From positions 96,001 to 160,000 of the forward strand of contig CAVXVG010000026.1 of NCBI GenBank assembly GCA_963765145.1: 64,000 nt of DNA, written 5' to 3'. Positions 1 to 64,000 of this stretch are shown here, piece by piece (position 1 is the stretch's first letter; each line of letters starts with the position of its first letter). A program made the position numbers and the translations under genes. Under the pieces are notes generated by a model. That model was not told the DNA's origin and did not search any database. It was given only the letters and a program-made list of their open reading frames with translations. This stretch comes from Parachlamydiales bacterium. Lineage in GTDB: Bacteria > Chlamydiota > Chlamydiia > Chlamydiales > JAJFMK01.

Positions 1-872
1 TCCATTTCACCGGCCCTTCTAGATTAGGGAAAAAATGTATTGCCTTACAGTATGCCATGAAGCTAAGAGGTGAGGGGAGTCGGGAGCAAGTTCAGGTCTT
101 GAAAGGGGAACATCCTGACGTGACCCTCTTTTCTCCGGAAGGGAAGACGGCTCTCCATTCGGTCGATACGATACGCGATTTGATCGATAAATGTCGGCAA
201 CCACCCTATCAAGGCCCTTTCCGTATTTTGATTGTGGATGGAGCTGACCGGATGCAAGGGGTTTCTAGCAATACGTTGTTAAAAAGTCTTGAAGAGCCCC
301 TGAAAACGACCTTCATCTTTTTAATTTCAGAGAGAAAAGAGAGGATGTTGCCCACCATTCTTTCTAGAGCCATTGAGATTTCGTTTTCCCCTATTCCAAA
401 AGAGACCTTATTAAAAGAGGTTGGTCAGCCTTTGCCTGTTGCTCTTGCGCGAGGTTCCTATTCAAGGGCAAAAGAGTATGCGACAAATGGTTTGCCGGTA
501 TGGCGCGAATTGCTTGTTAATCTTTTGTCATCAAACCAGGAGCAAACCTACTTTATGTTTCGTGAAGCGATTAAACAGCTTGTCGAGCCGATTATCGCTT
601 TAAAAGAAGAAACGCCCATGCAGTTTTTTGAGACGGTTCATGAGCTTTTTGAGGCGGTGCTCAGCTGGCATCGAGACCTTCACTTGCTGCGTGAAGGGGC
701 ACCCTCCCACTTGCTTGCTTTCCCCGATCACCTAATCTCGTTAGAAAGAGCTTTAGAGCAAGGAAACATTGCTCCTTTACAGCTGTTGCTGGATAAAACA
801 GAAAAGGCCCATTTAGCCATCGACCGCTCCGGCTCGCTTGCCACCACCCTCGAATCCCTCTGCCTCAATTAA
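1..872 (+). CDS. holB: DNA polymerase III delta' subunit (5' end outside window)
   Basis: Frame is open from the window edge (HFTGPSRLGK, Walker A-like); clamp-loader motifs HPD, IVDGADRM, NTLLKSLEEP, LPTILSR. Confidence 0.9.
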   Translation, partial: HFTGPSRLGKKCIALQYAMKLRGEGSREQVQVLKGEHPDVTLFSPEGKTALHSVDTIRDLIDKCRQPPYQGPFRILIVDGADRMQGVSSNTLLKSLEEPLKTTFIFLISERKERMLPTILSRAIEISFSPIPKETLLKEVGQPLPVALARGSYSRAKEYATNGLPVWRELLVNLLSSNQEQTYFMFREAIKQLVEPIIALKEETPMQFFETVHELFEAVLSWHRDLHLLREGAPSHLLAFPDHLISLERALEQGNIAPLQLLLDKTEKAHLAIDRSGSLATTLESLCLN

Positions 873-896
873 GCAATCAACGATTCAAACGATGTA

Positions 897-1088
897 ATGA
901 TAAGAACGATGGAAGAAGATCAGACACATTTTTCAGAAATTGCGCAGGGACGGGAGCCTGTTGTTAAAGTGAACCCAGTTCAAGAAGATCCAAAGTGCTA
1001 TTTTGGGATTTTAAAGGGGAACATAGAAATTGCACCTGATTTCGATGAGCCCCTCTCTGATGAGCTCGTTTTAGATTTTGAGAATTAA
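897..1088 (+). CDS. Small antitoxin-like protein (VapB/Phd type), possibly degenerate
   Basis: C-terminal FGILKGNIEIAPDFDEPL is typical of antitoxins preceding PIN toxins; TAATG overlap with the next ORF. Confidence 0.65.
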   Translation: MIRTMEEDQTHFSEIAQGREPVVKVNPVQEDPKCYFGILKGNIEIAPDFDEPLSDELVLDFEN

Positions 1089-1243
1089 TGGTTAAGCGTC
1101 GATCTTGCGTTAAGATTGCTGATATTCACCGTGACCCTTTTGACCGGATGCTTATCGCTCAAGCTATTTCTGAACCTCTTATTCTCCTGACTGCAGATAA
1201 AGTACTAACGTCCTATTCAGACTTTGTCCATCTAGCAGATTAA
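1088..1243 (+). pseudogene. Truncated PIN-domain (VapC) toxin remnant, 51 aa
   Basis: Hand translation MVKRRSCVKIADIHRDPFDRMLIAQAISEPLILLTADK...; HRDPFDRMLIAQA is the VapC C-terminal motif, the N-terminal LLDT part is missing. Confidence 0.8.
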
Positions 1244-1268
1244 CGCATAAATAATTCGTAATACCAAT

Positions 1269-1313
1269 ATAAGTCAAAGCTAAACAGGAGCTTAGAACTC
1301 CAAATGCTTCGCG
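1269..1313. repeat. Family A palindrome, half copy
   Basis: ataagtcaaagctaaacaggagcttagaactccaaatgc matches part of the loop and one arm of the 47609-47704 element. Confidence 0.8.
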
Positions 1314-1382
1314 TATCTTCCTCTGTAAAATTAATGTTTTATTAACAAATATCGGTAAAAATAAGGTCGTCAGGAGGTTGAT

Positions 1383-2408
1383 ATGAACCTACGGATACCG
1401 GACGATGCTACTCAGGTTTGGGGTGCAATAAATGAGTTAAAAACGAAAGATCAATTATCGAAACTTTCTACTTCAGATTTAAAAATTGTAGCGTCTGCTT
1501 TGAAAACATTGATTAGGGGCGAAAAACTAACAGACTCTGTGAAGGGAAGGGTTTTAGACATAGCTAGTGATATAGATGAGGGTTCCTCCTCTGAATCTTC
1601 TCTCGGAAAAACAGTGAGTGGGTTTGACAGCGTGTTTCGTCCGGGCCACCAAGAAGAAGCTAAAGAAAAAATTTTGGGTAAAATCGCAACTAGGTTAGAG
1701 ATTGTTAACAACGCTCAGTTGTTAAAAGTTCTCGAAAACAATTTAACAAAGCCGATTTTTTCAACTAGCTCCTTTTACACATTAGATGTGGCGGAGCAAA
1801 AAAATGTGATGAAAAAACGAATTCAACAATTAAACCATCTGCCCGATTCAGAAAGAAAGCAGTATGAAGAGTACATGACGCTATTGCGCGGTTCTCCCCC
1901 AAGAACCGAAGATGAGAAGAAAAAATTTCAAAAGATTGAATCTGCTCTTCCTATGTTTCGGTCAGCAGAAAAAGAAAACATTGCTCTCAATAGTGTGGAA
2001 ACAACAATTAAAGGCCTTAAAGCCGGTGATCGAAATGCTTTAAAAGCACTTAACCTGGACAGATCGGCAACACCGGATGAGGAGATATTGGATGAATTAA
2101 AAACCTTGCACAAAGACATGCAAACTTTTGAAAGGGATCTTGAAAAAATGGCGACACCGGAAGGAAAAAAAGAAACGCTGGAAAGTTTATTGGAGCGTTA
2201 TAAACAGGCCGAAATTTCATTAGAACCGTTTGCTGGCAATCCACAAATAGCCTCTACATTTAGCACTGTTTTAAAAACAGAAGCCAGGCTGATCAATTTA
2301 ACTTCGAAAGATGCTGGCAGTGAATCGACAGGCACAAAAGCCCAAGTTGCCACTCTTATGGAAAGAGCTGCCGTCTGGGATCGTTATGTCGCTTTCTCAA
2401 AAGAATAA
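1383..2408 (+). CDS. Hypothetical helical protein, effector-like
   Basis: 341-aa ORF with AGGAGG RBS; C-terminus resembles part of 4000..5898. Confidence 0.8.
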   Translation: MNLRIPDDATQVWGAINELKTKDQLSKLSTSDLKIVASALKTLIRGEKLTDSVKGRVLDIASDIDEGSSSESSLGKTVSGFDSVFRPGHQEEAKEKILGKIATRLEIVNNAQLLKVLENNLTKPIFSTSSFYTLDVAEQKNVMKKRIQQLNHLPDSERKQYEEYMTLLRGSPPRTEDEKKKFQKIESALPMFRSAEKENIALNSVETTIKGLKAGDRNALKALNLDRSATPDEEILDELKTLHKDMQTFERDLEKMATPEGKKETLESLLERYKQAEISLEPFAGNPQIASTFSTVLKTEARLINLTSKDAGSESTGTKAQVATLMERAAVWDRYVAFSKE

Positions 2409-2441
2409 AACCTGAAAATAGAATCCACCAGGTCTCTGATC

Positions 2442-3251
2442 TTACTTTTCAGGGTTTAAGAGGCTTTTGATCGGTTCACCCTTACGGTAAAGATCATTCA
2501 TCGAGGCTTGGGCTTGGGGGAAAATGATGATTTCGGCGATGTTGACGTGAGGTGGCCGTGTTAAGCAATAGCAAACGGCGTCTGCGATGTCGTCAGCGAC
2601 TAGTGGATCAAAACCTTCGTACAATTTCTTGGCCCGTTCTTTGTCTTTCCACCTGACTTCACTAAATTCAGTTTCAACAGCTCCCGGATCCACTTCACTG
2701 ACTCGAAGGGCAGATCCCATCAGGTCTATGCGCATCGATTGGCTGATGGCTTTAACAGCATGTTTTGTCGCAGAGTAAACATTACCTGCCCGATAGGTTC
2801 CGTGACCAGCAATTGAGCCGATGTTGACAACATGACCTCGATTTCTCCTCACCATGGAGGGGAGAAAAGCCCTTGTCACATACAATAACCCCTTGATATT
2901 GGTGTCGATCATCGTATCCCAATTTTTGACATCAGCCTCTTGCATCAAGTCGGTGGTCAGGGCAAGGCCAGCATTGTTAATCAAGATATCGATTTCAATT
3001 TTTTTACTATCAAGCGTTTTGAGAGTTTCTAGAACCTGCTCATGACTTTGTACATCAAGTTGAACAGGAAAGACCTTTACACCATGTTTTGCAGAAAGTT
3101 CTTCTCCGATTTTTTCTATCCTTTCAAGTCTTCTTGCGGCAATAACCAAATTTACACCAAGTGCAGCCAGCTGTTCTGCGCAAGCTTTGCCTATTCCGCT
3201 GGATGCCCCGGTTACCAATGCAGTTTGCCCGGCAATTGAAGATCTTTTCAT
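2442..3251 (-). CDS. SDR oxidoreductase, YdfG-like
   Basis: TGASSGIG, NNAG, YSATK, PGAVETEFSEVR, PPHVNI. Confidence 0.92.
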   Translation of the reverse strand: MKRSSIAGQTALVTGASSGIGKACAEQLAALGVNLVIAARRLERIEKIGEELSAKHGVKVFPVQLDVQSHEQVLETLKTLDSKKIEIDILINNAGLALTTDLMQEADVKNWDTMIDTNIKGLLYVTRAFLPSMVRRNRGHVVNIGSIAGHGTYRAGNVYSATKHAVKAISQSMRIDLMGSALRVSEVDPGAVETEFSEVRWKDKERAKKLYEGFDPLVADDIADAVCYCLTRPPHVNIAEIIIFPQAQASMNDLYRKGEPIKSLLNPEK

Positions 3252-3350
3252 TTAGACAGCCTTTCTTTAAACTCGGCATCTTATGATGTGTAATATTTAC
3301 AAAACAAGACGTCGTAAACCTTGCCATCAAACAAATAATTTTTTCGCTTT

Positions 3351-3796
3351 AGCGTTTGGAGTGTTAAACTCCTGAGACACTTGCAAAAATCAGAATGAAC
3401 TCTGGTAAAGCTCTTAACATCTCTTAAGGGCTTTTGGTAACAATATAAAAATAACAGGATGAACAAGATGAACAGGATAAGCTCTGCCTGCATTCTATTT
3501 TTTTATCATGTCTATCATGTTTATCCTCTTAATCATGTATTTTCTATTACGTTACAAGAAACATGATAGATGGGATATGCATGATAGACATGATAAAAAA
3601 ATAGAATGCAGGCAGAGCTTATCCTGTCGCCGTAGGCGATCCTGTTCATCCTGTTATTTTTATAGGAAGCTTTTCCTTAGGTTAATGCAATGCATGTGGG
3701 CCTATTTCGGTCTGAATTTTGCAAGTATCTCTCCTGTTTAGCTTTGACTTATCAGTGAAAGTGAAAGGCTAAACGGGCTCAGGAGCACTCCAAACG
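3351..3796. repeat. Nested palindrome complex: family A interrupted by family B, which contains nonamer palindromes D and E
   Basis: A left arm 3351-3373 resumes at 3732-3796; see findings. Confidence 0.85.
3374..3731. mobile_element. MITE-like element, family B copy 1
   Basis: Terminal IRs gagacacttgcaaaa / ttttgcaagtatctc, flanked by direct repeat TCCT (3370-3373, 3732-3735). Confidence 0.75.
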
Positions 3797-3805
3797 AGCT
3801 GCGGA

Positions 3806-3997
3806 CTAAAACAAGGGGCTTTCATCGAACAGATTTAGGTCTTTGATGGCATTCTCATCAGAGGCGTTCTCTTTTGCCACATCCTCTTGGATAGGCTCCA
3901 ATTTGATCCCTTGACGTTCGTCTTCTGCCAATGCCTCTAGCACCGCATTCATCAAAGGGTCGGGCGCAGGATGATCGAAATTTGGAAGATTGCTCAT
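3806..3997 (-). CDS. Small acidic hypothetical protein
   Basis: ATG at 3997 with GAGGTG RBS, directly after the stop of 4000..5898. Confidence 0.55.
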   Translation of the reverse strand: MSNLPNFDHPAPDPLMNAVLEALAEDERQGIKLEPIQEDVAKENASDENAIKDLNLFDESPLF

Positions 3998-3999
3998 GC

Positions 4000-5898
4000 T
4001 CACCTCTTTATTTCCCAAAGGCTTTTATTTTGGTTATGAAGGTCAACTTGCGCTTGTATTTTCGCGTCTGTTGCCTCTGGCATGCCAGCTTGTAGCACTT
4101 TTGTTGTGAGTGCAACGTCCTTGTCTTCAGCAGTTTTTGCTGCAAGAAAGTTCTTTGCTTCTTGGATGCCGGCATCGCTTAAAATGCGAAGGCGTACTCT
4201 AACATCAGGCGTTACATTTCTTATGATGCCAACTGCAGCATTGCCTGCTTCTTCAGATCCCATTCTGAATAGGTTATAAAGCCCTTGAAACCCTCTGCCC
4301 CCTCCAGCATCTTTATAAGCTCGAAGTGCCATGGCACCTGCAAATCTGAATTCTTCTGATTTTTTTGGGTTAGTTGGGTCTGCTTTAAGATCTTTGGCTG
4401 CAAGGTGCATCTGTTTTTCATAAAGAGCACCCATGGCTAAATAAGCATCCTGCTTCTGTTCTTTAAGGCTCGTTTGTTCCAGTGACGCTTCTGCAAAACC
4501 TATCGCTTTTTCAAGAGTGGCTTTCCGTTTTTCCGGAGTTGACCAATCGCCATAGCTAAAATAGAGGTCGGCAACGATCAGCCCTCCAAGCGTGTTACCC
4601 CGGTCAGCTGCATACCTGGCCCACAGCATGGCCTTTTCTTCTAGCTGATGAGCAGCAGTCATTTCTCCTGTCAGTTCAGCCTTTTCAAGGCCACCATCTT
4701 CTGCAAGAGCGCTTTTAATGGCATCCGTTAATTTCATCCCGTTAGCTATTTTAGCGTTCACATCGAGAACAAACGGATCGGGAGGAGTGGTTTTTTCGTT
4801 TAGATAGTAGTGCTTAAGTGCCAGAGCGGGGATTTTCTGCTCATGGACATAGTGGGCATGGTCTTTTAGATCACGCGCATATTGACCTGCATAATGGGGA
4901 TTTTTGAGAAACGGCTTAAGGTTATTTTCTAACTTAGTAAAACGTGCATCGATGTCATTAATCTTGGCTTCCAGATCCCAAGTCACATTAACCGGTTTGG
5001 CAGCCAGAGCATCCCGATCCAGATGCCCATGAACTGTTTGGGAGACATTACTGCTACTTAATGCGAAAGCATCAGCCCTTTCTAACGTCTCGTTTAACGT
5101 GTCTCTTTCCCCCCGTAGCTCTGTCTGTTGCGAATTTCTTCTCCCTTGATCAATGACGCCAAGACCTACATTTTTGAAAAAGCCGCGCGACATGCCTGCT
5201 TCCGACATAGCTTTAGAATCTTTCTTTGTAAATTCCGCTACGTTTGCATCCTTAATTTTACCACCCTCTAAATATCTTCCCTTCAAAAACTCTTCCGCAC
5301 CTGCTACTTTTTCATCGGTTGTTTTCACTTCTTTTTTCTTAAAGAAATCTTTAAAAATGCTCTTAGCTTTACCAGCTGCGCTTATTTCCTTTTGCACATG
5401 TGTTTGTACTGTTGCGGGAGCAGCTGGCTCTTCTGCGACTGATGGTGTTGCCGTAGGAGTGGTATGTGGTGCCTGAGGAATGGTATTGGTTTGTGTTTCT
5501 GCGAGTGTGCCGGGAGGAATAGGTGTTCCGCGCAGAAGAGCAGATCTTTCAGCCTCTCGTGCTTGCAATCTCGCCTCTCTTTGCGGATCAGGCGTAGGTT
5601 CGTCTCCTTTTGAGAACTCCTCAACCTGAGCGTCAGTTAGTTCAGCCATTTGCCCTGCGTACTTCACTTCCAACTCTTCAAACACTTTGAATTCATGATT
5701 ATTCAAGGTGAGACTAGATTCTGTAGCTTGATTGTGATGCTTTAGAACTTTTATTAATACATCCTGCTGAGCTGAAGTTAATTCATTAAAATGTTCATAG
5801 ACTGCATCGTTGTCGAGACCTTTAGTTTGTTCTACATATCCTTTAGAAACTGCTTCTGTACGGGGATTAAAACCACCTGTATTCCCTGCAACGCTCAT
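4000..5898 (-). CDS. Hypothetical protein, effector-like, with helical TPR/Sel1-like C-terminus
   Basis: 632-aa ORF; Pro/Thr-rich linker; segments such as AYLAMGALYEK. Confidence 0.8.
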   Translation of the reverse strand: MSVAGNTGGFNPRTEAVSKGYVEQTKGLDNDAVYEHFNELTSAQQDVLIKVLKHHNQATESSLTLNNHEFKVFEELEVKYAGQMAELTDAQVEEFSKGDEPTPDPQREARLQAREAERSALLRGTPIPPGTLAETQTNTIPQAPHTTPTATPSVAEEPAAPATVQTHVQKEISAAGKAKSIFKDFFKKKEVKTTDEKVAGAEEFLKGRYLEGGKIKDANVAEFTKKDSKAMSEAGMSRGFFKNVGLGVIDQGRRNSQQTELRGERDTLNETLERADAFALSSSNVSQTVHGHLDRDALAAKPVNVTWDLEAKINDIDARFTKLENNLKPFLKNPHYAGQYARDLKDHAHYVHEQKIPALALKHYYLNEKTTPPDPFVLDVNAKIANGMKLTDAIKSALAEDGGLEKAELTGEMTAAHQLEEKAMLWARYAADRGNTLGGLIVADLYFSYGDWSTPEKRKATLEKAIGFAEASLEQTSLKEQKQDAYLAMGALYEKQMHLAAKDLKADPTNPKKSEEFRFAGAMALRAYKDAGGGRGFQGLYNLFRMGSEEAGNAAVGIIRNVTPDVRVRLRILSDAGIQEAKNFLAAKTAEDKDVALTTKVLQAGMPEATDAKIQAQVDLHNQNKSLWEIKR

Positions 5899-6035
5899 AA
5901 GAACTCCTCTGATTTCATTATCAACATTTTAATTAAAATGTTGATAATGGAGGATTAAGAATAGGTGAAGCCGACCCTGCATGGCTGGATAAATGAATTT
6001 ACTCGAAATGATCTCTTTGCATACAAAGAGATGCT

Positions 6036-7166
6036 ATGGAAGCTCCGTTTGGGTTGCCCCTCGAATGGGCTGAAAGTGTTCAAAAAGCAAAGGATGGGGG
6101 AGAGCTCTATCAGCAGACAAAAGGCTCACCTAACAGGTTCGTCCTTTTTTCGGCCGCCATTGATGACCCTAATTGGACAGAAGGGCAAGGTCAAGCCTTT
6201 GTCCGCAAAATGTTAGAAGAGTGGAAGACTAAGGAAACTGCTCCTGCTGGTGTAGCCGCATCGGTCTCGGCAAACATTTCTCATTTGCAGCCTCTTTTAC
6301 CTGAAACCCTTGAGCTTGTTGTTGATGGGAAGGTAGAGTCCGTTTTCCCCCTACTTTTTCAAGTAGGTGGAGGGGATTGGTTTTCTGGACTTTATCGTTC
6401 TTTTGCCATCAATGAAGACAAGCCTATCCCCCTTTCTGGCATCAATAAAACGTTGTTTTTGCTGCTAAAAGAATTTTTCTACACCGGAAAAGTCGAATCG
6501 CTGTGGAAAGCAGAGATTGAACCGATCGAACAGCTACATTCTTTTGCAGAAAAGAATGGGTTGAAAAACCTCTCTGAATATGTTTTTCGAACATTCAAAA
6601 ACTATCTCAAGGAAGAAACGCTGGCCGGAATGTTGACTAAAGCCATGAAAGAGCGTTCTTGGCTATTTGCAGAGGAACTTTGCGAGTTGATCAACAAAAG
6701 ATTCACAGGGGCAACCATTGAGCTAGAAGGAAAGGGGCTGAAGGTTACATTAGGAGAAAGATTTTCTGAAGAGATCCTCTTTTTCAAGGAGCATATCAAA
6801 GTACTTATAGCCGAAGATGCAACGAACGTTCCGAAAGAGCTGATAAAAAATCTCATCGCACTAAAACTATCCGGACTTAATACCCCGGAGCAGCTCAAAG
6901 GATCGCCTCCGAATCAACTGGAAAAGCTCGACCTTTCAGACACGCTGTGGGGGTGGGAGCTTTTACAGGCTTGGTCGACCCATTTGCCCCATCTTCGAAC
7001 CCTTCTCATGTCAAAAACGCCTCCGATTCCGCCCGACGTATGGCCTTCTCTTGAAAACCTGAAGTCGGTGACCGAGATCGATCTGACCTACCAGCCGGAA
7101 CCTACCCCGGTGTTTCTCGATCTACTCCGCGCCACCTTCCCTCGTATCGAGAAGATCAATATCTAA
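6036..7166 (+). CDS. BTB/POZ-like plus leucine-rich-repeat protein
   Basis: LELVVDG...IPLSGINKTLFLLLKEFFYTGKV is BTB-like; LEKLDLS, LRTLLMS, VTEIDLT are LRR-like. Confidence 0.7.
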   Translation: MEAPFGLPLEWAESVQKAKDGGELYQQTKGSPNRFVLFSAAIDDPNWTEGQGQAFVRKMLEEWKTKETAPAGVAASVSANISHLQPLLPETLELVVDGKVESVFPLLFQVGGGDWFSGLYRSFAINEDKPIPLSGINKTLFLLLKEFFYTGKVESLWKAEIEPIEQLHSFAEKNGLKNLSEYVFRTFKNYLKEETLAGMLTKAMKERSWLFAEELCELINKRFTGATIELEGKGLKVTLGERFSEEILFFKEHIKVLIAEDATNVPKELIKNLIALKLSGLNTPEQLKGSPPNQLEKLDLSDTLWGWELLQAWSTHLPHLRTLLMSKTPPIPPDVWPSLENLKSVTEIDLTYQPEPTPVFLDLLRATFPRIEKINI

Positions 7167-7255
7167 AACCCATTATTAAAAAACTAATATATATGGTTTG
7201 ACTTGCTTAAAAGATAAATGTAAAATGAATACTTATTATTTATTAAGGTGTTTTT

Positions 7256-8740
7256 ATGTCTTCGTTTGGTTTTTTTAGAGCAAGAACAAGCTCATCAAAT
7301 TTGCTCACTCAAGAAGTGAATAATCCGAAGAAAAGGCAAGAAAAGCTGTTTGCTTTTATTAAACTTTTCGATAAAAACCAAGTGCCGAAAGACAGTCATC
7401 GTTTGTTTAGTGTTAAGACCTTTTATGACATCGCTCAGGCGCTTGAAGAAAAGCCAAACGATGAGACCAAAGCAAAAGTCTTGGGCATAGTGAAAATGTT
7501 GCAAAAGGCAAATGCCGTTTCATTTGTTGAGGTTAACCACTTTGATGAACCCTCTTCGCTTGAGCAATTCATTGCATCTCCTCAACCGGAAGCTTGTGAA
7601 GCCAGATTGCTAGATGCTATAGAGCGCATTGAAACAATTTTAAAAACCAGGGCATTTCGAGAAAATAGTCCATTGAGTCTTGTGAAGACATCTTTAATAT
7701 CCATCGGGATGGAATTTTTAAATGTAGAGCTTGAATTAGATTATTTAAAGAAAAAGAGAATAGATATTGACGTCGTATCAATCAAATATTTAGAGATGAG
7801 AGAGAAAGTTTCAGGAGCGGTAAAACACCATTTTAGAAAAGATGCTACAGAATTTTCTGCTATGAAAAATCGAGCTTCGCGAGGATGGCAAAAAGCGGTG
7901 TTCGTTATTTCAGGCGATCTTGGATTAGTTAGTTATTCTAGGCCAACTTCCGTCCAGCAGCCTGCATCTGGTATTAACAAAGACCGACTTAGCTCCAATG
8001 CCGGTTTATTCCTGCGGTGGGATGCCATTGTTGATAAAGAGGGAAGCCCCGAAGAGTATCTCAAAGACCTTTTAGGATTTTATGAATCTGCAAAAGAGTG
8101 GGAAGGTTATAAAGAGCTAACCTCAGAACATTTTATAAAAGCGATTCAAGGAGCTCTTAAGGTTAAAGAGGGGAGAGAGCCACTTCGATTGATGATCAGC
8201 GATCTTTACCAAAGAGATTTGCTCTCCTTTGAAGGACGTCTTCCACAAAGTCCGGAACAAGATGCATTATTTGCTAGCCGCAGTAGAGGCGGAACCATCT
8301 TCCAGTCTCAGATAGCAGAATCGGCGCTCGAGCAAATTCTGACCGATCCAGGTGAAGTCAGAAATCTGTTTGATAAAACACTAGAGCAGTTGTGGGACTT
8401 GACAGAAACTTTTTCCAACAAATTAGCGTTAGGAACCGCAGATCCATTTTTGCCTCAACTAGGCGCACATCTTTTTTCTTTAGATGTTTTTCATGCCTTT
8501 TTGCAGACTCAAGGAGAGGAGAAGTTAGAAGGAGTTCAAGATGCATCAAGTGTTTTTGTCAATAACCTCACTGACATTGTAGACGTATATAAAGACTCTC
8601 TTCCAATGTCGACTGAAGATACTTCGAAAGAAGTTCGACGCGTTTTATCTTTAATATCAGTGCATAATGAGACAACCGATACTCCACCTCAAACTCCAAT
8701 GCAAGCAATTAAAGCTAGCTTGCACGAAGGTTCATTGTAG
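7256..8740 (+). CDS. Hypothetical protein
   Basis: 494-aa ORF with Ser-rich N-terminus; no motif recognised. Confidence 0.75.
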   Translation: MSSFGFFRARTSSSNLLTQEVNNPKKRQEKLFAFIKLFDKNQVPKDSHRLFSVKTFYDIAQALEEKPNDETKAKVLGIVKMLQKANAVSFVEVNHFDEPSSLEQFIASPQPEACEARLLDAIERIETILKTRAFRENSPLSLVKTSLISIGMEFLNVELELDYLKKKRIDIDVVSIKYLEMREKVSGAVKHHFRKDATEFSAMKNRASRGWQKAVFVISGDLGLVSYSRPTSVQQPASGINKDRLSSNAGLFLRWDAIVDKEGSPEEYLKDLLGFYESAKEWEGYKELTSEHFIKAIQGALKVKEGREPLRLMISDLYQRDLLSFEGRLPQSPEQDALFASRSRGGTIFQSQIAESALEQILTDPGEVRNLFDKTLEQLWDLTETFSNKLALGTADPFLPQLGAHLFSLDVFHAFLQTQGEEKLEGVQDASSVFVNNLTDIVDVYKDSLPMSTEDTSKEVRRVLSLISVHNETTDTPPQTPMQAIKASLHEGSL

Positions 8741-9443
8741 ATAGAATCACTTCGTAGGGAGGAGTAGGGAGCCTATCGAGGTCGAAAAGTTGGATCTCAA
8801 GAAGGGGAGTAGAAGCCCCTTTTTGAGGCATTCCAATAGTGGCTGTCCCTTTATAAACAGCAGAGGCGGTTTTTAAAAGGGCTGCGTATGTTCCGAAAGG
8901 AGGCGTAACAAGACCCTCCAAAGAAAAATTGTGTGTAGGAAAAAACAGGCTATAAGGCCTTCCTAGCATAGTTGTTGCTTTTGCTAAATCGCCCGCTTCG
9001 ATCAATTTTCTGATTCTTCCGCTGGATATTGGTTCCCCCTCTTTAAGGACAGGGGGAACTTCGATGACTTCGATATTTCGCTGTTCGAGGTACTGCTTGA
9101 TGAAGCTTGGGGTGCCGGCCCTTCCCTTGCCAATGTGGTTGTCGTAACCTAAAATGAATTGCTCTAGCCCTTGTGCGATAAGCTGGTCTAAAAACTCTTC
9201 TGCCGTGATTCCCTTGATCGATTCGAATGTGACCGGGACGACGTTGTGGCCAAACGATTCTATCAGTCGGATGCGGTGTTCAAGAGGGCAAAGAAGAGGA
9301 AATGAGCGGGGATGTGTTGAAAAAGTTAGCACAACCCCTTTTCCTTTAGTCGTCAACGCATTCAGCAATGCTTGGTGGCCCAAGTGGACTCCATCGAATA
9401 CACCGATAGCTAAATGAGTTGGGGAGTGGGGGAAAGGTATCAT
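8715..9443 (-). CDS. ribF: FAD synthetase / riboflavin kinase, kinase domain shortened
   Basis: IGVFDGVHLGHQ, ISSGRIR, LGRPY; lies downstream of truB. Confidence 0.88.
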   Translation of the reverse strand: MIPFPHSPTHLAIGVFDGVHLGHQALLNALTTKGKGVVLTFSTHPRSFPLLCPLEHRIRLIESFGHNVVPVTFESIKGITAEEFLDQLIAQGLEQFILGYDNHIGKGRAGTPSFIKQYLEQRNIEVIEVPPVLKEGEPISSGRIRKLIEAGDLAKATTMLGRPYSLFFPTHNFSLEGLVTPPFGTYAALLKTASAVYKGTATIGMPQKGASTPLLEIQLFDLDRLPTPPYEVILSTMNLRAS

Positions 9444-9561
9444 TTTTTAATCTCCCCAAAGAATATAGAGGATGCCCGCCTCTTTCAACTGGCATCTTGC
9501 CTAAGGCAGGTTTTATCTATAAGATTTACGTTTCTTTAAGGCAAGTTACGAAAGAGATCTA

Positions 9562-10059
9562 ATGGCACTGCAATCTGTTACCGCTCAAACAACTTTTTTG
9601 GCGTTCGATGTTGTAAATCTCTACCAAGAGGTCAAATATTATTACTCAAGGGTTGAACAAGGTGCCACTCGAAATGAACAGCTGCTGGCCCAGGCAGCCA
9701 TTATCAATCGGCTGGTATTGCTCGGTTTTCCGGCGATAGTGGTCATCGGGATGTTAACCGGTAAAGACAATCGGTTTCTTGCATCTGTAAAAAGAATAGA
9801 GGTACTCTACTTAAGGCTGCAGATCCCTTTGCAGTTTATAAACCATGCCTATCAGTACGACTGCACATTTTACGGCAAATTGTGCGCCATCTTCAAAGGA
9901 GTACTAGTCCCAGCACTGGTTGTCGATCGAACAGAGACACAGTTAAGTGCTTTAAGACACCCTGAACTTATGGCAAACAGCGAGTATCTATCTGAAAGAT
10001 CGTACGCTTTGCAGATCGGAGTTGAAGCGGCAGGCGCCCTTCTCTCCCTTTACAGATAA
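9562..10059 (+). CDS. Hypothetical membrane protein
   Basis: 165-aa ORF with hydrophobic segments, lying between ribF and truB. Confidence 0.6.
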   Translation: MALQSVTAQTTFLAFDVVNLYQEVKYYYSRVEQGATRNEQLLAQAAIINRLVLLGFPAIVVIGMLTGKDNRFLASVKRIEVLYLRLQIPLQFINHAYQYDCTFYGKLCAIFKGVLVPALVVDRTETQLSALRHPELMANSEYLSERSYALQIGVEAAGALLSLYR

Positions 10060-10076
10060 GAAAGGGCTAACGCGTG

Positions 10077-10383
10077 AGCGTTTGGAGTGCTGAACGGCCT
10101 TGTTGCGTAATTGTTATCAACTTTTGGTTCTTCTTGCAGACTTACAGGCTGCCATCTTTATTTTCTACCGTTAACCTGGGGCGTTGCCCGCAGGCTGTTG
10201 CAACTATCCGGCTTTGGAGCCGGAAAATCTCTATACACGTTTTTACTGGCCTGAAAGGCTAAAACTGCAACAGCCCGCGGGCAACGCCCCGGTCCCGGAT
10301 GAAAATTTATTTGGCAGCCTGTAGGGCTGCCGGAAACTCAAAAGATCTCGAAGCAATTATGCAACAACGCAGTTTAGAACTCC
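10077..10383. repeat. ~300-bp multi-layer palindrome with family A-like outer arms and GC-rich REP-like core
   Basis: Arm pairs ggagtgctgaac/gtttagaactcc, ttgttgcgtaattg/caattatgcaacaa, cttacaggctgcca/tggcagcctgtagg, ggggcgttgcccgcaggctgttgca/tgcaacagcccgcgggcaacgcccc. Confidence 0.85.
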
Positions 10384-10430
10384 TCTAGTAACTCAGCTTT
10401 AATCAAAAACACCTTCCTCTTAGCGCCTTA

Positions 10431-10512
10431 GCGTCTTTGCGTTGAAAATGGTGAGCTTTAACCTATAAATATGCGTTGGTAAAAGCCAACTAAGTTTTCA
10501 ACGCAAAGACGC
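10431..10512. repeat. Inverted repeat with 18-bp perfect arms
   Basis: gcgtctttgcgttgaaaa ... ttttcaacgcaaagacgc. Confidence 0.8.
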
Positions 10513-10599
10513 GAGAGACTCGGAAGAAAAAAAGTGCTTCGCATGTTATTTCATGATCAGAGGGACGGAGTCTCTTCCTTGCTCCAAGCGCTTCGCTGA

Positions 10600-11258
10600 C
10601 TAATGAGGTAGGAAGGGGAGGGGAGCGTCTTGTAGCTGCTCTAGAGTATGAGCGTTTTCGATGAGGAAATCACCAGACTTGGTTCGTCTTAAATCGGACA
10701 AATGCGCAAAGCACGTTAGCTTGAGCCCGATGTCATGGGCAAGCGACCTGATATAAGTGCCTTTAGAACAGGCTACATCAAGTTTTAAATAGGGATAAAC
10801 GTACTCGATATTGGTGATATCCATCTCGACCTGCTGGGGAGGCCGTTCAATGGTAATACCGGCTCTAGCTAGATCGTACAGCTTTTTTCCTCCATCTTCT
10901 TGGCAGAAAACATTGGGGGAACTTGCAGTTGCTTTCCCTGGAAAGAAGCTACAGCGTTATGTACTTCCTCAAGTGTTGGGATGTAAGGGGATTGGTCGGT
11001 AGCAGTCCCTTCTTGATCATAAGTATTTGTAGCGCTTCCAAGGCAGATAACAGCTTGATAGGCTTTGTTCTTATTTAAGAAAGAGTCAGACTTACGGGTA
11101 AAATTTTTCCCTACTAACATGACCATGAGGCCTGAGGCGAGAGGATCTAGAGTTCCCGCATGGCCGACTTTTTTAACGTTGGTTTTTTTTCGGAGAATAG
11201 AGACAAGTTTAAAGGCGTTCATCCCTTTTGGCTTATCAATGAGTAGGATTCCCTCCAT
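10600..11258 (-). CDS. truB: tRNA pseudouridine-55 synthase, split by a 1-bp deletion near 10894
   Basis: KVGHAGTLDPLASG and QVPPMFSAKK, then in the other frame GGKKLYDLARAG and CSKGTYIRSLAHD. Confidence 0.92.
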
Positions 11259-11676
11259 CTTCTACCTCCTCTTCGTCGGTTTCTTCCTCTAGCTGTTCTT
11301 CTTCGTTCTGAACTTCTTTACTTTGCTCTTTTTCGTTTCGGATCTTAGTGAGGATCTCTTCGATTCGAGCTTGGTGAGAAGCTCCTTCGTCCAGAATGAA
11401 ATGGAGTTCAGGGAAGAAGCGGATGACGATCTTTTTAGAAGCCGCAACCGCAATAAAACCTCGGGCAGACTCTAAAGCACGTAAAGTCTCGCCCTTTTCT
11501 TGTTCTGTGCCCATGGCACTAACAAAAACCTTTGCATGTCGTAAGTCTTTTGTCGTTTCTACAGCTGTGATCGTCCAAATAGCCTTTAGGTGAGGGTTTT
11601 TGACGTCATTTCTAATGACCTCTGAAATCACCTCACGCAAAAGGGAATTGATTCTTTCAATCCGTCTAGTACTCAT
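11236..11676 (-). CDS. rbfA: Ribosome-binding factor A
   Basis: RRIERINSLLREVIS, DLRHAKVFVS, FFPELHF; between infB and truB. Confidence 0.95.
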   Translation of the reverse strand: MSTRRIERINSLLREVISEVIRNDVKNPHLKAIWTITAVETTKDLRHAKVFVSAMGTEQEKGETLRALESARGFIAVAASKKIVIRFFPELHFILDEGASHQARIEEILTKIRNEKEQSKEVQNEEEQLEEETDEEEVEDGGNPTH

Positions 11677-11683
11677 TGCAGTT

Positions 11684-14545
11684 TTAAAGCTCCTGAGTGA
11701 TGTAGACGATTTCAATGAACTCGATCACATCTTCTGGTTCAATGTCTGTAGTACCGTCTAAGACAATACCGCACTCAAAGCCTTTCTGCACTTCACGGAC
11801 ATCTTCTTTAAGACGTTTCAATGAAGCAAGGCCACCGCGCCAGATCTGTTGACCTTTACGCTTAAGGACAGCTTTGTAATTTCTATGAACGACGCCATCA
11901 GTGATCATGCAACCAGCAATGATACCCACATGTGAAGACTTGAATGTTTGAAGAACAGTAGCGCTTCCTTTCAAATTCTCTTGGGCCAGTTTTTCTAGCT
12001 GACCTGCCATGAGCACCTTCACATCGTCGATAGCGTGGTAGATCACATCGTGTATTCTGATCTCTACGCCCATCTCTTTTGCAAGATCTTCAGCATGCGA
12101 CTCAATCGAGTTGTGGAAGCCAATAACGACAGCTTTAGAAGCTGCAGCTAATTGAACGTCAGACTCTGAAATTTCTCCCACACCGGTGAATACGATGTCG
12201 ATATCGACCTTGGTAGAGGTGATTTTGAGTAAAGCAGCCTTTAATGCTTCCAAAGAGCCCTGTACGTCTGCACGGAGGACTAATCTTAGCATTTTCTTGC
12301 CGGCCCCACCTTGCTGTAGGAAGGAATCCATCGACCGTTTGTTTAAAAGCTGGCTTTTTGCTCTCTTCTCGATCGAACGTGTTTCGGCAATTTCACGTGC
12401 TTCTTTCTCATCTTTTACCACAATAAACTCATGGCCGGCTTGAGGGAGGCCAGAAAGTCCTGTGATCATTACAGGAGTAGATGGAGGAGCCTCTAATAAC
12501 TCTTTGCCCAACTCATCTTTCATCGTCTTGATACGGGCCCATTCTGTGTCAAAGACAACAGCATCACCTTTTTTCAATGTTCCGTTTTGGACCAAAATAG
12601 TCGCTACAATACCCATACCTTTATGCATTTCAGATTCAATGACTGAACCTCTGGCACGTGTATGAGGGTTGGCTTTTAATTCCAAAACTTCAGCTTGCAG
12701 GGCAAGCATTTCTAGAAGTTGAGGAATACCGGCACCGGTGACAGCAGAGCAATTCACAGTAATGGTTTGACCACCCCATGCTTCTGGTAAAAGGTTGTTC
12801 TCAGCTAATTGACGATAGACATTTTCAGCATTGAAGTTTGGCTTATCAGATTTGTTGATCGCAACCACAATGGTGACGCCGGCACTTTTTGCGTGTTGCA
12901 ACGCTTCAAGTGTCTGCAGTTTCATCCCTTCATCACCGGCTACTACTAGAACAACGATGTCGGTTACTTCTGCACCACGCGCTCTCATCGCTGAGAAGGC
13001 TTCGTGGCCAGGAGTATCTAAAACAGTAATCTCACCAACGGCTGTCTTACACTTAAAGGCACCGATATGTTGAGTAATAGCGCCTGCTTCTTGACTAACT
13101 CGATTGGTTTTTCTGATATAGTCGATCAAGCTTGTTTTACCATGGTCAACGTGACCCATGAAAGTGACAACAGGTGGTCTTAAAATTAGCTGTTCACTTG
13201 GCTGATTTTTAACTTCATCTCGAATGGAGCTGCTAGTGATCCGAATCCTTTGCTCTTCTGAAGTGTCAATGGTGACCTCGCAGCCGAATTCATTACCCAA
13301 AAATTGAAGGGTTGTTTCGTCATCTAACATGTCGTTTAGTGTAACGACAGTCCCTTGTAAGAAAAGTTTTGCAATTAGCTCAGAGGCTTTTAACTTTAGT
13401 TCGCTTGCAAAATCTTTAATCGAAATTGGTGGTCTGATTTTTAAAGAAGTAGGTTTTACTGTTTGTGCATCATCGCGCGGTGAAAACTTCGATTTTGGTT
13501 TTCTGCGACGACGTGCTTCACCATCACCACTATCTCGTAAACCTTGTCTATCTCTAGAGTCGAAAGAAGAACTAACTGTTGTTAAGGTTTTCTTTACAGG
13601 TTTAAAGTCTTTAAAATCTTTTGATTTAGCTGGACGGAGGTTGGCTTTTTTAGCGTCAGCTGTGTCTGCTGCTGGTGGTCCAACTCTTCTAGGTTTTGTT
13701 TTGTCACTAGAAGCAGCTGCAGAAGTTGTTGTTGGCGGTCTGCGTGGAGGTTCCGGTTTAACAAAATCGCTTATATGCCTTCCAGTTGGTCCTAAACGCT
13801 CTTTCTGCGAAGCTTGCAACTTGGCAAGACCTTCAGGAGAGGCTTTCTTTTGAACTGAAAATGGGCTGACATATTCTTTGTGCTGTTTAAAAGGAGGTCT
13901 TGTTCCCGGTACCGGACCTGTAGATGCCGGTCTTGACTCTCGCGGCTCACGTGGAGGAAACGTAGAGGGCGCACTTGTTCTTGAGTCACCTCCATATTTA
14001 GAATCTCCATCTCTTCTAGCTGGTCTGAAGAGAGGGGCTCTTGGGGGAGGAGTCGAAGGTTTTGCCATTTCTCTTGGAGGTTGCGCAGGTGGAGGGGAGA
14101 CAATGGCAGGCTTTTCTTCCGGCTCTTCTACTAGTTTAGGAGTAGGAGTTTCTTCGATCGGAGCAAATTTTTCTTCCGCAATTTCTAACGGAGTTTTAGC
14201 AACCGTTAGAGCTGGAGTTGGGGTTGCAACTTCTTCTTCTTTCTCTTTTGCCGAATCTTCTGCTGCAGGTTTTGTACCGCCAGCAAAAGCTGAGCGAGAA
14301 CGAGCCTTCACTTTAGGGGCTTCCGCTGCCTCTTCAGTTAATGCATGATGCCCAGGATGGGTTAAAGTTTCTGCGAGAGGCTCTGGCTTGACTTGTGTTT
14401 CTGAAGGCTCAGCGGAAGGGGGAGGAACTTCGGTTTCCTCACTCTTCTTCTCTTTTTTCAGAGCGATCTTTTTTTTCAGATCCCCAAGATGTATCGCTTC
14501 GGCTAGCTGAGCGTTCTTTATGTTTATTTTGAATTGTTTAGTCAA
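11684..14545 (-). CDS. infB: Translation initiation factor IF-2
   Basis: [32 protein letters not shown]. Confidence 0.98.
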
Positions 14546-15828
14546 GTGAGGCTTTCCCCTGTTTTTTGACTGAGTCTATAATTTTTTCAGCACTTTCCAG
14601 GCTAATTCCTGGGACTTTTGAAAGCAGTTGAGGTGTTGTCATGAGCAGATCTTTGAATTTCTCAAACCCATGTTCCTTCAGCTGGTCTACAATCATTTGA
14701 TTGACCCCTTCAATCGCTTCAATAGGTTTGTCCAAATGGCCTTCAGAAAGAGATGAGAGATAGGCACTTTGCTCTTGAACTTGTGATAGATTGTAATCGG
14801 TCATCCCATGCACTTCAAGTGTATAACCAATTAAATCACCATTTAACCGTTGATTGGAGTGACGTTTGCCGACAACTGTGGCAAATTGATCGTCATCAAC
14901 AACGATAGAAATGACACGGTCTTCATCCGACACATTGATTTTACGGATTTCGATAGGGGAGAGAGCATTTTGCAATAGCTCGATCGCATCTTGAGAGAAA
15001 GGAATAATGTCGATTTTTTCATTGTTCAGTTCTCGAACAACGTTCTTAACTCTCATTCCGCGCATACCAACACAAGCACCGACAGGGTCGATTTTTGGGT
15101 CGTTCGACCGGACGGCTAATTTAGTACGGTATCCTGCATCTCTGACAATACGTTCGACGATGATTTGTCCATCATGAATTTCTGGGACTTCTCTATCGAA
15201 AAGTTTGACGGACAAATTCTGGGTCGCTTCTTGAGAGGACGACTTGTGCCCCGCCATTTTCTGTATCTTCTACGTGCGAAAGGAGCGCCATGACTTTATC
15301 GCCAACATGCCATTTTTCGGTCTTAGGGTAGTTTCTCATCGGCAAGATGGCTTCTACTTTTCCTAAGTCGACGATGAGGTTTGCCCCTTTAACAAATCGT
15401 TTAACAGTGCCTGAAACAATTTCATTGATTCTGTGACGATATTCTTCGTAAATCACATCTCTTTCGGCACTGCGCAGTTTTTGCGAGATGACACTTCTGG
15501 CTTTCTGAGCAGCGATACGGCCGAAGTCTTTTGGGGTAACTAATATATCAATAAATTGTCCAAGTTCTGCGTCGGGGTCGATTTCTTTTGCAGCAGTGAT
15601 CGATATTTCTTGGGCAGAGACTTCTACGGCATCAACGATTTCCTTTTCAGAAAAAACATCGATATCCCCAGTCTTTGGATTAATTTTCACGGTAACGTTA
15701 GAGGCGCCGTGGACGCTTTTCATAGCAGCAGCTTCAAGAGATTCTTGGATGGCAGCCAACACAATCTCCCGTTTGATCCCTTTTTCTCTTTCGAGATACT
15801 CAAAGATGGCTATTAGATCTTTATTCAT
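14538..15828 (-). CDS. nusA: Transcription factor NusA, split by a 1-bp insertion near 15205
   Basis: FGRIAAQKA and S1 domain in the first ORF; EVPEI, RDAGYRTK, DPVGACVGMRG in the second. Confidence 0.95.
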
Positions 15829-15915
15829 GAAGCACCGAAATTATTATTAATTTTTGGCCTCTTCCACAAGAGAAGAGGCCTGTTGTATCAAGCAGTGGAC
15901 TAAAGGTAAGTGAGA

Positions 15916-17673
15916 CTATCCTTCAGAGTCAGTAGACTCTTCTTCAGGCTCATCTTCACCTTTCTCTTTTTTCTTTTTCTCACCTTTTTTCTTCGGTTTT
16001 ACAACGATATCGTCGTAGTTAGAAGGGCCTTTTTGAGAAGCTGCTTCTTTGATGGAAAGGGAGATTTTTTTGTGCTCGGGGTCAATTTTGATCACTTTTG
16101 CTGTGACTTCTGTCCCTTTTTCAACAACATCTTCGACTTTGCCGAAAGCTTGATCAGAAAGTTCTGTCACGTGGATCAGCCCTTCGATTCCGCCGTCTAG
16201 TTCAACAAATGCCCCAAAGGCTGTGATTTTTGTCACAACACCATGAACAATTGAACCAACAGGCAGTTTTTTCTCGATAGAGTGCCATGGATTGTCAGCT
16301 AGTTGCTTAATTCCCAACGTGATTTTCTTGCTTTCAGTGTCAACAGACAAGACGCAAGCATCTACGATGTCACCTTTATTGAAAATTTCTGAAGGGTGTG
16401 AAACTTTTTTGATCCAGCTGATGTCAGAAATGTGAATTAGACCTTCAACACCTGGCTCAAGTTCAACAAAAGCACCGTAGTTGGTTAGACTTTTGATTTC
16501 AGCTTTTACGTTAGTGCCTGGGGCGTATTTATTTGCAACGCTATCCCAAGGGTTGTGTTCTGTTTGTTTGATACCTAAAGAAATTTTCCCTTCATCTTTC
16601 TGGATTGAAAGAACGATGGCGTCAACTTCATCACCTTTTTGGACTACTTCGCTTGGGTCTGTTACGTTTTTAACCCATGACATTTCGGAAACGTGGATCA
16701 GGCCTTCGATGCCAGGCTCTAATTCAATGAAAGCGCCGTATGGAAGAAGGTTGACAATTTTACCATGGACAAGGGTGCCTGGAGGATATTTTTCCTCGAT
16801 GTGCTCCCATGGATTGGCCTCTTTTTGTTTCAAGCCAAGAGCAACACGCCCTTTGTCTTTATCAATTGAGAGGATGACAACTTCGAGTTCGTCGCCCACA
16901 TTGACCATTTCAGAAGGGTGTTTAATCCTTTTCCAGGTCATATCGGTAATGTGGAGGAGACCATCAATACCATCTAGATCAAGGAATACACCAAAGTCTG
17001 TGATGTTTTTAGCTACACCGATACGAACTTCACCCACTTCAATGGTTTCTAAAAGTTCGGTCTTCTTGGTCATTCTTTCAGCTTCAAGAAGTTCGCGGCG
17101 TGAAACGACGACGTTTTTCCTGTCGGCATTGATCTTCAGAATTTTGAATTCGTAGGTATGACCGATGTATTCGTCTAGGTTTTTAATCCGTTTGTTGTCG
17201 ATTTGGGAACCAGGCAAGAAAGCCTCCATTCCGATATCGACCATGAGTCCACCCTTGACTTTGCGGAGGACTTTACCTTTTACGATAGAACCTTCAACGC
17301 AATGCTCGAGTATGAATTCCCACTGTCTTTGTCTTTCTGCTTTTTCGCGTGAAAGAACGATTTGTCCATGTTCATCTTCTGGTTGGTCTAGGTAAACTTC
17401 AATCTCGCCATCGAGTTCGACCACAGATGGGTCTGAAAATTCTTCGATAGGTACCAAACCTTCTGACTTCAAACCGACATCGACGACCACGTGGTCTTTT
17501 GTGATTTCAACGATACGCCCTTTTAGCAGGGTTCCAGGAGAGGGGGTGTTATGATCGACATCCACAGAATTGCTTTGGCCCATAAAGGCTAAGAATTGGT
17601 CTCTGTCTTTTTGAAGAAACTGTGAGTCGTCGAGAATGTTGCTCTCTTGAGATTTTTTAGAATGTTTGGACAT
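15916..17673 (-). CDS. rpsA: 30S ribosomal protein S1
   Basis: Six S1 repeats ([22 protein letters not shown]). Confidence 0.98.
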
Positions 17674-17700
17674 TGGATAGTGTGTTTAAAGTTTTACCTC

Positions 17701-17864
17701 TTCCCGCGGAAGGACCCATTTCTTCAAAAAATGAAGACGACATGACACCGTACTAGATCAGAATCGGATGAAACCGCTATAAAGGTATCACCTCGATTTT
17801 CCCAGGTATGTTCAAGGGGATTCGACCAGTAAGGAGTGAACCAAAAATTTTGGCTACACGGGAA
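17701..17864 (-). ncRNA. Candidate structured RNA or rpsA leader
   Basis: Hand-folded closing stem UUCCCGUG/CGCGGGAA plus internal stems; G-U pairs favour the minus strand. Confidence 0.4.
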
Positions 17865-17877
17865 ATAGTTTATCAGG

Positions 17878-18669
17878 GTGAATAAAATTAAGCAACGGAC
17901 ACTCGTTATGAAATTCGGGGGAGCAGCGCTCTCTGCACCCGAACGTTTTCAAGAGGTAGCAGCTCTTGTTTTAGAAAAGCAAAAAATTTACGAGCGGATC
18001 GTCATTGTGGTCAGCGCAATGGGCAAAATGACCGATGAATTGATCGAGCTTGCAAAGAAGGTTCACCCCTCTCCACCGAAGAGAGAATATGACATGATGA
18101 TCACAGTCGGCGAGCGGATCAGCATGTCGCTGCTAGCCATGGCCCTTTCTCTAAAAGGGTGCGAAGCAGTTAGCTTTACCGGAAGCCAATCCGGAATCAT
18201 CACTTGTTGCAACCATTCCGAAGCAAAAATTTTGGATATTAGACCCAAAAGAATTTTAGAAAACTTGGATCAAGGGAAAGTTGTGATTGTTGCAGGTTTT
18301 CAAGGAGTCAGCTCTAAAGGAGAAATTACCACGCTTGGCAGAGGGGGCTCTGACACTTCCGCTGTTGCATTGGGCGTAGCATTAGACGCCGACTTAATCG
18401 AGTTCTATAAGGATGTGAAAGGAATATACGAGTCAGATCCAAAGGCTTGTCCCGATGCCCAACATTTTATGGATTTAGATTACGACAAAGCCCTACAAAT
18501 TGTACGTGGTGGGGCCAAAGTTTTGCATGAGAGGTCTCTTCTTTTGGCAAAGAGCAACGGAATGCCGCTTTATGTTAGAAGTTTTCTTTCTGAAGAAGGC
18601 GGTACCCGTATCGCTGAAAAAGAAAAGGCAAGAGGCGATAAAATGTTTGAAAAAGAGGTTGCGGTTTGA
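17878..18669 (+). CDS. lysC: Aspartate kinase, catalytic domain only
   Basis: VMKFGG, VVSAMG, VAGFQG, TTLGRGGSDTSA; no ACT domains. Confidence 0.9.
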   Translation: MNKIKQRTLVMKFGGAALSAPERFQEVAALVLEKQKIYERIVIVVSAMGKMTDELIELAKKVHPSPPKREYDMMITVGERISMSLLAMALSLKGCEAVSFTGSQSGIITCCNHSEAKILDIRPKRILENLDQGKVVIVAGFQGVSSKGEITTLGRGGSDTSAVALGVALDADLIEFYKDVKGIYESDPKACPDAQHFMDLDYDKALQIVRGGAKVLHERSLLLAKSNGMPLYVRSFLSEEGGTRIAEKEKARGDKMFEKEVAV

Positions 18670-20483
18670 ACATTGAGTTTCCGTTTTCCTTTAGCGAAGA
18701 CCATCTCTGGTTTTTAAGAAAAAAAATCGAGAGCGTTCTTTCAAAATCGGATGAGCTCATCAAAGAACTTCCCATCATTTCAGCAGAAATTGGAGGGAAT
18801 GACCCTCCAACATTAGTGATTTCATTACTATCTAATGAAAGGGTTCAGCTATTTAAATTTTTTTACGACATTCTTTGCAATTGGTTGCTTCCTTATCAAA
18901 CAATAGGCGCTCCGCTCCTTTTTACAGTCGATTTTGCAGTGCCAGATTTAAACTTAAAGCTAACATTTTGTGAGATGGTGGCCAGTTTTGAATCTATCGA
19001 GGCAAGGGAAGAGGCTTTAAAAAATTTATCTTATTTAAAAGGACAAATCGCTCTTGGAGCCGGATCTTCCTGGTTTGCCCGTAAATTACTCGAAACAAAT
19101 GGCATTTCTCTCGACCAGAAAAGTGTCACCATCAATGGTTATGTCCACCAAATCATCAAAAGGTTTCCGGAACAATTTGATGTGACCTTTTTTCAGGAAA
19201 TAAATTATGCCCTCATGGGGATGTCAGACTCTTTTAAAGAGGTAAGAGTAGCTCCTCATTTAATCCGGCTTGTTGTTGTCAGTTACCTTTTTAAAAAGCA
19301 GATAGAGGAAGAGGTCGCTGGAACAAAAGATAAGCGTGTTTTGAAGGTCAATCTTTTCCATGTTAAACTTGGAGCAAAAGATAAGAAAAAACCTGTTTTA
19401 GCAGTGGCTGTAGGGGTGAATTTTTTAGATTCCAGAGAGTTTTTGGAAGAAAGGCATCTGTTAAAGGCGATCCAATATTATTTGCCGCAGGCAAGGCTAG
19501 TTCCAGGCTCTTTTTTCACCTCTCGTAAAGAAGCTTCAAGGTCTCAGTTTTTATATTTAGAGGTTGAAAAGACCTGTAACGATGCATTTTCCCCAGCTGA
19601 TTTGAGTCTTTTGAGAAAAGAGCTTCCTTCAGACTTAAACGACCGGGTAGAAAAATTGATTCCTCCTGTTTTTATGCCCAAAAATGAAGAGGAAATGATG
19701 AGGAATATGCTGCAGGTGGCAGCAGAAGTGCGTCATGTCAGCGATCCGCCCCATGCCCTTGTATCTTTCCAAGAGCAGACACAAGAAGAGCTCCTTTTTG
19801 ATGTATTAATTGCCAAGGTTTCAGGCTCAAAAGGGCGTTCTTTTTACGATATTTTTGAGGAGGAGGCCCCAATGGTTAGCTTCAAAATCGAAACGATCAA
19901 AAAAATGGGCGTCGTAAAAAACAGGTTTCCAAAAGAGGTCTGTTATTTAAAGGCAAGGCTTCCAAAAGAGCAATTTCTTCGCAAGGACCTGTCGGTCGAT
20001 CTCTACAAAGCCAGGGGCCGCTTGGTGAAAGAGTTGAAGCTTGTTTTAGGCAATTTCCGTGACTTAAACGGCGGTATGATGGCTAAAGAAAAGGAACTGA
20101 TGCAAGAGATCGTCAATTTGATCGGTTCCGAAGAGACTCGGGATGATTTTCTTCTCGAAAACTTCTATTTTTCTCTGCAGCCGATCCGGATGAGAACTTT
20201 GGTCGACCCAAGACACATGGTTTGCCTCTATAAAGGGATGACAGAGTCTTTAAAATTAGGGGTGGTAGGCTTCAAAGTGTTGGAAGAAAACCCCCTTATT
20301 GCCGTTTTGCACCAAGAAGTGGGAGGCAAAGATGTCCAAAGCATCCTGAATACTCTTGGTTTCTCGCCCCAAGAGTGCCTCAGCGCCTCATTGAAAAAAG
20401 ACAACTTTGAAGCGGTCGGCCTCTTTATAGAAAACGTCAAATGTGAAAAGAAAACCGCCCTCCTCAAAAACCTAAAAGCTTAA
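18666..20483 (+). CDS. Hypothetical protein coupled to the aspartokinase gene
   Basis: 605 aa; 4-bp TTGA overlap with the lysC stop; motifs PVFMPKNEEE and FRDLNGGM. Confidence 0.8.
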   Translation: MNIEFPFSFSEDHLWFLRKKIESVLSKSDELIKELPIISAEIGGNDPPTLVISLLSNERVQLFKFFYDILCNWLLPYQTIGAPLLFTVDFAVPDLNLKLTFCEMVASFESIEAREEALKNLSYLKGQIALGAGSSWFARKLLETNGISLDQKSVTINGYVHQIIKRFPEQFDVTFFQEINYALMGMSDSFKEVRVAPHLIRLVVVSYLFKKQIEEEVAGTKDKRVLKVNLFHVKLGAKDKKKPVLAVAVGVNFLDSREFLEERHLLKAIQYYLPQARLVPGSFFTSRKEASRSQFLYLEVEKTCNDAFSPADLSLLRKELPSDLNDRVEKLIPPVFMPKNEEEMMRNMLQVAAEVRHVSDPPHALVSFQEQTQEELLFDVLIAKVSGSKGRSFYDIFEEEAPMVSFKIETIKKMGVVKNRFPKEVCYLKARLPKEQFLRKDLSVDLYKARGRLVKELKLVLGNFRDLNGGMMAKEKELMQEIVNLIGSEETRDDFLLENFYFSLQPIRMRTLVDPRHMVCLYKGMTESLKLGVVGFKVLEENPLIAVLHQEVGGKDVQSILNTLGFSPQECLSASLKKDNFEAVGLFIENVKCEKKTALLKNLKA

Positions 20484-20495
20484 TTCCGCCAATAA

Positions 20496-20629
20496 CCCTT
20501 GCCCCTCCCCGTGCCCTTGCCCTTGCCCGATTTTTTTTAAGCAGGAAGTTTTTGCATTGTTGTTAAAACAGAAATGGGATTAATGATTTTTAGGGCAAGG
20601 GCAAGGGCAAGGGCAAGGGCAAGGGCAAG
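20496..20629. repeat. Inverted hexamer arrays (CCCTTG)n ... (GGGCAA)6
   Basis: Seen directly, between convergent genes. Confidence 0.9.
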
Positions 20630-20630
20630 T

Positions 20631-21779
20631 TTATTTTGCGAATATCAGACTGAGAAGGAAAACGATGAAGGTGGGGGTTTTTACCCACTTGAAGCCGGTC
20701 AGCTTGTATAGCATGTTAAAAATGGCAAGGGTGATAAGGGCAGGATAAAAAACCATCAGGATGGGGGCCAAAAAGGCCATGATCCCTGTGAACTCCAGAG
20801 TCGAAAAGAAGTAACTGATCAGAAGCGTGACAATAAGGCAGGCGCCAAAGCTAACTTTATCAAACAAAAGTTCTTTCTGTAAAAAATCGGCAAAAACAGC
20901 TGATAGGGCAATAGCTGTCGTTAAACAGGCTAAAGCCACTGCAACGCAGGCAATGATGCCGGCAAATGGACCCAGAATTTCAATAGCTAAAGCCCCAAGA
21001 TAGGCCTCAGGCTTTGTTTGGCTTAAAACGGAAGGCCAATGGGAGGCCACCATGCCAAGTCCAATGTAAACAAGGCTTAAAGCTAATCCGCCGATGAGGC
21101 TTGCTTTCAGTGATTCTTTCACAATCGCTTTAGGTTCAGCTTCACTTTGTTTTGTCGCGTTCATTGCTATGGCGGAAACAATGATTGCAGAGAAGAACGG
21201 GGTGGCTAAAAGGTCCATCGTTTGATACCCCTCGTTCAGACCTGCGACAAAGGCGTGCCCTGCAGTTAAAGTAGAGGGGGAAGAGACGCCTGTGATGACC
21301 CCTTTGACGATGATAATAACAAGTGAAAGCAAAAGGAGGGGGGTTAAAACAGTGCCGATTAGTTCAATGATCTTGTTTTTTCTTACTGTCAGTAAGTAGA
21401 TCAGGATGCAAGAAAAGAAGCTAAAAAGAGGGAGCGACAAGGTAGGGTAAAACATCTTGGTTGTCGCATAAGATAGAGTGATGGTTCGAGGAAGTGCCCC
21501 AAAAGGGCCGATCAATGCCAAGATAAGTACAGTTAAAATAAATCCCGGCCATTTGCCCAGCCGTCCAAAAAAAGCGTCATAATCACCGCCAAAAAGGACC
21601 ACAGAAATCAGCCCTAAAAAGGGGACGCCTACAGCTGTGACCAGCAGCCCTAAAATGCCCCAGAAATGGGCATCTTGTGCCAAATGTCCAACGGATAAGG
21701 GATAAACAACGTTGCCTGCCCCAAAAAACATGGCAAACATCGCAAGACCGGTCTTTAGCGTGTTCGATTTCAGTGTCAT
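20631..21779 (-). CDS. brnQ: Branched-chain amino acid transporter
   Basis: FAMFFGAGN, IGPFGALPRT, GYQTMDLLA, ACLTTAIAL. Confidence 0.93.
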   Translation of the reverse strand: MTLKSNTLKTGLAMFAMFFGAGNVVYPLSVGHLAQDAHFWGILGLLVTAVGVPFLGLISVVLFGGDYDAFFGRLGKWPGFILTVLILALIGPFGALPRTITLSYATTKMFYPTLSLPLFSFFSCILIYLLTVRKNKIIELIGTVLTPLLLLSLVIIIVKGVITGVSSPSTLTAGHAFVAGLNEGYQTMDLLATPFFSAIIVSAIAMNATKQSEAEPKAIVKESLKASLIGGLALSLVYIGLGMVASHWPSVLSQTKPEAYLGALAIEILGPFAGIIACVAVALACLTTAIALSAVFADFLQKELLFDKVSFGACLIVTLLISYFFSTLEFTGIMAFLAPILMVFYPALITLAIFNMLYKLTGFKWVKTPTFIVFLLSLIFAK

Positions 21780-21881
21780 AATTCATATCTTGTTGAAAAT
21801 CTCTTTAGAACTCAAATGATAAATTTATTTTGATTTAAGAGGGAGTCTGTTAAATTACTTGTATTTAAGCGGGTTCCATTA

Positions 21882-24369
21882 ATGTTTAACATTCCTTCTA
21901 AAAGTTTTTTTTACAAAGCTGCAGCCTATTATGGGACGCTATCTTTCGGCATAATTGTAGCAAAAAAACTTGAAGCGCCTTTTTTAAAAGCAATAGAAGT
22001 AGAAAAAGCTGCCCAAGCAGCAGCTCGAGCTAGGTTGCAAAATCGGACAGATGCTCAAAGTTATCGCCAACGAGATTATCATTGGATAACGGAAAAACTT
22101 TTATCTTTGCCATTAGTCCGAGTTGTTACTTATATTACCATATCTACTTTTGGCTTCGCAGAAACCGCGGAGTTTCCTAATGATTTAGATAAATTTTGGG
22201 AGAAGGGAGAACTCGGACCGCTCATCCAAGGATTGGAGAAACAGATGGAGTCTCCAGATGGCATTACTTGGAAGCCTAAAACAGGTCTCAAAAAAGCTCC
22301 TCCGCTTCCACGTTCGGTGACTCAAACCCCCAAGTTTTGTCTCGATTTGACCAAAGCAGCAGAAGATGGGATTTTGCTCCCTTTTGTTGGGCGAGAAACC
22401 GAATTTAGAAAAATAGCTGAGATTTTAGGATGCCAACAAAAGAATGGCCCCTATTTATTAGGGCCGCAAGGTGTTGGAAAAACTGCTATAGCAAAAGGGT
22501 TGGCTCAAAAAATTGTTTATCGTGGAGCTGATCTTCCCTCAATTTTTCAAGGGAAGAGAATATTTCTTCTCAAGTGGGAATTAATAACGGTCGAAGCAAG
22601 CCCCCTTAGTTCTGTAGCAGGCAGGCTTTCTTCCGTCCTTAAGGAGGCAAAAACCCATAAAGAAAAGATGATACTTTTTATCGACGATATCGGTGGTTTT
22701 TTCGATTTTAGACCTGGGCAAGAAGAGGTTAGTGCCCTCTTAAAGTCAGCATTAGCTGATGGATCTATTTACTGTATGGCTGCCGCAACCGCATCGGAAT
22801 ATGAAAAGCTTATTGTCGGTAGCAATATTTTAGAACGTAGCCCAGCTTTAGATCGTGGTCCTACGATAGAGATCGTTGAACCTAATGAAACAGAAATGTT
22901 AGAGATTTTACAAGCCTTCATTCCAACGTTAGAGGCGCACCATGGTGTGCAGATCACTTCGGAAGCTATTCATGAATGTATTAACTTATGTAGTCGTTAC
23001 CTAAAAACTGAAAGCTTTCCTGCAAAAGCAATTGATTTACTTGACCAAGCGGCTAGCAGGTTGAGCGCAGAAAAAAGGCCTTTCGAGGACCAGAAGGTAA
23101 AGCGCTATTCGATTTTCATTAAATTTTTGATCGACCTTAGAGGCCATGCCGCTGATCCCAGATTGTTCAACGAAAAGATCCAAGAACTTAGAAGAGGATT
23201 CCCGAACAGTCTAACTGGAGAGTTAATCCGTAGTGTAATGGCTGAAAAGGTCGAACTGCCTTTAGAAAAAATGAAGGGAAAAGAAAAAGATACCTTAATA
23301 AATCTTGAATCTTTGCTTTCAGAAAAGATCATAGGACAAAAAGGGCCTATCAAATCTTTGTCTGGAGCGATCCGACGCAACTCGAGTTAATCTGACAAAT
23401 CAAAATACCCCTGCAGGAGTGTTTTTGATGTTAGGGACAACAGGCGTGGGTAAAACAGCCAGTGTCCAAGCATTGGCTGAAATTCTTTATGGGTCAGCAG
23501 AGGCAATGCTTCAGCTAGATATGTCAGAGTACGTGGATAAATGGGCCTACACAAAGCTGATAGGTGTTTCTCAAGGATATGTTGGACAGGAGAAAGGGGG
23601 AAGATTGACCAACTGGCTGAAAAAGAGGCCCGCTTCGATTGTGCTCCTTGATGAAGTAGAAAAAGCGGCTCCAGAGGTTTTTGATCTTCTCTTACAAGTT
23701 TTTGATGCAGGTAGGATCACCGATGGGAATAACGAAACGATCAAGTGTACCGACACCATCTTCATCATGACCTCTAACTTAGGTGCTAAGGAGATCCAAA
23801 ATTTTTGGGAATCGAAAATGTTAGCAAAAACACCTCAAGGTGAAGAGAAGGTGAGGCAGCCCTTGGAAGGGTGGTATTCTAGATATGTTTATATTGGCAA
23901 AAAAATTCAAGGTATCTGGGCAACGTATATGCAAAAAAAACAGATTGAACCGGCCAAACATTACACTGAAGCTCATCTGCAGCTTGTCGTCGAACAAGAG
24001 CTTTCGAAATTTTTTAGACCTGAATTCATAGGCCGTATCCAAGAAATTGTGACATTTCTTCCCCTGACACCCGAAGAAATCGGCCAGGTAGCCGAACTAC
24101 AATGTCGCACATTGAAAAAATTGGTAGAGAGCAATATAAACTGTCCAGGTCTTAGTCTTGAATGGGATCAATCGTTGATTAATTTGTTAGTAAAACATGG
24201 ATACAATCCAGAGAAGGGGGCGCGACAGCTAGCTCATTGCATCACGAAGTATGTGACCACGCCAATCACAGAGATGATGCTTGGAGACAAAATCACGGCA
24301 AATAAGACGATCTATGTCTCAGCTGACGAACAGCGTGTTCTTTTCAAGATTAAAAAAATGGACGAATAG
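21882..24369 (+). CDS. ClpA/ClpB-like double AAA+ ATPase with atypical N-terminus, split by a 1-bp insertion near 23381
   Basis: GPQGVGKT, PAKAIDLLDQA, IIGQ; then GTTGVGKT, DMSEY, LLDEVEKA, FRPEFIGR, GARQL. Confidence 0.85.
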
Positions 24370-24443
24370 GTTTTCCCAATGCCGTCACGCCTCAGATGAT
24401 CACTAATATGGTTTTTCCTAATTACAAGAACCAATATGCAACA

Positions 24444-26180
24444 TCATGATGTTGTGAATCGTTCTAGAATGTTGCTGAGAAACTTTCGCTCTTCCTCATT
24501 GAGATCTGCTTGAGAAGAGGCCTCTTTAACGAGGTCGATAAATGTTTTTCCTTCGTTGTTTGGGATGAAGGGGGCAAAATCGGGCCGTGAGAAGATATGC
24601 TCAAACATAAAGGCTCTGGTCTCTTTCAGTCGATCGTCCTCTAAAATGAGATGAGCCAAGGTGTTCCCGTGCTGATCTTGCACGTTTGTGGCGAAGTCAT
24701 CTGATGAAAGCAGGGCCATCAAAAAGTCAGAGTCGCCTTGGTGAGAGGCTAGAAGTGTCCACGACGCACCTTGATAGATTGGGTGATCTTTATAGAGGTC
24801 ATACAGCAAGCTGAAACGTATTTTGTATGCCAGTCCCATCTGAAAGAGCTCTTTCATCTCATCATCCGTTGGTTTTAAGCCTTGTTCTTCTAGGAAGGAA
24901 ATGACCTCACGTGGAGCTCTCCAAAAAACAGCTTTTCCTAAGAAAGGGGGCGTTTTGAGGTCAACGCCAGCTTGTATTAGCTTTTTAAGGATTGTGATGG
25001 TGAGTTGAGGGTCCAAGCAAAGCTCAAAAAGTATGCTTTGTAAAAGAGTTGCCTCTTCTTTGGTGAAAGATTCCTTGTGCTTTATGAGTTCTCTTATCCA
25101 ATCATGATTGCGGTGTACAATGGCCAGCTCCAAGGGGCTTTCTGCGCGTGCTGAAGTGGTATATTCTTCCAAAGGATTTTGGTTCTGAGAATCCCAGATA
25201 AAACCGTCATGACTGATTCGAGGGGGTTTTCCAAAGGCGGTCAAAAAAGAGTTTTCGTTAAGTTCGTCCCACGTTTTTGATTGATCGTAAGCTTTAAATA
25301 TTTCGGAGTTTTGGTCGTCTTCGATGTTATGCGCTATTTCTTTACTTTCTTCTATCGAAAGAAAGGTTTTCAGTCCGGTGATGGTTTCTTGCTCTTCTTG
25401 ATCGGTAAAATTTCCCAAAGTCGGCTTTGGTGGTGAAAAGATCACAGGACTATTTTCTAAGTAGTGAAGATGGTGGATCATTTCATGTGCTAGGATGATT
25501 TTAGGAGGATAAAGATGATATGTTTTCTTAGAACCTCCAATGTAGGCCTTTGAGCCGTTCTCGTGGGCATCGGGTTGTTTGGCTGAAGAAAGATAATAGT
25601 GTTTTTTTTGGGTGAGGCTTATGATGTTGTCACCAACAAGATAGAAATCATGCTTACTGTCATCACATACTATTTTCAGAGCAATTTTATCTTTGTGATA
25701 GACAATCTTTTCAAGTAAGACCCTCCCAACCCTTCTTGTCAAAAGAGAGAGGATCATTTTAAGGACTTTCTTCTCAAACTCTTTATCGGAATTGTCGATT
25801 TTGATGAGCGAACGCCGCTTCTTGATCTTTTCATATAGACGAGAGGTTTTTTTAAAGTCCGATTCATAAATGCCGTTGAGAGGGAGTATGCCGGGTGTGC
25901 CATCTTTAAAAACAACAAGATCTGTCTCTTTAAAGGGAGAGTCGGCCGGAATGTCGATTATTGCGTTTCCCATTGTAGTCGCAAATAGAGCGTCTATTTC
26001 AGGGTGTTCCTGATGCTCAACATCTTCAACGTAAAGCCTAGAGTCGGGGGGAGGTGAGGTCTTGTCGAGGTTTCTTTTAGACAGCATCGGGATGACGCTC
26101 TCAGTTCTTCTTTTCTTACGGGGCGGAGGCAATGGGGTGTCTCCGGGCGTTTCGCCTGAGGAGACGCTACGAGTCTTCAT
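24444..26180 (-). CDS. Putative M91 (NleD-like) zinc metalloprotease with ankyrin-like C-terminus
   Basis: LAHEMIHHLH, EEQETITGL, NENSF; SPLELAI and DQHGNTLAHL are ankyrin-like; N-terminal PPRKKRR. Confidence 0.7.
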   Translation of the reverse strand: MKTRSVSSGETPGDTPLPPPRKKRRTESVIPMLSKRNLDKTSPPPDSRLYVEDVEHQEHPEIDALFATTMGNAIIDIPADSPFKETDLVVFKDGTPGILPLNGIYESDFKKTSRLYEKIKKRRSLIKIDNSDKEFEKKVLKMILSLLTRRVGRVLLEKIVYHKDKIALKIVCDDSKHDFYLVGDNIISLTQKKHYYLSSAKQPDAHENGSKAYIGGSKKTYHLYPPKIILAHEMIHHLHYLENSPVIFSPPKPTLGNFTDQEEQETITGLKTFLSIEESKEIAHNIEDDQNSEIFKAYDQSKTWDELNENSFLTAFGKPPRISHDGFIWDSQNQNPLEEYTTSARAESPLELAIVHRNHDWIRELIKHKESFTKEEATLLQSILFELCLDPQLTITILKKLIQAGVDLKTPPFLGKAVFWRAPREVISFLEEQGLKPTDDEMKELFQMGLAYKIRFSLLYDLYKDHPIYQGASWTLLASHQGDSDFLMALLSSDDFATNVQDQHGNTLAHLILEDDRLKETRAFMFEHIFSRPDFAPFIPNNEGKTFIDLVKEASSQADLNEEERKFLSNILERFTTS

Positions 26181-26355
26181 ATCCCAATTATCGCGCCTCG
26201 GATTCAAAAACTAGTAAAGGAAGCAATAAGGAAATGTGAACTCGACATTGTACATTTTTGAACTCATCCTTGGAGAGAAGCTTTCTCCAAGGCTTCGTCC
26301 AGAAATGTACAAAGTCGAGGTTGAAAAAGCTAGTGTGTGGTACACTCCTCCTATT

Positions 26356-27060
26356 ATGGCTTCGAAACAACCAAAAATTTTCCCCTCCATTTTGGCGGCA
26401 GATTTTGCCTATATTGCCGATGAAGTGAAGAAGGCTCAAGATGCCGGAGTCGATGGAATCCACATCGACGTCATGGATGGCCTTTTTGTCCCCAACCTTT
26501 CAATGGGGCCGGCTATGTGCTCTGCCATTAATAGGCACACCGAACTTTTTCTCGACGTTCACCTGATGATCTACAATGCGTATGATTTTGTAGAGCGGTT
26601 TGTCCAAGCTGGCGCTGATAGAATCACGTTCCACATGGAAGCAACCGAAGATGTAGACGAAACGATCGATTACATCAAAAAGTGCAATGTTCGGGCAGGT
26701 CTTGCCATTAATCCAGAGACTTCCGCTTCGCTTCTTTTGCCTTATCTAGACAAAGTCGACTCTATCTTGTTAATGACTGTGTCGCCAGGTTTTGGTGGGC
26801 AGGCATTTGAAAGTGATGTTCTTGAAAAAATTACATTTATCAGGTCAGCCATCGATGCACGTGGCATTACTTTGATGGACAGAGAAACCGGACGACCCCT
26901 TGGCCCTCTTCCTATAGAAGTAGATGGCGGAATAGATCCAAACACAGCTAAACTTGCCCTTGATGCAGGGGCAACTGAATTTGTAGCGGGTACCTCCCTC
27001 TATGGAGCAAAAGATTTCAACTTGGCCCTGCAAAACATGCGCAAGGCCCTTACCCATTAG
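26356..27060 (+). CDS. rpe: Ribulose-phosphate 3-epimerase
   Basis: PSILAADF, HIDVMDGLFVPN, DVHLM, MTVSPGFGGQ, VDGGI. Confidence 0.96.
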   Translation: MASKQPKIFPSILAADFAYIADEVKKAQDAGVDGIHIDVMDGLFVPNLSMGPAMCSAINRHTELFLDVHLMIYNAYDFVERFVQAGADRITFHMEATEDVDETIDYIKKCNVRAGLAINPETSASLLLPYLDKVDSILLMTVSPGFGGQAFESDVLEKITFIRSAIDARGITLMDRETGRPLGPLPIEVDGGIDPNTAKLALDAGATEFVAGTSLYGAKDFNLALQNMRKALTH

Positions 27061-27068
27061 GAAAAACC

Positions 27069-27620
27069 ATGGTACTTAGCGATCAGATCACACCTGGAAT
27101 GACTCTTTCGATCAGTGGAAAGCTATATCGTGTCGAAACGTGCACCAAAGTTACGGTTCCAAAAGGTGCGCCCTTTATTAAGACAAAGCTGAAAGAGCTG
27201 AGCACGCATAAAACGCTTGAGAAAAACTTTAAGTTGAACCAGTCGGTTGACGATGTGGCTTTGAAGGAACGTCTACTAGAGTTTTTGTATTTAGAGGGAG
27301 ACCAATATCTCTTTTTAGATATTGGTTCGCTTGACCAACATTTGGTTCCTGTCGATGTTGTGGGGTCAAAAGTTCACTATTTAAAAGAGGGGACTGAAGT
27401 TAAAGGGTTCTTCTTTCAGGACGAAGTTTCTTCACTTGAGCTACCTCAGTTTCTCGAGCTAATGATTTCAAAGATCGAAGATAAAGGGCAGAGCAAAGCT
27501 AATGAAACACGCGTTGCATTCTTAGAAACCGGTGCAAAAATCGAAGTGCCTCCTTTCATTGAAGTGGGCGATATCATCAAGATTGATACAAAAACAGAAG
27601 AGTACATCCAGCGGGTATAA
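27069..27620 (+). CDS. efp: Elongation factor P, chlamydial paralog with non-canonical loop
   Basis: LETGAKIEVPPFIEVGDIIKIDT; loop reads VPKG instead of PGKG; precedes accB. Confidence 0.9.
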   Translation: MVLSDQITPGMTLSISGKLYRVETCTKVTVPKGAPFIKTKLKELSTHKTLEKNFKLNQSVDDVALKERLLEFLYLEGDQYLFLDIGSLDQHLVPVDVVGSKVHYLKEGTEVKGFFFQDEVSSLELPQFLELMISKIEDKGQSKANETRVAFLETGAKIEVPPFIEVGDIIKIDTKTEEYIQRV

Positions 27621-27623
27621 TTG

Positions 27624-28118
27624 ATGGACAGCAAAGAGATAGAAAAATTAATGGTCGCTATGCAAAAGCATGGCACCAAACGGCTCGTGATTAAAAAAGA
27701 AGGGGTCGAAATCGAGTTGGAGAGAGAAGAGAAAAATCAATTCTCAGGCTCGCTTCCAAGCGATCTTTTGCATGTCGCGGCAATGAAAGTTGTCGAAGAA
27801 AGACAGCGCGGCATGATCGACTTTCCAAGGGCTGAAGGATCAATCGCTCAGTTGCCACAAAACACCCCTCCTGTGGTTGTAGAGGGCACTTTTGTCAACT
27901 CTCCGATGGTAGGTACTTTCTATCGCGCTTCTTCACCGCAAGACCCGGCTTACGTAAAAGTTGGGGACAAAGTAGAACCGGGCACAATTGTTTGCATCAT
28001 TGAAGCGATGAAAGTGATGAACGAGATCAAGGCAGGTGTTTCTGGCACTGTGCAAGAAGTTCTCCAAGAAAATGGTAACCCAGTCGAATTTGGCTCTAAA
28101 CTGATACGCGTTTCATGA
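27624..28118 (+). CDS. accB: Acetyl-CoA carboxylase biotin carboxyl carrier protein
   Basis: SPMVGTFY, EAMKVMNEI. Confidence 0.97.
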   Translation: MDSKEIEKLMVAMQKHGTKRLVIKKEGVEIELEREEKNQFSGSLPSDLLHVAAMKVVEERQRGMIDFPRAEGSIAQLPQNTPPVVVEGTFVNSPMVGTFYRASSPQDPAYVKVGDKVEPGTIVCIIEAMKVMNEIKAGVSGTVQEVLQENGNPVEFGSKLIRVS

Positions 28119-29482
28119 AAAAAGTTCTTATAGCAAACAGGGGCGAGATCGCTGTCCGAATCATCCGTGCTTGTCACGATATGGGAATCAGCACTGTGGC
28201 TGTCTATTCGACGGCTGACGAGCAAGCTTTGCATGTGATGGAAGCAGATGAGGCTATCTGTATAGGAGAGGCCCCTTCAGCCCGCTCTTACTTACGCATT
28301 CCTCACATTTTGTCTGCTTGCGAAATCACTGGTGCAGACGCCATCCATCCCGGCTTTGGTTTCTTGAGTGAAAACGCCAATTTTGCCTCGATCTGCGAAA
28401 GCTCCGGCATTAACTTTATCGGACCTTCGAGCGATGCCATCAATTTGCTGGGGGATAAATCAAAAGCCAAAGAAACGGCAAAAAAAGCTGGATGTCCCAT
28501 CATTACAGGTTCTGATGGTATTGTAACCCAGTTTTCAGATGCCTTAGAAGTTGCAAAAGTGATTGGTTATCCTATCTTCATCAAAGCTGTTGCAGGCGGT
28601 GGTGGTAAGGGGATCAGAATTGCCCAAAATGAAGAAGATTTTGCAAAACAATTTTCAGCCGCGCGGGCAGAAGCAGAGGCTTCTTTTGGCAACCCAGAAG
28701 TGTATCTGGAAAAAATGATTGTAAATCCTCGGCATGTTGAGGTTCAAGTCATCGGCGATAAGCAGGGGAATGTAGTTCATCTTTACGAGAGAGACTGCAC
28801 CACGCAACGAAGAAGACAAAAACTGATCGAAGAGACACCAAGCCCTGCGTTGACTCCGGAGCTTAGAAAAAGCATCTGCGAAGCGGCCGTAAGGGTAGTA
28901 AAAGAGGCTGGTTATTACTCAGCAGGAACTGTTGAATTTTTGCTCGATGAGAAGAAGAATTTCTACTTCATGGAAGTCAACACCAGGATTCAGGTTGAAC
29001 ACACAGTGACAGAAGAGCTAACGGGCGTAGATCTTGTAAGAGAACAGATCTCGATTGCCCAAGGCAATACCCTTTCTTTTACCCAAAAAGATATTCAACC
29101 CCGTGGCCACATCATCCAATTCCGTGTGAATGCAGAGAATCCGGCAACTAATTTTTCTCCATCACCTGGGAAATTGGAATATTATTTGCCTCCGGGTGGC
29201 CCTCACGTCCGTGTCGATAGCGCTTGCTATTCCGGTTATGTGATCCCTCCTAACTATGACTCGATGATTGCAAAGCTTATTGTCCGCGGAAAAGACCGTA
29301 AAGAGGCGATGAGAGTAGGAAAGCGAGCATTGCGCGAATTTCATATTGGGGGAGTCCATTCGACTATACCGTTCCACCAATACATGTTGGAAGACCCAAA
29401 CTTTATCAGCGGCAATTTCAATCTACTTTATATTGACGACCTGATCCACAAGGGTTGCAAGTTCGAGCTAGAATCTAAATAG
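28115..29482 (+). CDS. accC: Biotin carboxylase
   Basis: ANRGEIAVR, GGGGKG, EVNTRIQVEH, YDSMIAK. Confidence 0.98.
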   Translation: MKKVLIANRGEIAVRIIRACHDMGISTVAVYSTADEQALHVMEADEAICIGEAPSARSYLRIPHILSACEITGADAIHPGFGFLSENANFASICESSGINFIGPSSDAINLLGDKSKAKETAKKAGCPIITGSDGIVTQFSDALEVAKVIGYPIFIKAVAGGGGKGIRIAQNEEDFAKQFSAARAEAEASFGNPEVYLEKMIVNPRHVEVQVIGDKQGNVVHLYERDCTTQRRRQKLIEETPSPALTPELRKSICEAAVRVVKEAGYYSAGTVEFLLDEKKNFYFMEVNTRIQVEHTVTEELTGVDLVREQISIAQGNTLSFTQKDIQPRGHIIQFRVNAENPATNFSPSPGKLEYYLPPGGPHVRVDSACYSGYVIPPNYDSMIAKLIVRGKDRKEAMRVGKRALREFHIGGVHSTIPFHQYMLEDPNFISGNFNLLYIDDLIHKGCKFELESK

Positions 29483-29493
29483 ACCTGAAATCA

Positions 29494-29798
29494 TTGCCAC
29501 GGGTTAAAACCCGTGGTAACAAGCTCGGATTAAAGAGCCATTTGCAAAAATCAGTCTTAGCTCAAAATAGACTTGTATGCATTGCATTAACCTAAGGAAA
29601 AGCTCCCTATAAAAATAACAGGATGAACAGGATGAACTCTGCCTCGCCTTATCGTTTTGTAAACAGAAAATTATTTTAATTGGCGAAGCTTATCCTGTTC
29701 ATCTTGTTCATCCTGTTATTTTTATATTTTAACCAAAAGCCCTCAGGTAGGTGTTAAGAGCTTTATTAGCTAATCGCTGAGTTCCATTCTGAGCTAAA
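29494..29798. repeat. Partial family C palindrome plus family B copy 2 containing family D
   Basis: ccacgggttaaaacccgtgg core; TAAA then gagccatttgcaaaaatcag at 29535; interior flanks match the reverse complement of 3390-3710; right IR lost. Confidence 0.8.
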
Positions 29799-29819
29799 GA
29801 TCATGCGTTTGGAGTTGTG

Positions 29820-31334
29820 TTAACTAAACGAACTCTTATCAATATGTCGCATGATGTGCTCGTAGAAGTGGTAGATAGTCTTTGCGGACATCCGATTTTT
29901 TGGGTCAGTTTTTAGCATCCCATTTAAAAGAGTAAATACGTCATTGGATAGCTCTGTGTTTACCCCGAAAGTGTCATAAATTGTTTCTTGTAGCTTAAGA
30001 GGATCTACGCTAACCAGCCAACCCTCTTTGGTATAGTCCACGCAGCCACGTTCAAAAGCGGATCCTAATACAGCAACTCCAAAGGTTTTCCCCATTTGCA
30101 TCACTTGCATCTTTGCAATATGGGCCCTCATCTCAGTATATTTTATATTAAAGTAACCTAAGCCACCCGAAGGTATGCGACCTTCAGCTATGATTTCTAA
30201 ATTAGGCAAAATATAATTTAAATGGTCTCGCAGTTCTAAGGCTTCGTTAAGAGTTTGATATCTAGGTGTATATACAAACTTTGCCTTTAATCCAAGCTCT
30301 TGAGCGAGAATTTTTTGGGCCATTGTTTGTCTCTCTAATGAATTTAACAACGCAATATCTGGAAAAATACGGACTTTTCCAAAGTCGGCAAGGGCCGCTG
30401 CAAGGGCTCCGATTGCTATTTCCTCAACTAAAATATTGGGTGGTTTAATATCTGTATGTGCAACACCTAATCTTTCACATTCTACAAGGGCTTGCATTGG
30501 TCCTTGCATGAGTTTTAGGGTTTCTAGAGGTGGCAAATGTGTTTTAGATAAGTCAGTCCTCTCATAATATTTTATGATTTGTTCATTGTCGCCGGTTGTT
30601 TTTGGGGGTTTTGGAAAACCCTTTGGAACTTTGCCACCATTTAATTCTATTGCCCAGGTAATCGTAGGGACATCATCAGTAGCATCTCCGCCTGGCTTAT
30701 GAGAAAATTTATAGATGGCTTCCTTACTTTTATATTTAGGGCCGGTAGCGGTAGTCCCGAAAACCTCCTGCCGAATGAGTTTTGCAGTATTAAAGGCCCC
30801 TTGACCTACAATGACGCCTTGAGAAAGATGAAAAACTTCGAGTTTCTCGTAGCCCTTTTTATCGGTCTTGCTAATGACGATAAGTCCTTCACCTTTAAAC
30901 CTTTCTTTGCCGGCAAGTAAAGCTTTGGCCGCATACCTTCTCAATTTGGTGTCTGCTCCTTGGTGAGCGTCCTTTACAAGGAGATCTGTCGCCTTTTTCT
31001 TCATGTCAGGAGTGATGATATGGGGTTTTGAAAGAAGATAGGTAAGCACACCATCTTTCCCAACTCTTTTGTACGCTTCAAGTAATTCAATACCTAGTTT
31101 GTCGTCACTATTTAAAAACAAAGAGTGTGTTGCAGAACCTTCTGTTCGCGACAGAGCTTCATGTTCAGCAAATGTACGGAACAAATAGTTAACTTTTCCA
31201 AAAATTCCTGAGCTTGCGTCATGCTTTGTGTGGGTAACATTGATTCCGAGCGATTGTAAGTCTCGAACATCTTTCTCAATACTGACATGTTCTCTCTCGT
31301 GTCTTCCTAAACTTCCGGCACTGCTGCTTGCCAT
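29820..31334 (-). CDS. Eukaryote-like Ser/Thr protein kinase, probable effector
   Basis: GQGAFN, AIYK, HTDIKPPNIL, DFG, MLKTDPKNR. Confidence 0.85.
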   Translation of the reverse strand: MASSSAGSLGRHEREHVSIEKDVRDLQSLGINVTHTKHDASSGIFGKVNYLFRTFAEHEALSRTEGSATHSLFLNSDDKLGIELLEAYKRVGKDGVLTYLLSKPHIITPDMKKKATDLLVKDAHQGADTKLRRYAAKALLAGKERFKGEGLIVISKTDKKGYEKLEVFHLSQGVIVGQGAFNTAKLIRQEVFGTTATGPKYKSKEAIYKFSHKPGGDATDDVPTITWAIELNGGKVPKGFPKPPKTTGDNEQIIKYYERTDLSKTHLPPLETLKLMQGPMQALVECERLGVAHTDIKPPNILVEEIAIGALAAALADFGKVRIFPDIALLNSLERQTMAQKILAQELGLKAKFVYTPRYQTLNEALELRDHLNYILPNLEIIAEGRIPSGGLGYFNIKYTEMRAHIAKMQVMQMGKTFGVAVLGSAFERGCVDYTKEGWLVSVDPLKLQETIYDTFGVNTELSNDVFTLLNGMLKTDPKNRMSAKTIYHFYEHIMRHIDKSSFS

Positions 31335-31436
31335 GACAAAACCGCCTTCTTTTACCTCACTTTTATTTATGGCATACCTCTATAAAGATATTAAAAATCC
31401 CTATGCGAAGCGTTGGTATTAAACGGCCTGTTGCAC

Positions 31437-31531
31437 CGCGAAGCGTTTGGAGTGCTCTACGCCCGTTTAGCTTTCACTTTCACTGATAAGTCAAAGCTAA
31501 ACGGGCTCAGGAGCACTCCAAACGCTTCGCG
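31437..31531. repeat. Family A palindrome
   Basis: gcgtttggagtgct ... cactttcactgataagtc ... agcactccaaacgc. Confidence 0.9.
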
Positions 31532-31709
31532 GGTTTGTATTTTCTTAATAAATTTTGGCGGAAAATTAATTTTGTCTTTACATTTGGTTGGTAGACTTTC
31601 GCTTTTCAAACAAAAAAATCGGAACAAAATGTCTCGCACACTACTAGCGGCCCTTTTATCCGAAAGAAAACAGATCTCTGCAACCTTCTTAAGCTACTAG
31701 GAGTTTTTT

Positions 31710-32534
31710 ATGTCAGCAAACTGGCCACAACAAGGTCTTTATCCAGCACCACCATATCCATCAGGAGCCCCACCAGAGTATTCACAGTATGCACCAGGCT
31801 ATACGGAATACGCTGCCCCTACTGCACCTGCTTCTGAGCAGCCAGCTCCGGCACCTGTAAGGGAAGCAGAAGCGGCAAGACCTGCTTTTTCTTGGAAAAG
31901 AGCGATTTTCTCAGGTTCAATGGCCTATTTAGTGCTTCATTATTCCTTCCGTGTCGTTAATCCAAATGCAGCATCGATCAGTTTTGTAGTGGGAATGTTT
32001 TTTGGATTTCTAGGCGATCCGCAGCGGAAATCTCGTATTTTTGTACAAAGACTCAACCCTTTTCATTATTTGCCACGAATAGGTTCCTATACTCCCGCAC
32101 CTAGTCAATATCCTGTTCCAGAAGTTGTCATAACTCCTGTTATTGTTGAAACCCATACTCCTGCACCTCAACCTGTCAGGGTAACAAGCACATTCGGGTT
32201 TGTAAATACGGCTCCTTATGGCAGCACGTCTTTCGGCGGACAATCTTACGCACGACCTCTTGAACCAATTTATACTCCTCAATCTCGAGTTGTTAAAACA
32301 ACAGTTTATTCAACCCCTCCCGTCGTGCCTGTGTTAAATCTTGTTTCTAGCATGCTTTTAGGAGGATCTTCTAGTACTCCACCTCCAGGGCCAACTATTT
32401 CCAATGTTCGTTCAGTGCCACCGGCGAGACCAGCGCCAACTAGCAGTTCATCAGCGTCACCTCCCCCTCTTGGAAGGGCTGTAAGAGCTCATCAGCCAAA
32501 TAGTAGGCCCCCACAATCTGGTAATCAGTATTGA
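31710..32534 (+). CDS. Pro-rich Inc-like protein with PPxY and PTAP motifs
   Basis: AGGAG RBS; two adjacent hydrophobic segments at about aa 65-102; PPEY at aa 21-24, PTAP at aa 37-40. Confidence 0.7.
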   Translation: MSANWPQQGLYPAPPYPSGAPPEYSQYAPGYTEYAAPTAPASEQPAPAPVREAEAARPAFSWKRAIFSGSMAYLVLHYSFRVVNPNAASISFVVGMFFGFLGDPQRKSRIFVQRLNPFHYLPRIGSYTPAPSQYPVPEVVITPVIVETHTPAPQPVRVTSTFGFVNTAPYGSTSFGGQSYARPLEPIYTPQSRVVKTTVYSTPPVVPVLNLVSSMLLGGSSSTPPPGPTISNVRSVPPARPAPTSSSSASPPPLGRAVRAHQPNSRPPQSGNQY

Positions 32535-32574
32535 ATAACGCTAGTTCTACCCCTAACACATTGTTTTTCAACAG

Positions 32575-32965
32575 TGTAGCTTAGGCTTTAGAGGTACTTG
32601 CAAAAATCGGATTGTTGGCTTTTTTTTAGAAACAGGTCCGAAGGACCGAAATATGAAAGCCCAGCGCCGAAGGCCTGGGTTACAAATGTGAAATAAAATT
32701 GGAGTCCTGAAAGGACGGCATAAAATATCTCCTGTAGTGTTTGTGGAACAGGATATGTCGTCCCTTCAGGACTCCAATTTCTATTGGCATACTTACCCTG
32801 GCCTTCGACCAGGGCTTTCATATTTCGGCCCTTCGGGCCTGTTTCTGAGCTTAATCTGATTTTTGCAAGTGGCTCTTTAGCCTGAGCTTGTTTTTGCAGG
32901 TTTTAACCTGCATTACCACAGGTTAAAACCTGTGGAAACGAGCTCAGACTAAAGTCTAAGCTACA
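32575..32965. repeat. Family C palindrome interrupted by family B copy 3
   Basis: Arms tgtagcttaggcttta[B]tttagcctgagcttgttt and aaacgagctcagactaaagtctaagctaca; core ccacaggttaaaacctgtgg. Confidence 0.85.
32591..32875. mobile_element. MITE-like element, family B copy 3
   Basis: Terminal IRs gaggtacttgcaaaaatc / gatttttgcaagtggctc, flanked by TTTA (32587-32590, 32876-32879); REP-like interior. Confidence 0.75.
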
Positions 32966-33077
32966 ATGCTGATGTTTGCGAATCGAATTGGCGTTGTTGA
33001 AAGGGGATGTTTGTGGCGCCAGTTGTTAAATAGAGCTAAAGCTCTTTCTCCGGGAGGTTCATTCTCTCCCGGAGAGT

Positions 33078-33770
33078 CTAGAAATTGGAGAGTGTTCGGT
33101 TCTTTTGGTAGTGAAGCTCGATCCCGTTAGCGACCTCTTCAGGGTCGTCAGTTATTCTCATCCGGTCGATATCGACCTGCCCGATACAGCCCGATTTTAA
33201 AACTGTGTCTGACATCCAATCCATCAACCCTTTCCAATAGCTTGTCCCCATCAGATAGATAGGGAAGGGGTGGATCTTTTCGGTTTGTATAAGTGTCAAA
33301 GCTTCAAACATTTCATCCATCGTCCCCACACCGCCCGGAAAAAAGACATACCCTTGGGCATACCTGATAAACATCACTTTTCGAACAAAAAAGTAGCGAT
33401 AGTGCATGTCATATTTTCTGTCGATAAAGCTATTGACATTAGCTTCAAAGGGCAACTGGATGCTAAGACCGCAGCTAATCCCTTTTGCCTGCTGAGCTCC
33501 TCTGTTGGCAGCTTCCATCACTCCGCCACCGCCGCCGGTGATGACAGCAAACCCTTTTCTAGCAATAGCTTTGGCTGTTTGTACAGCTAACTTATAATAG
33601 GGATCTGATGGTAAAGTTCTTGCCGATCCAAAAATGGAGACCGACGGACCGATATGGGTCATGGTTTCGAAGCCGTCGACAAACTCTGAAATGATACGAA
33701 AGACACGCCAAGCATCGGGCGTGGGGGTGACGTTCGGATCGGTGAACTCAAAAAAACTAGGATCGGTCAT
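33078..33770 (-). CDS. LOG-family nucleotide phosphoribohydrolase
   Basis: SIFGSAR, TGGGGGVMEA, YFFVRKVMF, PGGVGTMDE. Confidence 0.93.
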   Translation of the reverse strand: MTDPSFFEFTDPNVTPTPDAWRVFRIISEFVDGFETMTHIGPSVSIFGSARTLPSDPYYKLAVQTAKAIARKGFAVITGGGGGVMEAANRGAQQAKGISCGLSIQLPFEANVNSFIDRKYDMHYRYFFVRKVMFIRYAQGYVFFPGGVGTMDEMFEALTLIQTEKIHPFPIYLMGTSYWKGLMDWMSDTVLKSGCIGQVDIDRMRITDDPEEVANGIELHYQKNRTLSNF

Positions 33771-33806
33771 AATCGCACCTTACAACGAGAGATTGGAACT
33801 TTTCAA

Positions 33807-34622
33807 ATGAACTTTTTAATAAATGATTTAAAGCTCAACCGCTTTATCTTCTCTCTGCCTTGGCTCCTTGTCTCTTATTTGCTTCTGTTGTTCTCTTATC
33901 CGGCACACAATCAATCGATTGTGTTTTGGGCTGCCATCTTAGTCTCTTTCTTTGGGGCCAGGTGTTTAGGGATGAGCCTCAATCAAATTTTTGATGTCGA
34001 TTTTGACAGGCGGAATGTCAGGACAAAAAATAGGGCACTTGCAAGTGGAATGCTTTCACTTTCAAAAGCATACGCGGTTGCCACCGTCTCGTTTTTACTG
34101 CTTATTTTGCCGCTGTTTTTTATAGGCTCAACCATTTTTTTGTATGCTTCAGTTCCGATTCTTTTGATCATGACCTATTCATTGACAAAGAGATGGACGC
34201 CGTTTTGCCATTTTTGGCTAGGATCTATCTATTTTTTTCTGCCGACAGCTTTATCTTTAGCCCTGTATGGAAAAATTCATCAAGAGTCGGTTTTATTGGG
34301 TGTGGCCTTTGCTGCTTTCATCACAGCAGGTGACTTGCTGTACTCGATACAAGATCGACTGATCGACCAACAGGAGGGGTTAAAAAGTTTCCCCTCGACG
34401 TTTGGGGTAGATAAGACTGTGTGGATGGCCCGTTTTTTAGTTCTTTTGGGGCTGATTTGCTTAGGTAGTCTTCATCTGTATGTCAGTTGCTTGGCTTTGA
34501 GCTTATTGTGGGGGCGTTTTCTTTTTTCCAGGGCAATCACAGAAGGCGCTGTTGCCAACCGTGCGTTTCAAACCTGTAACACATTTGGAGCTCTCTTATT
34601 GCTCCTAACTTTTTGGGTGTAA
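33807..34622 (+). CDS. ubiA: UbiA/MqnP-family prenyltransferase
   Basis: NQIFDVDFDRRNVRTKNR, YSLTKR, DLLYSIQD; multiple TM segments. Confidence 0.88.
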   Translation: MNFLINDLKLNRFIFSLPWLLVSYLLLLFSYPAHNQSIVFWAAILVSFFGARCLGMSLNQIFDVDFDRRNVRTKNRALASGMLSLSKAYAVATVSFLLLILPLFFIGSTIFLYASVPILLIMTYSLTKRWTPFCHFWLGSIYFFLPTALSLALYGKIHQESVLLGVAFAAFITAGDLLYSIQDRLIDQQEGLKSFPSTFGVDKTVWMARFLVLLGLICLGSLHLYVSCLALSLLWGRFLFSRAITEGAVANRAFQTCNTFGALLLLLTFWV

Positions 34623-35201
34623 ATGATTGTTTTAGCTATTTCAGGTGCTTCCGGCATTATTTTATCCTTCATTCTTCTGGAAAAACTGACTGCGATGGGG
34701 GAGAAGGTCGCCCTTGTCATGACCCGCGACGCCTCTTTAACGGCCCACCAAGAGCTTGGGGCAAGTTTTGCAACAGCCGAAAAAATGAAAGCGCAGCTAT
34801 CAAAACAGCAGCAAGAATTGGTTGAGGTCTACAATATCCATGATTTCATGGCTCCGATCGCATCGGGCTCTCACATCACAAAAGGGATGATCGTCGTACC
34901 TTGCAGCATGGCCTCTCTTGCTGCCATTGCCATAGGGCTTTCAGATAATCTTCTCCGTAGAGCTGCTGATGTGACGATTAAAGAGGGGAGGAAGCTGATC
35001 ATTGTTCCCCGCGAAGCCCCGATGAGCGCTATCCATCTGGAAAACCAGCTGACCCTTGCTAAGCTTGGCGTCTGCATCTTTCCTCCGATACCAGCCTGGT
35101 ATAATCTGCCCAAAACCCTTCGTGAAGCTGAAGAGATGATGTGTGCCAGAATACTCGACCAGCTCGGCCTCCACATCCCTACAAAGCGGTGGGGTAATTA
35201 A
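34623..35201 (+). CDS. ubiX: Flavin prenyltransferase
   Basis: ISGASG, IASGS, PCSM, RAADVTIKE, PREAP. Confidence 0.95.
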   Translation: MIVLAISGASGIILSFILLEKLTAMGEKVALVMTRDASLTAHQELGASFATAEKMKAQLSKQQQELVEVYNIHDFMAPIASGSHITKGMIVVPCSMASLAAIAIGLSDNLLRRAADVTIKEGRKLIIVPREAPMSAIHLENQLTLAKLGVCIFPPIPAWYNLPKTLREAEEMMCARILDQLGLHIPTKRWGN

Positions 35202-35217
35202 AAAACGACCATAAAAA

Positions 35218-35359
35218 AACCACAGAGGCAGTGAGATCACAGAGGAAAGACGAGAATAATGAGACGGGGAGACGCAGTGAAGGAATTTCAATGTCCTTAC
35301 CAAAAAAATGGCTCTCAACGCCCTCATCTTTTCTCTGTGATCTCACTGCCTCTGTGGTT
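35218..35359. repeat. Inverted repeat with 27-bp perfect arms
   Basis: aaccacagaggcagtgagatcacagag ... ctctgtgatctcactgcctctgtggtt, between convergent genes. Confidence 0.9.
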
Positions 35360-35384
35360 GAAATAGTAAGATGTATGTAAAGGG

Positions 35385-36311
35385 CTAGTAGTGCTTGCGG
35401 CCGAAGAGGGCAGAGGAGATGCGTTCGACTTTAGTTGTGCGCTTCCAGTTACTGCCGGCAGGACCAGCGGCCACTTCATGCAGGTTTTCGATAGCCATAA
35501 AAGCGCCGGGGTCGACGCTCAGCACTAAAGCTTTCATGTCGGCCAGTTGTAAACGCTCGCAGATCACATAAATGATCTCTTTTTCAACACCGGAAAAGCC
35601 GCCCCTTCCGTACATGATCGTGAGACCAAGCCCCATCTCGTGCATGATCGCCTGAGAAATGGCTTTGGATTGGGTGGAGATGATGAGAACAGATTTTGTC
35701 TCATCCAGACCGACAATAACCCCGTCCATTACCTTGATGACGACAAAATAGGTGATCATCGACAGCAGTGCCGGGTGCCAATCTTTTAAAACAATGCCTG
35801 CCGCTGCGAATACAAAGATGTTGCAGGCCATGACGACTTGGCCAACCGTGATGCCTGTTCTTTTGTGTGCGATGATTCCTAAAATTTCGGTTCCATCGAT
35901 GCATCCCCCCATTCGGATGATCAGGCCAAGGCCAATCCCCAACAGAGCTCCGGCTACAACAACGACTTCAATAGTTTCGCCTTTGAAGGGGGTGTGAAAA
36001 TATTGTTGAATGATAGCCAAAGAGACTGCGAAAAAAATGTTAGCTACAACTAAATGGAGCACAAATGCCTTTCCAATATTTCTCCAGGCCATAAAAATGA
36101 ACGGAATATTAAGGGCGATAAGCAAAAGAGGCAAAAATTGCTTCCCTACAAAAGTAGAGATCAACATGGCTATACCGACCGTTCCGCCGTCGAACAGGTT
36201 GTTGGGAATAAAAAAGACATCCAATGCCAGGGCAGCAATAAATGCTCCTATAAGGGTCCATACATAGTACATGACCTGAGCGATGAGAGGTTCTTTAGTT
36301 TGGTGCGCCAT
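35385..36311 (-). CDS. YitT-family membrane protein
   Basis: DGGTVGIA, GGCIDGTEI, GLTIMYGRGGFS, DPGAF. Confidence 0.9.
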   Translation of the reverse strand: MAHQTKEPLIAQVMYYVWTLIGAFIAALALDVFFIPNNLFDGGTVGIAMLISTFVGKQFLPLLLIALNIPFIFMAWRNIGKAFVLHLVVANIFFAVSLAIIQQYFHTPFKGETIEVVVVAGALLGIGLGLIIRMGGCIDGTEILGIIAHKRTGITVGQVVMACNIFVFAAAGIVLKDWHPALLSMITYFVVIKVMDGVIVGLDETKSVLIISTQSKAISQAIMHEMGLGLTIMYGRGGFSGVEKEIIYVICERLQLADMKALVLSVDPGAFMAIENLHEVAAGPAGSNWKRTTKVERISSALFGRKHY

Positions 36312-36385
36312 AAAGTTGGCAGTGTAACAGAGCGAGAAGCTTAATTACCATTAGATTTACATCTCTCCTTGATTAAGGAAAAATG

Positions 36386-36459
36386 CGCGGGAGACGGGGC
36401 TCGAACCCGCAACTTCCGCCGTGACAGGGCGGTGCTCTAACCAATTGAACTACTCCCGC
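36386..36459 (-). tRNA. tRNA-Asp(GTC)
   Basis: Cloverleaf GCGGGAG..., anticodon loop CTGTCAC, GTTCGAG T-loop. Confidence 0.97.
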
Positions 36460-36469
36460 AAAGAGTCTT

Positions 36470-36542
36470 TGGGCGCAACAGGACTCGAACCTATGACCAC
36501 CTGTGTGTAAGACAGGAGCTCTACCAACTGAGCTATACGCCC
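36470..36542 (-). tRNA. tRNA-Val(TAC)
   Basis: Cloverleaf GGGCGTA..., anticodon loop CTTACAC. Confidence 0.97.
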
Positions 36543-36616
36543 TTCAAATAAGAAAGATAGCAGAATTCTATAGCGGCGCCTATTTTTTGGGTAGAGGTTT
36601 TTTTCTAACGCTCTTT

Positions 36617-37327
36617 TTATGGTTCGGCAGCCTTTTGTGAGCCATAGGTTAATGCGGCTGAATTTAAATTGTCCCAAAGATCAGGAAAGGTGGCTTCAAG
36701 AATATTTAAAGCGTCTTTTGCCTGCCTGCGCATTGAAGTTTGTCCTTTGGGGCAACGGCAAGTAGCCCTTAAATAACCGGCTTCTTTACTGAAGGCAATG
36801 ATTTGGTCTTCTGTCGAGTAGATAAGAGGACGGATAATGGTGATGCCATAGTGCTGCATATGGATTTTAGGTAAAGCACCTGCAAATTCGCCTTTACCAA
36901 ATAGGTTAAGCATCAATGTGACCACATTGTCATCTCGATGATGGCCAAAAGCCAAAGTGTTGAACCCTTCCTTTTTGGCTGCATCAAATAGCAAAGAGCG
37001 CCTTTCTCTTGAGCAGCTGTAACACTCTAACTCTTCCAAAGTACGGTCTGACTTCAAAACGGTTAGCGGAACCCCTAGTGAATCGCACACCTCTTTCAAG
37101 TAGGAGGTCGTTACCCCGGCACCGCAGCTAAATTCACCTGATACATGAAAAGCATGAAGAGGGAAGGGAGGGAATCCTTTGCCAGAGATCCTATTCAGCA
37201 AGTAGAGGAGGCTTAAGCTATCTTTGCCGCCACTTAAAGCCACGCCAACGCCCCCCACAGGTGGGATCATTTCGTACGTAAAAAGTGCTTTTCTGACCTG
37301 GGATTCCAGTTTTCGAAAGAGAATCAT
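36617..37327 (-). CDS. ttcA: tRNA 2-thiocytidine biosynthesis protein
   Basis: PP-loop SGGKDS, CYSCSRERR, GHHRDD, IIRPL. Confidence 0.88.
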   Translation of the reverse strand: MILFRKLESQVRKALFTYEMIPPVGGVGVALSGGKDSLSLLYLLNRISGKGFPPFPLHAFHVSGEFSCGAGVTTSYLKEVCDSLGVPLTVLKSDRTLEELECYSCSRERRSLLFDAAKKEGFNTLAFGHHRDDNVVTLMLNLFGKGEFAGALPKIHMQHYGITIIRPLIYSTEDQIIAFSKEAGYLRATCRCPKGQTSMRRQAKDALNILEATFPDLWDNLNSAALTYGSQKAAEP

Positions 37328-37386
37328 TCCTAGAATTATGTAAACCGTTTAAAATGGACCTTTAATTTTACTTTATAGCTGAAAAA

Positions 37387-37713
37387 ATGTCTAAACAAGC
37401 CGGTCGAAACGATCCTTGTCCATGCGGATCAGGGAAAAAATATAAAAGTTGCTGCTGGGGAAAAAACGTTCCTCAAAGCGATTTGTCCAGAAAGCCTCTC
37501 TTTGCAAGAGCTATCACTGCCAATTCCACCACCCCTAAGCGCACCTTTGCTGCAAAGCTGATCCAAGGTAAGACAAGGGATATGCTAGAAGATGTCTTTG
37601 CCAAGGAAATCACGAGCGCAGCTGAACAACCAGCCCCTCCAGTGCCTCCATCTCTTGAGATTCCACCCTCAATTTTACCATCCGATTACAAGGAATGGAA
37701 AAAAGAAGAGTAA
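37387..37713 (+). CDS. SEC-C motif protein
   Basis: [18 protein letters not shown] at the N-terminus. Confidence 0.9.
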
Positions 37714-37759
37714 CCACTTGTCAATTAGGCAGCAATTTTGTTATCTTGTTGCACATCTT

Positions 37760-37832
<73 letters not shown>

Positions 37833-37845
37833 ATTTTCTTCTTTC

Positions 37846-37927
37846 GGGGGTGTCGCATAGCGGCAATTGCAAGGGACTGTAAATCCCTCGTCTCACGACT
37901 CCGTTGGTTCGAGTCCAACCGCCCCCA
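37846..37927 (+). tRNA. tRNA-Tyr(GTA)
   Basis: Anticodon loop CTGTAAA, long variable arm, GTTCGAG T-loop. Confidence 0.96.
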
Positions 37928-38058
37928 TTGTTACCACGGACAAATTCTATAGATCTCGAAAGAGGGGATAGCGTTCGCTATCTATACCCCTCTTCCGAGA
38001 TCTTACGAATTTGTCTCGCGTTAACAACGGGGGACCGAGGGCCTTTACGCTAAAAGTT
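37913..38058 (+). repeat. tRNA-Tyr 3' end plus hairpin unit, copy 1
   Basis: Direct repeat of 39198-39343 (gtccaaccgccc, gacaaattctata, ggggatagcgttcgctatctatacccc, aacaacgggggaccgagggccttta). Confidence 0.85.
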
Positions 38059-38206
38059 TCTTCTTTCGCAATGCGTTCGTATCTAGCAACATCTCTCAAG
38101 TCGCAAGCCCGAGCCTAATCCTGATCGATCAAATCCCAAATTGTAAGACAGGCCCAAATCCTCTAGAAAATTTTATATTTAAGATTGTAGAAGTGAAATT
38201 ATTTAA

Positions 38207-38237
38207 AAATATCACCTTATTTAGCAAGGTGATATTT
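38207..38237. promoter_or_regulatory. 12-bp inverted repeat, possible operator
   Basis: aaatatcacctt-N7-aaggtgatattt in AT-rich DNA upstream of 38345. Confidence 0.4.
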
Positions 38238-38344
38238 AAATTTAATTTTACATTAATTAGTGATGTAGTTTAAGATGTGATTTAATTGTATTTGTTGAGT
38301 AGCCGGCGAATGAAATTAGATTTAAATAAATGAGGAGATGATAT

Positions 38345-39091
38345 ATGACGACCGTTCAAAATGCCGTAAAAAATAGGCCTTTTTATGATGTTTATGTTGA
38401 CGTAAATGGCACAATTACTAATCGACCTGAAGAAAGCGATGCCTTAAAAGCTTTAGCAAATAGTGATATACGAGTAATTAAAGAAAGCTTTTTTCCTTCT
38501 TTTATTAATGCACTTATAGCTCTTTCTGAGGGTCAACAACAAGGTAAATTGGACTATCGCATTACAGTGATAAGCTACTGTAGAATACCGGAGCATTTTC
38601 CTTTAACTGTTCAAATTTTAAGCAAACTTTTTGGAGAGAATTTTTTTGTAGGAATAATTAAAGATAATAATATTATTCCAGGAAAGGTTGAAGCTAATGA
38701 AGGTGAGTGTAATTTTAGTTTAGATGATCATAAAAAGACTTCTCTCTCACAATCTTTTGCTGAACTGCAGAAACATAAATTTGTGATTCTTAGAGGTGAT
38801 TTTGAAGCTTGGAGGCGATCGGGCTTTGCTTCCCAGAGTGGAAAACCGTTCTACGTAGCTGAAGGTAGACTTCCGGTATTTTTTGATGATAATCTCATCA
38901 AGCAAAACTCGGAAGGAACTGTTAAATATATCGTTCACCCAATGACTCCAGCTGGAGGGACGATTTCTTTTGAGAAAGTGGAGAGACTATGTGTTCAAGT
39001 GGACCCAGTCGAAGCAGAAAAGCAATCAAACTATTTTATCAACAAAATCAACTCTATTGCTGGTAATACTCTTTTATCTGCAAAGCTGTGA
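38345..39091 (+). CDS. HAD-like hypothetical protein
   Basis: YVDVNGTI resembles HAD motif I and FFDDN motif IV; GAGGAG RBS; AT-rich. Confidence 0.6.
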   Translation: MTTVQNAVKNRPFYDVYVDVNGTITNRPEESDALKALANSDIRVIKESFFPSFINALIALSEGQQQGKLDYRITVISYCRIPEHFPLTVQILSKLFGENFFVGIIKDNNIIPGKVEANEGECNFSLDDHKKTSLSQSFAELQKHKFVILRGDFEAWRRSGFASQSGKPFYVAEGRLPVFFDDNLIKQNSEGTVKYIVHPMTPAGGTISFEKVERLCVQVDPVEAEKQSNYFINKINSIAGNTLLSAKL

Positions 39092-39095
39092 GATG

Positions 39096-39143
39096 TATAC
39101 GCAAGAGAACTCAAAACCAAAATTTTGAGTTCTCTTGCGTATA
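39096..39143. terminator. Perfect 21-bp-arm hairpin after the stop codon
   Basis: tatacgcaagagaactcaaaa-N6-ttttgagttctcttgcgtata. Confidence 0.55.
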
Positions 39144-39197
39144 AGCATCAAATTTAAAGAGGATGATCAGGCTTTACCAATCAAAAGTTCTGAAATC

Positions 39198-39343
39198 GTC
39201 CAACCGCCCTCAACTTTTAGCTGACAAATTCTATAAATCATGACGAAGGGGATAGCGTTCGCTATCTATACCCCAACACCTGAGATTTTACGAATTTGTC
39301 GCGTGCTAACAACGGGGGACCGAGGGCCTTTAAGTTAAAAGTT
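39198..39343 (+). repeat. tRNA-Tyr 3' end plus hairpin unit, copy 2
   Basis: Direct repeat of 37913-38058. Confidence 0.85.
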
Positions 39344-39496
39344 GACTTCGTTCGCAACACGACCTTGTTACATAAGTAACTACAGAAGCAATTGGCCTTT
39401 CACTCCAAACGCGTTGCGAACTTAAAAAGCTTTTTTCTTGATATGAGAGACAATAAAAAACTCTATTAAAATCACGAATTGTGACATCATATTTTC

Positions 39497-41152
39497 ATGG
39501 AAAAAGTGCATTCTAATATACAACCCGTTGATAATACACGACCCATTCAATGGAAATCTTCCCTTCTTCGGTTGGGAGGAGCTGTGGTAGTAACGGCGAT
39601 TGCTTTACTCGCTTTGCAGATAGAAAGAAAAAACGTTGAATATTTTATTCATGACGTCAAAGAAAACGTTTTCAAATCCGTTCATATAGATCCGTTTTTA
39701 GCTTTAAGTCTTCTTGTCATTGTTGTTGCGTGTATCAACTCAATCAATTCAATCAGATCGATTCTTAAAAAGAAGGAAACGACAACTGGATTAGAAATAA
39801 AGTATCTAACTCATGAAAAATTTCTCGTCTTATTAAAAAAACTCTATCCAGACTATGTGGCTGCTGGACTTTGTAGAGGATATTCTTTAACAGTGATAGG
39901 CGATCTCTTAGAAGAATCTTCTTCTTTCAGAGGCAGTCTAAAGAAACTAGACAGTCTGATGGGTCGCTTTAAGGAAGAAGATCTTATAAGAAAGATTAAG
40001 GAAGATGAAGAACTATCTGATTTTTTCAAGAAGATATATACGAAATATTATAAACATAAAACAGACAACCTAATCGGGGCAGTATCGGGTACTTATACTA
40101 GCCCTCAAGATCTCTTACCTCTTATGCTTAGTTTTCAAGAACAGTTAAACTCCGCTTCAATTCCTTTTAAAGCTCTAGTTTTTTCGATTGGATCCAAAGA
40201 CCACAATATCGTATTTGGATTCAACTCAGAGGAAAACGTATATAGATTGATAGATGCTAGTGATTTAAATTTAAATATTTTTCCTTTGGACTCCATTTCC
40301 AAACAAATAGCTAGTTCTTATGATCTTCCAGAGAAAAGCAAAGCCTTTTATGTGCAAGTTTTCTTATCTACAGATAATGAAAATGAATTAGGCTCCAAAA
40401 ACACTTTTAATGCTTGGAAAACATCTATTTTACCTAAGCACATCCAAAGCCTATCTTCCTTAAGCGAAGAAGAAAAATCTAATTGGCTCTACAGTGCTGC
40501 TTATTCAAACGATGTGCAAAGCGTATGTTTACTTGTTGACAAAGGGGTAAACGTTAATCAGACAGGTAAAGGGGGATTTACCTCTCTTCACGTGGCTTGT
40601 CAAAATGGTCACGAAGAAGTCGTTAAAATACTTGTTGATAAGGTAAATAATTTTAATCAAACAACTAAGGCTGGATCTACCCCTCTTTTCGTAGCTTGTC
40701 AAGATGGTCATGAAAAAGTCGTTGAAATACTTATTGGTAAAGGATCGAACGTTAATCAAGCAAATGAGAATGGGGCTACTCCTCTTTACATGGCCTGTCA
40801 AAATGGTCGTGAAAAAGTTGTTCAATTACTCATTGATAAAGGAGCTGACGTTAATCAAACAGATAAGGATGGATGTATCCCCCTTCATGTGGCCTCTGCA
40901 AATGGTCACGAAGAAGTCGTTAAACTACTTATTAATAAAGTAGATAACGTTAATCAAGCAAATAAGAATGGATGGACCCCTCTTCACGTGGCTTCTCAAT
41001 ACGGTCATGAAAAGATTGTGCAAATACTTATAGATGCCAAAGCTGATGTAAATCTAGCAAACAGAGCCGGGGCTCGTCCCTTAGCATTCGCTCGTTACAT
41101 GAAACATAAAAAGATTGAACAAATGCTTCTTGCTGCAGAAGGCAAATGTTGA
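39497..41152 (+). CDS. Ankyrin-repeat protein with two N-terminal TM segments and a putative C58/YopT-like protease domain
   Basis: About six ankyrin repeats (GxTPLxxAcxxG); GLCRG ... HNI ... LID triad spacing. Confidence 0.85.
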   Translation: MEKVHSNIQPVDNTRPIQWKSSLLRLGGAVVVTAIALLALQIERKNVEYFIHDVKENVFKSVHIDPFLALSLLVIVVACINSINSIRSILKKKETTTGLEIKYLTHEKFLVLLKKLYPDYVAAGLCRGYSLTVIGDLLEESSSFRGSLKKLDSLMGRFKEEDLIRKIKEDEELSDFFKKIYTKYYKHKTDNLIGAVSGTYTSPQDLLPLMLSFQEQLNSASIPFKALVFSIGSKDHNIVFGFNSEENVYRLIDASDLNLNIFPLDSISKQIASSYDLPEKSKAFYVQVFLSTDNENELGSKNTFNAWKTSILPKHIQSLSSLSEEEKSNWLYSAAYSNDVQSVCLLVDKGVNVNQTGKGGFTSLHVACQNGHEEVVKILVDKVNNFNQTTKAGSTPLFVACQDGHEKVVEILIGKGSNVNQANENGATPLYMACQNGREKVVQLLIDKGADVNQTDKDGCIPLHVASANGHEEVVKLLINKVDNVNQANKNGWTPLHVASQYGHEKIVQILIDAKADVNLANRAGARPLAFARYMKHKKIEQMLLAAEGKC

Positions 41153-41219
41153 TAGATATTTTTTATTGCAAAATTTTTTCTTTATGGTCTTAATCAAGCT
41201 TTAAGAGTTTGGAGACAAT

Positions 41220-41483
41220 ATGGGAATCATTTCGACCATTATCATTGGTTTTTTTGTTGGGCTTTTTGCAAGAGCTATAATACCCGGTAGAAATATCTCT
41301 GGTTTCATCATGACAACCTTGCTTGGCATAGCTGGGGCTATAGTTGGAAAATACCTAGGGGAAGGCTTTGGTTTGTACACGGAAGGTCAGTCAGCTGGTT
41401 TTTTCATGTCCTTATTCGGGGCTATGATTCTCCTGTTTATCTATCATGAATTCTTAAACCGAAAAAACCCGCCTACCCAATAG
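41220..41483 (+). CDS. GlsB/YeaQ/YmgE-family membrane protein
   Basis: IIIGFFVGLFARAIIPG, TTLLGIAGAIVG. Confidence 0.9.
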   Translation: MGIISTIIIGFFVGLFARAIIPGRNISGFIMTTLLGIAGAIVGKYLGEGFGLYTEGQSAGFFMSLFGAMILLFIYHEFLNRKNPPTQ

Positions 41484-41555
41484 TGCAACGTGTATTCAAT
41501 TGATTTAAATTTACCGTAATTTTATCGTCCTATTTTTAAATTTTTAGGAGTTGAA

Positions 41556-41930
41556 ATGGTAGTTTTAAACAATTTAGCAAGCATCGTTAGCCAAGTCATA
41601 CAAAACCCATTTGGTTTGGGTTTTGAAGTTCATGACAAAAAGCTTTATGTCCCTGTAGGCAGCGTCATCAACTGCATCGGTTATAACGACTTTTTAGAGC
41701 GGTTTGTAGGTGTAGCTCGTATGGGGTTTGCGCTTCTCGCACTTGCTACTACTGAAAGCAAGAAAGAAAGACTACTCGCAGCAGGCCACGTTTTCAGGGG
41801 TGCTTTGGAAATGAGGGGCGACTTTGAGTTTTACCTGCTTGTTCTCGATGCTATATTTACAGTTGTAAATGTTTCATCCAAGCTGTTTCCAAAACCCAAT
41901 GGAGACACTACACCTGCAGGCGCTAATTAG
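41556..41930 (+). CDS. Hypothetical membrane-associated protein
   Basis: 124 aa with AGGAG RBS; GHVFRGALE. Confidence 0.7.
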   Translation: MVVLNNLASIVSQVIQNPFGLGFEVHDKKLYVPVGSVINCIGYNDFLERFVGVARMGFALLALATTESKKERLLAAGHVFRGALEMRGDFEFYLLVLDAIFTVVNVSSKLFPKPNGDTTPAGAN

Positions 41931-42733
41931 CGAGCAGGTTGCTGCGACATGTGATGACGGAGAGCAAAAATAGCTGAGGCAGTGATTTTTGGAAGGAAGA
42001 TCGCTGCTTTCCACGTGTAAAACAGTACGCCTTTTGTAAGTCGACTTACCTTGGCAGTTGTCCCGGCAGGAACAAGTGCCCAAGTGGCTAAGAAGGATAG
42101 GGTGGCGATAGCTATCAATGGGTGGCGAAAAATGGAAAAACAAATTTTTGCAGCAATTCCCGCTATTTTTACGGCAATTTTTAACACTTTTGGTGCTAAT
42201 TTAAACGGGGAATAGAGTGCGTGGAGAAAAATCGCGCCGACTTTCTTGGCGGTCTTTGCTATAGATTTAACTGTTGAGTAAATCGTTTTGCCTACAAACT
42301 TGGCTGTTTTTTTGATGATAGCCTTCAACGAAAGTGAAAGCGCCTTCAAGGCAATATAAGTAACTATTGTAAAATAGCTAGTTCGGTAACTGGAGAACTC
42401 TTTCTCGACACTGCGCTTTGCGTAAAAAATGTAGCCAATAGCTCCCACAGTAGCAGACCCCGGAAAGAGATTTGTTGCACAAGCTCCCAAAACAATGACG
42501 CCAATAGCGCGGTGTGCAAGACCAAGCTTTATTTGGTTAAGATGATACGGTGTATGCTTCTCTTTATCGTAATCGTAAAGATCTTTGGTGCCCTGACAAA
42601 AAAGGATGCTCCATTCCAGAGCCGGTATGATGCATAGGCAGCGTGCCTTTTTCGCTATGAACGGGCTTGTCGCAACCGGAATGATGTAGTTAGTTAAAAT
42701 TGTTCCCACAAAGCCCATTTTTTGAATCTTCAT
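41927..42733 (-). CDS. Hypothetical basic/hydrophobic protein
   Basis: 268-aa ORF. Confidence 0.7.
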   Translation of the reverse strand: MKIQKMGFVGTILTNYIIPVATSPFIAKKARCLCIIPALEWSILFCQGTKDLYDYDKEKHTPYHLNQIKLGLAHRAIGVIVLGACATNLFPGSATVGAIGYIFYAKRSVEKEFSSYRTSYFTIVTYIALKALSLSLKAIIKKTAKFVGKTIYSTVKSIAKTAKKVGAIFLHALYSPFKLAPKVLKIAVKIAGIAAKICFSIFRHPLIAIATLSFLATWALVPAGTTAKVSRLTKGVLFYTWKAAIFLPKITASAIFALRHHMSQQPAR

Positions 42734-42770
42734 TATATATTTTATTTAAATGTTTGTCGAGGTTACGCAC

Positions 42771-43019
42771 TTATTTCGGGTAATTTTTGGCTCGATCTAA
42801 GAAAATGTTGTGGTTCTGCTTCCAGGCGTCATAGCCGATTGAGCCGTTGTCTGTTAGATTGTCGATGTATGTGCTGAGCTTGTTAAGCAGCTCTGTATTT
42901 TGAACTTTTACAAAGAAAACAGCGTCTTCCTTTTTTGGGCAATTGACCGATTCATCCTTTCTGCATTCCAACGAAAAAAGGGCGGTTATTGCAAATTTTC
43001 CACCTGAATTGTCTGCAAC
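42771..43019 (-). pseudogene. Duplicated 3' end of the substrate-binding protein gene
   Basis: 249 bp matching 46531-46779, 12 mismatches by hand count. Confidence 0.9.
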
Positions 43020-43131
43020 GACGGACTTTTTTCTTTTGTTAGTGCTATTCTCCTCATGATTCTTGTGACAGAGTTGACTTATAGAAAAATTTTTGTCACA
43101 GACCACTTCATTGTTACAAAGGCGGACTCAA

Positions 43132-44184
43132 ATGAGTCAAGATGTTGTAGAGAAAGCTGATCTATTCATTCCGAAAGAGTATGGAGCTTTTCTTAAGGAA
43201 ATTAAGGAGAAAATTCTATCTTCTCAAGTTAAGGCTGCTTTAGCTATTAACCGAGAACTGATCGTACTGTATTGGGACATCGGATCGAAGATTCATTTGA
43301 AGCAGAGAGGCGAAGGTTGGGGAGCTAAGACGATAGAAAATCTGTCCAAAGACTTGAAAAGTAGTTTCCCTAATATGCAGGGCTTTTCCTCTAGAAACCT
43401 CAAATATATGGTCCATTTTGCGAAGGAGTATCCCGATTTCGCAATTGGGCAACAGGTTGTTGCCCAAATTCCATGGGGTCATAACATTCTTCTCCTTCAA
43501 AAACTTGAAACTGTCCAAGACAGACTCTGGTATGCCCACAAAACGATTGAACAGGGGTGGAGCCGAAATGTTCTACTTCATTGGCTAGATAGCGATCTCC
43601 ACAGAAGAGAAGGCAAAGCCATTACCAATTTCCAAAATACCCTTCCTTCTCCTCAATCAGACTTAGCCCATCAAACTTTAAAAGACCCGTATTGCTTTGA
43701 CTTTCTCACCTTGAGAGATAAACATGATGAACAAGAGCTAGAATCTGGTCTATTGGATCATGTGCAAAAATTTCTTCTTGAATTAGGAGCTGGTTTTTCG
43801 TTTGTCGGACGCCAAGTCCATTTATCCATTGGTGATCAAGATTTTTATGTCGATCTGCTCTTCTATCATTACAAGCTTCGGTGTTTTATCGTGGTTGAGT
43901 TGAAAGCAACAGATTTTAAACCTGAGTTTGCAGGGAAAATGAACTTTTATCTGTCTGCTGTGGATGATTTAATGAAGCATGCCGATGACAAGCCAAGCAT
44001 AGGAATTCTTCTTTGCAAGGGCAAGAACAAGGTTGTGGCTGAGTATGCCCTTCGTGATATCAATAAACCTATAGGCATCTCCCAATATGAAGCGGCTATT
44101 GTAGAATCTCTTCCGAGTGACCTAAAGGGCTCCCTTCCAAGTATTGAAGAACTTGAGCAAGAATTAGAAGATAAAAGCCTGTGA
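43132..44184 (+). CDS. YhcG/DUF1016 PD-(D/E)XK nuclease-domain protein
   Basis: LYWDIG, GFSSRNLKYM, LKDPYCFDFL, FLLELGAGFSFVGRQ, DLLFYH, VVELK. Confidence 0.95.
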   Translation: MSQDVVEKADLFIPKEYGAFLKEIKEKILSSQVKAALAINRELIVLYWDIGSKIHLKQRGEGWGAKTIENLSKDLKSSFPNMQGFSSRNLKYMVHFAKEYPDFAIGQQVVAQIPWGHNILLLQKLETVQDRLWYAHKTIEQGWSRNVLLHWLDSDLHRREGKAITNFQNTLPSPQSDLAHQTLKDPYCFDFLTLRDKHDEQELESGLLDHVQKFLLELGAGFSFVGRQVHLSIGDQDFYVDLLFYHYKLRCFIVVELKATDFKPEFAGKMNFYLSAVDDLMKHADDKPSIGILLCKGKNKVVAEYALRDINKPIGISQYEAAIVESLPSDLKGSLPSIEELEQELEDKSL

Positions 44185-44232
44185 GACGTAAAAGGGGGTT
44201 TGACTCCAAGCGCTAAAGCAAGTTGAATTGTT

Positions 44233-45378
44233 ATGAATATGTCCTTTGAAGAAAATGTGTATGGCTTGATTAATGAGTTTGGGGAGTTCTCTTATACGAT
44301 TGAGAGCACCGATCCAGTATGGGAGGTCATTTTTCCTCATAAAACTTCTCGCTATGAAGTCTACCATTACATGCGTGTGACAAAATACCGCGACACTTTT
44401 TATATCGCACTTGTTGATGGTGAGCTGTGCTCTTTGGAAATTCAAATGAACGCAAGTGTTCAGGTAGTCCAGTCATTTGGTTCCTCACATCGAGTTGATG
44501 ATCCTGCAAGAGGGTGGAACAGTCTTATCTCTTCCGCCCTGAACTGGCTCAAAATTGTGAAAAAAGATTGGATTAAAGCAAACAAACAAGTGTGGTTATC
44601 TTACCCACTTAATCGTCGATATGGCATTGCATGCCATTCTCTCATCAGGGAATCGCTTGCAGATATGTATCGGCTTGATCAGGAACTGGGCAAAGCTAAA
44701 ACAAAAAAATTCATTAAACTTGTTGAGCAAGGAGAGGTCAGAAGTTATAACAGTGCGGTTTTGTCAATGACCGCAAATAAGTATTTCGAATATTGCAAAA
44801 TTGCCTACATTTCAGGGCAAAGAAAGGATGACTTTGTAGATGAAAATTTGTCCGGGCGTCAAATGTATGAGCGCTATGCAGATGGAAGAAATGAGGGGCT
44901 ATTAGAAATAGCAGAAAATTCTAAGGAGGAATTTGCAGATTGGATTGATGGCAAGCATCCTAAAAGAACAAGTGGCGGGCACCCTTGGGAAATTAAGAGA
45001 GGGGGTAACACAACTCATATTGACCTATCTGTGTCTCGTTGCAATTATAATAAGGAAAGCTTCGTAGTACAGTTGAGCGGTCGCTCCCTAAGTAGGTTAA
45101 AGGAAACAATTTGCATGTTTTTGGGTATTCATGCGGCAGGTTTACCTATCACAATTGATGATCCCGAAGGTATTCGAAAGAGATTATTAGCACAGGATAA
45201 TATCGGCATTGTGCCCTGTTTTCACTCCTTACATAGGGCTAATCAACATTTTCATGGGCATGATTCTGTGTATGATGTTATGTATTACGACGATCTTGGT
45301 AGGTATAAAAGTCGCATTAGGCCGTTTATTACATGGGAGCCTTTGCCTTTACTTGTACCCGGGAAACTCAAATGTTAA
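44233..45378 (+). CDS. Hypothetical protein, same orientation and 48 bp downstream of the YhcG gene
   Basis: 381 aa; motifs YERYADGR and GGHPWEIKRGGNTTHIDL. Confidence 0.8.
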   Translation: MNMSFEENVYGLINEFGEFSYTIESTDPVWEVIFPHKTSRYEVYHYMRVTKYRDTFYIALVDGELCSLEIQMNASVQVVQSFGSSHRVDDPARGWNSLISSALNWLKIVKKDWIKANKQVWLSYPLNRRYGIACHSLIRESLADMYRLDQELGKAKTKKFIKLVEQGEVRSYNSAVLSMTANKYFEYCKIAYISGQRKDDFVDENLSGRQMYERYADGRNEGLLEIAENSKEEFADWIDGKHPKRTSGGHPWEIKRGGNTTHIDLSVSRCNYNKESFVVQLSGRSLSRLKETICMFLGIHAAGLPITIDDPEGIRKRLLAQDNIGIVPCFHSLHRANQHFHGHDSVYDVMYYDDLGRYKSRIRPFITWEPLPLLVPGKLKC

Positions 45379-45446
45379 TTGATTATATTTCAGATTTTCA
45401 TTGATACGCTCCGGTTCTATTAGGAGGCGATGTTCTGATTATAGCC

Positions 45447-45692
45447 GGTAATTTTTGGCTCGATCTAAGAAAATGTTGTGGTTCTGCTTCCAGGCGTCAT
45501 AGCCAATTGAGCCGTTGTCTGTTAGATTGTCGATGTATGTGCTGAGCTTGTTAAGCAGCTCTGTATTTTGAACTTTTACAAAAAAGGATGCTCCATTCCA
45601 GAGCCGGTATGACGCATAGGCAGCGTGCCTTTTTCATTACGAAAGGGCTTGTCGCAACCGGAATGATGTAGTTAGTTAAAATTGTTCCCACA
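45447..45692. repeat. Chimeric duplication of two upstream segments
   Basis: 45447-45582 matches 42779-42914 and 45578-45692 matches 42596-42710; joined at shared ACAAA. Confidence 0.9.
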
Positions 45693-45725
45693 TGGCTCGT
45701 TTTTTTAAAGTGCTGCCTCGATCCC

Positions 45726-46412
45726 TCAGTCTGCCCGCTTAGGCAGGGTATCTGAAGCTGCTTTTATTTCTGGGTATGCGATAATGAGATTTGTTAGAAA
45801 CTCTTTAAGCTGTTCTTGCCGAACAGGGTTTGTTGTTTCGTAATCAGTAAAAAGAGAAGGGGCCATCTCATTAACAAAAGCATTAAGTTTTTTTGAATCA
45901 CTACCTTCCTGAACCCATGCATTGTGAATTATTTCCAATACAGGCAGCGGACTTGTGTCACCCGAACAGTCTCTAATAATCCCCGCATAACCTTTTGCAT
46001 TTTGTGAAGGGGCACCACCAGAATCTATTCTATAGCGGGGGTACAGAGCGCCTAGCGTATCATTATATATATTTCCGAATAACGGTTCACGTTTGAGATG
46101 TTGTTGACAAGCTTGAAGAGTTGACAAGTCAACTTGTGTTTCCTTGTTCCTGCTGAAAAAAGCAGTAACAACTCTTGCGAATGCAGCGAAGAAATTAGAA
46201 GAGCTTTCTTTAAAACTAATTAAGTGGGCCATGACTCTTGTCTTAAACGCCATTTGATCGGACTCAAGCTTTGAGTCCCCTTGGCTAGTTGCCGATGTGC
46301 TTTTGCCCTTTGGAGGAGGCTCGGGTTTCTTGGGGGAGGTTTTTGGTGTTTCCCCGGTGCTTGGAGGAAGGCCGAGGTTGGGGTCGTTTTGAGATGGGAA
46401 TATGAGGCTCAT
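45726..46412 (-). CDS. Hypothetical protein with Pro/Ser-rich N-terminus
   Basis: 228 aa with AAGGAG RBS. Confidence 0.7.
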   Translation of the reverse strand: MSLIFPSQNDPNLGLPPSTGETPKTSPKKPEPPPKGKSTSATSQGDSKLESDQMAFKTRVMAHLISFKESSSNFFAAFARVVTAFFSRNKETQVDLSTLQACQQHLKREPLFGNIYNDTLGALYPRYRIDSGGAPSQNAKGYAGIIRDCSGDTSPLPVLEIIHNAWVQEGSDSKKLNAFVNEMAPSLFTDYETTNPVRQEQLKEFLTNLIIAYPEIKAASDTLPKRAD

Positions 46413-46530
46413 AAGATAGCTCCTTTTTTGGGTAACACAACCTTTTCCCTATACTAAATCGAACTTGTAAAGACCATGTAAAGTTGAAGAATTGGGCTTG
46501 AAATTCATTGCTTTAGAATACAAGCGTCGC

Positions 46531-47538
46531 TTATTTCGGGTAATTTTTCGCGCGATCTAAGAAAATGTTATGGTTCTGCTTCCAGGCGTCATAGCCGATT
46601 GAGCCGTTGTCTGTCAGATAGTCGATGTAGGTGTTGAGCTTGTTAAGCAGCTCTGTATTTTGAACTTTTACAAAGAAAACAGCCTCTTCCTTTTTTGAGC
46701 AATTGACCGATTCATCCTTTCGGCATTCCAGCGAAAAAAGGGCGGTTATTGCAAATTTTCCACCTGAGTTGTCTGCAACAAGGCGGTTTCCAATTTCACC
46801 TCTGGCAATTGCGTCAATATAACCTGCTTGTAAGGCCGGTATCATAGAATCTTCTGCGACAAAATACTTTGTAATCGGCAAAGAGCAATTAGGAGGGATC
46901 AGCATCAAACGGTTTGCTACTTTTGGATCATAGATGCTAAGAGATCCGTCACTTGTGATAAGCGATTTATTCTCTAGAACCACTGTTGTCCCTTTTTGGA
47001 TAAGCCCTTTGTCCAAATCATTGATAAGGCTAGTTTGCGCCAGAAAGCGGTATTCCCCAGTAGTTCCTCTCACTGCTCCCACAGTATAGCCACAGGTCAA
47101 ATCGTGATGATTTTTTATCCGACTGGCCTCTGTCGCATTCATCAGCAGAGATTGCTTAAACTGCACGGTTCCGTGAGTGGTGGCCAGTACTGTTGTCCCT
47201 TTTTCATTCAAAAGGCGCATATCTTCTCGTGAGATGCCTCCTATGGCAATGTCGATTTCAGGGTTTGTGTAGGGATAGAGCCAGATGTTGTTCCACTCTT
47301 TAACTCCATGGAATTGAAAAGTCATGTCCGACCCTGGAATGGCCTCTATTGCACGAAGAAGATCAACTTCATACCCTTTTGGGTTATTAAATTTAGGATT
47401 TGCAGGATCTCTGCTTTCAGAATAGCTTATCGGCTCAAAATCTGAGTAAAACGCAACTTGATAGATTTTTCCCTCCAATAGTCCTGAAAAAAATAAAAGC
47501 ATAAAAATGATCGATTTCATAGTCAAACCTGTCTTCAT
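46531..47538 (-). CDS. Orphan amino-acid-type substrate-binding protein
   Basis: Signal peptide; DFEPIS, GYEVDLLRAI, DIAIGGIS, GAVRGTTGE. Confidence 0.75.
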   Translation of the reverse strand: MKTGLTMKSIIFMLLFFSGLLEGKIYQVAFYSDFEPISYSESRDPANPKFNNPKGYEVDLLRAIEAIPGSDMTFQFHGVKEWNNIWLYPYTNPEIDIAIGGISREDMRLLNEKGTTVLATTHGTVQFKQSLLMNATEASRIKNHHDLTCGYTVGAVRGTTGEYRFLAQTSLINDLDKGLIQKGTTVVLENKSLITSDGSLSIYDPKVANRLMLIPPNCSLPITKYFVAEDSMIPALQAGYIDAIARGEIGNRLVADNSGGKFAITALFSLECRKDESVNCSKKEEAVFFVKVQNTELLNKLNTYIDYLTDNGSIGYDAWKQNHNIFLDRAKNYPK

Positions 47539-47608
47539 TCCATTTCATAGCGGTCTGTTGAAATCTCATCAACTGTATACCGGCATCTAGTCGAAATGAT
47601 GGTTTTCT

Positions 47609-47704
47609 CGCGTTAGCGTTTGGAGTGCTAAACTCCTGTTTAGCTTTCACTTTCACTGATAAGTCAAAGCTAAACAGGAGTTTAGCACTCCAAACGCTAA
47701 CGCG
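47609..47704. repeat. Family A palindrome, perfect 39-bp arms and 18-nt loop
   Basis: cgcgttagcgtttggagtgctaaactcctgtttagcttt-cactttcactgataagtc-reverse complement. Confidence 0.95.
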
Positions 47705-47799
47705 TTATTAAAGCCAAGTTTCTAAAGTTCAATTTTCTCCAATCAATCATTGACTTCACTTTATTGAGGGGGATAAAAGGGGATTTGTGAGGGAGAATC

Positions 47800-48594
47800 A
47801 TGGATCTCAGGCTTAAGGGTAAGAAGGCGTTGGTCACTGGAAGCAGCAGTGGGATTGGTGAGGGGATAGCCAAGTGTTTGGCTCTGGAAGGGGCACACGT
47901 CATGGTTCAGGGAAGGAAAAAGGTTGAATTGCAACGTGTGGTTAAAGAAATCACCGAAAAAGGAGGTGTTGCCCACTTTGTCGAAGGCGATCTGACTAAT
48001 GATGCTGATGCAAAATGGGTTGTCAATAAAACATTAGACACATTTCAGCAGTTAGATGTCCTCGTTAACAATGCAGGGGCCTTTCCTGAAAGAGGTTGGC
48101 TCGAGGGCACTCCACAAGAATGGATCGATCTGTTCAACAGCAATGTCGTCTCGATGGTTCGCATGATACAAGCCTTTCTTCCTCAAATGAAGGCACTTGG
48201 ATGGGGGCGCATCATCCAGATCGCAAGTGTTGCAGGCACTCATCCATCGCCTATTTTACCCGATTATGGGGTGACCAAAGCGGCTAACATCAACATGACC
48301 CTCAGTTTAGCGAAGGAGCTTACCGGCACCGGCATCACTGTGAATACCGTTTCTCCAGGTCCCATAACAACTACAGGAACAAAGAGCTTGTTTATGCAAA
48401 TAGCTGCCGAAAAAGGATGGGGAACCGATTGGAGTGAGATAGAAAAAAAAGTGACCCACGAAATGTTACCAAATATGGCTCGCCGTTTTGGTACTTCGGA
48501 AGAGGTGGGGCAGTTGGTGACCTTTTTGGCAAGCCCAGCAGCCGGCTTTATTAACGGAAGCAATTATGTCATCGATGGCGGCCGATTAGGCTAA
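47800..48594 (+). CDS. SDR oxidoreductase
   Basis: TGSSSGIG, NNAG, YGVTK, IDGG. Confidence 0.93.
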   Translation: MDLRLKGKKALVTGSSSGIGEGIAKCLALEGAHVMVQGRKKVELQRVVKEITEKGGVAHFVEGDLTNDADAKWVVNKTLDTFQQLDVLVNNAGAFPERGWLEGTPQEWIDLFNSNVVSMVRMIQAFLPQMKALGWGRIIQIASVAGTHPSPILPDYGVTKAANINMTLSLAKELTGTGITVNTVSPGPITTTGTKSLFMQIAAEKGWGTDWSEIEKKVTHEMLPNMARRFGTSEEVGQLVTFLASPAAGFINGSNYVIDGGRLG

Positions 48595-48618
48595 TTAGGA
48601 AAAGTAAGGAGCAAACGA

Positions 48619-49374
48619 ATGAACAAGAAAAATGAAAAACCTTTAGCTGGTAAAGTTGCGATCGTCACCGGAGGCGCACGAAGCATCGGCGCAGCGATTG
48701 CCAAGCGTTTAGCTGCCGAAGGGGCAAGTGTCGCTATCACCTATTCTAAAAGCGCAGACGCTGCAGCCTTGGTAGTCAAAGCGATAGAGAAAGATGGTGG
48801 GAAGGCGATTGCGATAAAGGCTGACGCTGCTGATGCTAAAGCGACGACGGATGCCGTTAAAAAAACAGTCGACACATTTGGACGGCTCGACATTTTAGTG
48901 AACAATGCCGGCACAGTCATTCCAAAGACTGTCGAAGAGACAACCCTTGAGGAGTTCGACCAGGTTTTTGCAATCAACGTCCGTGGGGTTTTTGTGGCAA
49001 CACAGGCAGCGCTTAAGCACATAAAGGCGGGCGGACGCATCATCATGATTGGTTCGTGCGTAGGCGAGCGGGTGTTGATACCTGCCATGGCACCTTACTC
49101 TGCAACCAAAGGAGCCATCAAAATGTTCACGCAAGGTTTGGCTCGTGAATTAGGCGCGCGAGGGATTACGGTCAATAATGTCCAGCCCGGGCCAATCGAC
49201 ACTGATCTCAACCCAGCATCAAGCGAATGGGCTGCAAGCCAGACTCCAAACGTTCCGCTCAATCGTTATGGAAATGTTGATGAGGTCGCGGCGCTTGTTG
49301 CGTTTGTCGCAGGACCAGAATCTTCATACATCAACGGTGCAAACCTAACGGTCGACGGTGGCACTAACGCCTAA
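48619..49374 (+). CDS. SDR oxidoreductase, BdcA-like
   Basis: TGGARSIG, YSATK, VQPGPIDTDLNP. Confidence 0.93.
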   Translation: MNKKNEKPLAGKVAIVTGGARSIGAAIAKRLAAEGASVAITYSKSADAAALVVKAIEKDGGKAIAIKADAADAKATTDAVKKTVDTFGRLDILVNNAGTVIPKTVEETTLEEFDQVFAINVRGVFVATQAALKHIKAGGRIIMIGSCVGERVLIPAMAPYSATKGAIKMFTQGLARELGARGITVNNVQPGPIDTDLNPASSEWAASQTPNVPLNRYGNVDEVAALVAFVAGPESSYINGANLTVDGGTNA

Positions 49375-49402
49375 ACTGCGCAAAGTCAAGGTAGTAGACA
49401 AA

Positions 49403-49440
49403 TACCTATTAAGTAGGTTATATAACCTATTAAATAGGTA
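49403..49440 (+). promoter_or_regulatory. Tandem palindromic operators over a putative promoter
   Basis: acctattaagtaggt (49404-49418) and acctattaaataggt (49425-49439), just upstream of the HTH gene. Confidence 0.65.
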
Positions 49441-49444
49441 GATT

Positions 49445-49780
49445 ATGCTAGAGTATCTCTTTGCCAATAAAAATGTTGAGAAGATATTGTACTTTCTCTA
49501 TTTGCATGGAAAATGTCATGCAAGCGAATTGAGTAAGTGTTTTGACTCAGCTTTGGATCCGATCCAAAAAACACTACTGAAGTTGGAATGGGGAGGTTTA
49601 CTTGTAAGTTTTTCAGAAGGCAAAACTCGAATCTTTGAATGGAATCCTCGTTATCCTTTTTTAAAAGAGGTCCAGAACCTTGCAAAAAAGATGGATGATT
49701 TTCTTCCCGAAGAGATCAAAGAGAGGTATTATCTCTCTAAAAAAAGAAAAAGGCCTAGGAAAACAGGCAAACCCCTTTAA
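49445..49780 (+). CDS. Winged-helix DNA-binding protein, putative antitoxin
   Basis: ArsR-like pattern ASELSK...IQKTLLKLEWGGLLVS...GKTRIF. Confidence 0.75.
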   Translation: MLEYLFANKNVEKILYFLYLHGKCHASELSKCFDSALDPIQKTLLKLEWGGLLVSFSEGKTRIFEWNPRYPFLKEVQNLAKKMDDFLPEEIKERYYLSKKRKRPRKTGKPL

Positions 49781-49786
49781 AGAACC

Positions 49787-50323
49787 ATGGTCATTGATTT
49801 TTCCACTGTAGATGCTAAACAACTTGCCACACTCGTTTGTGAAACCTTAGCTAAAAATGGTGTTGAGGCCATTCTTGTTGGTGGCGCTTGTGTGACAATT
49901 TATTCAGAAAATCACTACCAATCCCACGACTTAGATTTTGCAACTTATCATGATCTCAATAAGGTAGGTTCGGTTTTAAAAAAGCTAGGATTCGAAAGAA
50001 AAGGAAAGTATTTTGTCAAAACAGACTGCCCGTTTTATATCGACCTCGTTAACCCTCCTATTGCTGTAGGAGAAGAATCAGTGAAAAAATTTGAAAGGCT
50101 TCAGTCAGCTCTCGGAACACTTGTTCTCCTAACGCCTGTAGATTGTGTTAAAGACCGACTTGCAGCCTTTTTTCACTGGAATGACCTACAAGCACTAGAG
50201 CAGGCCCTTTTAGTCTCAACTCATTGTTCCGTTGATCTCGATGAGATCAAAGAATGGTCAACGAAAGAAGGGCATTTGGTTAAGTACAAAGAATTTCTAA
50301 ATCGTTTTTCTAGTATTCAGTAA
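49787..50323 (+). CDS. Pol-beta-fold nucleotidyltransferase, putative toxin
   Basis: ILVGGACV ... SHDLDF (GG...DxD) motif. Confidence 0.75.
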   Translation: MVIDFSTVDAKQLATLVCETLAKNGVEAILVGGACVTIYSENHYQSHDLDFATYHDLNKVGSVLKKLGFERKGKYFVKTDCPFYIDLVNPPIAVGEESVKKFERLQSALGTLVLLTPVDCVKDRLAAFFHWNDLQALEQALLVSTHCSVDLDEIKEWSTKEGHLVKYKEFLNRFSSIQ

Positions 50324-50325
50324 GC

Positions 50326-50722
50326 AGCGCGAATCTAACGATTGACGACGGCACTAACGCTTAAGCACATAAAGGCGGGCGGACGCATCATCATGATCGG
50401 TTCGTGCGTAGGCGAGCGAGTGTTAATACCTGCCATGGCACCTTACTCTGCAACCAAAGGAGCCATCAAAATGTTCACGCAAGGTTTGGCTCGTGAATTA
50501 GGCGCGCGAGGGATTACGGTCAATAATGTCCAGCCCGGGCCAATCGACACCGATCTCAACCCAGCATCAAGCGAATGGGCTGCAAGCCAGACTCCAAACG
50601 TTCCGCTCAATCGTTATGGAAATGTTGATGAGGTCGCGGCGCTTGTTGCGTTTGTCGCAGGACCAGAATCTTCATACATCAACGGTGCAAACCTAACGGT
50701 CGACGGCGGCACTAACGCTTAA
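50326..50722 (+). pseudogene. Duplicated 3' parts of the SDR gene 48619..49374
   Basis: 50358-50722 matches 49010-49374; 50326-50364 is a divergent copy of the last 12 codons. Confidence 0.9.
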
Positions 50723-50774
50723 AGACGCTTTGCCACCCTGTCTAAAGCAACACTTCTCAAAAGCTGTTTAAACT

Positions 50775-52502
50775 CTAGGCGGTTGTCCTCCACTGGACGT
50801 TTTTTAATGCGGCCGGTGTATCATCGGTCTCCTGAACCTTAATGAATACCTGTCGTGGAAAAATATTTATATACCAACTGCAGATAACCTTCTGTTTTAC
50901 AAATTCTGCAAGGAGCTTCTCTGTACCTTGGCCATAGGGAAGGCAATGAACTTCCTTGGACATTTTTTCAGAGTTTGCATGGTAGAATCGGACCACATCC
51001 AACACTCTTGTAGCACCGTCTCGGTTAGAAAATTGATCAGGTGAAGGCAGATTAATTTTTTGAAGAGCATCGCCTTTGTTAGGGCTCGTCTTGAATTGCC
51101 CTTTGCTGATGGATGTCTGCGTTGGCTGCAGGATTGGTGTTGGAGGCATGGATGCGGTATTCCACTTGACCCCTTGGATTCCTGGGCTTTCGGCATCGGC
51201 CTCTTTGACTTTGATGTACACCGTCGCAAAAGCATTTTTGTACCAACCGTAGATGATCCTCCTTTTTACCAATTCATTGAGGAGGTTTGGTGTGTTTTCG
51301 CCACTGGAAAGAGTATGAATTTCACGAACAACAGGAGGAAGATCGCAACCTTGGTAGTAACCTTTGATCATATCTAATACCTTTTCAGCGTTATCCTTGC
51401 CAAAACCAGACAATTCCTCAGGTGAAGGCAAATTAGCGTCTTGAATAACCTTGTCAAGCCTGAGAAGTCGAGCTTTTGTGTGAATGATACGCGTGCCAAA
51501 GACTCTTGAATCATCGAATTTTTCTGTTTCTGGAACTTCGATAACGGCGTCGAATATGCCACTTCTTCGTTCGACGGAGCCACCGATCTTATCCGTTAAG
51601 GTAAGATAGAAAAGCGCCGCAGCTATACAAGGAGAAGAGGCCAGGGGGATGATCTGAGCGGTCCCATTTGCATCTTTAAGAAATGATTCAATTTCACTGG
51701 CCACCTCTTTAATCTTGGCAAACGGAATCCCTTTCACTCCCTGTACACCTTGTTCGAGAATGATCCTATGGATCTGTTTTTCATCAACTGGTGAAGTAGG
51801 GCTTCGTTTGAGGGGTGCTATCGGTGTTGCAGGAGCGGCGGGCGCGGTAATCCACTTCCCTCCTTCGGTTTTTTCTATATCGGCATCGGTTTCTCGGACT
51901 TTGATGTACATTCCGTTACCCGGACTATTATGCCAGGCGTAGATAAGCTTTTTGCCTGCAAGTTCTGTTAGTTGCTCTGCTAAACCATGGCTATAAGCAA
52001 GCGGAAGTCGCACGGCCTCCCCTGCTGAGCTATTGGCCGCTTCCAACACTTTTCTAGCGTGTTCCGGGTGAGAAAATTGAGGAGCTAAAGACGGAGCGCC
52101 ACCTTTGCTAGTGGACGCCTGCCCAGTCGGTGTTGCTGGAGGAGTGGGCTTTTGCGGAGTAGCAGCTGGTAGAGCAACAGGCGCAGGCGAACTAGTGGCT
52201 ACAGAATTCTGAGAGGAAGAGGTCCGGTTGCTTCCTGCAACCTGTTGTCTTTTAAAGTGTTGCCTGGCAACTTCCTCCGTTTTTTTTGAGGGATTTGGTT
52301 TTAGCCAAACAAAAGCTGCAGCTTCTAAAATTGGGACGATGATCGTTGCGTAGGAGAGTGCTCGGAAAAGTCCAACAACCATAGCTTTTGGTAGATCACC
52401 CTGCTTTCGTTCGTTTATTGAACCCGGATTTTTCCAAGATTGGACCCAGTTTCCTAAAGAAGAACGATTCGCATTGAATAGATTGGAAAAAATATTGTTC
52501 AT
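50775..52502 (-). CDS. Hypothetical protein with three internal ~80-aa repeats
   Basis: Repeated pattern (K/R)VL...LLxELxKxxxIYxW...YIKVxExD...W; N-terminal hydrophobic segment. Confidence 0.8.
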   Translation of the reverse strand: MNNIFSNLFNANRSSLGNWVQSWKNPGSINERKQGDLPKAMVVGLFRALSYATIIVPILEAAAFVWLKPNPSKKTEEVARQHFKRQQVAGSNRTSSSQNSVATSSPAPVALPAATPQKPTPPATPTGQASTSKGGAPSLAPQFSHPEHARKVLEAANSSAGEAVRLPLAYSHGLAEQLTELAGKKLIYAWHNSPGNGMYIKVRETDADIEKTEGGKWITAPAAPATPIAPLKRSPTSPVDEKQIHRIILEQGVQGVKGIPFAKIKEVASEIESFLKDANGTAQIIPLASSPCIAAALFYLTLTDKIGGSVERRSGIFDAVIEVPETEKFDDSRVFGTRIIHTKARLLRLDKVIQDANLPSPEELSGFGKDNAEKVLDMIKGYYQGCDLPPVVREIHTLSSGENTPNLLNELVKRRIIYGWYKNAFATVYIKVKEADAESPGIQGVKWNTASMPPTPILQPTQTSISKGQFKTSPNKGDALQKINLPSPDQFSNRDGATRVLDVVRFYHANSEKMSKEVHCLPYGQGTEKLLAEFVKQKVICSWYINIFPRQVFIKVQETDDTPAALKNVQWRTTA

Positions 52503-52562
52503 ATAACCATTGTATGCTTATATAGTATTTTTTTCAACTTTGTTCATTAAATCTTAACACAA

Positions 52563-54659
52563 CTATTCGTTTTCAAGTAAGTGCTGCTTTAAAAAAGAAA
52601 ATTCTAAGGCAACGTTATGGGCGACTTGCTCGTTTGTGGTGGCGCCCGCGTGACCGCCTACTGTATTTTCAAAAAGGAACACATTATGGCCTTGAGCTTG
52701 CATCTTGGCGGCCATTTTTCTGGCATGGCCTGGATGGACACGATCATCTTTAGTTGAAGTCATGAAGAGGATGTTAGGATATTTTTTTTCTTCACTGAGG
52801 TTATGGTAAGGAGAATAGGCTTTAAGAAAGAGCTGATCCTCTTCTTTATCGGGATCACCATATTCTTCTATCCAGCTAGGCCCTGCAAGAAGCTTGTGAT
52901 ATCGGAGCATGTCAAGTAAAGGGACATGGCATAAAACAGCTTTGAATAGATCTGGTCGCTGAGTCAACATCGCCCCCATCAGAAGCCCTCCGTTAGAGCC
53001 CCCTTTTATGGCCAACTGTTGAGGAGAGGTGACGCCCCGAGCTACTAGGTCCTCGGCTACAGCAATAAAATCGTCAAAAGAGCGTTGTCTATTTCCTTTA
53101 CGTGCTGCTTCATGCCATTTGGATCCAAACTCTCCGCCCCCTCGGATATTAGCCTCAACATAAACACCCCCTTGCTCCAGCCATGCAGCCCCTAAGCCTG
53201 GTCGATAGGAAGGTTGCAGAGCGATTTGAAAGCCCCCATAGCCATACAGCAGTGTAGGTTGCTTACCATCTTGAGCGGTTTGTTTTTTGCTGACTTGAAA
53301 GTAGGGGATAAGGGTTCCATCTTTTGAAGCAGCTTCAAATTGTTGGATATGTAGATCTTCTATAGAAAAGAAATGGGGCAAGCTTTGTAGGTGGCGTCGT
53401 TCCGGCGTATTAAAATTGCCCACCCAGAGAGTGCTGGGAGTGATATAGTCAGAATGGGACATGAAATAATCGTCAGACTCATCAGAGTCGATCGCAGAAA
53501 TCGAAGTAGAGCCAAAGGATGGTACCTCGAAATAGGTCTTGGTCCATTGTCCCTCTTTAAACGCATAAAGCATCACTTTATTCCGCATATTGTCGAGTAT
53601 GCTCAAGACCAAAAAGTTTTTGGTGTTGTCTGTCCCTTCGAGGCACGATCTTTCATCCGGTTCAAAAAGAACTTGAAAGTTGCGATCTCCAGCCAAAAAC
53701 TTATCGCCATCTATCGCTAATAACGATTCAGCGGCATAGGTTTTACCTCCAATGGCCCAATCGTTTCGTAAACTGAATAGAAATTGGCCTTGGAACACGC
53801 TCATTCCGACGTCAGTCGGTTTGTCTATTTTGACCCACTCATTACCCCTCTGAAGATAGATGTTATAGTCAGTCATCGAAAGGAGCTGGTAGACAAGATC
53901 ATAAGATTGCCCATGGTCATGTATCACAAATCCATCCACTTTCACATCTTGGTTTTCGCCGACAAATACAGTTTTGGCCTCAGTTAGTGGCGTGCTTCGC
54001 GACCATTCTTTAACGATTTTAGGATAGCCCGATTGAGTTAAAGAGCCTGGTCCAAAATCGGTTGTGACATAAAGATGATCTTTGTCTTTCCATCTTGCGT
54101 CGCTTTTTGCTTCGGCTAGAAAAAATCCGTCCGGGACAAATTGTTTAGTCTCTAGATCAAATTCTCTGACTACCACGGCATCTCCACCACCGCTAGAAAG
54201 TGAAATGAGCAGCCGATCGTAGGTTGGATAAAGAAATCGGTGAGTCTTCCAGGTCCAGGTTTTATTCTCGTCTCTATTTAGGGCGTCGAGGTCGAGTACC
54301 GTTTCCCATACAGGATTGCCGTTAAGATAGTCTTCAAAAAGAGTTCGTCTAAATAACCCGTGGAGGTTTTTTTCATCCCTCCAGAAATTATACCCAAACT
54401 TTCCGGCTTTTTCGACGTAAGGGATTCTGTCATCAGAGTTTAAAATGGATAGTAGACGTTGTTTTAAGGGCTCAAAATAGCTTTTGTCCTCTAACAACTC
54501 TTGGCTTTGTTTGTTTTGGTTTTCAACCCAAGAAAGGGCCTTTTCAGATTGGAGCTCTTCTAGCCATAAGTAGTGGTCGTCTTCAGTCTCTGGGACGTTA
54601 GCTTGCTGGCAAGAACAAAATAAGAGGAGTGCGGCAAAAAACAAAGAATTTCTTTTCAT
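52563..54659 (-). CDS. Prolyl oligopeptidase (S9A), probable lipoprotein
   Basis: YGYGGF, NIRGGGEFG, GGSNGGLL, DDRVHP, GGH; lipobox-like signal peptide. Confidence 0.95.
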   Translation of the reverse strand: MKRNSLFFAALLLFCSCQQANVPETEDDHYLWLEELQSEKALSWVENQNKQSQELLEDKSYFEPLKQRLLSILNSDDRIPYVEKAGKFGYNFWRDEKNLHGLFRRTLFEDYLNGNPVWETVLDLDALNRDENKTWTWKTHRFLYPTYDRLLISLSSGGGDAVVVREFDLETKQFVPDGFFLAEAKSDARWKDKDHLYVTTDFGPGSLTQSGYPKIVKEWSRSTPLTEAKTVFVGENQDVKVDGFVIHDHGQSYDLVYQLLSMTDYNIYLQRGNEWVKIDKPTDVGMSVFQGQFLFSLRNDWAIGGKTYAAESLLAIDGDKFLAGDRNFQVLFEPDERSCLEGTDNTKNFLVLSILDNMRNKVMLYAFKEGQWTKTYFEVPSFGSTSISAIDSDESDDYFMSHSDYITPSTLWVGNFNTPERRHLQSLPHFFSIEDLHIQQFEAASKDGTLIPYFQVSKKQTAQDGKQPTLLYGYGGFQIALQPSYRPGLGAAWLEQGGVYVEANIRGGGEFGSKWHEAARKGNRQRSFDDFIAVAEDLVARGVTSPQQLAIKGGSNGGLLMGAMLTQRPDLFKAVLCHVPLLDMLRYHKLLAGPSWIEEYGDPDKEEDQLFLKAYSPYHNLSEEKKYPNILFMTSTKDDRVHPGHARKMAAKMQAQGHNVFLFENTVGGHAGATTNEQVAHNVALEFSFLKQHLLENE

Positions 54660-54779
54660 AGGGCAAATGATGACACATTTTATAATTTCTAGAAATTCTC
54701 TTTCCTCCGCAACGCGTTTGGAGCATTAAAAAGACCTTGTTGCGTTAGCCGAAATAGAAAGAGTTTTTTGCTTCGCAGC

Positions 54780-54861
54780 GCGTTTGGAGTGCTAAACTCC
54801 TGTTTAGCTTTGACTTATCAGTGAAAGTGAAAGCTAAACAGGAGTTTAGCACTCCAAACGC
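54780..54861. repeat. Family A palindrome
   Basis: Perfect arms with loop gacttatcagtgaaagtg; a degenerate A-like arm also lies at about 54710. Confidence 0.95.
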
Positions 54862-54875
54862 TTCGCAGAAGAAAG

Positions 54876-55958
54876 CTATTCATTCCGAGTTAATTTGTAG
54901 CACTCGAGGGCGATTTGGAAGGCTTCTTGTGTGTGGACGAGAAGGACTTTTACGCTTGAATCGGGGGCAGAAAGGTCTTGATCTTCTGTGTGAGGCATGA
55001 TGTTCTTTGCGTTGTCTAGTTTTATGCCTAAGAAAGAAAAGTTGTCGGCCACTTTTTCACGGATCAAAGAGGCGTTTTCTCCAATACCTCCTGTAAAAAC
55101 CAAAAGATCGATTCCGCTTAAGGAGGCAATCATGGCGCCAATCTCTTGATTAAGTCGATGGAGATAGATGTCTAAAGCAAGTTTCGACCTCTCCTCATTG
55201 CTTTGGATGATCTCCTTCATGTCACCCGTTTTTCCTGAAATTCCTAACAACCCTGATGAAAAATAAAGCTCTTTAGATATCGCTTCCGGAGACATTTTCT
55301 TCTTTTGGATGAGGTGAAGAACGATAGCAGGATCCAGTGAGCCTGGCCGTGTATCCATCATCAACCCATCAAGAGGGGTATAACCCATAGTGGTGTCGAT
55401 GCTTTCTCCATTTTCGATTGCACAAAGAGAGGCTCCCGAACCTAAGTGGCAAATAACCATTTTTAATGAATCTTTCGGTCTTTTTACCAAATGGGCAGCC
55501 CGTTTCGTGCAATATTGGTAGCTGATCCCATGGAACCCAAACCGTTGTATCCCTTCCTCAAACCATCTGTAGGGCCCCGGATAAATTTTTGTTTCAATTG
55601 GAAGTGTGCGGTGAAAGCTTGTGTCAAAAACGGCTACTTGAGGGACGTTAGGTAACAATTTTTCAATATTTTCAATCCCTTCTAATTCACGTCCTTGATG
55701 AAGCGGTGCCAATTCTGCCAATGACTTTATCTTCTTTTTTACCTCAGGAGTGATTAACACAGGGTGGTGGAAAAGATCTCCTCCATGGACAATACGATGG
55801 CCGACTACATCGATCTTTTTTTCTCTGACAAGTTCTTCAATCCCACCTTTTACTTCAGCATGCCATAGGGGAGGGATGGCCTCATCTTCAAGCTTGTCTA
55901 GTCGATACAACGCGCATTTGATGCTGCTTGAGCCTTGGTTTAAAACTAGAATTTCCAT
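54876..55958 (-). CDS. ackA: Acetate kinase
   Basis: [42 protein letters not shown]. Confidence 0.95.
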
Positions 55959-58297
55959 TTCCAATTCCTAATCTCAGGCAGATCTTCCCCATATTTTCTG
56001 ATATACTCGTGGTGCTCAATCAGTTTGTCTCGCAGATACTGCTTCAAATAGGCCCCTTTTGCAGTCAATTGTGGCAGTCGATCGATCGCGTCGCCGACTA
56101 AGTGAAAGCGGTCAAGGTCGTTTAAAACGACCATGTCAAATGGGGTAGTTGTGGTTCCCTCTTCTTTATAACCCCTCACATGCATGTAAGGGTAATTGGT
56201 CCTTCGATAGGTGAGGCGATGGATGATAGAGGGGTATCCGTGGAAAGCGAAGATGACTTGCGTGTTTTTAGGAAAAAGTAGGTCAAAATCTTTATCGCTT
56301 AAGCCATGAGGGTGCTCGCTTTGCGGCTGCAGGGTCATCAGATCAACTACATTGATGACACGGATTTTCAAGTCGGGGAAATGGTCCCTTAATATTTCCA
56401 CAGCCGCTAATGTTTCTCTGGTGGGCACATCTCCGGCGCACGCCATGATCAGATCGGGTTGGCATCCTGCGTCTGTGCTGGCCCACTCCCAAATGCCAAG
56501 TCCGGCTGTGCAGTGTTTGATGGCCGCTTCCATGTCGAGCCATTGAAGTGCCGGTTGTTTGCCGGCAACGATCAAGTTAATGAAATTGCGGCTTCTAAAA
56601 CAATGATCTGTAACAGAAAGGAGGGTATTGGCGTCTGGGGGCAAATAAACGCGGACGATGTCGGCTTTTTTATTCATCACAACATCAATAAAGCCCGGGT
56701 CTTGATGGCTAAAACCATTATGGTCTTGTTGCCAGACGTGCGAGGTTAACAAATAGTTGAGGGATGATATGGGCCGTCGCCATGGGATTTGTTTGCATTC
56801 TTTTAACCACTTTGCATGCTGGTTGAACATCGAATCGACGATGTGGATAAAAGCCTCATAACAAGAAAAAAGGCCATGTCTGCCTGTTAATAAATAGCCT
56901 TCAAGCCACCCTTCGCAAAGATGTTCGCTTAACACCTCCATCACTCGGCCGTCGGACGAGATGTGGTCGTCGGTTTTTAAAATAATGGCCGTGGAGGTTC
57001 GATCGGTGACTTGAAAAAGGGCATTTAAACGGTTTGAGGAGGTCTCATCGGGGCCAAAAATCCTTAAATTCCGTTCTTTCCAATTGGCCTTTAAGATGTC
57101 TCTTAAAAAGCAGCCCATCACTTCGGTCGCTTCTCCTAAACTGGTCCCTGGCTTTTTGACTTTCACTGCGTAGTCTCGAAAATCAGGCATTTTCAAGTCT
57201 TTAAGTAAAAGCCCGCCGTTCGCATGGGGGTTTGCCCCCATCCTTCGATCTCCTATAGGAGCAAGTTCAGCAAGTTCCGGCAACAATCGCCCCTCAACAT
57301 CGAACAGCTCTTCAGGTTTATAGCTTTTCAGCCACTCTTCAAGCAATTTAAAGTGTGCGCGGTTTGAAGCGACATCTGTTATGGGCACTTGATGGGATCG
57401 CCAAGTGCCCTCTAGGGGAAGCCCATCTAACAGTTTTGGGCATGTCCATCCTTTCGGAGTTTTGAAGATGATCATTGGCCAAATGGGCCGTTCTTTAAAA
57501 CCTTCAGTGCGTATTTTTTGTTGAATGGCTTTGATCTCTTCGATGACAAGATCCAGTGTTGCAGCAAGTTGTTGATGAACAAGTTTTGGGTCATCTCCTT
57601 CAACAAAATAGGGCTTATAGCCATAGCCGCAAAACAGTTGCGTTAATTCCTCTTTGGGAATTCTGGCAAGGATTGTCGGTTCGGCAATCTTGTAGCCATT
57701 CAAATGAAGAATGGGCAGCACAGCTCCGTCATGCACCGGATTGAGAAACTTGTTGGAGTGCCAACTGGTAGCAAGGGGGCCTGTTTCTGCTTCTCCATCT
57801 CCAATAACACAAGCTACGATGAGATCGGGATTATCAAAGACGGCTCCAAATGCATGCGTCAAGGAATAACCAAGCTCGCCCCCTTCATTGATCGACCCTG
57901 GGGTGTCAGGAGATGTGTGACTGGGGATGCCGCCTGGAAAAGAAAATTGCTTAAATAGCTCTTTCATCCCATGGATGTCTTCAGAAATGTTGGGGTAAAA
58001 TTCTGAGTATGTCCCTTCTAAATAGGTGTTTGCGACGATAGCCGGAGCTCCGTGGCCGGGACCTGTGACAAAGAACATGTCCAAGTCATATTTTTTGATG
58101 ATTCTATTCAGGTGGACATAGAGAAAATTCAAGCCAGGCGAAGTGCCCCAGTGGCCGAGCAGTCTTGGTTTGATGTCCTTGGTTGTCAGCGGCTCTCTTA
58201 ATAAAGGGTTGTTTAACAGATAAATTTGACCGACAGCTAGGTAATTGGCTGCTCGCCAATAGGCATCCATCTTTTGTAGCTCATTATCTGACAACAT
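55946..58297 (-). CDS. xfp: Phosphoketolase
   Basis: [44 protein letters not shown]. Confidence 0.97.
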
Positions 58298-58397
58298 CCT
58301 CTTCCCTTTTTTTAATGCGCTCTTACTCCTGTTTAGCTTAGTCAAAGCCAAATGGCTACAGCTTTGATAGCGCTAACGCTTTTGTGTAACGAAGAAG

Positions 58398-58602
58398 AAT
58401 AACAGGATGAACAAGATGAACAGGATAAGCTTCGCCTACGTTAGATCATTTTGAGTACTTTTTTAACGCGAAGATCGCGAAGAAGTGCGAAGACCTTCTC
58501 ATTTGCTTAAAGTTATATCAATGGTAAGAGACGGGTCCTTCTTTTGTTGTTATAAAAAAAATTTCTTTAGTGGGCGGAGCTTATCCTGTTCATCCTGTTA
58601 TT
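58398..58602. repeat. Family D nonamer palindrome, stand-alone
   Basis: aataacaggatgaacaagatgaacaggataagcttcgcc ... ggcggagcttatcctgttcatcctgttatt. Confidence 0.85.
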
Positions 58603-58689
58603 TTTAGCTTTTTTCATTCACACGTCTCTCTAGAAATGATGGAAATCTCAAGTTTATGTTATGATGTAAGTTTTGTTTAGAGGGTTCCA

Positions 58690-60363
58690 ATGGCTACAAT
58701 TTTACCTACATTGATCAACTTTTGTGCCGGCTTTGCGCAGGGGAATGATCTTGCTTCCTCCTATGTCGAGGAAAAGAGTACGAAGCGAGGGGAAGCCCAT
58801 CTGCTCAGTATTCCCTTTTCTCTAGATCAACTAATGAGTCTCAGTTCCATTGCTTTAAAGGTTTTTGAAGTGCTCGGGAAAGGGGAAGTCTCTACAAGGA
58901 CAATGCTTCTTTGCAACGTGTTGCCCTTTGCTGCCGTTCCTGTTTTGATCACTGTAGAGGCCCTATGCGAATATAAGGAATTTAGCAAACATTGGAACGA
59001 GAGGGCACCAACTAGATTGCAGCTTCCTGAAACATTACCGAAAGAGATTCTTCAGGCAGCGCGGTTTTTCTCCGACCATTTCACTGATGTGGTCAGGATC
59101 GCTTCAGCCGTTGCCCTTATAGCCCTTTTCCGCCTAGGAGATCGTCTCTACAGCATGAGCGCTTTGTTCGCCTTTACATATGGACTTGCAGCCCGAAACA
59201 ATCTTGTCTCGCAAAAGTACCGACACCTGGCAGAAACCTATTTGCCGGCAGTTTCATTTGTAGGAGGTTTGTTGGAGGGGACACTTGTTAACCGACTTAC
59301 GACACTCGCTACCGAATCAATAGATTTTCTTCCGCACATTGCCCTTCCTCTTCAAAACGGACTTGATTACTGGTTTAAAAAGGCCATTTCTAGCAAACAT
59401 CCCACCTTTTTTGAAGGGCAAGCTCCACTATCTAAACCTAATGATGATCTGACTTTAGATCAGATCCAGAAAGTTTTGGAGGCAAAAGATGAGGATTTTT
59501 GCTTTTCTGCACCCCATTTAGCTACCAATATCACCTCTTGCCTTAAGTTTGAGCGTACCAAAGATTTTACCAAGGTCATGCCTCTTTTTAACTCTCTCGG
59601 TTGGGATGAAGATGCTAAGCAAAAGATGGACAGTTTCATGAAGGTGATGAACGGAGAATATAGAGATGGAGACCCGCATGATCAGACTCTTGCTACAGAA
59701 AACTTTGAAATCATTGCTGCCTATTTAGACACATTGAGTCTAACTACAGATAGAGACGAAATAGAAAGCATTTTTGTTCAGTTAACTTTTAATGGCGGAG
59801 ACTATTGTGCAGAAAGGCTACATACAGTGACAGAGCTGGTTATTGAAGCTATTGTAATAAGAGGAAAACTTTTTCAAGATCCGATTGAGCGGTATGAAAA
59901 CATTGTGCTGATGAGATTGGAAAGCATAAGAAGAGAGATCGTTGAAAATGCGTATGCAATGTTTGTTGATAATCGTTGGATCAACTGGGTGCCTGAAAGT
60001 ATTACGGATAATCTCCATGTGAAACGGTCTTTTAGAGGATTGATGTCGTTAGGATTTTCTCCCATCCCCCTCCACGAAAGGCAAGAATTAAGTTTAACAG
60101 ACCTTTTCATTGCAGAGTGTCTGCAAGCTTATTACATCAAAAACAAGTTTTTAAACGCTTATAAACTTAGGATCATGGAGCCTTTCCAAAAGGCCTCTGA
60201 TGGATACCAAGACTACATCCGGCAAGTTTTGATTAAAAATTCCCAACTTACTGAAGACGAAAAAAGAAAAATAGATAGGAGGCTTTCTACTGATAATGTC
60301 AATGGGTTCGGTTGTCGCTTGGCTTTTTATAGACTTGGAGTTATAAAATTTGCAAATGCTTAA
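58690..60363 (+). CDS. Hypothetical protein with hydrophobic N-terminal half
   Basis: 557-aa ORF; GGDYC motif in the soluble half. Confidence 0.75.
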   Translation: MATILPTLINFCAGFAQGNDLASSYVEEKSTKRGEAHLLSIPFSLDQLMSLSSIALKVFEVLGKGEVSTRTMLLCNVLPFAAVPVLITVEALCEYKEFSKHWNERAPTRLQLPETLPKEILQAARFFSDHFTDVVRIASAVALIALFRLGDRLYSMSALFAFTYGLAARNNLVSQKYRHLAETYLPAVSFVGGLLEGTLVNRLTTLATESIDFLPHIALPLQNGLDYWFKKAISSKHPTFFEGQAPLSKPNDDLTLDQIQKVLEAKDEDFCFSAPHLATNITSCLKFERTKDFTKVMPLFNSLGWDEDAKQKMDSFMKVMNGEYRDGDPHDQTLATENFEIIAAYLDTLSLTTDRDEIESIFVQLTFNGGDYCAERLHTVTELVIEAIVIRGKLFQDPIERYENIVLMRLESIRREIVENAYAMFVDNRWINWVPESITDNLHVKRSFRGLMSLGFSPIPLHERQELSLTDLFIAECLQAYYIKNKFLNAYKLRIMEPFQKASDGYQDYIRQVLIKNSQLTEDEKRKIDRRLSTDNVNGFGCRLAFYRLGVIKFANA

Positions 60364-61099
60364 CTTACTTTTATCTCTTTTTTTAGTTTTACCTATTGCC
60401 TCACCCATAGAGCCCCTTGAATGGGAAAATAGGGTCTATTTGGCAAGTTTTCCGGGTTCCGGCAACCACTGGGTTCGATATATGCTGGAAGAGGCGACAC
60501 AAACAGCCACAAGTTCGGTCTATGACGATCCTGAGTATGGTCATCATGCAGTTTCTGTCATTTTCCCCTGGGGAGGTTATTGCTGCGACCACGGATATAA
60601 CCATCGGTGTAGATATCCTGAAAAAGGGGATTACTTTGTTGTAAAAACGCATTCTCCAATCTTTCCGAATCCACTTGATCATTTCCCCTATAAGTTGACG
60701 ATCCGATTGGTGCGACATCCTGTAGATTGCTTCTATTCCTTTTATACCTGGAACCCCTTTTCAACACCTCTCAACCCTCCTCCGAAAGAGTCGTTGCCAA
60801 GAGAGCTGCTGCATTATTACATCGATTTATGGCGAAACTTTGAGCTGCATTGGAATGCAAAACCCAATGTGTTAACGATCCGTTATGAAGACCTTATGGA
60901 AAATCAGGAAGAGACATTCATAAAAATCATGGAGGCCATACCCTTTAATGTCAGCGTAAAGATGATCAAGCAGGCCCTTTACAAATACCCTCCAGAGGGC
61001 AAAGTGTTGAAACATTTGCACCGTTACAGCGAAGAGGATTTAAGCATCATCAAAGCTGAGCTGGGCTCGTTAATGGAGCCGTATGGCTATAGACTTTAA
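60356..61099 (+). CDS. Sulfotransferase-domain protein with signal peptide
   Basis: LASFPGSGNHW (5'-PSB), VKTH, LVRHPVDCFYS (3'-PB), IRYEDL. Confidence 0.85.
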   Translation: MLNLLLSLFLVLPIASPIEPLEWENRVYLASFPGSGNHWVRYMLEEATQTATSSVYDDPEYGHHAVSVIFPWGGYCCDHGYNHRCRYPEKGDYFVVKTHSPIFPNPLDHFPYKLTIRLVRHPVDCFYSFYTWNPFSTPLNPPPKESLPRELLHYYIDLWRNFELHWNAKPNVLTIRYEDLMENQEETFIKIMEAIPFNVSVKMIKQALYKYPPEGKVLKHLHRYSEEDLSIIKAELGSLMEPYGYRL

Positions 61100-62129
61100 T
61101 CGGCCAGCCCTTAAGCATAGTTTCCTTTGTTTCGTGATATTTTTGATTGAGCAAAGGGTCTAATGAAGTCAATGTTCTGATCTGCCCGTTATAGAGAACA
61201 AAAGGATCAATGCCACGAAACTTGCTTCTAACAATCATGTCGGCCTCTATAGGGTCATCAACTATGCTGTAGTGTTGCTTCGGGGAATAAAGGGCTTTTA
61301 GTTTAGCTTCGATAAACGGGTCGCGCGAAAAGATAAGTTTTTCCCAGATGTCGTCATCGGTTCCATAGTGGATCTCATCGTAAGAAATAATGCCTAGTTC
61401 AACGCCGCGTAAAATCGCTTCGGCAAGAGTTTTGGAAAGAAAGTGGTTGTCTGCACTTCCCCAGCAATTTTCGGTCATATAGAGAGAAGAATAGACCAGT
61501 TTCTTCATTAATTCGCTTTCAAGATGGATCCAAGCACCGTCACGGAACTGAAATTTTTTAAAAAGAATGAGCGCTTCGTCGTAAGTAATAAAGCCTTGGA
61601 AATACGCACCCTGTATGTTGTAGTCGATACGATCGGCACATAACTTAGGACCTTTTTGTTCTAACATCGGAAAAGTTTTTTCGAGGGGTAAAATCTCTTC
61701 CGCGGTGAGCTGATATTTTTCTAGGATAGTAGCTAACCCGCTCTTTTCGAGAAAAAGAGTGTGGATAGTACTTTGATAATCGGCTTCTTGGTTTTCCTTA
61801 CCAAACATCCAGTCACCAACATGAGAAAAAACAGTGTGAGACACATCATGCAAAAGGCCTGCAATCTGTTCTTTAAGAGGTGCATCGTAGTGCCGTAAGA
61901 TGGCAAAAACCCCAATGGAATGATCATACCGGTTGTAGTTTTCACTAAAGGTGGTAGTGTAAAAAGAAACCCCATACTGATGGATTTTTTTAAGCCTTTG
62001 GATGGCTGGGTGATGGATGAGTTCGATCAAGACAGGTTCATCAACCTCCATGGGGCCATAGAAGGTTTCAATCGTTTCAGCCGTTAGCCAAAAAGGTAAA
62101 AGAAAAATAAAAAGGAGATGTTTAGACAT
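61050..62129 (-). CDS. HD-domain phosphohydrolase with signal-like N-terminus
   Basis: QRLKKIHQ, RYDHSIG, LLHDVSHTVFSH, ADRIDY. Confidence 0.9.
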   Translation of the reverse strand: MSKHLLFIFLLPFWLTAETIETFYGPMEVDEPVLIELIHHPAIQRLKKIHQYGVSFYTTTFSENYNRYDHSIGVFAILRHYDAPLKEQIAGLLHDVSHTVFSHVGDWMFGKENQEADYQSTIHTLFLEKSGLATILEKYQLTAEEILPLEKTFPMLEQKGPKLCADRIDYNIQGAYFQGFITYDEALILFKKFQFRDGAWIHLESELMKKLVYSSLYMTENCWGSADNHFLSKTLAEAILRGVELGIISYDEIHYGTDDDIWEKLIFSRDPFIEAKLKALYSPKQHYSIVDDPIEADMIVRSKFRGIDPFVLYNGQIRTLTSLDPLLNQKYHETKETMLKGWPIKVYSHTAPLTSPAQL

Positions 62130-62130
62130 T

Positions 62131-62388
62131 TTAAGCAGTGCGATTTCTTATTAAATCTTGTTTTTCAAGGTGGCTCATTTTTTTGATTTGATGTTCTCGT
62201 TGAGAAGCCAACGAGCGGTTGGGATAATTTTCTGCATAAACAACAGTTTGTGGCTTAGAGGTATGAAAAAATCGTGCCCCTTTTTTTTTGGTTTGATGTT
62301 CTTGGAAACGCCTAGTTAAGTCGGTCGTAATCCCTGTGTAAAGTTTACCTGATTCGGTTTCAATGATGTAGACAATCCATTCTTCCAT
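62131..62388 (-). CDS. Stand-alone GIY-YIG nuclease (UPF0213/YhbQ-like)
   Basis: VYII ... LYTGITTDLTRRFQEH ... GARF ... REHQIKK. Confidence 0.92.
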   Translation of the reverse strand: MEEWIVYIIETESGKLYTGITTDLTRRFQEHQTKKKGARFFHTSKPQTVVYAENYPNRSLASQREHQIKKMSHLEKQDLIRNRTA

Positions 62389-62399
62389 TACTTGTCCCA

Positions 62400-62496
62400 C
62401 GCGGTAGCGTTTGGAGTGCTCCTGAGCCCGTTTAGCTTTGACTTATCAGTGAAAGTGAAAGCTAAACAGGAGTTTAGCACTCCAAACGCTACCGCG
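62400..62496. repeat. Family A palindrome with mixed arm types
   Basis: Left arm variant cctgagcccg, right arm caggagttt; same 18-nt loop. Confidence 0.92.
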
Positions 62497-62531
62497 AAAC
62501 TAAGGCTTTAGCTACTACGTTATTCTTTTGT

Positions 62532-63497
62532 CTATTCCTTTACTCGCCATTTGACGCGGGCTGAGAGGTCGTCGAGATTGGTTTTTAGGTGAGGGGAGTT
62601 GGTTTTAACTGCAAACCCAAAAAGGAAATCTTCACCTGCTAACGTGATGAATTGATAAGGAGAACCTGAAAGGGTAGCATACCGATTATTGAGATCGATT
62701 ATAGGCTGAGCAGCAGATTTTTGGGTCGAATCTAGGTTTGTGATCTCAGCTTCCATTAACTTGAGATGGTCTTTATAGGTTTTTGCGTTATCCAGGGCAC
62801 AGTTCCATTTGACATAGAAAAATCCGGATGTTTTAGGATCTGTAAATTGTAAATGGTAATTTCTTGTTCCTCCTAGGTTGGCTTTTGCCTGGCTTGTAGG
62901 AGGAATTTCAAACAGTACATCGAAAGAACTAGCGGGATGATGACACCACCAACCGCGCATAGGCTCTTCTGTCACTCGTCTTTCGCCTCTTTTTGCAGCA
63001 GCAGCAACTTGTGGATCTATAATAGTTAAACACTGCTTAAGCCCTTCCCAGATGAGTATATTTTCTTTTTGCTTCGGTGTGACATACCACATTTGCACTA
63101 AGAAAGACCCCTCTTCTTTACACAAGAAAAAACCCTCCTTAATAGATGCTTCAAACCCATTTTGTATCTGATGTGAATTTGGGAAAAGTTTCTCTAAACT
63201 TTTGATGCTGTTCTTCAGCGCCGCGTTGTCTTTGCAATAGTCTAATGAAATGGTACACCCAAGCCCCCCTTTGTTTGGAAACAACGAAAACTTAGATTGG
63301 TCATTGCTTAAGATCGTTTGTTCTCCCATGCCCCATTTATTGGGGAAGTGAAAAACGATTTCATATCCATTCATGGTTGTTTTATATGAAGCCGATTTGC
63401 TTTGAGCGAACCCTTCAATGGGCTTTGGCGCCTGCATGTCCTGCTTAAGTCCAAACAAACTGCTCATGAGATAGGCCAACAAGACGATGATTTTCAT
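62532..63497 (-). CDS. Hypothetical exported protein
   Basis: 321 aa with N-terminal signal peptide. Confidence 0.75.
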   Translation of the reverse strand: MKIIVLLAYLMSSLFGLKQDMQAPKPIEGFAQSKSASYKTTMNGYEIVFHFPNKWGMGEQTILSNDQSKFSLFPNKGGLGCTISLDYCKDNAALKNSIKSLEKLFPNSHQIQNGFEASIKEGFFLCKEEGSFLVQMWYVTPKQKENILIWEGLKQCLTIIDPQVAAAAKRGERRVTEEPMRGWWCHHPASSFDVLFEIPPTSQAKANLGGTRNYHLQFTDPKTSGFFYVKWNCALDNAKTYKDHLKLMEAEITNLDSTQKSAAQPIIDLNNRYATLSGSPYQFITLAGEDFLFGFAVKTNSPHLKTNLDDLSARVKWRVKE

Positions 63498-63610
63498 ACG
63501 AACCTCTTACAAGTAACGGCCATACTAATTGAAAAATGGCCCTTTAGGCAAGCTTTGACTAAATTGTTTCAAAGTTTTAGATTCATTCCTTCAAATTTAA
63601 AGGTTAAAAA

Positions 63611-64000
63611 ATGTCACTTCCAGCTAGCTCTAGTGTTGGGCAAACGTCTAACAATTCTTATTTCCAACTACCACGCATGTCACCAGGCCTTAAGAAAATT
63701 TCGGCGATTGCGTTTGGTTGCTTTGCTATTTATGCGATGATGACTCCTGTAGGTGCGGCAGGGGTTGGTGCTCTTGGATTGGCTGTTTCTCCCTTGCTTA
63801 GTAAAAGGGGAACAGGTTGTACAAATGCCACACTTTATCCAAACGTTGCTGTAGACATTGCATCAACATCATTGAGCCAAATACCATTTTCCGGAATAGT
63901 TCTCGATCATTCCATTACACAATTGCTTTCTGGTGACTTTTTGGAAGCAGTGGCACTGGAAGGATTAGAAGGAATAGACATGTTCCCTTTAAGCTCTTCT
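63611..64000 (+). CDS. Hypothetical protein, runs off the window
   Basis: Hand translation MSLPASSSVGQTSNN...ISAIAFGCFAIYAMMTPVGAAGVGALGLAV...; no stop before the window end. Confidence 0.65.
   Translation, partial: MSLPASSSVGQTSNNSYFQLPRMSPGLKKISAIAFGCFAIYAMMTPVGAAGVGALGLAVSPLLSKRGTGCTNATLYPNVAVDIASTSLSQIPFSGIVLDHSITQLLSGDFLEAVALEGLEGIDMFPLSSS

Follow-up and report, generated by a model that had tools for sequence, protein, structure and literature searches.

An intergenic locus in a Parachlamydiales genome carries four palindromes lying one inside the other, which raises the question of whether each level is a separate insertion or whether several of them arrived together. We analysed the locus within a window of 64,000 nucleotides (G000:C26:96001-160000) of assembly G000, which comprises 2.68 Mb in 37 contigs and is 84.8% complete. 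Contigs of this assembly are given by C numbers, and positions without a contig number are those of the window. The initial annotation had explained the nest as independent non-autonomous elements inserting successively into each other. Our results indicate that the nest is likely the outcome of one targeted MITE insertion, one older capture of a palindrome and an internal rearrangement of that cargo, not of four independent jumps.

Layout of the nested palindromes

The nest is flanked on one side by a dehydrogenase gene (2442-3251, minus strand), and on the other by an ORF of 70 codons whose end is at 3806. The outermost palindrome (A) starts about 10 bp beyond the stop codon of this ORF. The features are as follows.

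2442..3251, minus strand: neighbouring gene, short-chain dehydrogenase (context only)
3351..3373, no strand: left piece of the REP-like palindrome A, ending in the first TCCT (3370-3373), read from the sequence
3374..3731, plus strand: MITE B, subfamily B1, 358 bp, non-coding, with ends common to the IS1182-like element G000:C27:207333-208791
3374..3390, plus strand: left terminal inverted repeat of B, 17 bp, GAGAC variant
3715..3731, minus strand: right terminal inverted repeat of B, 15 of 17 bases as in the left one
3417..3688, no strand: palindrome D and the degenerate flanks outside it (approximate limits); a member, without gene, of the nonamer family associated with GxxExxY
3453..3488, plus strand: left arm of D, three AACAGGAT-type units with a period of 9, then the AAGCTCTGCC core
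3505..3540, minus strand: inner left arm, four ATCATGT-type units forming an outward-facing D-type arm
3538..3560, no strand: centre of the inner palindrome, its best match being the outer flank of a stand-alone D
3561..3594, plus strand: inner right arm, ACATGAT-type units
3611..3655, minus strand: right arm of D, GGCAGAGCTT core, then three ATCCTGT units
3627..3639, no strand: small hairpin TCGCCGTAGGCGA, an 11-nt core in place of the 2-nt linker between two ATCCTGT units
3732..3796, no strand: second TCCT (3732-3735) and the remainder of palindrome A
3806..4018, minus strand: neighbouring short ORF of 70 aa, putative gene (context only)

The outermost level proved to be as annotated: a 358-bp insert (3374-3731) splits the left arm of A, and TCCT can be read directly on both sides of it (3370-3373 and 3732-3735). 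The terminal inverted repeats of the insert match at 14 of 15 bases over the length first quoted for them, and at 15 of 17 when extended. Removal of the insert and one TCCT restored an 84-nt palindrome with 97.6% identity to an uninterrupted copy (G000:C24:32032-32114), and the rebuilt junction was spanned by 204 BLAST hits at about 126 loci. The ends of A lie at 3353-3363 and 3786-3796. The nonamer arms of D, the inner palindrome and the small hairpin in the right D arm were all present where they had been placed, and so were the stand-alone copies of A at 47609 and of D near 58398. The arm pairs of D (3444-3469 and 3639-3664) are 96% complementary, and the 75-nt arms of the inner palindrome (3472-3546 and 3553-3627) are 88% complementary. 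D-like flanks extend to about 3417 and 3688, so that D occupies most of B, the boundary having been judged by eye. The DNA fold of 3345-3805 had a free energy of -141 kcal/mol (z = -21.5), and none of 100 shuffled sequences folded equally well.

B belongs to a MITE family found in the loops of REP-like hairpins

The assembly was scanned for the B end motif, which gave 86 hits forming 34 pairs. Before counting, six of these pairs were set aside, five because they were composite or had paired by chance and one because the element had other ends, leaving 28 complete elements. The annotation had expected 4-bp duplications around other family B copies, and such a duplication was exact in 20 of the 28 (6 of the 9 complete B1 copies); seven elements had inverted 4-nt flanks and one had neither. 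The targets were a GTAG-type REP in 23 cases, A in four and another site in one, so that 27 of 28 elements lie in the hairpin loop of two REP-like families. The Y1 genes at C5:119344 and C28:46907 have the GTAG-type REP in their flanks. In most rebuilt sites of either repeat (18 of 20), the duplicated bases make up the loop closed by a 6-8-bp stem. A degenerate motif common to both targets fits 166 other sites; the motif alone therefore cannot explain where B copies are located. The B ends also differed with the target: those inside A had an A at position 4 (GAGA) in 7 of 8 cases, versus 1 of 46 in the other REP (Fisher p = 3.5e-7, a value that overstates the difference, the copies being related).

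All but one of the 28 elements are MITEs, the exception being autonomous. The MITEs are 163-358 bp long and contain no transposase gene, and only chance-sized ORFs overlap B. They fall into three subfamilies, B1 (9 complete and 3 partial copies), B2 (15) and B3 (3), of which B1 and B2 have about 35 bp in common at one end. The cargo of B2 is a RAYT-type doublet, and the B2 interior matches each flank of the Y1 gene at C24:56771 with 81-85% identity. Two further copies were seen in the window, namely a B1 copy with only one recognisable end (29535-29790) and, between TTTA duplications, a complete copy of B2 (32591-32875). A 162-bp element elsewhere (G000:C5:102987-103148) has an interior 82% identical to B3 and no duplication; its ends differ from those of B and resemble those of the transposase relative in genome G103 described below.

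At three loci of G000 (C5:75768-76293, C29:131683-132333 and C36:44477-45046), B elements occur in pairs, either next to each other or one in each arm of a single REP doublet. Such paired elements are likely precursors of the inverted-flank copies, whose flanks would be the remainder after one B had replaced the interior of a REP doublet.

An IS1182-like transposase is the likely partner of B

The autonomous element (C27:207333-208791) is 1459 bp long, has B-type ends and a TAAA duplication, and encodes a 381-aa protein; it was the sole match in the assembly. Its ends are GAGCC/GAGGC, versus the GAGAC variant inside A, and it has only the first ~17 bp in common with the MITEs. The protein contains DUF772 (PF05598) and DDE_Tnp_1 (PF01609) domains, both above cut-off. 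The best family model was IS1182 (NF033551) with 119.8 bits, which is under the cut-off of 270 bits and makes the protein IS1182-like only. The closest plasmid relatives were 39-46% identical, and 9 of 15 plasmid hits were named IS1182. As judged from sequence, B was probably moved in trans by an IS1182-type DDE transposase, and the GAGA ends inside A point to a sibling transposase that may have been lost or left unassembled.

Relatives of the transposase were then compared for their targets. A 95%-identical transposase on a metagenome contig had the same ends, and its right flank was the same GTAG-type REP. Among 300 genomes of the phylum that were scored, this one included, 12 had a relative at E < 1e-40. 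In genome G282, all six scored copies of a 44%-identical transposase (L116, L120, L124, L126, L128 and L130) interrupted a RAYT-type REP at its centre and had a 5-bp duplication; REPs of this type are the cargo of subfamily B2 in our assembly. In genome G103, six scored copies of a 57%-identical relative (L109, L119, L123, L125, L127 and L129) were in six unrelated sites, five of them with a 4-bp duplication, indicating that not all of the clade targets REPs.

The target palindrome A is REP-like

Palindrome A is an abundant intergenic hairpin made of an inverted doublet. Its arms gave 348 hits, which fall into 217 clusters; 117 pairs face inward, and 84 pairs measure 80-99 bp. There were 168 unoccupied CTAAAC-N4-GTTTAG sites, 161 of which had TCCT or AGGA in the middle. 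A ends were found near none of the six Y1 transposase loci searched in the 85%-complete assembly for a cognate RAYT, and among 13 Y1 loci of relatives one (L141) was bracketed by a GGAGTGC end similar to A. On this account we call A REP-like and assign it no proven partner.

One arm variant of A (62406-62490 and 3768-3796) starts with the duplicated TCCT, after which comes GAGCC, identical to the five bases at the start of a common B end; this may be a footprint or a coincidence. Between both ends of another A palindrome (G000:C29:69534-70726) lies a different transposase gene.

Palindrome D is associated with GxxExxY genes

The assembly contains 52 inward-facing D doublets, 43 of them outside the 11 listed B1 spans. 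One lies just upstream of the only GxxExxY gene of the genome (C5:106981-107319; PF13366). The six closest relatives of the encoded protein come from Chlamydiae, Chlamydiales or Parachlamydiaceae/Parachlamydiales. We examined the best 80 of 175 GxxExxY relatives, which represent many phyla, and D-type arms were present within 200 bp in 74 of these 80 loci (both sides in 59, inward-facing in 49), versus 8 of 144 control windows 450-680 bp away from the genes. The 80 loci are related through the gene and do not count as independent. An earlier arm test had given 26 of 80 against a mean of 18.7 in a cross-pair control, which was uninformative because GxxExxY loci share the motif, and the distant-flank control was used instead.

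The partner gene of D is thus GxxExxY/PF13366 and not an HUH Y1 transposase, so that D is REPIN-like in its working at most and not a member of the REPINs. D is best read as a gene-less form of a GxxExxY cassette that would have been captured once by the ancestor of B1, and the GxxExxY nuclease would be what moves D. The function of the family (GxxExxY/PDDEXK_3; TIGR04256, PF13366) is given as unknown in the available text of PMC3424549, and no description of repeats flanking these genes was found in the literature searched, outside which lay most subscription papers.

At one GxxExxY locus (L028:671-1707) the gene is followed by a tandem array, with a period of 205 bp, of D-type arms with small hairpins. 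Two palindromes in the window (35218-35359 and 20487-20640) have arms built of short tandem words of other sequences and are possibly sister families of D.

D probably travelled inside B and was altered there

The annotation treated D, the inner palindrome and the small hairpin as elements that had inserted one after another at this site. For D this was not supported: its position within B did not vary among the 9 complete B1 copies, and the targets of these copies did, indicating a single acquisition of D, after which it was carried along by B.

The inner palindrome failed as an independent element as well. It was present in the window copy, in the copy at C27:237751 and, truncated, in that at C7:3340, all three being related B1 copies; it was never found alone in the assembly, and its arms are D-type arms facing outward. 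The order of four arms was seen in 2 of 162 arm clusters, again only the window copy and C27:237751. In a B1 tree of ten copies, from which the spacer was left out and the partial copies at C7 and C29:149700 were omitted, these two were sisters with a support of 84 (336 of 358 columns identical), and the other eight copies had a short spacer; the inner arms therefore look derived. Units of the CATGAT type occur as ordinary inward-facing arms in at least 5 other genomes of the order; the pattern matched 13 of 200 other genomes, several of them by chance as single hits. The 23-nt inner centre scored highest against the outer flanks of D (29, 28 and 28 among 86 flanks), followed by D spacers (24 among 388 windows) and the spacers of two sister B1 copies (21 and 16). 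The simplest reading is that the inner palindrome would consist of two D-type ends placed back to back. The truncated copy (G000:C7:3340-3700; L003) is cut inside the inner palindrome by a sequence that we take to resemble the 3' end of a group II intron.

In the window copy the outer 45 bp show perfect symmetry, and a matched change distinguishes both arms from those of C27:237751 (CT/CT versus CC/CC), which suggests copying from arm to arm. Genome-wide, the left-right agreement of D cores was modest (21 of 47 versus 14.8 expected, p = 0.029, related copies included).

Small hairpins were found 31 times in D linkers, in 8 sequences; B1 spans contained 11 of them, and 20 lay elsewhere. Of 27 occurrences of the four commonest cores, 26 were next to a D unit and the last one lay between D-like half units. 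The hairpin replaces the 2-nt linker and leaves the number of units unchanged, and it was also found at 5 of the 80 GxxExxY loci. Most of the hairpins have a G-N-A loop, a type of DNA mini-hairpin that is very stable. These results indicate that D arms vary in their linker and that the small hairpin is one such variant, not a separate element.

Origin of the nest and alternative explanations

On the evidence above, successive independent insertion stands for the outermost step, in which B entered A with a true 4-bp duplication, and for the fact that A and D each occur alone; it is not supported for D, the inner palindrome and the hairpin as separate insertions here. Whether the shells occur alone had been put forward as a genome-wide check: A and D did so, and the inner palindrome and the small hairpin did not. 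The 358-bp element lies in the 4-nt loop of a REP-like hairpin, and we consider it probable that it was put there in trans by an IS1182-type DDE transposase and already carried a D that had been captured once.

Three steps would lead to the present arrangement. In step 1, a small precursor MITE would have gained a gene-less D palindrome and founded subfamily B1, and the sister lineage B2 would have gained a RAYT-type REP doublet instead. A cargo-free precursor was not found by the end-motif scan of the assembly, in which the shortest paired element measured 163 bp, and the capture of D by B is for this reason deduced. In step 2, to judge from the tree, one B1 sublineage would have exchanged the short D spacer for two D-type ends placed back to back, and symmetry of the outer 45 bp would have arisen, probably through arm-to-arm copying. 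In step 3, the composite was evidently cut and pasted into the TCCT loop of A, as the duplication and the empty alleles show; the enzyme was presumably that encoded at C27:207333-208791 or a close sibling that the 85%-complete assembly lacks, the sibling being somewhat likelier for the copies inside A. Most likely, the nest itself is parasite debris that is neutral and lies safely between genes.

No orthologous empty site came up in a DNA search of the genomes of 40 relatives, the matches being repeat arms and short pieces of the flanking gene only, and in the same-genus genome G001 the dehydrogenases were just 24-34% identical. Contigs of related strains (runs X2, X4, X6 and X7) track the window to 3309-3310 and then continue as two other sequences, none reaching 3800.

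Among the alternatives, one that we regard as possible, with a probability well short of even, is that D and the inner arms together are what remains, without its gene, of a GxxExxY cassette that had four arms (doublet, gene, inverted doublet) and recombined in place of the B1 spacer. Three of the 80 GxxExxY loci have a doublet on each side, and loss of the gene from such a locus would yield the same arm order; the better fit of the inner centre to D outer flanks than to D spacers or to the two sister B1 spacers also agrees with this origin, although the score margins are small for a 23-nt A+T-rich string. However, the sole GxxExxY gene in the assembly has a single upstream doublet, and a donor with these inner arms was not found there. 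This alternative alters step 2 of the preferred sequence of events only.

A bolder extension, which we hold to be doubtful, is that D would represent an undescribed REPIN-like system moved by GxxExxY PD-(D/E)XK nucleases, the inner arms and the outer-flank centre being the fossil of an excised, end-joined circle that recombined into the sister copy. If true, IS1182-like MITEs would ferry such palindromes into other mobile palindromes, making up a three-way parasite network.

The model of four or five independent non-autonomous elements, each inserted into another, is improbable as an account of the whole nest. A and D are indeed independent families, the inner-type arms are known from other genomes of the order, and the small hairpin varies among B1 copies in presence and sequence. 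A genuine nest of unrelated palindromes also exists in this genome, since the stand-alone D at C18:51813-52184 has a RAYT-type REP doublet in its spacer. Against these points stand the single position of D across all B1 copies, the restriction of the outward-facing inner palindrome to 3 B1 copies, the ordinary inward-facing use of the same units elsewhere in the order, and the hairpin cores, which adjoin a D unit almost throughout and appear in the arms at GxxExxY loci. For the two inner levels in this assembly, the model is largely refuted.

We rate as similarly improbable the explanation that the long hairpin has been retained for a function, such as terminating or stabilising a transcript that reaches the dehydrogenase gene from the ORFs upstream. 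The genes on both sides are co-oriented, the hairpin begins shortly past a stop codon, and its fold is very stable; but a scan gave no terminator-like site inside the element, and beyond 3310 the related strains carry other sequence. A promoter or terminator role was rejected, the region containing one promoter-like and one terminator-like site, which is the chance level. A known structured RNA was rejected too, as none of 24 Rfam matches reached the gathering score and all 24 were generic miRNA hairpins. Eight public runs contain 5-10% of the words, and none of these runs is recorded as RNA.

Finally, an assembly artefact of collapsed repeats is very improbable, for although the assembly is repeat-rich with its 37 contigs and no public contig spans the whole nest, a second full copy lies in another A site with 12 substitutions and 10 gap columns, the target duplication is exact, and a related-strain contig covers the inner palindrome (3505-3599) with 9 differences.

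Comparison with known systems

Insertion sequences that target REPs are established, with IS1397, ISKpn1, IS621, ISPsy8, ISPa11, ISPpu9/10 and ISRm22 named in the available parts of PMC1525189 and PMC3184786. As in B, the repeat is there described as broken at one fixed point on the palindromic axis with a short duplication left behind. The families given in those parts are IS3, IS110, IS4, IS256 and IS5, whereas the transposase here is IS1182-like. Mismatched flanks of such copies, for example of ISRm22, are put down to recombination or adjacent deletion, and hybrids are discussed, in the part of PMC1525189 available. In contrast to these systems, 27 of 28 copies here are MITEs, and one family of ends occurs in two unrelated repeats, in equivalent 4-nt loops. 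The top level of the nest adds a clear new case to a phenomenon that is already known, in which REP hairpins offer a safe place of insertion to an insertion sequence and the MITEs that go with it. It extends REP targeting to an IS1182-like clade in which the habit is present in some lineages and absent in others, so that the origin of target specificity becomes testable. No description of an IS1182-like REP-targeting MITE family was found in the literature searched, outside which lay most subscription papers and ISfinder, and the available text of PMC10433421 had no bearing on the nest.

Prokaryotic MITEs with the ends of an intact insertion sequence, such as Nezha and IMU, are described in the accessible parts of PMC3184786 and PMC10969869. 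Like B, they are given there as shorter than 400 bp, with the terminal inverted repeats of the intact element, a target duplication, no transposase and a stable fold. B differs from them in that its interior is not derived from the partner element beyond ~17 bp and in that the cargo filling two of the three subfamilies is a palindrome that belongs to a different mobile system. The ssr9 module of ISPpu9, as far as PMC12288879 was available, is likewise non-autonomous and spreads by the transposase of a REP-targeting insertion sequence; it has IS110 chemistry, circular intermediates and an sRNA cargo, whereas B has a DDE-type enzyme and a 4-bp duplication. MITEs filled with the palindrome of another system mean that unrelated repeat families can spread each other.

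REPINs and RAYTs offer the third comparison. In the part of PMC3116915 consulted, REPINs are abundant intergenic doublet hairpins, as A is, and REPIN clusters are said to arise by REPINs inserting into or next to REPINs; unlike in that system, no Y1 gene with A ends was found in the assembly. D relates to GxxExxY genes as REPINs in that account relate to RAYT genes, but its partner is a PD-(D/E)XK protein and not an HUH enzyme, and its arms are tandem nonamers. Within the GxxExxY/PDDEXK_3 family, a D doublet lies upstream of the sole member in this genome and the same arms flank relatives across phyla, whereas the D of the window element carries no gene. The cargo D suggests a substrate hypothesis for the GxxExxY nuclease family, a link that is the least explained and is independent of this locus. 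The GxxExxY-linked cargo is the more interesting part of the nest.

Follow-up and report, generated by a model that had tools for sequence, protein, structure and literature searches.

Element B, a 285-bp non-coding sequence at positions 32591–32875 of the window (the whole 64,000-nucleotide stretch of Parachlamydiales DNA that was analysed), belongs to a well-supported family of IS1182-type miniature inverted-repeat transposable elements (MITEs) which nest in the hairpin tips of REPIN repeats. It shows the features by which MITEs are recognised, namely short terminal inverted repeats, a target duplication, a small, non-coding and multicopy body, and an autonomous element with the same ends in the genome. 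On the evidence of sequence comparison, B is probably a MITE of IS1182 type that was moved in trans, with a cut staggered by four bases at the tip of a REP hairpin doubling the hairpin loop.

Element B and its family

Both termini of B are exact matches to the 18-bp sequence GAGnnACTTGCAAAAATC, the left inverted repeat (32591–32608, forward strand) being common to a full-length insertion sequence (IS) and the right one (32858–32875) lying on the reverse strand. This pattern has six matches in the window when up to two mismatches are allowed, which is beyond chance because shuffled sequences gave a mean of 0.09 and none of 100 shuffles reached six. TTTA borders B on each side (32587–32590 and 32876–32879, forward strand); these are the two copies of the target duplication, the first of which is the loop of the left REP hairpin. 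No ORF of at least 100 aa overlaps B, and its interior (32628–32846, unstranded), of class B1, consists of nested inverted arms of a repeat family denoted E. The host repeat, denoted C, is preserved around it. On the left is the outer half of the left REP, with its GTAG foot and the 5' side of the hairpin stem (32575–32586, forward strand). On the right are the 3' side of the left hairpin, the palindromic interior and the inner half of the right REP (32880–32949, unstranded), and then the empty loop (TAAA on the forward strand), outer half and GTAG foot of the right REP (32950–32965, reverse strand). Removal of B with one TTTA yields a 102-bp palindrome with a left arm that mirrors the right arm and, among the rows listed, it aligns over its full length, at 78–88% identity, with empty C copies of 105–108 bp. 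The composite of B and C lies between the converging 3' ends of a 274-aa ORF and a LOG-family gene. As regards an orthologous site without B, contigs of two related strains connect 32187 with 33040 over the composite, with only 28 letters on one side and an unread stretch between, and no related-strain contig spanning the composite locus was found.

A sister copy (3374–3731, forward strand, class B4, 358 bp) matches GAGnnACTTGCAAAAATC with no and one mismatch at its ends and carries an interior unlike that of B, a doublet of repeat family F, between TCCT at 3370–3373 and 3732–3735. Its host is a GGAG-footed hairpin of family D with the loop TCCT (3358–3373, forward strand), whereas B resides in C at TTTA; at each site the host arm contains a small hairpin, and the 4-mer is exactly its 4-base loop. 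A third copy (29535–29792, forward strand) is decayed and B2-like, with an F interior and its left end alone intact, and it follows TAAA (29531–29534), a C loop, in a remnant C right arm. The preliminary description had stated that B and the sister copy share terminal repeats around different interiors, that TTTA flanks B on both sides and that excision of B restores the left arm of C. Exact end matches, the located repeats and the alignment of the excised palindrome with empty C copies bear this out. Its placing of both insertions inside a palindrome arm also holds and can be refined: the site is exactly the 4-base hairpin loop within the arm, and the loop corresponds to the duplicated bases. 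The layered intergenic structures that it proposed are present too, with B inside C and E or F repeats inside B.

Some other genes of the window deserve mention. The nusA gene is split into overlapping ORFs (N-terminal 15193–15828 and C-terminal 14538–15257, within 14538–15828), each below the cut-off, and as the gene is normally essential, this points to a frameshift or a fault of assembly. Two consecutive ORFs of 502 and 316 aa (21882–24369) make up a ClpB-like AAA+ gene, and a 551-aa ankyrin-repeat protein (39497–41152) shows a weak likeness, under the cut-off, to Dot/Icm effector models. The host appears to be chlamydial, as its EF-P passes PRK12426, a chlamydial model, and a homologue of the partner transposase described below bears the label Chlamydiales.

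In the genome that contains the window (G000; 37 contigs, 85% complete), 30 exact ends were located together with 29 carrying one mismatch and 17 carrying two. They resolve into 30 paired elements and five good ends without a partner. One of the paired elements is a 1,459-bp IS and the other 29 are dispersed miniatures of 163–358 bp: 15 copies of class B1 (284–288 bp, four subtypes, B1a to B1d), seven of B2 and two of B4 (270–358 bp), and five of B3 (163 bp). Direct 4-bp duplications flank 21 of the 30 paired copies, seven have inverted (reverse-complementary) 4-mers and two have neither. The eight B1a copies are 98.6–100% identical, and the similarity of seven of them to the window copy (98.6–99.6%) suggests a recent burst.

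The family extends to other genomes. In another species of the genus (G001), B1-like copies and an IS remnant abut C halves, from which it follows that the association of B with C predates the split of the two species; G001 also harbours short copies of 47–79 bp that consist of the ends only, with a 4-bp duplication. A sister MITE in a further genome, G003, has 4-bp duplications at eight of 12 paired copies, a count that leaves out one doubtful 744-bp pairing, and no hairpin is evident at its sites; no match to C was found in G003.

The partner insertion sequence

The preliminary description had proposed a non-autonomous element with a DDE transposase as partner, and it suggested searching for a transposase gene bounded by the same repeats, with IS5 and IS1182 as candidate families. 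Such an IS is present at G000:C27:207333–208791 (1,459 bp), with the same inverted repeats as B and a duplicated TAAA, and it is itself inserted in a C loop. Its single ORF encodes a 381-aa protein with the Pfam domains DUF772 and DDE_Tnp_1, in which three acidic residues (D147, D274 and E336) do not vary across an alignment of 30 of the 120 listed homologues. It is the sole match to this transposase in the 85%-complete assembly. Among NCBIfam models the IS1182 model NF033551 ranks best, at 119.8 bits against a cut-off of 270 that is a naming rule for a 488-position model and not a definition of the IS1182 family. Since the score falls under this naming cut-off, we class the IS as IS1182-type and ISUnCu17-related. 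Assignment to IS5 was rejected, as IS5 models gave 22–69 bits, under the cut-off and under the IS1182 score. Among plasmid matches, the transposase is 41% identical over 98% of its length to that of ISUnCu17 (NZ_AP026405), the inverted repeats of which are near-identical to those of the partner IS and which likewise makes a 4-bp duplication; the other top matches are mostly annotated as IS1182. A homologue with 59% identity is labelled Chlamydiales.

B and the partner IS have 18–20 terminal bases in common and no more, and for the miniature classes overall the figure is 18–26. An origin of B as a plain deletion derivative of the resident IS was rejected on this ground, no class sharing more than 18–26 terminal bases with it. 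Because the likeness of B to the IS ends at 18–20 bases, the real mobiliser could be an isoform absent from the 85%-complete assembly.

A side observation concerns the terminal bases. At all four D-hosted copies (G000:C2:80825, C26:85039, C26:99374, which is the window copy at 3374, and C27:237751) at least one end starts with GAGA, as against one of the 22 C-hosted copies (Fisher p 3e-4, the copies not being independent). The same pairing of a GAGA end with a D loop occurs in one related-strain contig and probably in G001 (L034). Such ends may be the trace of another IS isoform, absent from the assembly, with a preference for D loops.

Target sites and the mode of insertion

Repeat C is an inverted doublet, about 106 bp long, of GTAG-footed imperfect hairpins, and its 104 arm matches lie mostly in doublets of 105–108 bp. 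Its arms, including the one to the left of B, flank a gene (C5:119088–119692) that passes the RAYT model NF047646 with 103 bits against a cut-off of 80, and a second, probably broken, RAYT copy (C28:46450–47350). GTAG-footed imperfect hairpins, inverted doublets, singlets formed by internal deletion, arms shared with a RAYT gene and the use of REPs as IS targets are features of REPIN/RAYT systems, according to the available parts of Bertels and Rainey (2011, PMC3116915) and of PMC3733652. With GTAG-footed hairpin doublets that share their arms with a RAYT gene, C fits the definition of a REPIN, its RAYT-dependent mobility being putative. D, the GGAG-footed hairpin family, is the most abundant repeat counted in G000, with 205 empty loops, and forms doublets in the window at 47622–47691, 54786–54855 and 62483. 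No RAYT or transposase gene flanked by D arms was found among the Y1 matches inspected (the six of the 85%-complete assembly less that on C3). Many C copies are themselves nested in surroundings associated with D, and D::C composites recur with identical contexts.

The insertions are precisely placed. Twenty-six of the 30 paired copies lie exactly in the 4-base loop of a C or D hairpin, where about 0.02 would be expected in the 460 kb of non-ORF DNA, an enrichment in palindromes of the kind that the preliminary description had suggested looking for. The sites comprise 22 C loops, including that of the IS, four D loops, one decayed C-like half matched on one side, and three elsewhere. Most copies thus neither lack duplications (21 of 30 have them) nor lie outside palindromes. 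C loops hold every interior class as well as the IS, eight element types in all (B1a to B1d, B2, B3, B4 and the IS) being found in loops; B1a occurs in C loops in both orientations and in differing C variants and interiors, and identical outer contexts are seen both empty and filled (in an 8-member and a 12-member series). Taken together, the classes, the two B1a orientations, the varied C interiors and the empty and filled contexts indicate largely separate insertions.

Occupancy differs strongly between targets. Filled sites amount to 22 of 102 C loops and four of 209 D loops, while none of the 26 inner C hairpins with a TTTA loop is filled (Fisher p 0.007 and 2e-8 for the contrasts, significance being inflated by the kinship of the copies), nor any of 43 under a looser pattern. 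A hairpin with the right loop is therefore insufficient for insertion. The preference for hairpin-forming repeats that had been attributed to the transposase thus stands as far as palindromic repeats are targeted, and fails for hairpins as such. At non-REP insertions with duplications, in G000 (C24:70576) and in three G001 copies, a C-TWRA-G core is mostly kept. Against a reading of sequence alone, all 20 ARRC-TWWA-GYYT sites that lie outside C loops are empty; as these sites may be coding, this is explicable by selection, and it also fits a structural requirement. Separately, at G000:C36:44461–45062 two different miniature elements stand in tandem with one TTTA between them, flanked by outer C halves, so that half of a target can apparently be supplied by the end of an element.

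A survey of relatives yielded 99 loci, many of them from a few Acidobacteriota genomes; the 77 with an end pair were counted and the 22 lacking one left out. There were 4-bp duplications at 59 of the 77, 5-bp duplications at four and none at ten, and only eight of the 64 with a duplication of at least 4 bp had a contiguous stem of at least 5 bp at the site. Stem sequence appears to matter, since TTTA-loop hairpins with another stem escape insertion and most relatives occupy non-hairpin sites. Targeting of repeat tips recurs in chlamydial relatives. Two ISs, one 95% identical from a metagenome (L167) and one 54% identical from a Chlamydiae MAG (L113), are both in C-type loops. In genome G342 a 44%-identical IS with GGGAC ends and 5-bp duplications is found in an E hairpin in all four copies (L153, L159, L163, L165), the same repeat family that B1 carries as its interior, and one relative in G236 lies in another hairpin. 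Four copies in G123 have no common target. Another related IS (L118–L125, OZ252219.1) is inserted at CCGG inside one repeated sequence in most of its copies.

We propose that the DDE transposase of the C27 IS would act on B in trans, as the shared ends, the shared target and the near-identical dispersed copies suggest. Its cuts in the two strands of the REP hairpin tip would be staggered by four bases, which would double the loop. Target choice would depend mainly on a symmetric motif of about the form ARRC-TWWA-GYYT; among intergenic sequences the C loop would be the best and most numerous match to it, and the D loop a poorer one. We lean slightly towards the target being read as a symmetric sequence; a need for an extruded hairpin is a weaker candidate. 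The unequal occupancy of the C, D and inner hairpins, the C-TWRA-G core kept outside REPs and the sites of the G003 MITE without evident hairpins speak for the reading of sequence.

The main alternative is that an extruded hairpin or cruciform is what the transposase recognises, and that a single structure-dependent step has two outcomes, duplication of the loop or replacement of the stem-loop (pathways c and a of Wan et al. 2017). We consider this unlikely, yet it would account for insertion at the exact loop, for the segment lost from the copies with inverted 4-mers being itself a stem-loop, and for one of only four D-hosted copies being of that type though double insertion in D is very unlikely. 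It also accords with the use of other hairpin families by the chlamydial relatives in G342 and G236, and with the deletion of hairpin targets showing little sequence consensus by IS1272/TnSha1, as described in the available text of PMC5678879 and PMC4923244. It is at odds with the unfilled inner hairpins, all 26 of them well paired with a TTTA loop, and with the scarcity of stems at the relatives' duplicated sites. Moreover, adjacent deletion accounts for duplication loss in evolved E. coli populations in 14 of 14 cases, according to the available part of PMC11708052.

Of the copies with inverted 4-mers, five read TTTA...TAAA between outer C halves (a tandem neighbour accompanies one of the five) and one reads TCCT...AGGA between outer D halves; in these six the host interior is missing. 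The seventh reads TAAA...TTTA, and G001 holds two more copies that are perfectly symmetric. In our reading, one end of an inserted element would attack the loop of the opposite arm, some 75 bases away, and so delete the host interior, and such adjacent deletion to the opposite loop is the likely, and simplest, route to inverted 4-mers. Adjacent deletion has been documented for other ISs (PMC11708052 and PMC1525189, in the parts available). As a source of inverted 4-mers, quasi-palindrome correction is unlikely for most G000 cases, since the outer halves differ in four of the five TTTA...TAAA copies; for the two perfectly symmetric G001 copies it is possible. Recombination between two insertions in one REPIN is also possible, but too rare to explain seven copies (two doubly filled C copies exist) and implausible in D.

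A rare variant of the C arm is confined to two loci (G000:C5:33114 and C19:41531), both filled by B1a, interior-less and with differing outer flanks. Because this variant is common to two inverted-4-mer copies with different outer flanks, purely local deletion is an incomplete account; it is possible that a unit of REP foot, B and REP foot was copied whole, or that gene conversion occurred.

The product with inverted 4-mers is formally equal to the outcome of IS1272 stem-loop replacement, which makes a one-step route possible. The family as a whole does not follow the IS1272 pattern, 21 of 30 copies having duplications and seven being replacement-like. In its fullest form such a route would have one transposase acting on the REPIN in a single step with two outcomes, loop doubling or interior replacement, and the replacement unit being copied by RAYT, so that DDE and HUH miniatures would carry each other. 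This seems improbable; if true, E hairpins would ride inside B, and B inside C.

Passenger repeats, known systems and significance

Two arms placed back to back form the interior of B1, and they are homologous to the arms around a Y1 transposase gene (C24:56584–57231), which passes the IS200/IS605 model (71 against a cut-off of 55) and fails the RAYT model (21 against 80). Judged by these scores and arms, E derives from an IS200-type Y1 element that has lost its gene, and is not a REPIN with a RAYT. Fifteen of the 21 E loci lie inside paired B elements, so this rare repeat persists mainly as a passenger of another element. The interiors of B2 and B4 belong to family F, whose inverted arms are built of 9-bp units of the ACAGGATGA type and occur at about 60 loci (in the window at 3444–3664, 29608–29726 and 58598), and 54 of 63 F loci are outside paired B; the six Y1 matches of the 85%-complete assembly, that on C3 left out, yielded no gene that could be a partner of F. 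The B3 interior occurs at two additional loci, one a truncated B3 and the other diverged.

Palindromic repeats such as E and F would have come between a pair of ends and been amplified with them. Judged from the copies compared, the interiors are passengers that were settled when each class was founded; mosaics are occasional, and there is no cassette exchange system. The earlier notion of swappable cargo is to this extent overstated: different interiors do lie between the same ends, with a few mosaics, but they are fixed within each amplified class (98.6–100% identity in B1a). That B is an active carrier swapping interiors among copies is accordingly very improbable. Three unrelated interiors between identical ends, the few mosaics (C15:7441 and related-strain contigs) and the short G001 copies, which have these ends and a 4-bp duplication, could be read in its favour. 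Against it, each class has a uniform interior, neither a conserved junction nor a recombination site inside the elements was seen, and E and especially F are ordinary repeat families of G000.

Least credible is the view that there was little targeting, B having entered C once or a few times with the C+B composites then multiplied by RAYT or gene conversion and selection purging other insertions: the rare arm variant at two B-filled loci only, with differing outer flanks, the recurrence of D::C composites and the safety of intergenic repeats as landing sites would suit it, but it is already largely refuted by the diversity of orientations and hosts, that is by eight element types in loops, B1a in both orientations, varied C interiors and two host families, as also by the independent use of the same site by other species and IS isoforms and by a base-exact position across 460 kb of non-ORF DNA that selection cannot yield.

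The REP-targeting ISs compared here belong to the families IS3, IS110 and others, and IS1397 is reportedly a further REP-targeting IS. As with B, the insertions of ISPsy8, ISRm22, ISPa11 and ISPpu9/10 always occupy the same point of a REP. For ISPsy8 and ISRm22 this point is the palindrome axis, and short direct repeats are formed; adjacent deletion or recombination has been invoked for some ISRm22 copies without matching repeats (Tobes and Pareja 2006, PMC1525189). These ISs are autonomous, however, and MITE derivatives with captured repeats are not among the results reported in the available part of that paper. REPINs and RAYTs correspond to the host C and not to B, which has the DDE-type ends and target duplication that are absent in REPINs, as far as the available text of PMC3116915 goes.

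ISUnCu17 resembles the partner IS in its single DUF772-DDE transposase, its length (1,483 bp), its near-identical inverted repeats, its 4-bp duplication and the 41% identity, but its examined site is not a hairpin. IS1272 and TnSha1, of the IS1182 family, also have a single DUF772-DDE transposase, and some IS1182 members target palindromes (Siguier et al. 2015, cited in PMC5678879 and PMC4923244). In the parts of these two papers available, IS1272 removes the hairpin, makes no duplication and is found mostly at terminators, whereas most B copies double a REP loop, replacement of the REPIN interior is seen in a minority, and almost every copy is non-autonomous; loop duplication is an explicit pathway in Fig. 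13 of Wan et al. MITEPye1 of Paracoccus yeei is similar to B, being a 159-bp non-coding, intergenic element with 18-bp IS1182-like terminal repeats and 4-bp direct repeats that is presumed to be moved in trans, but it has one to three copies per chromosome, and REP targeting or captured repeats are not described in the available part of the report (PMC11578231).

A full-text search of freely accessible papers found no published work joining MITE, REPIN and IS1182 and no description of the B element, and for chlamydial REPs only PMC3733652. Publications already exist on ISs that target REPs, on IS1182 members that target palindromes and on MITEs of IS1182 type, so the suggestion that B represents an undescribed system is overstated.

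The B family reveals no new class of element and implies no host function. Its interest lies in one genome holding a transposase, 29 miniatures, two REP-type targets that differ greatly in how often they are hit, a hairpin that is never hit and so acts as a control, the RAYT belonging to the main host, and identical contexts in both empty and filled form. This unusually complete natural set is a practical test bed for the question of whether IS1182 elements read their palindromic targets as sequence or as structure, and it bears equally on whether loop duplication and stem-loop replacement share one reaction.
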